This document shows, piece by piece, positions 1-45,571 of a stretch of 45,571 nt of DNA; the first letter of the stretch is position 1; every line of letters begins with the position of its first letter. The position numbers were made by a program, and so were the translations under genes. The stretch lies in the NCBI GenBank assembly GCA_036396575.1, contig DASWKP010000355.1:1-45571 (forward strand), written 5' to 3'. The stretch comes from Longimicrobiales bacterium (GTDB lineage Bacteria > Gemmatimonadota > Gemmatimonadetes > Longimicrobiales > Gaopeijiaceae). Below the pieces are notes generated by a model. It worked only from the letters and a program-made list of their open reading frames with translations. It searched no databases and was not told where the DNA came from.

Positions 1-207
1 GGTGTGCCGCACCGTGTCCAGAAGCGTGCCCCGACCCTCCACGGACGCGGACACGTCCAGGAAGACGATCTCGTCGGCGCCCTCGGCCTCGTAGCGGCGG
101 GCCAGCTCCACCGGGTCGCCCACGTCCCGCAGGCCTTCGAACTTCGTGCCCTTGACGACCCGCCCGTCCTTGACGTCCAGGCAGACCACCACGCGCGGCC
201 TCAGCAT
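1..207 (-). CDS. hisF: imidazole glycerol phosphate synthase cyclase subunit HisF (N-terminal fragment, runs off left edge)
   Basis: Minus-strand translation from ATG 205-207 gives [55 protein letters not shown]..., a canonical HisF N-terminus. It overlaps the hisB stop as ATGA. Confidence 0.9.
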
Positions 208-776
208 CAGGTCCCGTCCACCTCGCGCAGCCGCACCGAGCCCTTGGTGGAGAAGACGCCCTCGCCCCGGGCGGCCGAGGGGGACAGCGCCTGCCGGAGG
301 GCCAGGCCCACCGCCTTCACGGCGGCCTCGACGACGTGATGCTTGTCCCGGCCCCGGACGACCTTCACGTGGACCGTGGCGGCCAGGTTCGTGGAGAAGC
401 TGCGCAGGAAGTGCTCGTACAGGGGCGATGGCAGGCGCCCCTCGTACCAGGGCCGGCCTCCCACGTCCACGGCGGCCTGCACGAGGGCATCGTCCATGGG
501 CACCAGGGCCCAGCCGTAACGGGTGGCCTCAGCCGGAACCTCGTGAGCCAGTGCGAGCCCCAGCGTGAGGGCCACGTCCTCCACCAGATGGTGGCGGAGG
601 TCGCCCTCGGCCTCGAGCTTGACCGACAGGCCGGCGTAGCGGGCCAGAGTCTCAACCATGTGGTCCAGGAAGCCGTCCCCGGTGGCGACCTCGACGCCGC
701 CGGGGGCCGCGCCGCCGCCGATGGCCACGCCCGCGGTGATGCGGGTCTCCTTCGTCTCGCGCTCCAGCGTGCTCAT
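207..776 (-). CDS. hisB: imidazoleglycerol-phosphate dehydratase
   Basis: 189-aa ORF with [23 protein letters not shown] and [16 protein letters not shown] motifs typical of IGPD. It looks monofunctional, with no phosphatase domain. Confidence 0.9.
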
Positions 777-814
777 GCGTTCTCCTCTTTATCTCCGGAG
801 TCCTTGACGGGCCC

Positions 815-1528
815 TTATTCTCCGTACTCCATCGCCGCCCGGTTGCGGTCCAGCGTGCCCGTGTAGAGGGCCATGCCCAGGATCGCCCCGGCGGCTCCGG
901 ATCGCTCCAGCCACCGCAGGTCATCCATCGTCGTGATGCCCCCCGACGCCCACACGGGATGAGGCGAGGCGTCCAGGATGTCGATCATGACCTTGCGGTC
1001 GATGCCCTCCTGGCGACCCTCCCGGCCCACGTCGGTGCACAGGATGCCCGCCAGGGGGAGGCCCTTGAGGGAGCGGACGAACTTCGTGGCCTTGAGGTCC
1101 GATTCCTCCGTCCAGCCCCGGCGTAGCACCAAGCCCGCGCGCACGTCCGCGGCCACGACGATCCGGCCGCGATGCCGGCGGGCGAGGCGCTCCAGCCAGT
1201 CCCGGTCGTCCACGGCCCGCGTGCCCACGATGGCCCGCTCCGCCCCGGCGGCCAGGACGTCCTCGACGGCCTCGTCGTCCCGGAGGCCGCCTCCCACCTG
1301 GACGTCCACGTCCTGCAGCCCGCACAGCTCGCGGACCAGGGCCCGGTTGTGCCCTTCGCCCAGGGCGGCGTCGAGGTCCACGACATGCAGCGCCCGGAAG
1401 CCCGTGCGGGCCCAGTCCAGCGCGGTTTCTACGGGGTCCGGAAGGGAGACCAGCTCCTCCTCCGGGCGGCCACCCACGAGCTGAACGCACCGTCCCTGCC
1501 TGACGTCCACCGCTGGCGTGGCGATCAC
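815..1528 (-). CDS. hisA: ProFAR isomerase HisA
   Basis: In-frame GTG at 1526-1528 (VIATPAVDVRQGRCVQLVGG...) overlaps the hisH stop as GTGA. It carries VQVGGGLRD and ASGGITTMDDL motifs. The upstream part of the 466-aa track ORF is a non-coding extension. Confidence 0.85.
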   Translation of the reverse strand: MIATPAVDVRQGRCVQLVGGRPEEELVSLPDPVETALDWARTGFRALHVVDLDAALGEGHNRALVRELCGLQDVDVQVGGGLRDDEAVEDVLAAGAERAIVGTRAVDDRDWLERLARRHRGRIVVAADVRAGLVLRRGWTEESDLKATKFVRSLKGLPLAGILCTDVGREGRQEGIDRKVMIDILDASPHPVWASGGITTMDDLRWLERSGAAGAILGMALYTGTLDRNRAAMEYGE

Positions 1529-2133
1529 GGCTTCACCTGTGCATGGACCTGTTCGAGGAAGTTCGAGATGATCCGGCGTCCCTGGCTGGAGCTCTTCTCG
1601 GGGTGGAACTGCACGCCCCACGTCCGGCCCCGGCGCACGGCGGCAACCAGGGGCCGGCCGTCGCAGGTACTCCAGGCGATGCCTGCGGCGGCGTCCATGG
1701 GGGCGCAAACATACGAGTTGGCGTAGTACGCCACGAGCCCCGTGACACCGCCAAAGAGGGGGTCGTCGGTCGTGTCCACGTCGTTCCATCCCATCTGGGG
1801 CACAACGGCCGCGTCCAGGCGCCGCACCGAGCCGGGGATCAGGCCGATCCCCCGGCCCTGGCCCTCCTCGCTGTCGTCGAAGAGGAGCTGCATGCCCAGG
1901 CAGATGCCCAGGCAGGGGAGGCCGGCCTCCAGCGCCGAGCGGACGCGCGCCCGATCTTCGGGAAGCGCCGCCACCGCGGCGCTGAAGGCTCCCACACCCG
2001 GCAGGACGAGGGCATCTCCCGCCAGGGCCCGGCCCCAGTCGGAGGTGACGAGCACGTCGGCGCCCGCGCCCTCCAGAGCCTTGCCCAGCGAGTGGAGGTT
2101 GCCCGCTCCGTAGTCGAAGAGGGACACGTTCAC
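1525..2133 (-). CDS. hisH: imidazole glycerol phosphate synthase glutamine amidotransferase subunit HisH
   Basis: GTG 2131-2133 (VNVSLFDYGAGNLHSLGKALE...) overlaps the hisC stop. GICLGMQLL holds the catalytic Cys and VQFHPEKS is the class-I GATase motif. The rest of the 609-aa track ORF is an artefact of GC content. Confidence 0.85.
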   Translation of the reverse strand: MNVSLFDYGAGNLHSLGKALEGAGADVLVTSDWGRALAGDALVLPGVGAFSAAVAALPEDRARVRSALEAGLPCLGICLGMQLLFDDSEEGQGRGIGLIPGSVRRLDAAVVPQMGWNDVDTTDDPLFGGVTGLVAYYANSYVCAPMDAAAGIAWSTCDGRPLVAAVRRGRTWGVQFHPEKSSSQGRRIISNFLEQVHAQVKP

Positions 2134-3281
2134 GGGGTGGCTCCGGGGAGCCAGACGGGACGGGGCGCGCCGGCCCAGGCATCGGGGTCGGCGGCGCGGA
2201 GATCGTCGAGGGCACCCAGAAAGCGCTCCATAAGCGGCCACGGGCCCACAGTGACGCGGAGGGCGTCCGGGAGGGGCTGGGGAGTGGCCTTCGCGGCGCC
2301 GTCCGCGGTTCTCTCCCCCGGGAAGGGCCGCACCGCCACCCCCCGCTCCCGCAGGGCGAGCGCCTTCTCCGTGGGAGCGCGGGCCACCGGCACCAGGACG
2401 AAGTTGGCGCCGCTCGGCAGCGGCTCCAGGCCGCGGGCCTCGAGAGCCTCGATCAGCGCCGACCTGCACTCCTGGCACTCGGCCACCGTGCGCTCCACCC
2501 ACCCGCCGACGTCGTCCACCGCCGCGACCGCGGCCGCCCCGGCCAGCCGCCCCACCTTGTAGGGGCCCCGGGCCTTCTCCACCTCGTCGATCACCTCGGT
2601 CGGCCCCGCCCCCCATCCCGCGCGCAGGCCGGCGAGGCCGTAGGCCTTGGAGAGCGTGCGCACCACGAGGGTGCGGTGGAGGCCGGGAGCTTCGGCCACC
2701 AGGCTGTCGCCCGAGAAGTCGGCGTAGGCCTCGTCGACGATGACGAGCGGCGCGTCGGCGCCCCGGTCCCGGGTCAACCTCAAGAGGGCGTTCATCCAGG
2801 CCCGGGGGGCCACGTGCCCCGTGGGGTTGTTGGGCCGGCACACGTATACCACCACCGGATCGCCGGCGAGGAGGGCCGCTGGGTCCTCCAGGGCCTCCCC
2901 CCAGCCCACGGGGCCAGGTTCCCGGCCGTTCATGCGGCACAGGGGCTCCAGCATGGAGAACGTGGGATCGGCCCAGCGCACCAGGCCACCGGGCCCGGCG
3001 GCCGCGCGGAACGCCGCGTCCAGGATGTCGTCCGAGCCGCACCCGGTGCACACGTGCTCCTCCGGGACCCCGAATCGGCGGCTCACGGCGGCGCGGAGCT
3101 CGTCGGCGTAGAGGGAGGGGTAGCGGGCGAGGTGGTCGGGGCCCGCCTCCCTGATCGCCTGGAGCGCGTCCGGGTGCGTGCCCCACAGGTTGGTGTTGTC
3201 GCTCAGGTCCACCGGGACGGGTCGGCGGTCCGGGAGGTAGCGGGACAGGGCCCGGTAATCCTCGCGGGGGAAGGGGGTCAT
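2130..3281 (-). CDS. hisC: histidinol-phosphate aminotransferase
   Basis: 383-aa ORF whose ATG 3279-3281 overlaps the hisD stop (ATGA). RPNNPTGH and RTLSKAYGLAGLRAGW (PLP-Lys) are class-II aminotransferase motifs. Confidence 0.9.
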   Translation of the reverse strand: MTPFPREDYRALSRYLPDRRPVPVDLSDNTNLWGTHPDALQAIREAGPDHLARYPSLYADELRAAVSRRFGVPEEHVCTGCGSDDILDAAFRAAAGPGGLVRWADPTFSMLEPLCRMNGREPGPVGWGEALEDPAALLAGDPVVVYVCRPNNPTGHVAPRAWMNALLRLTRDRGADAPLVIVDEAYADFSGDSLVAEAPGLHRTLVVRTLSKAYGLAGLRAGWGAGPTEVIDEVEKARGPYKVGRLAGAAAVAAVDDVGGWVERTVAECQECRSALIEALEARGLEPLPSGANFVLVPVARAPTEKALALRERGVAVRPFPGERTADGAAKATPQPLPDALRVTVGPWPLMERFLGALDDLRAADPDAWAGAPRPVWLPGATP

Positions 3282-4639
3282 GGGAGGGTCTCCGGGATCG
3301 GGGTTCCGGCGGGGCGGGCCGGACCGGATGGGTCACGCGCTCCACGGGCGCCACCCGCCAAGGCGCCAGCGCGCAAGCGAGCCGCGTCCCCGTGGCCCGG
3401 CAGTCCCTCGGCCCCGGCCAGCACGGCCACGTCCTCCGCCAGCCCAGCAGCCGCTTCGGGCGAGACCTCCTGCCACGTGTACGAGCGCAGGAAGTGCAGG
3501 GCCGACAGCCCCGAGAAGCTCCGGGACGTGCCCGCGGTGGGGAGGACGTGGTTGGCGCCGGTTAGATAGTCCCCGTGGGCCACGGAGCTGGCCGGGCCCA
3601 GGAACGCCGTGCCCGCCGTCGGCACCTCGGCCAGGTCGTCCATCGGGGCAGTCGTGTACAGGGCCAGGTGCTCGGGGGCGTAGTCCCGGGCAAAGGCCAG
3701 GGCCTCGGCGCGGTCGTCGGCCAGGAGGAGGGCGCCCCGCCTGGCCAGGGCGGTCTCGATGACGTCCCGGCGGGGGGCGCGGCGGACCTGGCGCGCCAGC
3801 GACTCGCTCACCGCGTTCAGCAGCTCCGGTGAGGTCGTGACCAACGCCACCGCGGCGTCGGGGTCGTGCTCTGCCTGGGCCACAAGCTCCGCCGCGAGGA
3901 GCTCCGGGTCGGCGGTCGCGTCTGCCACCACCAGCACCTCCGACGGCCCCGCCGGCGAGTCGATGACCACCCTTCCCGCCACCTGGCGCTTGGCCTCGAT
4001 GACCCAGCGGTTGCCCGGCCCCACCACCGCGTCGCAACGGGGGATGGAGGCCGTGCCATACGCCATGGCCGCGACGGCTCCGGCGCCGCCCACGGCGAAG
4101 AGGCGGTCAGCGCCGGCCAGCGCCGCGGCGGCGAGGACGGCACCCGGGGGAAGGCCGCCCGGGCCCGGAGGCGAGCACACTACGATGTCCCGCACGCCCG
4201 CCGTTCGGGCGGGCACCACGCCCATGAGGACGCTGGAAGGATACGCGGCCCGGCCGCCGGGAGCGTACACGCCGACCACGTCCAGGGGCACGTAGCGCCG
4301 TCCAAGGCGGACGCCGGGCTCCGTCTCCAGGATCAGCTCTTCGGGGACCTGCGCCCGGTGGAAGGCCTCGATGTTCCGCGCGGCCCGCTCGAGAGCCGAG
4401 CGCACCTCGGGATCCAAGGCGTCCAGAGCCCGGTTCCAGGCGGCGCGGGGAACCTCCAGAGCGTGCAACTCCACCCCGTCGAAACGAGACGCCATCTCCA
4501 GGAGGGCCTGGTTGCCCCGGCGGACCACGTCGGCCAGGATGCCCCGGACGCTATCCTGGATCTCGGGCTCGTCAGCGGGCCGGCGCTCCATCAGGACGGC
4601 CCGCTGCTCCGGCGTCAGCTCCGCGATGCGCCCCTTCAT
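3278..4639 (-). CDS. hisD: histidinol dehydrogenase
   Basis: GGRAAYPSSVLM, AQAEHDP and HGDY motifs. Start set at ATG 4637-4639 (MKGRIAEL...) with GAGGG about 6 nt upstream. The alternative is an in-frame GTG at 4712-4714 overlapping the hisG stop. Confidence 0.85.
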   Translation of the reverse strand: MKGRIAELTPEQRAVLMERRPADEPEIQDSVRGILADVVRRGNQALLEMASRFDGVELHALEVPRAAWNRALDALDPEVRSALERAARNIEAFHRAQVPEELILETEPGVRLGRRYVPLDVVGVYAPGGRAAYPSSVLMGVVPARTAGVRDIVVCSPPGPGGLPPGAVLAAAALAGADRLFAVGGAGAVAAMAYGTASIPRCDAVVGPGNRWVIEAKRQVAGRVVIDSPAGPSEVLVVADATADPELLAAELVAQAEHDPDAAVALVTTSPELLNAVSESLARQVRRAPRRDVIETALARRGALLLADDRAEALAFARDYAPEHLALYTTAPMDDLAEVPTAGTAFLGPASSVAHGDYLTGANHVLPTAGTSRSFSGLSALHFLRSYTWQEVSPEAAAGLAEDVAVLAGAEGLPGHGDAARLRAGALAGGARGARDPSGPARPAGTPIPETLP

Positions 4640-4710
4640 GGCGACCCTCACGGGGGGATCGGCGAAACGAGCGTCCGCGCCGCTTCGGGCGGTACCCCGT
4701 CCGGGCGTTG

Positions 4711-5574
4711 TCACGGCATCAACCTCTCGATGCGGGTGACCAGGATGCCTTCGGCGCCGAGGGCCTTGAGACGGGCGATGGTCTGGAAGACCCGGTCCTC
4801 GTCCACCACGGCGTGGGCCGCCACCCAGGCGCCTCCGTCGGCGACCTCCACGATCGTGGGGCCGCTGATCCCGGGAATGACGGCCTTCACCTCGTCCAGA
4901 CGGGCTCGTGGCACGTTGGCCATCAGGTAGCGCTTGCGCTGGGCCCGGAGCACCGATTCCAGAGCGGCGACCACCTCGTCGAGCTGTTGGCGCCGGACCG
5001 GGTCCTCGGCGGCGGCTCCGTTGCCGATGAGCCGGGCCGTAGAGGTCATGACCGTGCCGACTTCCCGCAGGTGGTTGACCCGTAGCGTGGAGCCGGTCGA
5101 GACCAGGTCCACGATGACGTCGGCCACCCCCAGGTGAGGGGCGATCTCGGCGGAGCCGGACACGGGGGCGATCTCCACGGGCACACCCAGCGACTCGAAC
5201 CAGGACGAGGTGAGCCTCGGAAACGAGGTGGCCACGCGAGAGCCCGGCGGGACCTGAGAGGGCTCCCCGACGTCGCTACCCTCCGGCACCGCCACCACGA
5301 GCCGGCAGCGCCCGAACTCCAGGTCCAACAGCTCGGTCACGTCCCGGGCGCTCTCCGCCACCAGATCGGCGCCGGTGACGCCGGCCTGAGCCGCCCCGTC
5401 CGCCACGAACTCGGGAATGTCCGCAGCCCGCACGAAGATCGCCTCGAAGTCCGGGCCCAGAGCCGCCACCAGCGCCCGCTGGGACGTGAACTCGGCCTTG
5501 AGGCCCGCCCGCTCGAAGAGCTCGAGCGACTTCTCCGAGAGGCGGCCCTTGTTGGGAAGCGCGATGGTGAGCAC
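4711..5574 (-). CDS. hisG: ATP phosphoribosyltransferase, long form
   Basis: Start set at GTG 5572-5574 (VLTIALPNKGRLSEKSLELFERAG...), directly preceded by CAGGAGCCCCC. At about 287 aa it includes the C-terminal regulatory domain. The upstream 33 codons of the track ORF cover the attenuator and are not coding. Confidence 0.85.
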   Translation of the reverse strand: MLTIALPNKGRLSEKSLELFERAGLKAEFTSQRALVAALGPDFEAIFVRAADIPEFVADGAAQAGVTGADLVAESARDVTELLDLEFGRCRLVVAVPEGSDVGEPSQVPPGSRVATSFPRLTSSWFESLGVPVEIAPVSGSAEIAPHLGVADVIVDLVSTGSTLRVNHLREVGTVMTSTARLIGNGAAAEDPVRRQQLDEVVAALESVLRAQRKRYLMANVPRARLDEVKAVIPGISGPTIVEVADGGAWVAAHAVVDEDRVFQTIARLKALGAEGILVTRIERLMP

Positions 5575-5601
5575 GGGGGCTCCTGGTCTGCTGGTCGGCA
5601 A

Positions 5602-5634
5602 GAAAAAACGCGGCCCGCACCTGGCGGGCCGCGT
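5602..5634 (-). terminator. intrinsic terminator of the his attenuator
   Basis: The minus-strand RNA reads ACGCGGCCCGC-CAGGU-GCGGGCCGCGU followed by UUUUUCUU. That is an 11-bp perfect GC-rich stem, a 5-nt loop and a U-tract, about 27 nt upstream of the hisG start. Confidence 0.8.
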
Positions 5635-5663
5635 CGCGTTCGGTGGAGTGGCTCGGTCGCTTT

Positions 5664-5753
5664 CTAGGGACACATCTCCACCGTCGCGGGGCCCGCGTGG
5701 GTCCCGTGAACATGACGATGATGATGGTGCCGCGAGGCGAGGCGAGTTTCCAT
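5664..5753 (-). CDS. his operon leader peptide (29 aa, 7 His)
   Basis: ATG 5751-5753 to TAG 5664-5666 encodes METRLASRHHHHRHVHGTHAGPATVEMCP. It contains a run of four His codons plus three more within 11 codons, and sits immediately upstream of the terminator and hisG. Confidence 0.75.
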   Translation of the reverse strand: METRLASRHHHHRHVHGTHAGPATVEMCP

Positions 5754-5773
5754 GGTCGTGAAAGGTAGGGGGC

Positions 5774-7144
5774 TCAGCGCCGCTTGACCACCCTCCCCCC
5801 CTGCATGACGAAGGTGACCCGCTCGGTCACGGTGATGTCCTCCAGCGGGTTTCCCGGGACGGCCACTACGTCGGCGAGCAGCCCCTGGGCGATGGCGCCC
5901 CGGTCCTCCTTGCCCAGGAGGTCGGCGGCGTAGACGGTGGCGGTCCGCAGCGCCTCCAGGGGGGACATCCCCATCTCCACATAGACGGCGAACTCGCACG
6001 CGTTCTCCCCGTGGGTGAAGACGCCCGCGTCGGTGCCGAAGGCGATCCGCACACCCGCCCGGATGGCCCGCCGGAGGCTCTCCCTCGCCAGAGGCAGGAC
6101 GTACTCGGCCTTCGCCCGGATGGGCGCCGGCAGCTCGTCCAGGGGGATGCGGTCCACCAGGCACGTGGTGGGCACCAGGTACGTCCCCCGCTCGATCATC
6201 ATGCGGATGGCCTCGTCGTCGAGCATGGAGCCGTGCTCGACGCTCGCGACGCCGGCCCGGATGGCGGCCTTGATCCCCTCGGTGCCGTGCGCGTGGGCGG
6301 CGACCCTCACGCCGTGCCGGTCGGCCTCTTCGACCATCGCCCTCAGCTCCTCCTCCGAGTACTGCTGCGCGCCCACCGGCCCTTCGAAGGAGAGCACGCC
6401 CGCGGTGGCGCACGTCTTGATGACCTCGGCGCCGTGTTTGATCTGGTAGCGAACGGCCTCCACAACCTCCCACGGTCCGTCGGCGATCCCGTCCTCCGCG
6501 CTCCCCTCCAGGATGCCCGGCTTGAAGCCCGTGTCGTCGCAGTGGCCGCCCGTGATCCCCAGGGAGTTGCGGGAGGGCACGACCCGGGGACCCGGGACGT
6601 CCCCCCGCTCGACGGCGTGCCGCAGCGCCACCGTGACGTCACCGCCGAAGTCCCGCACCGTGGTGAAGCCCGCCTCCAGCGTGACCCGGGCGTGCTTGGT
6701 CGCCACGAATGCCGCTGCCGCCTCGGTCCGGGTCACGGGCTCGGTGAACGACTGGGCGCCGATGATGCTGGACAGGTGCGTGTGGACGTCGATGAAGCCC
6801 GGCAGGAGTGTCACGTCGCCCAGGTCCAGCGTGGAAGCGTCGCTGGGGACGGAGGCCGGGTTCACGGCCTGGAGGCGGTCACCGGCGATGAGGAGGACCG
6901 GGTTCTCGACCATCTCCCCCGTGCGCACGTCCAGCATCCGCGCCGCCGTGAGGACCTGCGGCCGGTCGGTCTCCATCATGCCACCGCCCCGCGGAGACGT
7001 GACCTGCTGGGCGGAGAGAGCAAAGGTGCCGGACGCATCGCCCGGGCGAGCGGACGCGGTGGCCAGCAGCGGAGCGATAGCCAGGACGGTCACGGCGGCG
7101 AAGCCGGAACGGCACGGGAAGCGATCCAGCCGGGAGGGTTCCAC
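5774..7144 (-). CDS. secreted amidohydrolase-superfamily metallohydrolase (imidazolonepropionase / Xaa-Pro dipeptidase-like)
   Basis: GTG 7142-7144 is preceded by CAGGAGCCCCC. It has a signal peptide (AAVTVLAIAPLLATASA), an LLPGFIDVHTHL HxH metal site, and AAHAHG and FGTDAG motifs. Confidence 0.8.
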   Translation of the reverse strand: MEPSRLDRFPCRSGFAAVTVLAIAPLLATASARPGDASGTFALSAQQVTSPRGGGMMETDRPQVLTAARMLDVRTGEMVENPVLLIAGDRLQAVNPASVPSDASTLDLGDVTLLPGFIDVHTHLSSIIGAQSFTEPVTRTEAAAAFVATKHARVTLEAGFTTVRDFGGDVTVALRHAVERGDVPGPRVVPSRNSLGITGGHCDDTGFKPGILEGSAEDGIADGPWEVVEAVRYQIKHGAEVIKTCATAGVLSFEGPVGAQQYSEEELRAMVEEADRHGVRVAAHAHGTEGIKAAIRAGVASVEHGSMLDDEAIRMMIERGTYLVPTTCLVDRIPLDELPAPIRAKAEYVLPLARESLRRAIRAGVRIAFGTDAGVFTHGENACEFAVYVEMGMSPLEALRTATVYAADLLGKEDRGAIAQGLLADVVAVPGNPLEDITVTERVTFVMQGGRVVKRR

Positions 7145-7238
7145 GGGGGCTCCTGCGGGAGGGGAGAGGAGATTCGGATAGGCGGGAGGAGAAGGTCCAG
7201 TTCCTCTCTCCCGGCGTCAAGGCACTCGGCCTCGGGTG

Positions 7239-8057
7239 TCAGAACCGCGCGGTCAGCCCGATCGAGAAGTCGAGAACATCCCGAGCGTCAGCATCGAGCG
7301 GAATGCGAATGAAGAGCCCGGGGTGCCCGCCCGCGCCAGACAACGCCGCACCGAGGTTGAGATAGGCTATGAACCGTTCCCCGAACCCGTGGTCGTCATT
7401 CACGAGATACGACGTCTCCAGGTCGGCGCGTAGCTCCGCATTCCCCGCCGGGAAGCGGCCCCAGCCCGCGGCACGAGCGTAGACGAACACATTCACCAAG
7501 TCGATCGGCGCTACAGCCGCACCGCCCAGCCGCAGGCCGAGTTGGCCACCACCAATCGGCCTGAATGGAGTCCACGCCCCTCGAACGGAGAACGCGTCAT
7601 CGCCCCATTTTTCGAATTCTTCGAGGTAGGGGAGTACGCCGACGACCACGGCGAGGTCTGGGCCACGGACATTCGATGCTGTTGGAACGGTCAGGCCCAG
7701 GAAGCCGTTGAGGGCTCCGGGTTCGCCGAAGAGAACTGAGAAGCGGAGGTTGTGGAGAAACAAACTCGTGCCGTCGACAGCGTCAGCGCCGGCGATGGCG
7801 ATAGGCATGCCCAACTGGACGGACTGCCCCGGACCCACCCGGAAGATCACGTCGGCCTCCAGGATGGAGCTCCATGCGGCTAAGCCCCCAAGGCCTGGGA
7901 AGAACGGTTTCTCCCATTGGAGCGTGAAGACGGTCCTGTCCACGGGGTCTGGGGGGAATGTCTGCCCCTGGACATGAGAGGAGTTGAGGACGAGGGCGAG
8001 CGATAGCGCGCCGGCCCAGAACGTACGTGAAGACCAACGGGCGACGCGCGGAACCAC
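7239..8057 (-). CDS. hypothetical outer-membrane beta-barrel protein
   Basis: GTG 8055-8057 with AGGGAGAG upstream and a signal peptide (WAGALSLALVLNSSHVQGQ). Alternating hydrophobic strands end in a C-terminal ...IGLTARF. No family was recognised, and the region is visibly more AT-rich than its neighbours. Confidence 0.55.
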   Translation of the reverse strand: MVPRVARWSSRTFWAGALSLALVLNSSHVQGQTFPPDPVDRTVFTLQWEKPFFPGLGGLAAWSSILEADVIFRVGPGQSVQLGMPIAIAGADAVDGTSLFLHNLRFSVLFGEPGALNGFLGLTVPTASNVRGPDLAVVVGVLPYLEEFEKWGDDAFSVRGAWTPFRPIGGGQLGLRLGGAAVAPIDLVNVFVYARAAGWGRFPAGNAELRADLETSYLVNDDHGFGERFIAYLNLGAALSGAGGHPGLFIRIPLDADARDVLDFSIGLTARF

Positions 8058-8174
8058 CGTCTCTCCCTTGCAGAGTGACCTTGATGAGCGACTACCCTAC
8101 CCGACGACATGCCCGGAAGTTGCCTGTGTGCTGAACTCGAATGACACATGTCGTATGACAAGGCCCAACGTGGG

Positions 8175-9158
8175 CTACAACTCCACCCGCATCCCTTCCC
8201 GAGCGATCTCAAACCCGCGCCGCACCACCTCCATCGCCTCGGGCCCGCCCTCATCCAACGCCGGATTCGAGTTGTTCAGATGGGTGAAGACCACACGGCT
8301 TTCGCCACGATCGATGACGCCCTGGAGGCGATCCATCGTCAGGGGCATGAGCGGGTGGGGCACGTCGTCGATGGTCCGCCCCGGAAGCTCGTCCAGCGAG
8401 TAGAAGGAGCCGTCCAGCAGCGCCACGTCCACCGCCGCCACCATCTGCTCGACGTCTCGATCCCACGCCTCCCAGGAGTTGATGTCCGGCACATAGAGAA
8501 GGGAGGCCCGCTCACCCTCGAAGACGAACCCCACGGTATCGGCGAACTCGTCCCGGTGGGGGACGGTGATCGGCTGGACCCGGAACGACCCGTCGATTTC
8601 GTGCCAACGGCCAGGCTCCAGCACGGTGGGCACGATGCGACCCTGGTCCACCAGGAGGCTCCAGGGGGCGTTGTCGGCCAGGAATGCCGCCATGGCCGCC
8701 GTGCAGTAGGCCGGCGTGTCCCGGATGCCCATGCCTTCGTTGCCCAGGAGGGCCAGGCCCAGGTAGTGGCCGATGTGGGCGTGGGTCAGGAAGATGCCGT
8801 CGAAGGGGCGGCGCTGCCCCGCTCGCTCCCGGAAGGCCGGATGGTCGATGAGGTCGACCTGGCGGGTGATGTCCGGGGTGGCGTCCACGAGCCAGAAGCG
8901 CTCGCTCTCTGGCTCCACCAGGGCCAGGGAGGCCACGTACCGGGGGGACACGGCGGTGCGGGCCCGGTCGCAGCGCTCGGAGTAACAGCCCACCTGGGGG
9001 AGGCCGGCGTCCTGGACGGTGCCCAGGACGAGGGCGTGAAGGTCGGCAAGGGGGGTGGGGGGCGGCGGCGTGCCCCGCTCTGCCGCGCCGAAGGCGTGTC
9101 GGGTTCGGCCCGTGGCCGCCAGCACGGCCACAGCTCCAAGAAAGCAACGTCGGTCCAT
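8175..9158 (-). CDS. PqqB-like MBL-fold metallohydrolase with Tat-type signal
   Basis: ATG 9156-9158 with a twin-arginine-like MDRRCFLGAVAVLAATG. The FLTHAHIGHYLG metal motif and VVFTHLNNSNPAL resemble PqqB-family proteins. Confidence 0.7.
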   Translation of the reverse strand: MDRRCFLGAVAVLAATGRTRHAFGAAERGTPPPPTPLADLHALVLGTVQDAGLPQVGCYSERCDRARTAVSPRYVASLALVEPESERFWLVDATPDITRQVDLIDHPAFRERAGQRRPFDGIFLTHAHIGHYLGLALLGNEGMGIRDTPAYCTAAMAAFLADNAPWSLLVDQGRIVPTVLEPGRWHEIDGSFRVQPITVPHRDEFADTVGFVFEGERASLLYVPDINSWEAWDRDVEQMVAAVDVALLDGSFYSLDELPGRTIDDVPHPLMPLTMDRLQGVIDRGESRVVFTHLNNSNPALDEGGPEAMEVVRRGFEIAREGMRVEL

Positions 9159-9288
9159 GCGGCAATCTGGCCCGGGAGCGGGGAATCGGCTACCCGCCCG
9201 AGGAACCCTCCCCCCTCCCCCGCAAAACCCCTCCCATGTGGTCGATTCCCCCGGAACCTGGCACTCCGCCGCGGGTCTCTTCCGTGCT

Positions 9289-12141
9289 ATGGACGACTTC
9301 ATCCGCATCCGCGGGGCCCGGCAGCACAATCTGAAGAACATCGACCTCGATCTGCCTCGCCGGGCGCTGACGGTCATCACCGGGCCGTCGGGCTCGGGCA
9401 AGTCGTCTCTGGCGCTGGACACGCTGTTCGCGGAAGGACAGCGCCGTTACGTGGAGAGCCTGTCCACGTACGCCAAGCAGTTCCTGGAGCGGATGGAGAA
9501 GCCGCTCGTGGAGAGCGTGGAGGGGATCAGCCCCGCAGTCGCGATCGAGCAGAAGAACCCCACGAAGACGAGCCGTTCCACGGTGGGCACGGCGACGGAA
9601 GTCCACGACTACCTGCGCCTGCTGTGGGCCCGGGTGGGGAGGACCCACTGCCCCGAGTGCGGGCGGCTCGTGCGCCCGGACACGGTGAGCGAGGCGGTGG
9701 ACGCCACGCTGGCCTTTCCGAAGGGCACGCGCCTCATGGTGACCTTTCCCCTCAAGCTCAGCGAACGGGTGACCCACGCGCTGGTCGTGGAGAACCTGGG
9801 CGCCATGGGGTTCGTGCGGGCTCTGGTGGACGGCGTCGCCGTGGACCTGGGAGAGCCGGGCGCCGCGGACGCCGCCACGCTGGGCACCGACCTCACGGAG
9901 GCAGGCGAGGTCCTGATCGTGGTGGATCGCCTCTCGGCGGGCGACGACATCCAGGACCGGCTGGCCGACTCGGTACAGACGTGCTTCTCGGAGGGCGAGG
10001 GCGAGTGCATCGTCGTGACGTCCGCAGCCGCCACCGCCACCGACGTCCCGCCCCGCCTCCACTTCACCGAGCACTTCCGCTGCCCGGAGCACCCTCACGT
10101 CCGTTTCCGGGAGCCCACGCCGCAGCTTTTCAGCTTCAATAACCCCTACGGCTCCTGCCCCACGTGCACGGGCTTCGGCTCCACCCTGGAATACGACACG
10201 GACCTCATCGTGCCGAACCCCGTCCGCTCCATCGACGAGGGGACGGTGGACCCATGGACAAAGCCCCGCTACGAGAAGGAGCGGGCGCGCTTGCGCAGCT
10301 TCACGCTGGAAGAGGGCCAGTCCCTCTACACGCCCTGGAAGGACCTGTCGGAGGCCTTCCGGGAGGCGGTGCTTTACGGCAAGGGCTCCTTCCCGGGGGT
10401 GGTCCCCTTCCTGCGCAGCCGGGAGCGGAAGCGCTACAAGCGCTACATCCGCGTCTTCCTGCGCCAGTACCAGAGTCCCCGGGCGTGCCCCGAGTGCGGC
10501 GGCGCGAAGGTCCGCAAGGAGGCCCTGTGGGTTCACGTGGGAGGGCGCACCGTGGCCGAGGCGTCCGACCTCCCGCTGGAGGAGCTGCGCGCGTGGCTGG
10601 AGGGCTTGGAGCTGCGGGAGATGGAGGCTCGCATCGCCGAGACGATCCTCCGGGAGCTCAAGGCCCGGGTGGGCTTCCTGGTGGACGTGGGCCTGGACTA
10701 CCTCACCCTGTCACGGCAGACGCGCACGCTGTCGGGGGGCGAGGCGCAGCGCATCAGCCTGGCCAACAGCCTCGGAGCGTCACTCGTGGACACGCTCTAC
10801 GTGTTGGACGAGCCCACCGTGGGCCTCCACCCCCGGGACACGGAGGCGCTCCTCCGGCTGCTCGGGCGCCTCCGGGACGCCGGCAACACCGTGGTGCTGG
10901 TGGAGCACGACACGCTCGCCATCCGCTCCGCCGACCACGTGGTGGAGCTGGGGCCCGCCTCCGGAGAGAAGGGTGGGGAGGTGGTGTTCCAGGGGACGCC
11001 AGGCCGCCTCGCCGAGGCGGACACCGGCACGGGGCGGTACGTCTCCGGCAGGAGCGTGATCGCCGTCCCGACGGAGCGCCGGCGGGTGGACGGTCCCGCC
11101 CTGGTCCTGAAAGGGGCCCGCCTCCACAACCTCCGGGGAGTCGACGTGGAGATCCCGCTGGGAGCGCTCACGCTGGTCACGGGGGTGAGCGGCTCAGGCA
11201 AGAGCACGCTGGTGCACGACGTCCTCTACCGGGCGCTCGAGCGCGAGCTCGGGGGAGGAGAGACCAGCGCCAAGGAGCACCTGGGCGAAGCGGTGGGGGA
11301 GTACGATGCCCTGGAGGGCGTGGCCCGCCTCCAGGAGGTGGTCCTGGTGGACCAGAGCCCCATCGGCCGCACCCCGCGCTCGAATCCCGTCACCTACATC
11401 AAGGCCTGGGACGAAGTGCGGCGCATCTTCGCCCAGGAGCCCCTGGCCCGGAGCAAGGGCCTGGACGCGGGCACGTTCAGCTTCAACACCGCCGGCGGGC
11501 GCTGCGAGCACTGCAAAGGCGCGGGCCAGGTGGAGATCGAGATGATCTTCATGGCCGACGTCTACGTGCCGTGCGAAATCTGCGGCGGCACCCGCTACCA
11601 GGCCGACACCTTGGAGGTGCGCCACAAGGGCCTGAACGTCTCCCAGGTGCTCGACCTCACCGTGGACGAGGCCATCCGTTTCTTTCTGAGGCAGGACCGC
11701 CTCGGCAAGACGCTCTGGCATCTCCAGCAGGTGGGTCTGGGGTATCTACGCCTGGGCCAGCCGGGCCCAACACTGTCGGGTGGGGAGGCCCAGCGCCTCA
11801 AGATCGCCCGGGAGCTGGCCGGCGTGGCGGGCCGGAAGGGGAGGAAGATCTACCTCCTGGACGAGCCCACCACCGGCCTGAGCGGCGAGGACGTCAAGAA
11901 GCTGTTGCGCGTGCTGGGCCGGCTGCTGGACCAGGGCCACACGGTGGTGGTCATCGAGCACAACCTGGACCTCATCAAGACCGCGGACTGGGTGGTGGAC
12001 CTGGGGCCGGGCGCGGGCGCGCGGGGCGGCCAGGTCGTGGCCATGGGACGGCCGGAAGACGTGGCCCGCGTGCCCGAGAGCGTCACCGGGCGGTACCTGC
12101 GGGACGTGCTGTCTGAGGGGGCACGACCGGTGACCGCGTAG
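9289..12141 (+). CDS. uvrA: excinuclease ABC subunit A
   Basis: ATG 9289 opens MDDFIRIRGARQHNLKNIDLDLPRRALTVITGPSGSGKSSLALDTLFAEGQRRYVESLSTYAKQF... There are two ABC ATPase modules (GPSGSGKSS and GVSGSGKST, each with LSGGEAQR) and zinc-finger Cys clusters. The 950-aa length is typical. Confidence 0.95.
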   Translation: MDDFIRIRGARQHNLKNIDLDLPRRALTVITGPSGSGKSSLALDTLFAEGQRRYVESLSTYAKQFLERMEKPLVESVEGISPAVAIEQKNPTKTSRSTVGTATEVHDYLRLLWARVGRTHCPECGRLVRPDTVSEAVDATLAFPKGTRLMVTFPLKLSERVTHALVVENLGAMGFVRALVDGVAVDLGEPGAADAATLGTDLTEAGEVLIVVDRLSAGDDIQDRLADSVQTCFSEGEGECIVVTSAAATATDVPPRLHFTEHFRCPEHPHVRFREPTPQLFSFNNPYGSCPTCTGFGSTLEYDTDLIVPNPVRSIDEGTVDPWTKPRYEKERARLRSFTLEEGQSLYTPWKDLSEAFREAVLYGKGSFPGVVPFLRSRERKRYKRYIRVFLRQYQSPRACPECGGAKVRKEALWVHVGGRTVAEASDLPLEELRAWLEGLELREMEARIAETILRELKARVGFLVDVGLDYLTLSRQTRTLSGGEAQRISLANSLGASLVDTLYVLDEPTVGLHPRDTEALLRLLGRLRDAGNTVVLVEHDTLAIRSADHVVELGPASGEKGGEVVFQGTPGRLAEADTGTGRYVSGRSVIAVPTERRRVDGPALVLKGARLHNLRGVDVEIPLGALTLVTGVSGSGKSTLVHDVLYRALERELGGGETSAKEHLGEAVGEYDALEGVARLQEVVLVDQSPIGRTPRSNPVTYIKAWDEVRRIFAQEPLARSKGLDAGTFSFNTAGGRCEHCKGAGQVEIEMIFMADVYVPCEICGGTRYQADTLEVRHKGLNVSQVLDLTVDEAIRFFLRQDRLGKTLWHLQQVGLGYLRLGQPGPTLSGGEAQRLKIARELAGVAGRKGRKIYLLDEPTTGLSGEDVKKLLRVLGRLLDQGHTVVVIEHNLDLIKTADWVVDLGPGAGARGGQVVAMGRPEDVARVPESVTGRYLRDVLSEGARPVTA

Positions 12142-12206
12142 GCCGGGCCGGCCCCCCGGCGGACACCCCCCGGCGCGCTCCCCCGGCAGGCATCCCCAGC
12201 CCGACC

Positions 12207-12503
12207 TCAGAGCAGCGCCACCCCCACACCCAGCGCGGTCAATCCCGCCCACGCCACCCATCCCAGCACCTGGGCGCCCCAGTCCATGGACGACTCCATC
12301 ACGTTGGCCAGGGCCAGCGCCCCCGCCGCCGAAAGCGTGGACCACAGGAAGAGCCCCAGCATGCGGACGGGAAGCCGCCAACGACGCTCCGCGTCCAGGA
12401 GGGGGCGGATCCACCCGCGGCGGCGCAGGAGCGCCACCGCCGGCGTCGATACGACAGGGACGGCGAAGCCGACTCCCACTACCCAGAGGATCTGTTCGAG
12501 CAT
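12207..12503 (-). CDS. hypothetical small integral membrane protein
   Basis: ATG 12501-12503 (MLEQILWVVGVGFAVPVV...) with about three hydrophobic helices. It lies 14 nt downstream of the preceding ORF stop and has high GC3. No family was recognised. Confidence 0.4.
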   Translation of the reverse strand: MLEQILWVVGVGFAVPVVSTPAVALLRRRGWIRPLLDAERRWRLPVRMLGLFLWSTLSAAGALALANVMESSMDWGAQVLGWVAWAGLTALGVGVALL

Positions 12504-12517
12504 CAGGTCATCTGGGT

Positions 12518-13000
12518 TCAGTCGATCCAGAAGAGCATGAAGACCACGGTGGCGGCGATCCACCCGAGGGCGTAAAGCACCTCGTGGCTCTTATTCATGT
12601 CCTCCATCTCCTGCTCCTGCTCCTGGCCGGAGGTTGGGCTCGCGTCGAACCGGTCGGCATTGGTGCGGAGCAGCATGGACTCGACGCCCTCACCGGGGGC
12701 GCTGGCCTGGGAGGCTTCTGTCACGCCGACGACTCCCGGCCCATCGGTCGGGCCCGCCGTCGCTGCCGGGCTCAACCGCGGCGCGGGGGCCACGAGCCCC
12801 TGGGAGGGAAGGAGCACGGCGGGCGCAGGCGTGGCCTGGCCTGCGGTCCGCGCGGCGTCCTGCGCCCGCAACGGGCTGGGTCCAGCCACCAGCGTGATGG
12901 CGACGAGGGCGAGGGTGGCGGGGCCAGCCAGGCGTCCGCCCGGGCCTCGGGAGGGGGGTCGGCTTCCCGACAGGGGGCGGAGCGGGGCGTGCAGGGTCAT
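12518..13000 (-). CDS. hypothetical secreted Pro/Ala-rich protein with C-terminal membrane anchor
   Basis: ATG 12998-13000 with a signal-like ATLALVAITLVAGPSPLRAQ. A low-complexity middle leads to a C-terminal HEVLYALGWIAATVVFMLFWID helix. GC3-rich codons support coding, but no homology was recognised. Confidence 0.35.
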   Translation of the reverse strand: MTLHAPLRPLSGSRPPSRGPGGRLAGPATLALVAITLVAGPSPLRAQDAARTAGQATPAPAVLLPSQGLVAPAPRLSPAATAGPTDGPGVVGVTEASQASAPGEGVESMLLRTNADRFDASPTSGQEQEQEMEDMNKSHEVLYALGWIAATVVFMLFWID

Positions 13001-13128
13001 GTGGCGTGTTCCTTTGAGGGGAGGCGTCGAAACGGCGGGGCTCCATGGCAATCTCGTCCCGAACCCCGCAGACTGCCAGCCCCGCGATCCGCGCGGACCG
13101 GATCCGCGGACCCATACCACGACCCCGG

Positions 13129-13662
13129 TCACCCGGAGCAGAGGGTCCAATCGTCCAGCGGAGGCCCGGACTCGAAACAGGGTCCGACCCGCTCGACGTC
13201 CCCCTCCCAGACCATGACGGACGAGTCGGAGCGCAGCCGGTTGGTGCCGGCGTCGTACACCAGCTCCTGGGTCTCCACGCGGAAGGTGGACGTGGGGTCG
13301 AACAGGGACACGTCGCCCCACAGGACGAGGACGCCGGGCTCTTCGCGGAAGAGGCCGCTGTCGGCCACGATCCGGGCCACGACCACACTCCGCTCGTTGA
13401 GGAAAGAGCCGTCGATCCCCTTGAGGTGGATCAGCGCGGAGTCGTTGACGAGGAAGGCCGAGTCGCTGCCGATTGTGAGCGTCCTGCGGCCCTCGTGGGT
13501 CAGGTACGCCGTGAATCCCGACATCACCTGGTCGGCGCCGCGGGGCGCCGACCACTCCTGAGGGATCGGCTCCGTGCAGGCGGCGCTGCCGGCCAGGACC
13601 AGGAGCACCGTCGCCAGGGCCGGCGCTCGGCGTCCGGAGGGGATGGAGGGCTTCAAAAACAC
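13129..13662 (-). CDS. LptC/OstA-like periplasmic lipoprotein (putative)
   Basis: GTG 13660-13662 opens VFLKPSIPSGRRAPALATVLLVLAGSAAC, which contains a lipobox. Strand-rich repeats (IVADSGLFREEPGVLVLWGDVSLFDPTSTFRVETQELVYDAGTNRLRSDSSVMV) resemble the LptC/OstA fold. The start codon is uncertain. Confidence 0.45.
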   Translation of the reverse strand: MFLKPSIPSGRRAPALATVLLVLAGSAACTEPIPQEWSAPRGADQVMSGFTAYLTHEGRRTLTIGSDSAFLVNDSALIHLKGIDGSFLNERSVVVARIVADSGLFREEPGVLVLWGDVSLFDPTSTFRVETQELVYDAGTNRLRSDSSVMVWEGDVERVGPCFESGPPLDDWTLCSG

Positions 13663-13721
13663 GGGGAGGATCCGTTCCGGGGGCTCGTTCGTGCTGCGCC
13701 GGGAAGATAAGCCATCCCGGT

Positions 13722-13756
13722 TGTCCTGTCCCAGTAGTTCGCTGGCATTCGGACGC
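13722..13756. repeat. 35-nt intergenic repeat, copy A
   Basis: TGTCCTGTCCCAGTAGTTCGCTGGCATTCGGACGC is 34/35 identical to 45519..45553, in the same orientation. Confidence 0.9.
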
Positions 13757-13812
13757 GCCCGCGCCCCTTCGGCCCCGGTGCCCCGCCTCGGGATCCGTGA
13801 TATTCTCCCCTC

Positions 13813-14676
13813 GTGATTCCCTGCCTCTTCGTCTCCGACCTCCACGGCAGCGTCCGGCGCTACCGCACCCTCCTCACCATCATGGCCGAAGAGCGCCCCG
13901 CGGCCGTCCTTCTGGGCGGTGACCTGTTCCCGGCGGGTCTGGCGCCGTCTCGGGGGCCGGACGACCCCGACGGGGACTTCCTCGCCGGCTTCCTCCTTCC
14001 CGAGCTGGCGGGGCTGCGGGAGCGCCTGGGGAGCGACTACCCGGAGATCCTCCTCATCCTGGGCAACGACGACCCACGCGCCGACGAGCCCCGCATCCGC
14101 GAGGCGGAGGCCGAGGGCCTGTGGCACTACGTCCATGGCAAACGCCACGAAGTGAGAGGCGTCCCGGTGTACGGCTACGGCTGCGTGCCTCCCACGCCCT
14201 TCCTCCTCAAGGACTGGGAGTGCTACGACGTGTCCCGTTACGTGCCCCCGGGGTGTGTCTCCCCGGAGGAGGGTTGGCGGACCGTCGAAGTGCCCCTCCA
14301 GGAGGCGCGTTTCCGCACCATCCGGGACGACCTGGCTTCCCTGGTGGGGGACGACGACGTATCGGGGGCCCTCTTCCTGTTCCACACGCCGCCGGCGGAG
14401 ACGAAGCTGGATCGGGCGGCTCTGGACGGGCGGACGGTGGATCACGTGCCCCTCGACGTCCACGTGGGGAGCATCGCGGTGCGGCGCTTCATCGAGGAGC
14501 GCCAGCCCCTCCTGACGCTCCACGGGCACATCCACGAATCGGCCCGCATCATGGGCTCGTGGCGGGACCGCCTGGGCCGGACCCATCTGATGTCCGCCGC
14601 CCACGACGGTCCGGAGCTGGCTCTGGTGCGCTTCGATCTCGAGGACGTGGCGGGGGCCACCCGCACGCTGGTGTGA
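13813..14676 (+). CDS. metallophosphoesterase family protein
   Basis: GTG start. The calcineurin-like phosphoesterase signatures VSDLHGS, GGDLFP, LGNDD and LHGHIHES are present in the expected order. Confidence 0.8.
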   Translation: MIPCLFVSDLHGSVRRYRTLLTIMAEERPAAVLLGGDLFPAGLAPSRGPDDPDGDFLAGFLLPELAGLRERLGSDYPEILLILGNDDPRADEPRIREAEAEGLWHYVHGKRHEVRGVPVYGYGCVPPTPFLLKDWECYDVSRYVPPGCVSPEEGWRTVEVPLQEARFRTIRDDLASLVGDDDVSGALFLFHTPPAETKLDRAALDGRTVDHVPLDVHVGSIAVRRFIEERQPLLTLHGHIHESARIMGSWRDRLGRTHLMSAAHDGPELALVRFDLEDVAGATRTLV

Positions 14677-14698
14677 GGCCTCCGGGTCCGCCGGCCCC

Positions 14699-17600
14699 TC
14701 AGCTTTCGCGCACCCCCCCCATGTCGAGGCGCATGGCGGGATCCGTCACCGCGCCGATCTTCACGGCGTAACTGGTGCGGTTCTCGATGTCCCGGTCAGA
14801 GATCAGGCGCGCGTCCAGGAGGCCGTCGGAGTGGTAACCGGTGCGCACGTAGTTCATCTCCGCCAGGGACAGGCTCCAGCCCTCCAGCCAGGCGCGCAGG
14901 TCCCGGCGCTGCTCCTCCGTGCCCTCGAAGTGGATGAGGAGGTCGATGTCGCTCCCGGGGCCCGCCGTGGCGTTCTTGGTGCTGCCGAACACCCAGATGT
15001 CCTTCACCCCGAAGCGCGCCGGGTCCAGGTGGGCGGCCAGGCGCCCGGCCATGCGGAAGCGCCACTGCCAGTGCTCCTCCGGAGGCGGGTCCAGGGCGAC
15101 GATGCGCCCCGCCTCGTTCGCGGACGGTCCGGGCATCTCGTGGCGGGGCCCCGGCTCGGCCAAAAGCCCCACGGCTTCGTCGAGCTCCGCGTTCATGAGG
15201 ACCCTGAGGACGCGTCCCTCGGCCTCGCGGGGCACGTCGATCACCCGCACCACCGCCGCCAGGTGAGCGAACTCCGGGACCAGTACCGGCAGCAGGTTGT
15301 CGGCCCGCCGGAAGAAGAGCTCGTTCAGGGCGTTCTCGTTCTCGCCGGGATAGAGGGGCAGATAGCGGATCCGGGCCTCGACCAGATCCTGGAAGAAATG
15401 CGTGCCGAAGGACAGGTCGGGCGCGTACTTCCCGGTCTTGTGGGCGATCTCCACCAGGAGAGCCGTGTTGTTGATGTCCGAGTAGGTCACGCTCACGCCC
15501 AACCGGACGTCCCCGCGGCTGCCCCAACGGCCCGGCCCCATGAGGATGAACTGGCGTTTGGGCAGGAGCTGGTTGAGGCGCCCGACGGCCTTTCCCACTG
15601 CCTTGAGGTCGGCCAGCTCCGGCAGTTTGGCGTACTCAGCCGGGTCCACGTAGACCACGTGGGTGATGTCCGGGATCCTCCCGTTGGAGACATAGCGGTG
15701 GGCCGTGAAGAGGACACGGTTTCGCGGCAGGTCCCGCGGGATCGCGGCGGGCGCGCCTCCCTCGGTATAGCTCTGGGCCCGGCACTGCAGGAGATGGAGG
15801 GCCTTCCCGTCCGAGGCGAACTCGACGTCCACGGGTGTGCCCATCGCCTCCCGCAGGCACTTGAGCAGGGTGGCGGTCTGGGCCAGGAAGGGGGTCTCGG
15901 TGGCCAGGCCCTCGAAGGTGATCACCGCGTCTTCCCGGGTGAGGTCGTCCGTGATGCCGCTGGGTCGGCGGATGCCCTCGTGCTCCACCAGGGAGACCAT
16001 CTTGCGGACCATGGGGATGTCGTTGCCGCACTCCCGCAGCAGGTCGGAAACCTCCATCGTCTCGAAGGAGCGCGTCTCCAGGTCGATGAGGTCTACCTTC
16101 TTTGGGGAGTAGCGCACGACCTCGTCGGGCGTGGTGTTCACGCGCAGCCCCGGCTGGCCCGGAGCCATGAGGATGGGAAAGTCGTCGGACACCCGGTCCA
16201 CCGCCCGCGTCCCGAGCCCGGGCACCAGCCGCACCAGGCCGTCCTCTCGCTTGATGCGAGGCGACCAGCGGAACTCGTTGTTGCTCAGCGCCACCCCGGA
16301 GAAGGCGGGCAGGAAGTACCGGCCCACCCTCGTGCCCACCACCTCCTGGATCATGATCCCCATCTCCTCGTGGACGTCAAGGAGGTTCCTCTCGGCTCGG
16401 TACTCGATGGGGTCCGGGCTGAAGATGGAGGCGTAGACCTCGGCGATGGCGTCCAGCAGAGCGGCGAGACGCTCTTCCTTGGTGCCCTGGTTGGCCAGGA
16501 ACAGGCTCTTGTACTTGCCCGAGAAGGCCGCGCCGGTCCGGTCCTCCAGAAGGCTCGAGCTTCGCACGATGAGGGGCGCGTCGCCCAGGTCTTCCAGGGC
16601 CAGGGAAAGCCCGTTGAGGATCTGCGGCGGGAACGGTGAGGACTTGAAGACCTGGATGACGTAGGGGTACTGCTGCCGGATTTCGTTCAACTCCATGTAC
16701 TTCCGGTCATAGACGTCCTCGAGGTTGTTGTGGCGCACGAAGGCGATGACGCCATCCGAGGCGATGTACCAGGTGCGCGGCACCTGGATGCCCCGCAGCA
16801 CCTCGTGCTCCTCCTGCATCCTCTCCACGATCTTGCGGGCCAGAAACATGCCGGCGCCCTTCCCCCCCAGCTTTCCATGGCTGTTGGCGGGATGGATGAG
16901 GTGCGCCGCCAGCTCGTGGAAGTCGTGAAGGCTGACGAAGCGCTTGGCGATGTTGATGTAAGGGATCTGGTCGGTAAAGAAGCGCCGCAGCAGCGCGGCC
17001 TTGAGCACGTTGAGGAGGGAGGGGGGCAGCTCCCGCTCCGCCACCTCCAGGGCGTGGAACCGTCCCAGGGCGTCCACGATGTCTCCCAGGGAAGAGTCCT
17101 GCCACTCCAGCGTGTTGATGAGGAAGCTCAGCTTGTCCCGGGTGATCCAGCCATGCACCGAGGACAGGATCTCGTCCTCGCTCAGATGCTCCGCGGCGAT
17201 GCGGAAGACGAGGTCCGTGGGGATCTGCGTCTGCTCCGGGGCCTGGCGGGCCAACGGGCGGTTCTCGTCTTCGTCCGCGGTGGGCTGGTGGAGCGTGCGC
17301 TGAAGCCCGGGCATGTCCTCCAGTCCGCTCACGCCCTTCCAGCGGAGGTGGTTCAGCATCTTCCGGCTGATGCGCTGGAGGAGCTGCGGGTCGGCCCGGT
17401 GGAGGAAGTCGATGATGACCTGCCACTGCGTGCCGGGCCGGGCGTCCACGAGGTTGAGCGCGGACTTCCAGCTCGCCCACGCGTCTGACAGCTCCTCGTG
17501 CGTGAGCTGGAATCCGACCTGTTGGGCGATGGTATGCAGGAGACGGCGCTCATCGTCCAGGAAGGGGCCCTCGTCGGCCTGTTCCCGCTCCTCGGTGTAG

Positions 17601-17899
17601 GCCACGCGCAGGCATCCCGCCTCATCGTCGCGGACCAGGATGGGCTCCTCCATGATCCAGGGGCTCTCCACCCAGCCCTCTGTCTGGAAGGCGCGGCCTC
17701 CCAGCTCCAGGCGGGCCTCACACACCTCGGTGTGCTGCCACCCCGGCGGGATGGCCTCCGGGATGCTCTGGAGCTTCTCCTCCCAGGTGGAGTCGGGGCT
17801 GCGCAGGATCTCCCCGACCTGGTAGAGGCAGATCAGCTCCTTGGCCCTCTCCTGGAGATCCCGGAGGATCCCTTCCAGCTCCCCCTCCGACTCGGTCAT
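14699..17899 (-). CDS. PEP/pyruvate-binding (PPDK_N ATP-grasp) domain protein with C-terminal nucleotidyltransferase domain
   Basis: Start set at ATG 17897-17899 (GGGAGGGAG 5 nt upstream). The alternative is GTG 17930-17932, 1 nt after the upstream stop. Motifs are GGKGAGMFLA, LIVRSSSLLEDRTGAAFSGKYKS and IMIQEVV. The C-terminus has IWVFGSTKNATAGPGSDIDLLIHF, a pol-beta-type NTase motif. Confidence 0.75.
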   Translation of the reverse strand: MTESEGELEGILRDLQERAKELICLYQVGEILRSPDSTWEEKLQSIPEAIPPGWQHTEVCEARLELGGRAFQTEGWVESPWIMEEPILVRDDEAGCLRVAYTEEREQADEGPFLDDERRLLHTIAQQVGFQLTHEELSDAWASWKSALNLVDARPGTQWQVIIDFLHRADPQLLQRISRKMLNHLRWKGVSGLEDMPGLQRTLHQPTADEDENRPLARQAPEQTQIPTDLVFRIAAEHLSEDEILSSVHGWITRDKLSFLINTLEWQDSSLGDIVDALGRFHALEVAERELPPSLLNVLKAALLRRFFTDQIPYINIAKRFVSLHDFHELAAHLIHPANSHGKLGGKGAGMFLARKIVERMQEEHEVLRGIQVPRTWYIASDGVIAFVRHNNLEDVYDRKYMELNEIRQQYPYVIQVFKSSPFPPQILNGLSLALEDLGDAPLIVRSSSLLEDRTGAAFSGKYKSLFLANQGTKEERLAALLDAIAEVYASIFSPDPIEYRAERNLLDVHEEMGIMIQEVVGTRVGRYFLPAFSGVALSNNEFRWSPRIKREDGLVRLVPGLGTRAVDRVSDDFPILMAPGQPGLRVNTTPDEVVRYSPKKVDLIDLETRSFETMEVSDLLRECGNDIPMVRKMVSLVEHEGIRRPSGITDDLTREDAVITFEGLATETPFLAQTATLLKCLREAMGTPVDVEFASDGKALHLLQCRAQSYTEGGAPAAIPRDLPRNRVLFTAHRYVSNGRIPDITHVVYVDPAEYAKLPELADLKAVGKAVGRLNQLLPKRQFILMGPGRWGSRGDVRLGVSVTYSDINNTALLVEIAHKTGKYAPDLSFGTHFFQDLVEARIRYLPLYPGENENALNELFFRRADNLLPVLVPEFAHLAAVVRVIDVPREAEGRVLRVLMNAELDEAVGLLAEPGPRHEMPGPSANEAGRIVALDPPPEEHWQWRFRMAGRLAAHLDPARFGVKDIWVFGSTKNATAGPGSDIDLLIHFEGTEEQRRDLRAWLEGWSLSLAEMNYVRTGYHSDGLLDARLISDRDIENRTSYAVKIGAVTDPAMRLDMGGVRES

Positions 17900-17933
17900 G
17901 GGATCTCCCTCCCGGGGTGCTTCGAGCGTCACG

Positions 17934-19688
17934 TCACGGTTTGCGGCGGGCGTGAACCACGCCCCGGCCCGTACGGCCGTCCACCCTCACGAGCAGGGGG
18001 TTCTCCAGACGAACGTGGCGGAGAAGTTCGCTCTCGGCCACAGCCGGCTGCTTTGCGAGCCAGTTCCAGTCGATGACGTCGCTGTCCCTGGCGTGGTGCA
18101 CGGTGAAGTAGCTCACCTGGAAACTGGACAGGTTGTGGAAGAAGTGTGAGCCCTGGCTGGGGTCGACGTTCATGCTGGGGAGGGAGGCCTCGACGATGGC
18201 CCGCGCGCCGGCCACCTGGCTCCAGGTCACGGGGATGCCGAGCCAGGGGTCCGAGCTGCCCCAGCGCCCGAAGCCCACGAGCAGGTAGGGCCGGCCCAGG
18301 GCCACGAGCTCCCGGTTGGCCGCCTCGATCTCGCGGGCCACGACTCGGGTGAGCTTCGCCTGGAACGCGTCGGGCTTCGTGTAGACCACGTCCTGGATGC
18401 CGTCTTCCACCCCGTTGCCCATCGCCCGTGTGCTGGCGACCAGGAGGTCCGGAGCCGTCATCTCCTCAGTTCCGATGTCCACCGCCTCGTCCGGCGCCAC
18501 CATGGGGCGCACCTGGAGGAAGCCCAGGCGGGCCTCCTCTCCGCGCGTCGCGGGCAGGGTCATGGCGGCTTCGATCTCGACTTCGGCTCCCACGCCCTCC
18601 TCGCACACCTCCAGGAGGCGCCGAACCAGATCGTTCAGGGGGATGTCGGAGAAGTCGAGCAGGGGGGCGAAGTTCAGGGCCCGCGGCCCCTGGCGGCCGG
18701 TGCCCGGCGACAGCCGGTCCGAAGCGGCGTCGTAGGTGGAGGCCAGGTGGGCCAGGGTGCCGTCGTACTCGGCCTCCGCCAGACCGGCCTCGACCAGGTA
18801 CTCCGTCTCCGCGATGGGGTCGAAGGCCGGTGGAGCTCCCATGTTGACCGCCCAGAAGCGGGTCTGGGTCTCGTCCAGAAGCTGCGCGACGGACCCGAAC
18901 GGCGGCGGCGCTTTCGGATGGACCGGGCAGTATCCCCAACACAGCCCGCCGTCCACGATGGTCTTGCCGAGCCCCAGAGCCAGATTCACCACGCCCTCTT
19001 CCGGCCGCGACCTGCCCGACGGGTAGTAGTTGAACGATCTGCCCACCAGCGACAGATCCGGGTAGAAGCGGTCTCCGTGGCGCCGGCCTACGACCTCCTG
19101 TACGATGACCGCCATCTTCTCGCTCTTGTCCGCCTCGCCCACCACCCCCCGGTACGTCCTGGCGCCCTCGAAGAACGTCGAGGCCCAGATCAGCTTGACG
19201 GCCTCGACCAGTCGCTGGAAGCGTTCGCCGGCGTCGGGCTGGTTGTTGGGGATCATCTTGGTCTCGTAGACCCCCGCGAAGGGCCTGCGCAGAGCGTCCT
19301 CCAGCAGGCTGGAAGAGCGCACCGCCAGGGGCGAGTGGACCCTGTCGGCCAGGGCCCGGAGGTCTCCCAGGGCCTCCGCCGGAGCGTTGGCCTTCTGGAA
19401 CGCGTGGGCGATGCGCTCGTCGGACCGCTCCGAGAGGGCCACCTCGTGAAGGCCGTTCCTGTCCATGAACGCGTCGAAGAGGTCGGTCCCGAGGACCGTC
19501 AGGCGGGGGATGTCCACCCGGACCGGCCCGTAGGCTCCGCCGGGGAAGGCCCCCTCCAGGGCCTCCCTGATGGAGATCAGTCCCGCGGCTTTGCCGCCGA
19601 GGCTCCCCCCACCGATCCGGGTGAACGTCTGCTCCGAGCCGAAGAAGGCCCGGTCGAAAGCCGGAACGCGCGAATCAGACCCAGCCAC
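17934..19688 (-). CDS. PEP/pyruvate-binding (PPDK_N ATP-grasp) domain protein, paralogue of the downstream gene
   Basis: Motifs are GGGSLGGKAAGL, LAVRSSSLLEDALRRPFAGVYET and AVIVQEVV. The start is uncertain: GTG 19686-19688 overlaps the gdh stop by 14 nt, and GTG 19740-19742 would overlap gdh by 68 nt. Confidence 0.7.
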   Translation of the reverse strand: MAGSDSRVPAFDRAFFGSEQTFTRIGGGSLGGKAAGLISIREALEGAFPGGAYGPVRVDIPRLTVLGTDLFDAFMDRNGLHEVALSERSDERIAHAFQKANAPAEALGDLRALADRVHSPLAVRSSSLLEDALRRPFAGVYETKMIPNNQPDAGERFQRLVEAVKLIWASTFFEGARTYRGVVGEADKSEKMAVIVQEVVGRRHGDRFYPDLSLVGRSFNYYPSGRSRPEEGVVNLALGLGKTIVDGGLCWGYCPVHPKAPPPFGSVAQLLDETQTRFWAVNMGAPPAFDPIAETEYLVEAGLAEAEYDGTLAHLASTYDAASDRLSPGTGRQGPRALNFAPLLDFSDIPLNDLVRRLLEVCEEGVGAEVEIEAAMTLPATRGEEARLGFLQVRPMVAPDEAVDIGTEEMTAPDLLVASTRAMGNGVEDGIQDVVYTKPDAFQAKLTRVVAREIEAANRELVALGRPYLLVGFGRWGSSDPWLGIPVTWSQVAGARAIVEASLPSMNVDPSQGSHFFHNLSSFQVSYFTVHHARDSDVIDWNWLAKQPAVAESELLRHVRLENPLLVRVDGRTGRGVVHARRKP

Positions 19689-20967
19689 GATCCCGGCATG
19701 CCCTCGCGACCCGGTCCACCGCGATGACGTAGGCGGCGTCACGCATGTACAACTTTCGGGAGTGGGCCAGCTCCGCCACGGCCTCGAAGGCCGCGGTCAT
19801 GTTGCGGTCCAGCTTGCCCAGGACCTCGTCCCGGCTCCAGTAGTAGTTCTGGTTGCTCTGGACCTGCTCGAAGTAGGAGCACGTCACGCCTCCGGCGTTG
19901 GCCAGCAGGTCCGGGATCATGAACACCCCGCGCTCGTGGATCACCGCGTCGGCCTCGGGAGAGGTCGGGCCGTTGGCGCCTTCGGCGATGATCTTCACGG
20001 TAGAGGCGATGCGCCCCACGTTGTCCGCGTTGATCTGATTCTCCAGCGCGCCGGGGATGAGGATGTCCACCTCCTGCTCCAGCCACTTCTCCCCCGGCAG
20101 CACCTCGTAGCCGGCCGCCTCGGCCTTGTCCTTCTCGATCTCGCCGAAACGGTCGGTGATGTCCAGGAGCTCCTGGAGGTCGATGCCCGCGGCCCTCCGA
20201 TAGGCGTAGCTCTTCTGCTCCTTCTGATTCCACGAGGACACGCACACCACCTTGCCACCGATGCGCAGGTACATCTCGATGGCGTACTGACATACGTTGC
20301 CGAAGCCCTGCACCGAAGCCGTGGTGTCCTGGGGGCGGATGTCCAGCTCCTTCAGGGCCTCCCGTAGCGTGAAGACCAGGCCGTAGCCGGTGGCCTCCTT
20401 GCGACCCAGGGAGCCACCCAGACCCACCGGCTTGCCGGTGATGAAGCCCGGGAGCTTCTGGCCGTGTATGGCCTCGAACTCGTCCAGCATCCAGAGCATG
20501 TGCTGGGGCGTGGTCATCACGTCCGGGGCGGGGACGTCCTGGAGGGGCCCCACGTTGCGGGCGATCTGTCGCACCCAACCCCGGCAGATCTGCTCCTGCT
20601 CCCGGGCGCTCAGGTTGTGGGGGTCACACACGACCCCTCCCTTGCCGCCCCCCAGGGGGATGTCCACCACCGCGCACTTCCACGACATCCACATGGCCAG
20701 GGCCCGGACCGTGTCCATCGTCTCCTGCGGATGGAAGCGGATGCCCCCCTTGCTGGGGCCCCGGGCGTCGTTGTGCTGAACACGGAAGCCCCGGAACACC
20801 TTCGAGGCCCCGTCGTCCATCCGAACGGGTATGGAAAACGCGTATTCCCGCATGGGCTCACGGAGGATCTCCCGGGTCCCGCCCTCCAGCTCCAGGATCT
20901 CCGCGACGCGGTCGAATTGGGCCTGTGCCATCTCGAAGGAGTTGTAGGCCCGGTTTCTTCTCACCAT
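19675..20967 (-). CDS. gdhA: Glu/Leu/Phe/Val-family glutamate dehydrogenase
   Basis: 430-aa ORF with GPSKGGIRFHP, KCAVVDIPLGGGKGG (catalytic Lys region) and a GFGNV Rossmann motif. Confidence 0.9.
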   Translation of the reverse strand: MVRRNRAYNSFEMAQAQFDRVAEILELEGGTREILREPMREYAFSIPVRMDDGASKVFRGFRVQHNDARGPSKGGIRFHPQETMDTVRALAMWMSWKCAVVDIPLGGGKGGVVCDPHNLSAREQEQICRGWVRQIARNVGPLQDVPAPDVMTTPQHMLWMLDEFEAIHGQKLPGFITGKPVGLGGSLGRKEATGYGLVFTLREALKELDIRPQDTTASVQGFGNVCQYAIEMYLRIGGKVVCVSSWNQKEQKSYAYRRAAGIDLQELLDITDRFGEIEKDKAEAAGYEVLPGEKWLEQEVDILIPGALENQINADNVGRIASTVKIIAEGANGPTSPEADAVIHERGVFMIPDLLANAGGVTCSYFEQVQSNQNYYWSRDEVLGKLDRNMTAAFEAVAELAHSRKLYMRDAAYVIAVDRVARACRDRGWV

Positions 20968-21168
20968 GGTGAGCTATTCTCGGTATTGAGCATGTCATTG
21001 TCCCCTCCGCACCCAATCCACCCAACCGTGAAAGATACCACGAAAGCCGTTGGCTTACAGGGAGGACCCTGGTGGGGCTGACGTCCCCGGGAGTGTCGTG
21101 TCCGGCGCCGCCCGCATAGCTTTCTCGCTGGACGCGATCTACCCTGGCCGACCCTGACCCGACCCCAT

Positions 21169-21642
21169 GTGCCCAGCCGAGACCCTCCCCTCCGCCCGCT
21201 CCTCCTCGCCCTCCTCTTCCTGGCGATGGCGGGCAGCGCCACCGAACTGCTCCTCCTGGGCCACACCGAGGAGCGCCTCCAGTTCGTGCCTCTGGTGGTC
21301 CTGGGGCTGGGGATGGGGGCGGCCCTGACCGTGGCGCTCGCTCCCGGCCGAGGTACGGTCCTGGCCCTGGCGGGGGTCATGGCTCTGTCCGTGGCGGCGG
21401 GCCTCCTGGGGCTCTGGGCCCACTTCCGGGGTAACCGGGAGTTCGAGTTGGAGATGTACCCGTCCATGCGCGGGTTCGAGTTGGTGCGTGAAGCGCTGAC
21501 GGGCGCGACTCCGGCCTTGGCCCCGGGTACCATGTGCCTCCTGGGGCTTCTGGGCCTCATCTACTGTTACCGCCATCCCCGACTTGAGTCCGCCGCTGGT
21601 CGGTCGGAGAACACAAACGTCCCACGGGAGAACCGAGAATGA
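21169..21642 (+). CDS. hypothetical integral membrane protein
   Basis: GTG start with four predicted hydrophobic helices (LLLALLFLAMAG, FVPLVVLGLGMGAALTVAL, VLALAGVMALSVAAGLLGLW, MCLLGLLGLIY). Its stop overlaps the next ATG as ATGA. Confidence 0.5.
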   Translation: MPSRDPPLRPLLLALLFLAMAGSATELLLLGHTEERLQFVPLVVLGLGMGAALTVALAPGRGTVLALAGVMALSVAAGLLGLWAHFRGNREFELEMYPSMRGFELVREALTGATPALAPGTMCLLGLLGLIYCYRHPRLESAAGRSENTNVPRENRE

Positions 21643-22280
21643 CGAGCCGACCCCACGCGCCGCTGATGTTCGCGCTCACCTTCGCCGCCCTTCTCCCAGC
21701 CGGCCTCCGGGCCCAGGCGGGGATGAACGGCGAGATCCTGAACCCCAACCTTGCCGGCACCGAGGAGCTGGCCGCCGTTCCCAGCGTGAGCGCCGAGTTG
21801 GCCGGAGTCATCGTCGAGGGTCGGCCGTACCTGACGCAGGGCGCCTTCGACGAGATGCTCTCGATCCACCTGGGCGAGGGCGCCCGGGCGGAGCTCTATG
21901 CGCGGGTGTTCGTGCCCATCAACCTGAACACGGCCTCCGACGCCGAGATCCTCATGATCCCCGGGCTCGGGCCCCGCATGGTCCGTGAGTTCAAGGAGTA
22001 CCGCCCCTACGTGGCCCTGGCCCAGTGGCGGCGGGAGATGGGCAAGTACGTGGACGACGACGAAGTGGCGCGCATGGCGCAGTTCGTGTTCGTGCCCATC
22101 GACCTGAACACGGCTTCCGACGAGGATATCCTCTCACTTCCGGGCATCGGCGCGCGCATGCTGCGTGAGTTCAAGGAGTACCGGCCCTACCAGAACATCG
22201 AACAGTTCCGCCGGGAGATGGGGAAGTACGTGGACGAAGACGAAGTAGCGCGCATGGAGCGGTACGTGGTGATCAGGTAG
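21639..22280 (+). CDS. secreted helix-hairpin-helix (ComEA-like) DNA-binding repeat protein
   Basis: Signal peptide MFALTFAALLPAGLRAQA followed by three LN(T/P).(A/L)...(L/I)..(I/V)PG(L/I)G HhH units. Two of them are nearly identical 60-aa repeats. Confidence 0.65.
   Translation: MTSRPHAPLMFALTFAALLPAGLRAQAGMNGEILNPNLAGTEELAAVPSVSAELAGVIVEGRPYLTQGAFDEMLSIHLGEGARAELYARVFVPINLNTASDAEILMIPGLGPRMVREFKEYRPYVALAQWRREMGKYVDDDEVARMAQFVFVPIDLNTASDEDILSLPGIGARMLREFKEYRPYQNIEQFRREMGKYVDEDEVARMERYVVIR
21906..22265 (+). repeat. tandem 180-nt intragenic duplication (2 x 60 codons)
   Basis: VFVPINLNTASDAEILMIPGLGPRMVREFKEYRPYVALAQWRREMGKYVDDDEVARMAQF is followed by VFVPIDLNTASDEDILSLPGIGARMLREFKEYRPYQNIEQFRREMGKYVDEDEVARMERY. 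Confidence 0.85.
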
Positions 22281-22352
22281 CGTCCAATCGGTCTGCGTGT
22301 CCGATCGACCGCGGGGGGGGGACTCGGTGCATCGTCGCATTTTCGCCCTCGA

Positions 22353-23744
22353 CTACCGGCACCACGCGTCGTCGCACCAGACCGTGTCGCCGTCGATCAG
22401 CGTCGCCGAGACGTGGTTGTCGAGCAGCTCGAAGCCCGACTGGCCGAGCGGGTTGTTGGCGAACACCACCAGATCGGCACGCTTGCCGACCTCGATGGAG
22501 CCCACCTCGTCGGCGATTCCCATGACGCGCGCGGCCGAGATCGTCATCATGCGGATCGCCTCGGGGACGGTGACCTCGTGGCCGGACAGCCAGGCGGGTC
22601 CGGGGCACGGTCCGCCGAACGCGTCGTCGTACTGCGCCATCGCGGTCAGCCCGAGCAGTTGGTGGAAGGGACTGCCCTCGGTCCAGGGCACGTCGCTGTG
22701 GAAGGCGACGGCGATGTCGGGATTCCCGTCGATGACGGCGCGGTGCTGGCGCAGCCATTGCCGCTGGTCGTCGTCGAGGAACGAGGCCCATCCCAGGTCC
22801 GGCTCGATGCAGGCATTGAAGACGCCCCACACCACCGCGTTCACGCGCAGCGCGCCGAAGCGGCCGACCTGCTCCGGTCGCACGAACGTGATGTGGTCGA
22901 TGCGATGTCCGTTCGGATTCGGCCCGCCGCCGAGCGCCTGAGCGTACCCGTCGAGCGCGGCCGCGACCGCGCGGTCGCCGATGGCGTGCGCCACCACCTG
23001 GCCGCCGCGGCCGCCCACGAGGCGGACCACCTCGGCGAGTTCCTCGGCCGAGGTGAACAGATCGCCGTGGCCGGCCCAGCCTTCGGGTAGGGCGATGGGC
23101 GCGTCATCGAAGTCGAACGAGACGGCCGGCGCGCGGCAGCTCCCACCGTCCATGAAGACCTTGACGCCGGCGATGGCGAGGCGGTGTTCGGCCGAACGCG
23201 TGAACGTGTAGTCGTTCCAGAACGACACGTCCTCCGGCTCTCCGCAGTTGTTGTTCCAGGACAGGTAGGCGTGCAGCCTGAGCTTCAGCTCGCCCGCGTC
23301 GAGCATCCGTTGATAGCCTGTCAGGTTGATCGGGATGGCGGCCGGAATGCCGACGGTCGTGCGGCCCCATGACAGCAGGATCCGCTGGTCCTCGACCATG
23401 TTCTCGACGTCGGGCGTCTGGTGTTGGATGTAGTGCACGTGTGGGTCGACGAGTCCGGGCAGCACGGTGCGCCCCTCCAGATCCACCACCCGGGTCTTCG
23501 TGCCCGCAGCCTCCAGCACGTCGCTGGTCGTCCCGACCCGGACGATGCGCCCGTCGGTGATGGCAATCGCCTCGGCGATCGAGAACTCGGGGTCGGCCGC
23601 GATCACGACGCCTCCGTGCAGGATCAGGTCCGCCCCCGGAGCCTCCGCCGGTGAGGTCGGGCCCCCCTCCCCGGGAGAGCAGGCGAGCGCGCAGACGGCG
23701 AGGGTCGCGAGCGCCGAGCCGGCGCGACGAGCGGGATGTGTCAT
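22353..23744 (-). CDS. amidohydrolase-3 (YtcJ-like) family lipoprotein
   Basis: ATG 23742-23744 with GGAGGAG upstream and lipobox LAVCALACS. Motifs are LPGLVDPHVHY, GGQVVAHAIGDRA and AFHSDVP. Confidence 0.75.
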   Translation of the reverse strand: MTHPARRAGSALATLAVCALACSPGEGGPTSPAEAPGADLILHGGVVIAADPEFSIAEAIAITDGRIVRVGTTSDVLEAAGTKTRVVDLEGRTVLPGLVDPHVHYIQHQTPDVENMVEDQRILLSWGRTTVGIPAAIPINLTGYQRMLDAGELKLRLHAYLSWNNNCGEPEDVSFWNDYTFTRSAEHRLAIAGVKVFMDGGSCRAPAVSFDFDDAPIALPEGWAGHGDLFTSAEELAEVVRLVGGRGGQVVAHAIGDRAVAAALDGYAQALGGGPNPNGHRIDHITFVRPEQVGRFGALRVNAVVWGVFNACIEPDLGWASFLDDDQRQWLRQHRAVIDGNPDIAVAFHSDVPWTEGSPFHQLLGLTAMAQYDDAFGGPCPGPAWLSGHEVTVPEAIRMMTISAARVMGIADEVGSIEVGKRADLVVFANNPLGQSGFELLDNHVSATLIDGDTVWCDDAWCR

Positions 23745-23906
23745 CGAGGCTCCTCCACCAGGGGCGACCAACGTAGCCGCCGGGGGCCGAGGCGTGAAGC
23801 GCCGTGGTGTCGGCTGGGTGTCGGCTGGGGATTGCCCCGCCCGCCGAAGAACCCGACTCTCCTCCTCGTACTCCCGGCGGACCCTCACCAGGAGCGATCC
23901 CCGACG

Positions 23907-24437
23907 ATGCTGACCCTGCGAGAGATCTTCCTGGGCGTCTTCGCCTTCGCCGAGGCGCACGCCGCCCTGTACTTCGCCCTCGCCGTCGCCGTGCCCCTCC
24001 TGGGTACGCTCGCCGCCTGGATGGGGCGAGGCGGCAAGACCGAGCGCGACGGCATCCTCTACGCCAACCTCGTGGTCATCGTCGCCGTGGCTCAGTTCGT
24101 CCTGGCCATGGTGGTGGGCTCCATCGGCATGGTCTTCCTGGAGCGGAGCCTCTGGGACGCGCACGTGCTCGTCGTCCTGGCGCCCGGCCTGTGGTTGGTT
24201 CTGTCCGTCTTCCTGGTTCGGCGGGTCTTCCCTCTCTCGCAACTGGCCACATGGCGCTCGGTCGTGGAGGCGGGCCAGTTCTTCGTCGCGTGCGCCGTCC
24301 TGGTCTGGCTCTTCAGCCAGTTCAGGGGGTGGGGCATCCTCTTCTTCGGCAGCCTGCTTCAGCTCCTCATCGTGCTGGCGCTGGCTGGCGTCGTCCTGAA
24401 TCGCCTCTTCGTCAGGGCTTTTCGAACGGAGGGCTGA
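23907..24437 (+). CDS. hypothetical integral membrane protein
   Basis: ATG 23907 (MLTLREIFLGVFAFAEAHAALYF...) with five or six hydrophobic helices. No family was recognised. Confidence 0.5.
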   Translation: MLTLREIFLGVFAFAEAHAALYFALAVAVPLLGTLAAWMGRGGKTERDGILYANLVVIVAVAQFVLAMVVGSIGMVFLERSLWDAHVLVVLAPGLWLVLSVFLVRRVFPLSQLATWRSVVEAGQFFVACAVLVWLFSQFRGWGILFFGSLLQLLIVLALAGVVLNRLFVRAFRTEG

Positions 24438-24484
24438 CCGCGGCGTCCGCGTGGAGGCGCGTCAACCCGGTCGCGCCGGCTGTC

Positions 24485-25042
24485 TCACAGGCGCACCAGC
24501 GCGAACCCCCCCAGGAAGAAGAGGTCGGAGCGCATGGCGGCATCCCTCGTGGTGTGGCGTCGCCACCCGAACTCCGCGAAGAACGGCCCCTTGATCGCCC
24601 GGGTGATTCCGACACCGAACGCGAACTCCCAACGCGTTTCATCCTCCTCGAACTCGTACCGGATGCCGCCGGCCGCGAGCCTGAACTGGGAACCCGGCCG
24701 GCCGGTCACCAACGTGGGAAAGACGTAGGTGGTTCGGAAGTCCCCGGCATCCGTGGGCTGTTCTGCCCAGTAGAGCTGCTGGTCCACCATCAGGCCAACG
24801 CCCACCATCCGCCATTGCTTGGTCAGTCGGGCGCCCGCGACAGGCCCGAAGGTCCAGTCCTCGAAGCCGGGAATCCAGCCCCGCGTGGCCCCCATGGCCA
24901 GGCCCCCGGACAGGTAGAAGCCCGAGGGATCAGGCCCTCGGCTCGAACCTTGTGGACGGAACAGACCCTGGGCTTCGGTGCCGCCCGGGAGGCCGGCCAC
25001 GATGCTCATGGCCGCGATGCCGACGAGTGTGGTCCGCCTCAA
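24485..25042 (-). CDS. hypothetical small outer-membrane beta-barrel protein
   Basis: A putative TTG start at 25040-25042 gives signal peptide LRRTTLVGIAAMSIVAGLPGGTEAQ. Amphipathic strands follow, with the C-terminus ...LFFLGGFALVRL. Both the start and the family are uncertain. Confidence 0.4.
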   Translation of the reverse strand: MRRTTLVGIAAMSIVAGLPGGTEAQGLFRPQGSSRGPDPSGFYLSGGLAMGATRGWIPGFEDWTFGPVAGARLTKQWRMVGVGLMVDQQLYWAEQPTDAGDFRTTYVFPTLVTGRPGSQFRLAAGGIRYEFEEDETRWEFAFGVGITRAIKGPFFAEFGWRRHTTRDAAMRSDLFFLGGFALVRL

Positions 25043-25167
25043 GAATCCCTCGCTGGTCGTTCGTGGTTGCGCGTCACCTTCCTGTTCCTGAGACGTCAGA
25101 GGTCGCTCCAGGCCCACACCCGGGTCGGTACGCTCGGCGTTCCTCGTCTCGAATCCGCCTCCTGGCG

Positions 25168-27192
<2,025 letters not shown>

Positions 27193-27239
27193 GTTCACCT
27201 CCACGGGGGTCGCATGGGCGGAAGGCAGGTCTGAATCGC

Positions 27240-27268
27240 TTGACTTGTGGGCAGCGTAGGCTTATGCA
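27240..27268 (+). promoter_or_regulatory. sigma70-like promoter candidate
   Basis: TTGACT (27240-27245), a 17-nt spacer, then TATGCA (27263-27268). This would give a leader of about 230 nt before the TonB-receptor remnant. Confidence 0.35.
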
Positions 27269-27495
27269 CAATTCGAAGCGTTTTCGGCGGTTCCGGTGCA
27301 GGACGGCTTCGGCTGCCCACGGAATCGTCGGAAGAGCCGCCCCTCGGTCGTCGGTTCGGGACCAGCTACATCGCGGGAGCCAATCTAAGCCGGTGCCGCG
27401 CAGCGCGACATGATCGACGAACCGCGCCCCTTCCTCTCAACGAGGTCCTATCCCATCCCAAATGCGAATCCGTTGAAGTCCGTTTCCTATCACCG

Positions 27496-28417
27496 ATGGA
27501 GCAGCGAATGAGCCTCAATCGTCTGTTCAAGAACCCAGCGGCGCTCGTCGCCTTGCTGGGATTGCTCCTGGCTGCGCCGACCCAGGCGGTCGCGCAGACC
27601 GGGGTCGTGACCGGACAGGTGACCGACGCGCGCAGCATGGCGCCGGTGCCCTCCGCCCAGGTCGTGGTCGTGGGCACCCAGATCGGGACCCTCACCGACG
27701 CCGACGGTACGTTCCGGATCTCCAACGTGGTCCCCGGCACACGTGAGCTCCGGGTCCTCACGATCGGATACCGTTCCCAGACCAGTTCCGTGGATGTCGT
27801 GGCGGGCCAGACCTCCCGCCTCGATTTCGCGCTGTCCGTTTCGGCGGTGGCGCTGGACGAGATCATCGTCACGGGCACGGCCGGCCGGCAGGATCGGCGG
27901 ACCCAGGCGGCTTCCGTGTCGACGCTGAACGCTTCGGCCATCAACGAGGTGGCGCCGATCACCAGCGTCGCTTCCCTGCTTCAGGCCCGGACCACGGGCG
28001 TGTCGATCACGCAGTCGTCGGGCTCGTCCGGCGGGACGCAGAGGATCCGCCTGCGCGGCTCCGCGTCGTTGAACCTGTCCAACGAGCCGCTGCTCATCGT
28101 CGACGGCGTCCGCTCGGACAGCCGCACCAGCCAGATCTACGGTGTGGGCGGACAGTCGGGCAGCCGCCTCAACGACATCAACCCCGACGACATCGAGTCC
28201 ATCGAGATCGTGAAGGGGCCGGCGGCCGCCACGCTCTACGGAGCCGACGCGTCTGCGGGCGTGATCCAGATCCGCACGAAGCGTGGCCAGGCGGGCTCGG
28301 GCTTCACGCAGACCGTGTCCGTAAGAGTACGGTAGGCTCCAGCCCGAGTGGGTTCCGCCATCCAACTGGGCAGCCTGCTCCTCAGGCGCACGCGGTAGTG
28401 GACTTCCCTGCCGGTAA
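27496..28417 (+). pseudogene. truncated/frameshifted SusC/RagA-type TonB-dependent receptor (CarboxypepD_reg plus plug only)
   Basis: It has a signal peptide, a CarboxypepD_reg domain (VVTGQVTD...GTFRISNVVPGTRELRVLTIGY) and a plug (IVDGVR..., IESIEIVKGPAAATLYGADASAGVIQIRTKRG), then stops at TAG 28333-28335. Receptor-like sequence continues in another frame (EYGRLQPEWVPPSNWAAC) to TAA 28415-28417. No beta-barrel follows. Confidence 0.6.
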
Positions 28418-28978
28418 GGATGTCCTCATCGACCTCCGCATCGCCCCGCGGGCCGTGGAGATGGAGGCGTTGGAGGTGACCGCCCGGACGGACGTCGATG
28501 CCGTGACCCGGGTGACTCCCTTCCGCAGGGACATCGTCTACGGGGAGGTCATGGCCCAGGAGGAGGATCGGGGTGCCCGGGCCTATCAGGCGCTACGCAG
28601 GGCCGCTCCGGGACTGCGGGTCACGGAGGTCTGGCCGGAATCGGGCCCTCCCACCGTCTGCGTCCAGACCAACCGGCGGATCCAGAGCCTGGAGGTGCGA
28701 GAGGCCGACCCGCTGGACCGCCCCCCGCTGCTCGGTTACGCCTTTCCGGATCTGTGTGCGAAGACGTTCAGGTCGTGGTGGACGGCATGAAGATCCCCGA
28801 CGGTCCGGACTTCCTGATCCGCACGCCCGCCTCGGAGATCGAGAGCATCGAGTTCGTGACACCGGTGCAGGCCCAGATCCTCTATGGCACCGGTGGCTTG
28901 ACGTCCAACGGGGTCGTGGTGGTGTATACGCGGGGGCGGGGGCCCTACGTGTCGCCGCTCCGGAACCGGCGGTTCTGA
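28398..28978 (+). pseudogene. remnant of a second CarboxypepD_reg/plug-like protein, frameshifted
   Basis: It begins mid-domain (VDFPAGKDVLIDLRIAPRAVEMEALEVTART). The frame switches around 28754-28790 to ...DVQVVVDGMKIP...EIESIEFVTPVQAQILYGTGGLTSNGVVVVYTRG, which is plug-like. Confidence 0.45.
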
Positions 28979-28981
28979 GGG

Positions 28982-29710
28982 TCAGCGCAACGGGATCGTC
29001 CACGCCCGCCCGGGCGCGTTCCCGACGGGCCGGCGGGTGACTTCGACCCCGCCGACTACGACCCGCACGGTTTCCACCGCCCACGGGAGGCTCAACTCCA
29101 GGACCGATCCCGCCACGGACGCCCGCACCTCGAATCCTCCCGGACGCACCAGGATCTCACCGCTCGGGCCCGCGTGACGTAGAAGGGCACCGGCGCCGGG
29201 CCCCTCAGACCGCGCCACGACGAGGGAGTCCGGACGCGCGTCCCCCGCGATCCACACACTCAGGACGGGTCCCTCCACGGCCGCCAGCACCTGGGTGGGG
29301 CTGCGCTCGCTCGTGACGGGCGTCTCCATCGAGCCAGCTTCGCCCAACAACGAGCCGGTCAGCCGGATCAGCCACGCCCTCGCTGGGGACAGGCCCACCA
29401 CAAGGCTCACCAACGCCACCGCCGCCGCCCACCGCAACGACGGTCGCCAGGTCGGCCGCCAGGGGGGCCGCACGCCCTCCTGGGTCGGTGCCACCAGCCG
29501 GATGAACTCCGGGTCGTACGTGGGTGGAGCGATGCCGTCGGCGTCCACCGCCAGCAGCGTCGCCAGGCGGGCCGATCGGCGTTCCATGGCTCGTAGCCGG
29601 CGGGCACAGTCGAGGCAGTCGTGCATGTGGCGGAGCGTCTCCTCATCGGCCTCCTCGCCATCGAGAATCAGGGCCAGGGCTCCGTCCTCGGGGTGTTGGC
29701 GCGCCGTCAT
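28982..29710 (-). CDS. anti-sigma factor (zf-HC2, single-pass membrane)
   Basis: H-x3-C-x2-C motif (HMHDCLDCARRL) and a TM helix (LRWAAAVALVSLVVGL). ATGA overlap with the upstream ECF sigma gene. Confidence 0.75.
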   Translation of the reverse strand: MTARQHPEDGALALILDGEEADEETLRHMHDCLDCARRLRAMERRSARLATLLAVDADGIAPPTYDPEFIRLVAPTQEGVRPPWRPTWRPSLRWAAAVALVSLVVGLSPARAWLIRLTGSLLGEAGSMETPVTSERSPTQVLAAVEGPVLSVWIAGDARPDSLVVARSEGPGAGALLRHAGPSGEILVRPGGFEVRASVAGSVLELSLPWAVETVRVVVGGVEVTRRPVGNAPGRAWTIPLR

Positions 29711-30201
29711 GATCCGCCCTCCGGATCCAGGATCTCGCTCAACCGGTCCAGCGCTCGAGCGACCATCGTGCCCACCGAGCCGGTGGTGGTGCCAACGGCG
29801 TCAGCGATCTCGCGATGCCGCAGTCCCTCGGTTCTGAGCAGGAGCACCGCGCGCTCCCGCTCCGAGAGCTTCCCCAGCGCGTCGCGGAGGCGCGCGACCT
29901 CGCTGGGGTCGGGCCCCTCGTCGGGGCGCGCCGGTCGACCGGGTGCCGGGACGCGCCAGGCGTTGTCACGAATCAAGGTGTCCCTCCGTCGTTCGTTCCG
30001 GTTCCATTCACGCACCGCGTTCGTGGCCACCGTGAACAGCCAGGCCTTGACGCGTTGGTCTTCCGGGGGCTGTTCCAGAAGCCGCAGGAACGCGTGCTGT
30101 ACCGCGTCCTTCGCCTCGGCCTCGTCACCGGTGAGCCTCACCAGGTATCGGTAGAGACCGAGGTGATGCTCCCGGAACAGCGCCTCGGCGTTCAGGCCCA
30201 C
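29707..30201 (-). CDS. ECF-type RNA polymerase sigma factor
   Basis: GTG 30199-30201, 5 nt after the receptor stop. Region 2 is LYRYLVRLTGDEAEAKDAVQHAFL and region 4 is LSERERAVLLLRTEGLRHREIADAVGTTTGSVGTMVARALDRL. Confidence 0.8.
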   Translation of the reverse strand: MGLNAEALFREHHLGLYRYLVRLTGDEAEAKDAVQHAFLRLLEQPPEDQRVKAWLFTVATNAVREWNRNERRRDTLIRDNAWRVPAPGRPARPDEGPDPSEVARLRDALGKLSERERAVLLLRTEGLRHREIADAVGTTTGSVGTMVARALDRLSEILDPEGGS

Positions 30202-30206
30202 GATGT

Positions 30207-32660
30207 CTAGAACGTCGCCGTCAGGCCGATGAGCGGGAGCCTGATCATCCCGCTGGTGAAGCTGTCCACCCACGTGGGCGTCGAACCACCCGGGCACCCG
30301 GTGGATCCGTGTATGACGGGGTCGCAACGGCTGGTGCTGCTGTACGTCACAGCGTTGTCGCGGCCCAACAGGTTCCGCCCCTGAATGAAGGCGCCCAGCG
30401 ACCAGCCATCGAACGCGTGGACCCAGCTCAGCACGGCGTCGAGGCTCGAGTAGGTCGGACCGCGCCGCAGGAACGGGCGGTCCAACAGGACTCCCGCGGC
30501 GCATCCACCCTCGTCACAGTCGTCATCGACCACTCGTGTGTACGGCGACCCGGTGGCCCATGTGTGGGCGAGGTTGAGGCTCCACGACCGGCCCATGGCG
30601 ACGCGAGCCGTGACGTCCAGCGCGTGTCGGCGGTCCGTGGGTGCCGGCACCGTCAGGCCCAGAACCTCGGCCTGTGCGTTCCCGTAGCTGTAGGCCACCC
30701 ACCCGGTGATCGCACCCAGCATGCGGCGCGCCGACACGTCGAGGCCGTGGGCCCTCACCCGTCCGGCCACCAGGGGTGGACGCTGAATCAGCGGGCCCGG
30801 GGTGGGATCGGGCAGGAGCACGTCGTCCGACCGCCGGCCGTACGCGGTGGCCGAGAGCAGCCAAGCGTCCGAAAGCCACACCTCACCGCCGAAGGTCGCG
30901 ATGCGCACCGACAGTGGCCGGCGGTTCGGTCCCGCCAGCATCCACAGTCGCCCGGACTCGAGGTGTTCCGCCAAGCGAGGGCCCACGCCGGCCGGCGACT
31001 GTCCATACTGGACGGTGCGTCCCACCGCCGCGGACACCGTCGCCGCCGGCGCCACCGGGAGGCGGACCGAGAGCATGGGAGAGAGCTCGGCGCGTCCGGC
31101 CCGGGTGGCGCTCCCCACGTCCACGCGCAAGCCGGCCTCGACCGCGGCGGGGCCCGCATGCCAGCGGCTGTGGCCCCAGGCGCTCAGGCGCGTCAGGGCG
31201 TCGTCCCAACGAGCGACTCCGAGCTCGGGGAGGTCGCGCGAATAGGGCCACGCCTGTGGCCCATCGTATACCGAGCTGTGACGGATGACCTCGACGCCCG
31301 CCGACCAGAGGGTGTCGCCCCGCTCCGAAGGCGTGATCTCGCTACGGATCGTGGCGTAGCCTACCCGGTGGGCGGCGGGATCGGCCGACGGTGCGCTGTA
31401 CTGGTCGTCGAACTCGCCGACGATCTCACGCACGTTGGCCCGGTAGCTGGTCCTTCCGACGGTCTGCCGTAGACGCAGCCGGCCCAGGGGGAGGGAAAGA
31501 GCGACCCTGCCGGCGAGGTTGCCCCACGTGGCGGCGGTGCGATGGATCTGGTCCGGGATCTCGCCGCGCAGCCGATCCTGTTCCCAGAACCCGCTGGCGT
31601 CCAGGAGCACTCCGCTTCCCAGATCCAGGTCGAGGCGCCCGTGGACGTCAGTGAAGTCGAATGGGAACTGAGCGTCCTCGTCCGACCCCGCAATGGCCGT
31701 CGCGGCCAGGTCCGCGTAGCTGCGACGCGCGGTCACCGCCCATCCGTTCGTACCGCCGCCCCATGCGCCCCCGCCCCACACCTGTCCGCTGGCCAGCGAG
31801 ACGTCGGCTCCGGCCTCGATGCCCTCAGGTCCAAGCCCGGAGCGGGTCCGCAGGTCCAACACCGCGGCTCCCCCCTCGGAGAAGGTGACCGGGCGAACGC
31901 CGGGGTGCACCACCAGGGTCTCCACGCTGCGCGCGCTCATGCCGGACAGGAGCCCGAAGCCGTGCAGGGGGTTGAAGAGCGGCATCCCGTCCAGGTAGAC
32001 GATGGTCTCGCCCCAGGCGGCGCCCCGCGTCCACAGCTCGGCGCTGAAGTCGTCGCGTGTGGAGATTCCGGGAAGCCGTTGAAGCGCCCTGAAAACGTCC
32101 ACTTCGCCCAAGGTGGCCGATTCGTGGAGGTCCGCCTGGGTGACCAGTCTGGCGTCCGAGGTCAGGAAGCGCTCCTGTCGCAACGTCTCGGCCGGGACCC
32201 GTCCCAGCGCGATCCGACTACCGGAGGGCTGGCGCATCTCGACGGCACCGCGAGTGGATACCTCCAAGGGCTCCAGAGGGATGGGCGCCACCTGGAGCGC
32301 GACGGCCACGCGCGGCGCCGAGTCCCTTCCCAAGCGCACTTCGATCGTAACCGACCTGTACCCGATGCGGGACACCCGTAGTCGGTACTCTCCGGGCGCC
32401 ACGTCCAGAAGGGCGTACGCGCCGGATGCGTCCGTTTCCGTGCGCGTGATGACCTCGGGCTCCGGACCCTGCTGGCCGGCGTCGTCGACGCCGGCCAGCA
32501 GGGCGACGTCCGCGCCCTCGATGGGCCCGCCCACCTCGGCATCGATCACCCTTCCATGCAGCCTGGAGGGCACCGTGCCCCGGGTCTGGGCCGGGAGAGA
32601 CCCCGTGCCCACGACCGAGCCGAGGACCACCACCACCACCCATGCGCGGAACCGGATCAT
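30207..32660 (-). CDS. TonB-dependent receptor with N-terminal CarboxypepD_reg domain
   Basis: 817-aa ORF with a signal peptide and a regulatory domain (GRVIDAEVGGPIEGADV...GEYRLRVSRIGY). The plug (DVFRALQRLPGIS, YLDGMPLFNP) is followed by a long barrel with C-terminal ...GLTATF. Confidence 0.8.
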   Translation of the reverse strand: MIRFRAWVVVVVLGSVVGTGSLPAQTRGTVPSRLHGRVIDAEVGGPIEGADVALLAGVDDAGQQGPEPEVITRTETDASGAYALLDVAPGEYRLRVSRIGYRSVTIEVRLGRDSAPRVAVALQVAPIPLEPLEVSTRGAVEMRQPSGSRIALGRVPAETLRQERFLTSDARLVTQADLHESATLGEVDVFRALQRLPGISTRDDFSAELWTRGAAWGETIVYLDGMPLFNPLHGFGLLSGMSARSVETLVVHPGVRPVTFSEGGAAVLDLRTRSGLGPEGIEAGADVSLASGQVWGGGAWGGGTNGWAVTARRSYADLAATAIAGSDEDAQFPFDFTDVHGRLDLDLGSGVLLDASGFWEQDRLRGEIPDQIHRTAATWGNLAGRVALSLPLGRLRLRQTVGRTSYRANVREIVGEFDDQYSAPSADPAAHRVGYATIRSEITPSERGDTLWSAGVEVIRHSSVYDGPQAWPYSRDLPELGVARWDDALTRLSAWGHSRWHAGPAAVEAGLRVDVGSATRAGRAELSPMLSVRLPVAPAATVSAAVGRTVQYGQSPAGVGPRLAEHLESGRLWMLAGPNRRPLSVRIATFGGEVWLSDAWLLSATAYGRRSDDVLLPDPTPGPLIQRPPLVAGRVRAHGLDVSARRMLGAITGWVAYSYGNAQAEVLGLTVPAPTDRRHALDVTARVAMGRSWSLNLAHTWATGSPYTRVVDDDCDEGGCAAGVLLDRPFLRRGPTYSSLDAVLSWVHAFDGWSLGAFIQGRNLLGRDNAVTYSSTSRCDPVIHGSTGCPGGSTPTWVDSFTSGMIRLPLIGLTATF

Positions 32661-33118
32661 CGCCGCTGCATCTCCAACTGTATGGTCACGTCCCCGAACG
32701 TCTCCTCGCCCCTCAGGCGGTCGTTGCCCACCACCAGATCCATATCCCTGAGGAATGTGTCGGCGTCGTGCTGGAGGCGGACCACATTGCCATCGAGGGA
32801 CCAGGTCCCCGCGAGATCCATGTCGAGGTCGCCCCCGTCCTCGTCCCCCCCTGGAACGAACATACGGCCGGTGGTGGTCAGATCCTCGTGCAAGCCCAAC
32901 AGGATCGAGGCCCCCCGTGCCAACCAGTCCACCGGTCCCTCACCGTCCGGATCGTGCGTGGTGAGTACGACGGCGCCGAACGACCCTTCCGCGGTGTACG
33001 AACCCACCACCATCGAAAGCGACAGCTCCGTGTCGGGTCCCGTCCCACCGTCGGAGCATCCTCCGGCGGCCACCGCCATCGCGACCCACATTGCCAGTCC
33101 CCGCGCTCCGTGCCTCAT
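32657..33118 (-). CDS. hypothetical lipoprotein
   Basis: ATG 33116-33118 (GGAGGGG 6 nt upstream) with lipobox MRHGARGLAMWVAMAVAAGGC. Its stop overlaps the receptor ATG as ATGA. No family was recognised. Confidence 0.55.
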   Translation of the reverse strand: MRHGARGLAMWVAMAVAAGGCSDGGTGPDTELSLSMVVGSYTAEGSFGAVVLTTHDPDGEGPVDWLARGASILLGLHEDLTTTGRMFVPGGDEDGGDLDMDLAGTWSLDGNVVRLQHDADTFLRDMDLVVGNDRLRGEETFGDVTIQLEMQRR

Positions 33119-33269
33119 GCTCATCCCCTCCCGTTGACGTGTCGTCGGCTCCAGCGCCGACTCGTTGGTCCTCACATCCTGGAATGCCTGAGGCGGTCAG
33201 ACTCTGACCGGGGAACACGGGTGCGGGTGCGGCGGTTGAGCGTCGGCGCTCCGAGGGCGACCTTCAGCC

Positions 33270-33809
33270 ATGAGGATCGTAAGAGGCGCGCACGCGGGCC
33301 GGCACCTGACGTCACCGGGGGTGGGGATCCGCCCCACGGCCGAGGCGGTGCGGGACTCGTGGCTCGGCGCGCTCGAGCCGGAGCTGGCGGGCGCCGTCGT
33401 GGTGGACCTGTTCGCCGGCTCGGGGGCCCTCGGGCTCGAGGCCCTGTCGCGGGGCGCGGCGCGGGCAGACTTCGTGGAGAACGGCGCCGGGAGCCTCCAT
33501 TCCCTCAAGGCCAACGTCGCGGCCCTCCGGGTGCGCAAGCGGGTACGCGTCTTCAAGAAGGACGCGATCCCCTTCGTGGAGGCTCTGGAGCCTGGGGCCT
33601 ACGACGTAGCCTTCGCGGATCCGCCCTACGGGTCCGGCAAGCTGGATCGCGTGGTGCGGCATTGGCTGTCCGTGCCGTTCTGCCGGATCCTCTCCGTGGA
33701 GCACGCAAGGGATCACGCCGTGCCCAGGGGCGGAGAGCGCCTGGACTTCGGAGACACCCTGGTGACGATCTTCCGCCTCCGGGTGCGCGCGAACCGGCCT
33801 CAACGGTAG
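33270..33809 (+). CDS. rsmD: 16S rRNA (guanine966-N2)-methyltransferase
   Basis: MRIVRGAHAGRHL..., a DLFAGSGALGLEALSRGA SAM motif and an FADPPYG catalytic motif. The 179-aa length fits. Confidence 0.85.
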   Translation: MRIVRGAHAGRHLTSPGVGIRPTAEAVRDSWLGALEPELAGAVVVDLFAGSGALGLEALSRGAARADFVENGAGSLHSLKANVAALRVRKRVRVFKKDAIPFVEALEPGAYDVAFADPPYGSGKLDRVVRHWLSVPFCRILSVEHARDHAVPRGGERLDFGDTLVTIFRLRVRANRPQR

Positions 33810-34300
33810 TTCCCGAACTTCAGCTCCACCCCGTAGTCGTTTGAGCGCACCAGGGCGATGACCTCCTGGAGCACATCCCGCTTGGGAGCGGACACCCGAA
33901 GCTGGTCGCCCTGGATCTGGACCTGGACCTTCTTGAAGCCGGCGTCCCGGATGTCCTTGGAGATCTTCCTCGCCGTATCCTGGTCGATGCCCTGCTTGAG
34001 GGCGACGACCTGCCTGGCTCGACCCAGGGATCCCAGGTCCACGTTGCCCTCGTCCAGGTTCTTGAGGGGCACGTTCCGCCGGGCGAGCTTCTCCCGGAGC
34101 ACGCCCGCGAGGGCCTTGAGCTTGTACTCGTCGTCGGCGTCCAGCTTTACGGCGCCGGCGTCGCGGTCAAAGACCAGGGTGCACTTGGTGCCTTTGAAGT
34201 CGTAGCGGGTCTGTATCTCCTTGTTGGCTTGGTTGACCGCGTTGTCCACCTCCTGGAGATCCACGCCGGTGGAGATGTCGAAGGACTCGTTCTTGGCCAT
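33800..34300 (-). CDS. yajQ: YajQ family nucleotide/cyclic-di-GMP-binding protein (UPF0234)
   Basis: MAKNESFDISTGVDLQEVDNAVNQANKEIQTRYDFKG... is the hallmark YajQ N-terminus. The ATG is preceded by CAGGAGCCCCC, and the 3-prime end overlaps the rsmD end by 10 nt (convergent). Confidence 0.85.
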   Translation of the reverse strand: MAKNESFDISTGVDLQEVDNAVNQANKEIQTRYDFKGTKCTLVFDRDAGAVKLDADDEYKLKALAGVLREKLARRNVPLKNLDEGNVDLGSLGRARQVVALKQGIDQDTARKISKDIRDAGFKKVQVQIQGDQLRVSAPKRDVLQEVIALVRSNDYGVELKFGNYR

Positions 34301-34515
34301 GGGGGCTCCTGATCTTGCTCGTCTCGTGCGGGCTGGCTCCGACGCGTCGTGACGCGGCCGGACCTGACACGGTATCCGCGCGCGGTGGAGTGGACAATGT
34401 CTGAAGGCCGTGCCTCCGCACTACCCGCCCCGTGAGGGGAGTGGCGCAACGCGCCGCCCGCACGCAGTTTGGTGCGATGCTGATCGACCTCCCGCTATCC
34501 GAGGAGCTTCATCCG

Positions 34516-35100
34516 ATGCGCAGACTCGCAGCCTCAGCCCTCGTTCTGGGGGCCCTCGTCGTGGGCACGGCCGCCCCGGCCGCCGCCCAGGACCAGGAGC
34601 CCGCCTTCCTGGCCGTGGGCGAGATGGCCCCGGACTTCGAGCTGGTGGGCGCCACCCGCTACGGGGTCCTGAGAGAGCCCGTTCGCCTGAGCGACTTCCG
34701 CGGAGAGACCGTCGTCCTGGCGTTCTTCTTCCGCGTCCGAACGCCTGGGTGAACGGTGCAAATGACAGCGTACCGTGATCAGTACGCAAGCCTCTTTCGC
34801 GACGGTCGGGACGTGGTCCTGATCGGCATCTCAACCGACTCGGCCGAGGACCTGGCCTCCTGGCAGAAGGACGCGGATTTCCCGTTTTTGTTCGCCACGG
34901 ACCCCATGAGCGACGCCTACGTCGCCTTCGGCGGCAACCGCCGCTCGAACAACATGCCCGGCGGCAGAAGCGTCATCGTCGTGGATCCCGAAGGGAGGGT
35001 GGCCGAGGTCATCCCCAGCTTCAACCAGGTGGATCCGGCGGCCTACGACCAGCTCAAGGCGGCCATCGACCGGGTGACGCCGGAGCCCGAGGGCAACTAG
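34516..35100 (+). CDS. bcp: exported PrxQ/Bcp-type peroxiredoxin with in-frame TGA (34750-34752) at the peroxidatic Cys position (candidate selenoprotein)
   Basis: Track ORFs 34432..34752 and 34756..35100 share one frame, separated only by the TGA. The junction RTPG-[TGA]-TVQMTAYRD...VVLIGISTDS matches the Bcp active site TPGCTVQ. GAGGAG lies 9 nt before ATG 34516, and there is a signal peptide MRRLAASALVLGALVVGTAAPAAAQ. Confidence 0.7.
34768..34787 (+). promoter_or_regulatory. SECIS-like hairpin downstream of the in-frame UGA
   Basis: GCGUAC-CGUGAUCA-GUACGC is a perfect 6-bp stem. Its 8-nt loop contains GU, and it starts 15 nt after the UGA. Confidence 0.5.
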
Positions 35101-35275
35101 TCCGACCCGAAAGGCCGTTCCCCCGGTCCCAGCGCCGCTGACGCGAAGGAAGCACGCTGGGGCCGGGGGGGCGCGTCGGGAAGTGGGTCCACGGAAGCGG
35201 GTGTGGCCGCCTCACGTGACGCGCCGGTGATCCCGGTGATCGAAACGCAGCCTCGGATCCCCTGAAAACCACGCG

Positions 35276-35373
35276 GGCTGCATTCCCGGCAATTATTCGC
35301 CTCAACGCAGACAGCGTCGTTGCCTCAGGCTTCCCTGGCTGCGTATTGGGCAATTATTCGCCTCAACGCACAC
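35276..35373 (+). repeat. two tandem 37-nt repeat units at 61-nt spacing with identical 22-nt core
   Basis: GGCTGCATTCCCGGCAATTATTCGCCTCAACGCAGAC (from 35276) and GGCTGCGTATTGGGCAATTATTCGCCTCAACGCACAC (from 35337). A third GGCTGCGT starts exactly 61 nt later at 35398. The array lies in the gap between two convergent genes. Confidence 0.85.
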
Positions 35374-35504
35374 GCCGCTCCATCGGGACCGTGGCGAGGC
35401 TGCGTTGGCATCACGCCAGGGGCCGGGGGGTGGGCCTTCGCGGGGGCCTCGCGTCCTGCCGATCCACCTTCCGCGGGCCTGCGGGCAGTCGCCGTCGCGA
35501 CCCC

Positions 35505-36200
35505 TCAGCCTCCCAGCAACTCCTCCACCGCCCTCGCCAGGTCCTGCCCCCGCCCCACTCCCGTGTACGCCACGCGCCCGTCCGCGTCGAGCATCACCAC
35601 CACCGACGTGGTCAGGGCGCCGTAGGCCCGCACGGCGTTGCCCCGGACGTCGTAAAGGAAGGGGTAGCCCGGGTCGTGGCCCTCCAGGTGCCGCCGGATG
35701 CGGCGGGGGCTCTGATTGACCGCCACCGCCACCGCCACCACGGCCACCCGGTCCCCGTGCTCGGCCTGGATGCGGTCCATCTGGGGCTGGAGGGCCTCGC
35801 AGGTCTCGCACCAGGTGGCCCAGAATTCCAGCACCGCGGGCCGGCCCCGCACGTAGTCCAGGAGCTGGACGGCGTTGCCGTCCAGGTCCTCCATCTCCGC
35901 CGCCGGGGCCTCGCTGCCCAGGGGGAGGCCCACCTCCCCGTCGCCCTGAGCGCTGGCCGCCGTGGGCACGAACAGCAGGGACGGCCCCGCCAGGAGCACG
36001 ACCGTAGCCGCCACCCCCAGCCACACCCGTGTCCTTGTCGGCGCCCCCGCCCGCGCCCCTGCACGCGCCGCGGTTCGCCGCAGGCCTGCCGTCCCGGCGT
36101 CCACAACGGCGTCGGTGGCGCCCGCGGCAGTCCCTTCGGCCCGTGCGCGTGCCGCTCCTGCCGGCTGCAGCCCCCCGCCCATGCTCCTCCACTCGCTCAT
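35505..36200 (-). CDS. TlpA/ResA-like periplasmic thiol:disulfide oxidoreductase
   Basis: ATG 36198-36200 overlaps the ccdA stop (ATGA). It has an N-terminal anchor (VWLGVAATVVLLAGPSLLF) and the LEFWATWCETCEAL thioredoxin motif. Confidence 0.8.
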   Translation of the reverse strand: MSEWRSMGGGLQPAGAARARAEGTAAGATDAVVDAGTAGLRRTAARAGARAGAPTRTRVWLGVAATVVLLAGPSLLFVPTAASAQGDGEVGLPLGSEAPAAEMEDLDGNAVQLLDYVRGRPAVLEFWATWCETCEALQPQMDRIQAEHGDRVAVVAVAVAVNQSPRRIRRHLEGHDPGYPFLYDVRGNAVRAYGALTTSVVVMLDADGRVAYTGVGRGQDLARAVEELLGG

Positions 36201-36928
36201 AGATTGTATCCCGCTTGCACGAAGTAGTATTCGGCCATCGCCAGCATGATCACCGCCGCGGCCCGCTTGACCCACACCATCCATCTACCCGAACGCGGGA
36301 GGACGGCCAGAGTTCCCGAGAAGAGGCCGACGGCCACCAGGAGGGCCGACATCCCGAGGGAGAAGACGAAGAGATAGGCGAAGCCCATGAGTCCCGCTCG
36401 CGTGGCGGCCACCCACGTGAGCACCACTGCGAAGGCCGGGGCGCCGCACGGCGCCGCCACGATGCCGGACGTAGCCCCCAGAAGGAACACCGCCCCCCAG
36501 GAGCCACCCTCCCGCGCGGCCGCCCACCGCGACAGCGCGTGCGGTATCCGCACGGGGATGACGTCCAACATCGCCAATGCGAAGACCACCAGGAGGTTGC
36601 CGATGGCCAAGCGCGCCCATGGACTCGCGCTCACGCTGCCGAACAGCGTCCCCGTCAGCCCCGCCATGAGGCCCAGGGACGCATAGAAGAAGGCCATGCC
36701 CACCACGTAGGTCAGCGTCAAGCCGACGGTGCGCGCCTTGCTCTGGTCCTCCCGGGACGTGCCCGAGATCACCGAGACAGTGATCGGAATGAGAGGATAA
36801 ACGCAGGGCGTCAGCGAGGTGAGTACTCCGGCGCCGAAGAGGAAGGCCAGAGCCAGCAACGGGCTCCCGGACAGGGCCTCGGAGAGCCCGCCGGCGGGTT
36901 CGATCTGGGCAAGGAGGGGCAGCGTCAT
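36197..36928 (-). CDS. ccdA: cytochrome c biogenesis / thiol-reductant transporter CcdA (DsbD core)
   Basis: ATG 36926-36928 (MTLPLLAQIEP...). Both conserved Cys helices are present (LTPCVYPLIP and GIVAAPCGAP) in a polytopic membrane protein. Confidence 0.85.
   Translation of the reverse strand: MTLPLLAQIEPAGGLSEALSGSPLLALAFLFGAGVLTSLTPCVYPLIPITVSVISGTSREDQSKARTVGLTLTYVVGMAFFYASLGLMAGLTGTLFGSVSASPWARLAIGNLLVVFALAMLDVIPVRIPHALSRWAAAREGGSWGAVFLLGATSGIVAAPCGAPAFAVVLTWVAATRAGLMGFAYLFVFSLGMSALLVAVGLFSGTLAVLPRSGRWMVWVKRAAAVIMLAMAEYYFVQAGYNL

Positions 36929-45571: not shown

Follow-up and report, generated by a model that had tools for sequence, protein, structure and literature searches.

Does the TGA that breaks a peroxiredoxin-like reading frame on a Longimicrobiales contig end a gene, or does it specify the catalytic residue of the encoded enzyme? 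We addressed this question in the window, by which we mean the whole 45,571-nt stretch of DNA analysed (GCA_036396575.1, contig DASWKP010000355.1), and in related genomes. The reading that we prefer, and to which we give a probability of roughly 0.88, is that positions 34516-35100 form one gene for an exported, BCP/PrxQ-like peroxiredoxin of the monomeric type, whose peroxidatic residue would be selenocysteine (Sec; U79) specified by the UGA at 34750-34752. The features on which this reading draws are collected in Table 1.

Table 1. Position of the candidate selenoprotein gene, its signals and its redox neighbours in the window
Feature	Position	Strand	Description
Shine-Dalgarno-like GAGGAG	34501..34506	+	9 nt 5' of start codon; read directly
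Putative Sec-peroxiredoxin CDS	34516..35100	+	194 codons, UGA = codon 79, TAG stop 35098-35100; from translation
Predicted signal peptide, MRRLAASALVLGALVVGTAAPAAAQ	34516..34590	+	RR n-region, hydrophobic core, AxA-Q site; heuristic
Active-site motif F72-R-V-R-T76-P-G-U79 (FxxxTxxU)	34729..34752	+	Phe at the canonical Prx Pro position; alignment A1
In-frame UGA, putative Sec codon at peroxidatic position	34750..34752	+	TGA in 82/82; Cys in full-length homologues
SECIS-like hairpin	34768..34787	+	6-bp stem 34768-34773/34782-34787, 8-nt loop CGUGAUCA at 34774-34781
TlpA-like periplasmic thioredoxin	35505..36026	-	173 aa (JGI call), WCETC; Pfam Redoxin/AhpC-TSA/Thioredoxin
CcdA/DsbD-transmembrane-domain electron transporter	36197..36928	-	243 aa (JGI call); Pfam DsbD_TM 2.2e-45

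One reading frame around an in-frame UGA

The region is a single gene with one open reading frame apart from the UGA: between the ATG and the terminal TAG, the TGA is the sole internal stop, and there is no frameshift. An earlier note on this DNA had claimed that two same-frame pieces are one gene split by the TGA; its coordinates were correct, and with the TGA translated as Cys, the Pfam AhpC-TSA match runs unbroken across it (residues 34-164, E = 1.7e-22; PF00578 score of 80.1 bits against a gathering cut-off of 26). The GAGGAG described there is likewise in place, and purine-rich motifs of the GGAG/AGGA type precede the start codon in many orthologues. Across 83 orthologues, both halves of the gene are under purifying selection at the protein level, with synonymous sites free to change.

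The TGA occupies the catalytic codon in 82/82 copies from 80 species-representative (GTDB) genomes of Gemmatimonadota, which were assembled independently and include closed long-read chromosomes. Complete chromosomes with the gene are, for example, OZ244837.1, OZ242324.1, OZ252291.1, NZ_OZ253465.1 and CP070670.1. These TGA-bearing lineages are well diverged, given that the third-position identity of the flanking codons among them is only ∼54%. The same column is an invariant Cys in 13-30 full-length homologues (alignments A1, A2 and A3; ARTxGCTxQM), and a Cys codon stands there in all 44 Cys-codon homologues examined at the DNA level. The claim that the TGA sits exactly at the catalytic Cys therefore stands, and the alignment of orthologues proposed for this column returned TGA throughout the copies of the clade and Cys in the full-length Cys-type homologues. 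Locus L081 provides an example of TGC lying one mutation from TGA.

JGI, NCBI and other callers take the TGA as a stop and report only a C-terminal fragment of 110-114 aa, annotated as "redoxin domain-containing protein" or "peroxiredoxin Q/BCP". Such calls would fit a nonsense-mutated pseudogene or a sequencing or assembly error in the contig, but this explanation is refuted by the conservation of the TGA in every copy across independent assemblies and by protein-level selection on both halves, which carry no other stops or frameshifts, and we regard it as extremely improbable. The callers' choice of start bears on another explanation, in which the locus makes two separate products, a small secreted peptide upstream and a protein begun at Met83 (ATG 34762) that would lack the active site. 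The ATG four codons 3' of the TGA is indeed conserved. However, Met83 is the M of ...CTxQM... in Cys forms too, which marks it as a structural residue and not a start; a conserved ribosome-binding site before it is absent; and the fragment would be without the catalytic Thr, the Cys/Sec and beta-strands 1-3, while the N-terminal half is conserved within one AhpC-TSA domain. Two products are thus very unlikely.

That this lineage reads UGA as a sense codon throughout its genome has nothing more in its favour than the in-frame TGA itself. The code is not reassigned, because TGA is the normal terminator of 17/27 confidently coding window genes, and a single TGA in the window lies within a coding frame that is open on both sides; the chance that reassignment explains the locus is negligible. 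This TGA is also the only one in the window that combines the hairpin geometry described below with coding composition on both flanks, and a scan of the window found no further selenoprotein genes.

The hairpin 3' of the UGA

The perfect hairpin with GU in its loop that had been noted after the TGA was confirmed. Its RNA reads GCGUAC-CGUGAUCA-GUACGC (in DNA, GCGTAC/CGTGATCA/GTACGC), the hairpin begins 15 nt and the loop 21 nt 3' of the TGA, and loop positions 2 and 3 are G and U. According to PMC13188914, the criteria for bacterial SECIS (bSECIS) elements are an apical loop of 3-9 nt, an upper stem of 4-16 bp, a UGA-to-loop distance of 16-37 nt, a G at loop position 1 or 2 and a minimum free energy (MFE) of -7.5 kcal/mol or lower. 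The loop (8 nt), stem (6 bp), loop G and spacing (21 nt) of the hairpin all lie within these ranges, but at -7.0 kcal/mol (ensemble -7.45; z = -2.3) the isolated hairpin falls slightly short of the energy criterion. Judged against the bacterial consensus as summarised there (bSECISearch; Zhang and Gladyshev; PMC13188914), the hairpin shares a stem-loop directly 3' of the UGA and a G followed by U early in the loop, whereas its 8-nt loop exceeds the most frequent pattern, N(0-1)G[G/U]N..., its energy is -7.0 kcal/mol, and it has no conserved lower stem. Rfam yielded no match in a gathering scan of the window or in a permissive scan of 34650-34900, a result that carries no information, since a model of the bacterial SECIS of this family does not exist. 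In the comparison with SECIS models recommended in the earlier note, loop, stem, G and spacing agreed, and the energy was borderline.

Conservation was far more telling at the level of codons. Codons +6 to +11 (GCG TAC CGT GAT CAG TAC) are kept in 83, 83, 80, 82, 83 and 83 of 83 sequences, respectively, and codon entropy among TGA forms is 0.053 bits over the hairpin versus 1.12 bits elsewhere, with a third-position identity of 0.986 versus 0.54. Synonymous variation is lost over the hairpin only, where CGT and GAT are used though otherwise rare. Of 72 unique TGA forms, 68 carry the 20-nt hairpin without change and 4 carry it with one mismatch, while only 5/46 unique Cys forms come within one mismatch of it (Fisher p ∼1e-26, with sequences counted regardless of phylogeny). 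In the 44 Cys-type homologues, the peptide AYRDQY is likewise present, but the codons used for it are mixed. The exact 20-mer occurs in all three lineages with TGA, L104/L138 beyond the main clade among them. The hairpin thus coincides with a constraint at the RNA level that follows the UGA. The outcome that had been named as speaking against a selenoprotein, namely relatives all carrying TGC or TGT with an unconserved hairpin, is thereby decisively rejected: the TGA is fixed clade-wide, and the synonymous sites of the hairpin are fixed in TGA-bearing forms only. The anticipated compensatory changes did not appear; TGA-bearing orthologues have no covariation in the hairpin because the element is invariant.

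Folding in context has no value as evidence, and the stability of the hairpin is marginal. In 51-63 nt of context, z is 0.2-0.5 and a competing fold is the MFE structure, the 63-nt region folding at -16.1 kcal/mol into a different structure. The stem is also partly a by-product of a palindromic peptide, A-Y...Y-A, combined with GC-rich codon bias, and pairing at all six stem positions is possible in 12/46 Cys forms as well. Two other helices were considered and rejected. A lower stem, UGAACNG/CUGUUCA, pairs in about half of the orthologues and not in the window, and the Leu and Phe codons involved vary freely. The alternative helix ACGGUGC/GUACCGU is the MFE structure in the window, yet orthologues show uncompensated changes in its 5' arm.

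Proposed decoding of the UGA and protein family

Genes for selA, selB, selD and tRNA-Sec were absent from ∼65 kb of the 113.6-kb contig (the window plus 10 kb on each side) and from ∼20 kb of each of 80 related genomes (<1% per genome). ARAGORN detected no tRNA-Sec in the window, 143 loci and the contig extensions, and tblastn with approximate E. coli queries found no match to SelA, SelB or SelD in 1.65 Mb of related loci. Since the DNA searched covers <1% of each genome and the probes were approximate, this absence is a weak negative. A molybdopterin oxidoreductase gene past the right edge of the window was considered as a Sec-containing formate dehydrogenase and discarded: the gene is intact and free of in-frame TGA codons, and the neighbour on its upstream side is in a different frame.

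A second, unrelated gene with TGA at a redox Cys is present in 11 of the related genomes and lends indirect support to Sec decoding in them. It encodes a peroxiredoxin-like protein with the motif FYRGHW-U-PxC (UxxC) and belongs to the family of Prx-like thiol:disulfide oxidoreductase selenoproteins (UxxC; PF00578). Its hairpin, UCAGCUC-GUG-GAGCUGA, has a GUG loop that begins 21 nt after the UGA. This family shares the fold superfamily and the 21-nt UGA-to-loop spacing with the window gene, but differs in its motif (UxxC versus TxxU) and hairpin sequence and is absent from the window.

The second family helps to weigh read-through of the UGA without selenium, by hairpin-stimulated near-cognate decoding (Trp, Cys or Arg) or by a suppressor tRNA. 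The resulting protein would contain Cys or Trp, or would be truncated for the most part. The lack of Sec machinery in any DNA searched and a short hairpin of marginal stability are both compatible with such decoding. Yet the UGA falls precisely at the catalytic Cys, the documented Sec site of the peroxiredoxin family, where Trp or Arg at U79 would abolish enzyme activity. Insertion of Cys is difficult to reconcile with the retention of TGA in 82/82 copies when TGC is one mutation off (L081). Moreover, a second UGA at a redox Cys with equal 21-nt spacing and a GU loop is better matched by a single dedicated factor, for example SelB, than by generic read-through, which we consider improbable. 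The comparative evidence speaks strongly for a selenoprotein, and the catalytic residue is almost certainly selenocysteine inserted at a recoded stop. Sec as the inserted residue, binding of the hairpin by SelB, export, and TlpA/CcdA as reductants are what we infer, the last two from sequence features and synteny.

The assignment of the protein to Bcp/PrxQ made in the earlier note holds as to the nearest group, but its score stays under each of the curated NCBIfam cut-offs, and a resolving Cys is missing. Its closest PDB sequence matches (phmmer) are 3drn, 2ywn, 3hjp, 5epf and 2cx3, with E about 1e-10. The predicted structure of the closest Cys form, used as a proxy (P0001), has a peroxiredoxin fold with a pLDDT of 89, low in the signal-peptide segment, and Foldseek TM scores by target for this model are highest for BCPs (0.82-0.83) and about 0.7-0.76 for Prx1 types. 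Scores against NCBIfam were 54.1 bits for Bcp (PRK09437; cut-off 140), 40.4 for PrxQ (NF053650; cut-off 260) and 32.2 for PrxU (NF040737; cut-off 270), and no curated NCBIfam model scores above its cut-off for this gene. It is because no curated model covers it that public annotation truncates the peroxiredoxin; the gene is systematically mis-annotated, and hundreds of records would be put right once the clade is recognized.

The TxxU motif is T76-P-G-U79, and the active-site Arg (R151) is invariant in alignment A1. The Pro of PxxxTxxU/C is replaced by F72 in the window protein and by F or Y in 81/83 Sec forms, giving an FFF/FFY motif where Cys forms have FFP; Pro is retained in Cys forms and in the TGA forms L104/L138. 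There is no Cys at all in the window protein, which has a resolving Cys neither at Cp+5 nor in helix alpha3, and the mature protein is free of Cys in 71/72 orthologues. A resolving Cys at Cp+5 or in helix alpha3 is typical of BCP/PrxQ, though not universal. Members of that group, such as E. coli Bcp, Sulfolobus Bcp1 and Bcp4, and M. tuberculosis BcpB, have a similar size and a monomer-type architecture, but the window protein has a putative Sec for Cys, Phe for Pro and no resolving Cys, and is predicted to be exported.

Sec-containing peroxiredoxins (Sec-Prx, TxxU; PF00578/COG1225) are an established selenoprotein family, with PrxU of Eubacterium acidaminophilum as founding member, and are abundant among Sargasso Sea and GOS selenoproteins (PMC13188914, PMC1088965). 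The window protein resembles them in its AhpC/TSA fold, its putative peroxidatic Sec in TxxU, its conserved active-site Arg and the position of its SECIS-like hairpin inside the coding region, directly downstream of the UGA. In contrast to known Sec-Prx, it is not PrxU, it has Phe/Tyr in place of the highly conserved Pro of PxxxTxxU, it carries a predicted signal peptide and no Cys, and it represents a Gemmatimonadota (Longimicrobiales) clade with TlpA/CcdA linkage and without a curated model. It would therefore add an as yet unannotated member to a family already known, of a kind that annotation pipelines commonly split in two. Sec-peroxiredoxins, coding-region SECIS hairpins and TlpA-dependent periplasmic peroxiredoxins were each known separately, and no principle is altered. 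Recognition of the clade would add Gemmatimonadota to the users of Sec, among which they do not figure in selenoproteome reviews or in the searchable literature (Gemmatimonadetes, Gemmatimonadota, Longimicrobia).

Predicted export and neighbouring redox genes

A signal-like N-terminus, recognized by a heuristic that combines a Kyte-Doolittle hydrophobic core >1.6 over a 12-residue window with an ...A-x-A-Q ending, was found in 70/72 orthologues. Together with the TlpA/CcdA neighbours, it supports the earlier proposal that the enzyme is probably exported. The TlpA-like gene is convergent with the peroxiredoxin gene, and in 69/80 loci its place and direction are unchanged; its product has an N-terminal hydrophobic signal or anchor and matches the NCBIfam ResA/TlpA-like models below their cut-offs. 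The possibility that this partner is itself a selenoprotein was discarded, its motif being WCExC in every case. The CcdA gene lies upstream of the TlpA-like gene in the same orientation and adjoins it in 68/80 loci, and the peroxiredoxin gene has no other conserved neighbours across the 80 loci.

This linkage suggests a periplasmic, selenium-dependent peroxide-reduction pathway in which the TlpA-like thioredoxin would be the reductant of the Sec-peroxiredoxin. A precedent is known from experiments on Caulobacter crescentus, in whose PprX-TlpA-ScsB pathway a PrxQ-type peroxiredoxin of the periplasm is reduced via TlpA and a DsbD-family protein, and the membrane electron donor differs among bacteria (Cho et al., 2012; PMC3322552). 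The locus resembles that pathway in that, by conserved synteny, it joins the genes of a PrxQ-type peroxiredoxin with a predicted signal peptide, a TlpA-like thioredoxin and a membrane protein of the DsbD family, its putative partners. It differs in that a minimal CcdA replaces ScsB and in that the peroxiredoxin has a putative Sec and no resolving Cys.

The steps may be envisaged as follows. During decoding, the hairpin, its loop presented 21 nt 3' of the UGA, would be bound by SelB, and the signal peptide would direct the peroxiredoxin to export through the Sec translocon. In the periplasm, the selenolate would reduce H2O2 or an organic peroxide and become a selenenic acid. Since the mature protein has no Cys, there would be no internal resolving step; the Se-OH would instead be attacked by the CxxC of the adjacent TlpA-like thioredoxin, which CcdA would re-reduce with electrons from cytoplasmic thioredoxin.

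Extended to the clade, these features may describe a periplasmic module for selenium-based peroxide reduction in Longimicrobiales and 'Ca. Palauibacter', sponge symbionts included. It would consist of an exported 1-Sec peroxiredoxin that has lost the canonical Pro and all Cys, and of two redox partners, with the selenenic acid resolved intermolecularly by a dedicated, CcdA-fed TlpA-like thioredoxin; its rigid 20-nt SECIS would have been gained and lost with several Sec/Cys switches, and the whole would be the first selenium-built envelope peroxidase pathway. We put the odds that all of these parts hold jointly at about even. Such a module suggests that envelope peroxide defence depends on selenium supply in these soil, marine and sponge-associated bacteria. 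The clade also offers a natural comparison of Sec and Cys in a 1-Cys-type peroxiredoxin, because a fossil hairpin persists in the apparent Cys revertants.

A UGA codon at the catalytic column

We consider the peroxiredoxin gene very probably a genuine selenocysteine (Sec)-encoding gene with a functional SECIS element (probability about 0.88). The earlier note's reading of a candidate selenoprotein is supported by a TGA present in 82/82 copies, Cys in the same column of relatives, and a hairpin fixed in TGA-bearing forms. Recognition of Sec-peroxiredoxins (TxxU, PF00578/COG1225) as a selenoprotein family of bacteria dates from PrxU of Eubacterium acidaminophilum (PMC13188914, PMC1088965), and coding-region SECIS hairpins as well as periplasmic TlpA-dependent peroxiredoxins are already known. 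Particular to this case are the Gemmatimonadota clade, of which we found no mention within the selenoproteome literature searched, predicted export combined with a total absence of Cys, a Pro-to-Phe change, close linkage to TlpA/CcdA, a 20-nt element of extreme rigidity, and a public annotation that systematically truncates the gene. The case is clean and well supported, serving annotation and Sec/Cys enzymology, and holds no surprise for the specialist.

The start codon, GAGGAG, TGA and stop lie as previously described, and the two ORF pieces do form one gene, as the Pfam AhpC/TSA match spans residues 34-164 unbroken when the TGA is translated as Cys (E=1.7e-22). Reassignment of UGA to a sense codon is ruled out, because TGA terminates 17/27 confident window genes. 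The window contained no tRNA genes and no Rfam families at gathering score.

Protein database homologues fell into two populations: full-length proteins (190-203 aa, 47-64% identity), and many fragments of 110-114 aa (70-79% identity) that cover the C-terminal 57% only. The aligned full-length homologues all show Cys where the window has TGA (...ARTxGCTxQM...), bearing out the claim that the TGA sits on the catalytic Cys. All aligned fragments start at a conserved Met four codons past the TGA, and are therefore the signature of gene callers halted by a shared in-frame stop. A product starting at this residue (Met83) is excluded, since Cys forms also conserve Met83 as a structural residue, and a fragment beginning there would have no catalytic centre. 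Gene calls by JGI, NCBI, ENA and Logan (window 34753-35100; 20308-20600 of L143, a stretch of the same contig reaching past the right window edge) report only a 110-114 aa C-terminal fragment, named 'redoxin domain-containing protein' or 'peroxiredoxin Q/BCP'. Among the source MAGs, some carry Gammaproteobacteria or Methanobacteriota labels; the locus itself is typical of Gemmatimonadota.

Scanning a single genome for each GTDB species yielded 80 loci, nearly all from Gemmatimonadota, Longimicrobiales or 'Ca. Palauibacter', several of them on closed chromosomes. All 82 copies among these loci carry TGA at the codon 79 position, and a pairwise identity of 54% at third codon positions outside the hairpin indicates that the TGA-bearing lineages are well diverged. 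Protein sequence is kept on both sides of the TGA, with synonymous codons free to vary. A pseudogene or sequencing error, which the earlier note had tied to relatives all carrying TGC/TGT and an unconserved hairpin, is excluded because the TGA is universal in these diverged lineages, with protein constraint on both sides of it, and the hairpin proved fixed. Two loci, L057 (10235, 14308) and L076 (10235, 10920), each hold two paralogous Sec-peroxiredoxin genes 0.7-4 kb apart, with TGA and hairpin in both; one paralogue has RGxG-U, not RTxG-U.

Coordinates of the features in the window and of the second-family TGAs in related loci
Feature	Position	Strand	Remark
Shine-Dalgarno-like GAGGAG	34501-34506	+	9-nt spacer to ATG 34516, read from sequence
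Peroxiredoxin reading frame	ATG 34516 to TAG 35098-35100	+	TGA is the sole interruption
In-frame TGA	34750-34752	+	codon 79
Hairpin GCGUAC-(CGUGAUCA)-GUACGC	34768-34787	+	begins 15 nt past TGA
TlpA-like thioredoxin	35505-36026	-	WCETC motif, hydrophobic N-terminus; convergent with peroxiredoxin
CcdA/DsbD_TM protein	36197-36928	-	convergent with peroxiredoxin
Second-family TGA, full codon	L012:19419-19421, L018:7789-7791	+	
Second-family TGA, first base	L023:19448, L039:19548, L046:19680, L052:19396, L063:19695, L065:19759, L067:18729, L075:18111, L078:13537	+	

The hairpin downstream of the UGA

The perfect hairpin seen earlier is present and, given its distance from the TGA, its apical loop starts 21 nt past this codon. 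We applied the bacterial SECIS model of PMC13188914 (loop 3-9, stem 4-16, UGA-to-loop 16-37, energy criterion -7.5 kcal/mol): loop length (8), stem length (6) and spacing (21) fall within range, G then U occur within the first loop positions, and the folding energy of the hairpin alone (-7.0 kcal/mol, z=-2.3) falls narrowly short. When the hairpin is folded with its surroundings (51-63 nt), the MFE structure is a competing one (z 0.2-0.5), and thermodynamic support for the hairpin is unconvincing. A lower stem (UGAACNG/CUGUUCA) was rejected: many orthologues form it, the window sequence does not, and selection does not act on it.

In the 83 sequences with TGA, the six codons from +6 to +11 read GCG (83/83), TAC (83/83), CGT (80/83), GAT (82/83), CAG (83/83) and TAC (83/83). 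Outside the hairpin, the same gene encodes Ala by GCG and GCC about half each, Arg mostly by CGC or CGG, and Asp by GAC in 85-95% of cases, while Gln at codon +3 is CAG in 44 and CAA in 39 sequences. Mean codon entropy was 0.053 bits in the hairpin versus 1.12 bits in 54 degenerate, conserved columns elsewhere (Mann-Whitney p=4e-5), and third-position pairwise identity 0.986 versus 0.54. In a control set of 44 unique Cys-type homologues from metagenomes sharing the A-Y-R-D-Q-Y peptide, codons were mixed for Tyr (TAC 26, TAT 20), Arg (CGC 28, CGT 11, CGG 7) and Asp (GAC 28, GAT 18).

The 20-mer, exact or with one mismatch, is retained in 72/72 unique TGA forms versus 5/46 Cys forms, a comparison that ignores phylogeny. 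The compensated changes that the earlier note asked about were not found, and no covariation can be demonstrated because the element never varies. Pairing at all six stem positions is also possible in 12/46 Cys forms, and the stem is partly a by-product of the palindromic peptide A-Y...Y-A; the feature specific to TGA forms is the fixed loop sequence, written in the rare codons CGT and GAT. Directly upstream of the UGA, 52/55 orthologues that have Arg at codon -2 use the rare CGT for it, codon -1 is GGC in 73/83, and the window reads CCT GGG (34744-34749); synonymous choice may also be constrained here, possibly as a context effect.

P0001, the closest full-length homologue, nests within the Sec clade and has TGC (Cys) at 1465-1467 of its locus L081, with the exact 20-nt hairpin at 1483-1502; known from one 2.1-kb contig only, it represents either an assembly variant or a return from Sec to Cys by one base change that left the SECIS as a fossil. 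Two TGA forms with the canonical FFP motif and the identical 20-mer (L104, L138) cluster among Cys forms, and in the neighbouring Cys forms (L103, L101, L102, L107) the hairpin is identical or differs by one mismatch, a pattern that suggests either repeated exchange between Sec and Cys or a hairpin that was pre-adapted.

A probable exported one-Sec peroxiredoxin beside TlpA-like and CcdA genes

Alignment places the TxxU motif at T76 and U79 and the invariant active-site Arg at R151. The Pro of the peroxiredoxin PxxxTxxC/U motif is described as absolutely conserved. It is retained in the Cys forms and replaced in the window by F72 (34729-34731); 81/83 Sec forms have F or Y at this position, and the replacement seems to be a change of the active site correlated with Sec. 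The window protein has no Cys and should therefore act as a 1-Sec enzyme that depends on a thiol from another molecule for resolution; the mature part lacks Cys in 71/72 orthologues. In 70/72 the N-terminus resembles a signal peptide, with a positive n-region, a hydrophobic core and AxA-Q.

The PrxQ/Bcp assignment holds in part. By sequence, BCP/PrxQ proteins are the nearest among solved structures (3drn, 2ywn, 3hjp, 5epf; E about 1e-10), and a confident AlphaFold model of P0001 (pLDDT 89, pTM 0.83), in which the Cys begins helix 72-83, best matches BCPs (TM 0.82-0.83). All curated NCBIfam models scored far under cut-off, including Bcp (54 versus 140 bits) and PrxQ (40 versus 260); membership of the curated PrxU selenoprotein family was rejected (32 versus 270). 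We class the protein as a divergent peroxiredoxin of BCP-like type.

The TlpA-like and CcdA pair keeps its position and orientation in 68-69/80 loci, and is the only part of the window neighbourhood conserved among them. The TlpA-like protein is always Cys-type (WCExC), with no Sec form among the loci. In Caulobacter, the signal-peptide-bearing PrxQ-type PprX is reduced by TlpA, itself reduced by the DsbD-family ScsB (PMC3322552). Based on this linkage and precedent, Sec would be inserted co-translationally at codon 79 in a SelB- and SECIS-dependent manner, and the protein exported via the Sec-translocon with cleavage of its signal peptide. The selenolate would then reduce peroxide, the CxxC of the TlpA-like protein would attack the selenenic acid, and CcdA would recycle TlpA using electrons of cytoplasmic thioredoxin. 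Gene linkage is observed and the electron transfers are inferred; the relay is plausible and somewhat favoured.

Directly upstream of CcdA, two ORFs (36925-37662 and 37676-38551, minus strand; 245 and 291 aa) matched no Pfam family and lack counterparts among the 80 related loci. The left window end (1-800, continued in L140, a stretch reaching past that edge) lies within an ordinary histidine-biosynthesis operon (hisG, hisD, hisC, hisH, hisA/F, hisB, hisIE), partly for which reason we regard the contig as chromosomal.

Sec decoding and a second UGA gene

No tRNA-Sec, selA, selB or selD was detected in the window, 10 kb past each edge (source contig JGI 3300037483 Ga0395805_0000254, 113,558 bp) or 1.65 Mb of related loci, a negative of little weight because the sel probes were approximate and <1% of each genome was covered. 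A scan for TGAs that lie in frame, flanked on either side by sequence of coding composition, revealed a second family in 11 of the 80 genomes, located 3-9.5 kb from the peroxiredoxin and absent from the window. Its sequence (...VVLVFYRGHW-TGA-P(Y/W/F)CA...) has an AhpC/TSA fold (Pfam 1.2e-27) and a UxxC motif, matching the published selenoprotein family 'Prx-like thiol:disulfide oxidoreductase', and represents an exported Prx-like candidate selenoprotein. Its hairpin (UCAGCUC-GUG-GAGCUGA) starts its loop 21 nt past the UGA, identical to the peroxiredoxin spacing, and both loops have G-U-G at positions +25 to +28. Equal loop geometry in two distinct genes, each with its UGA in place of a redox Cys, is what one SelB would need, and is positive, if indirect, evidence of Sec decoding.

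Past the right window edge, the stretch L143:762-5532 (minus strand) encodes a molybdopterin oxidoreductase of 696 aa with a CxxCxxxC N-terminus, a multi-ferredoxin protein of 467 aa and a membrane protein of 412 aa with no family assignment; the oxidoreductase was rejected as a Sec formate dehydrogenase, having no in-frame TGA.
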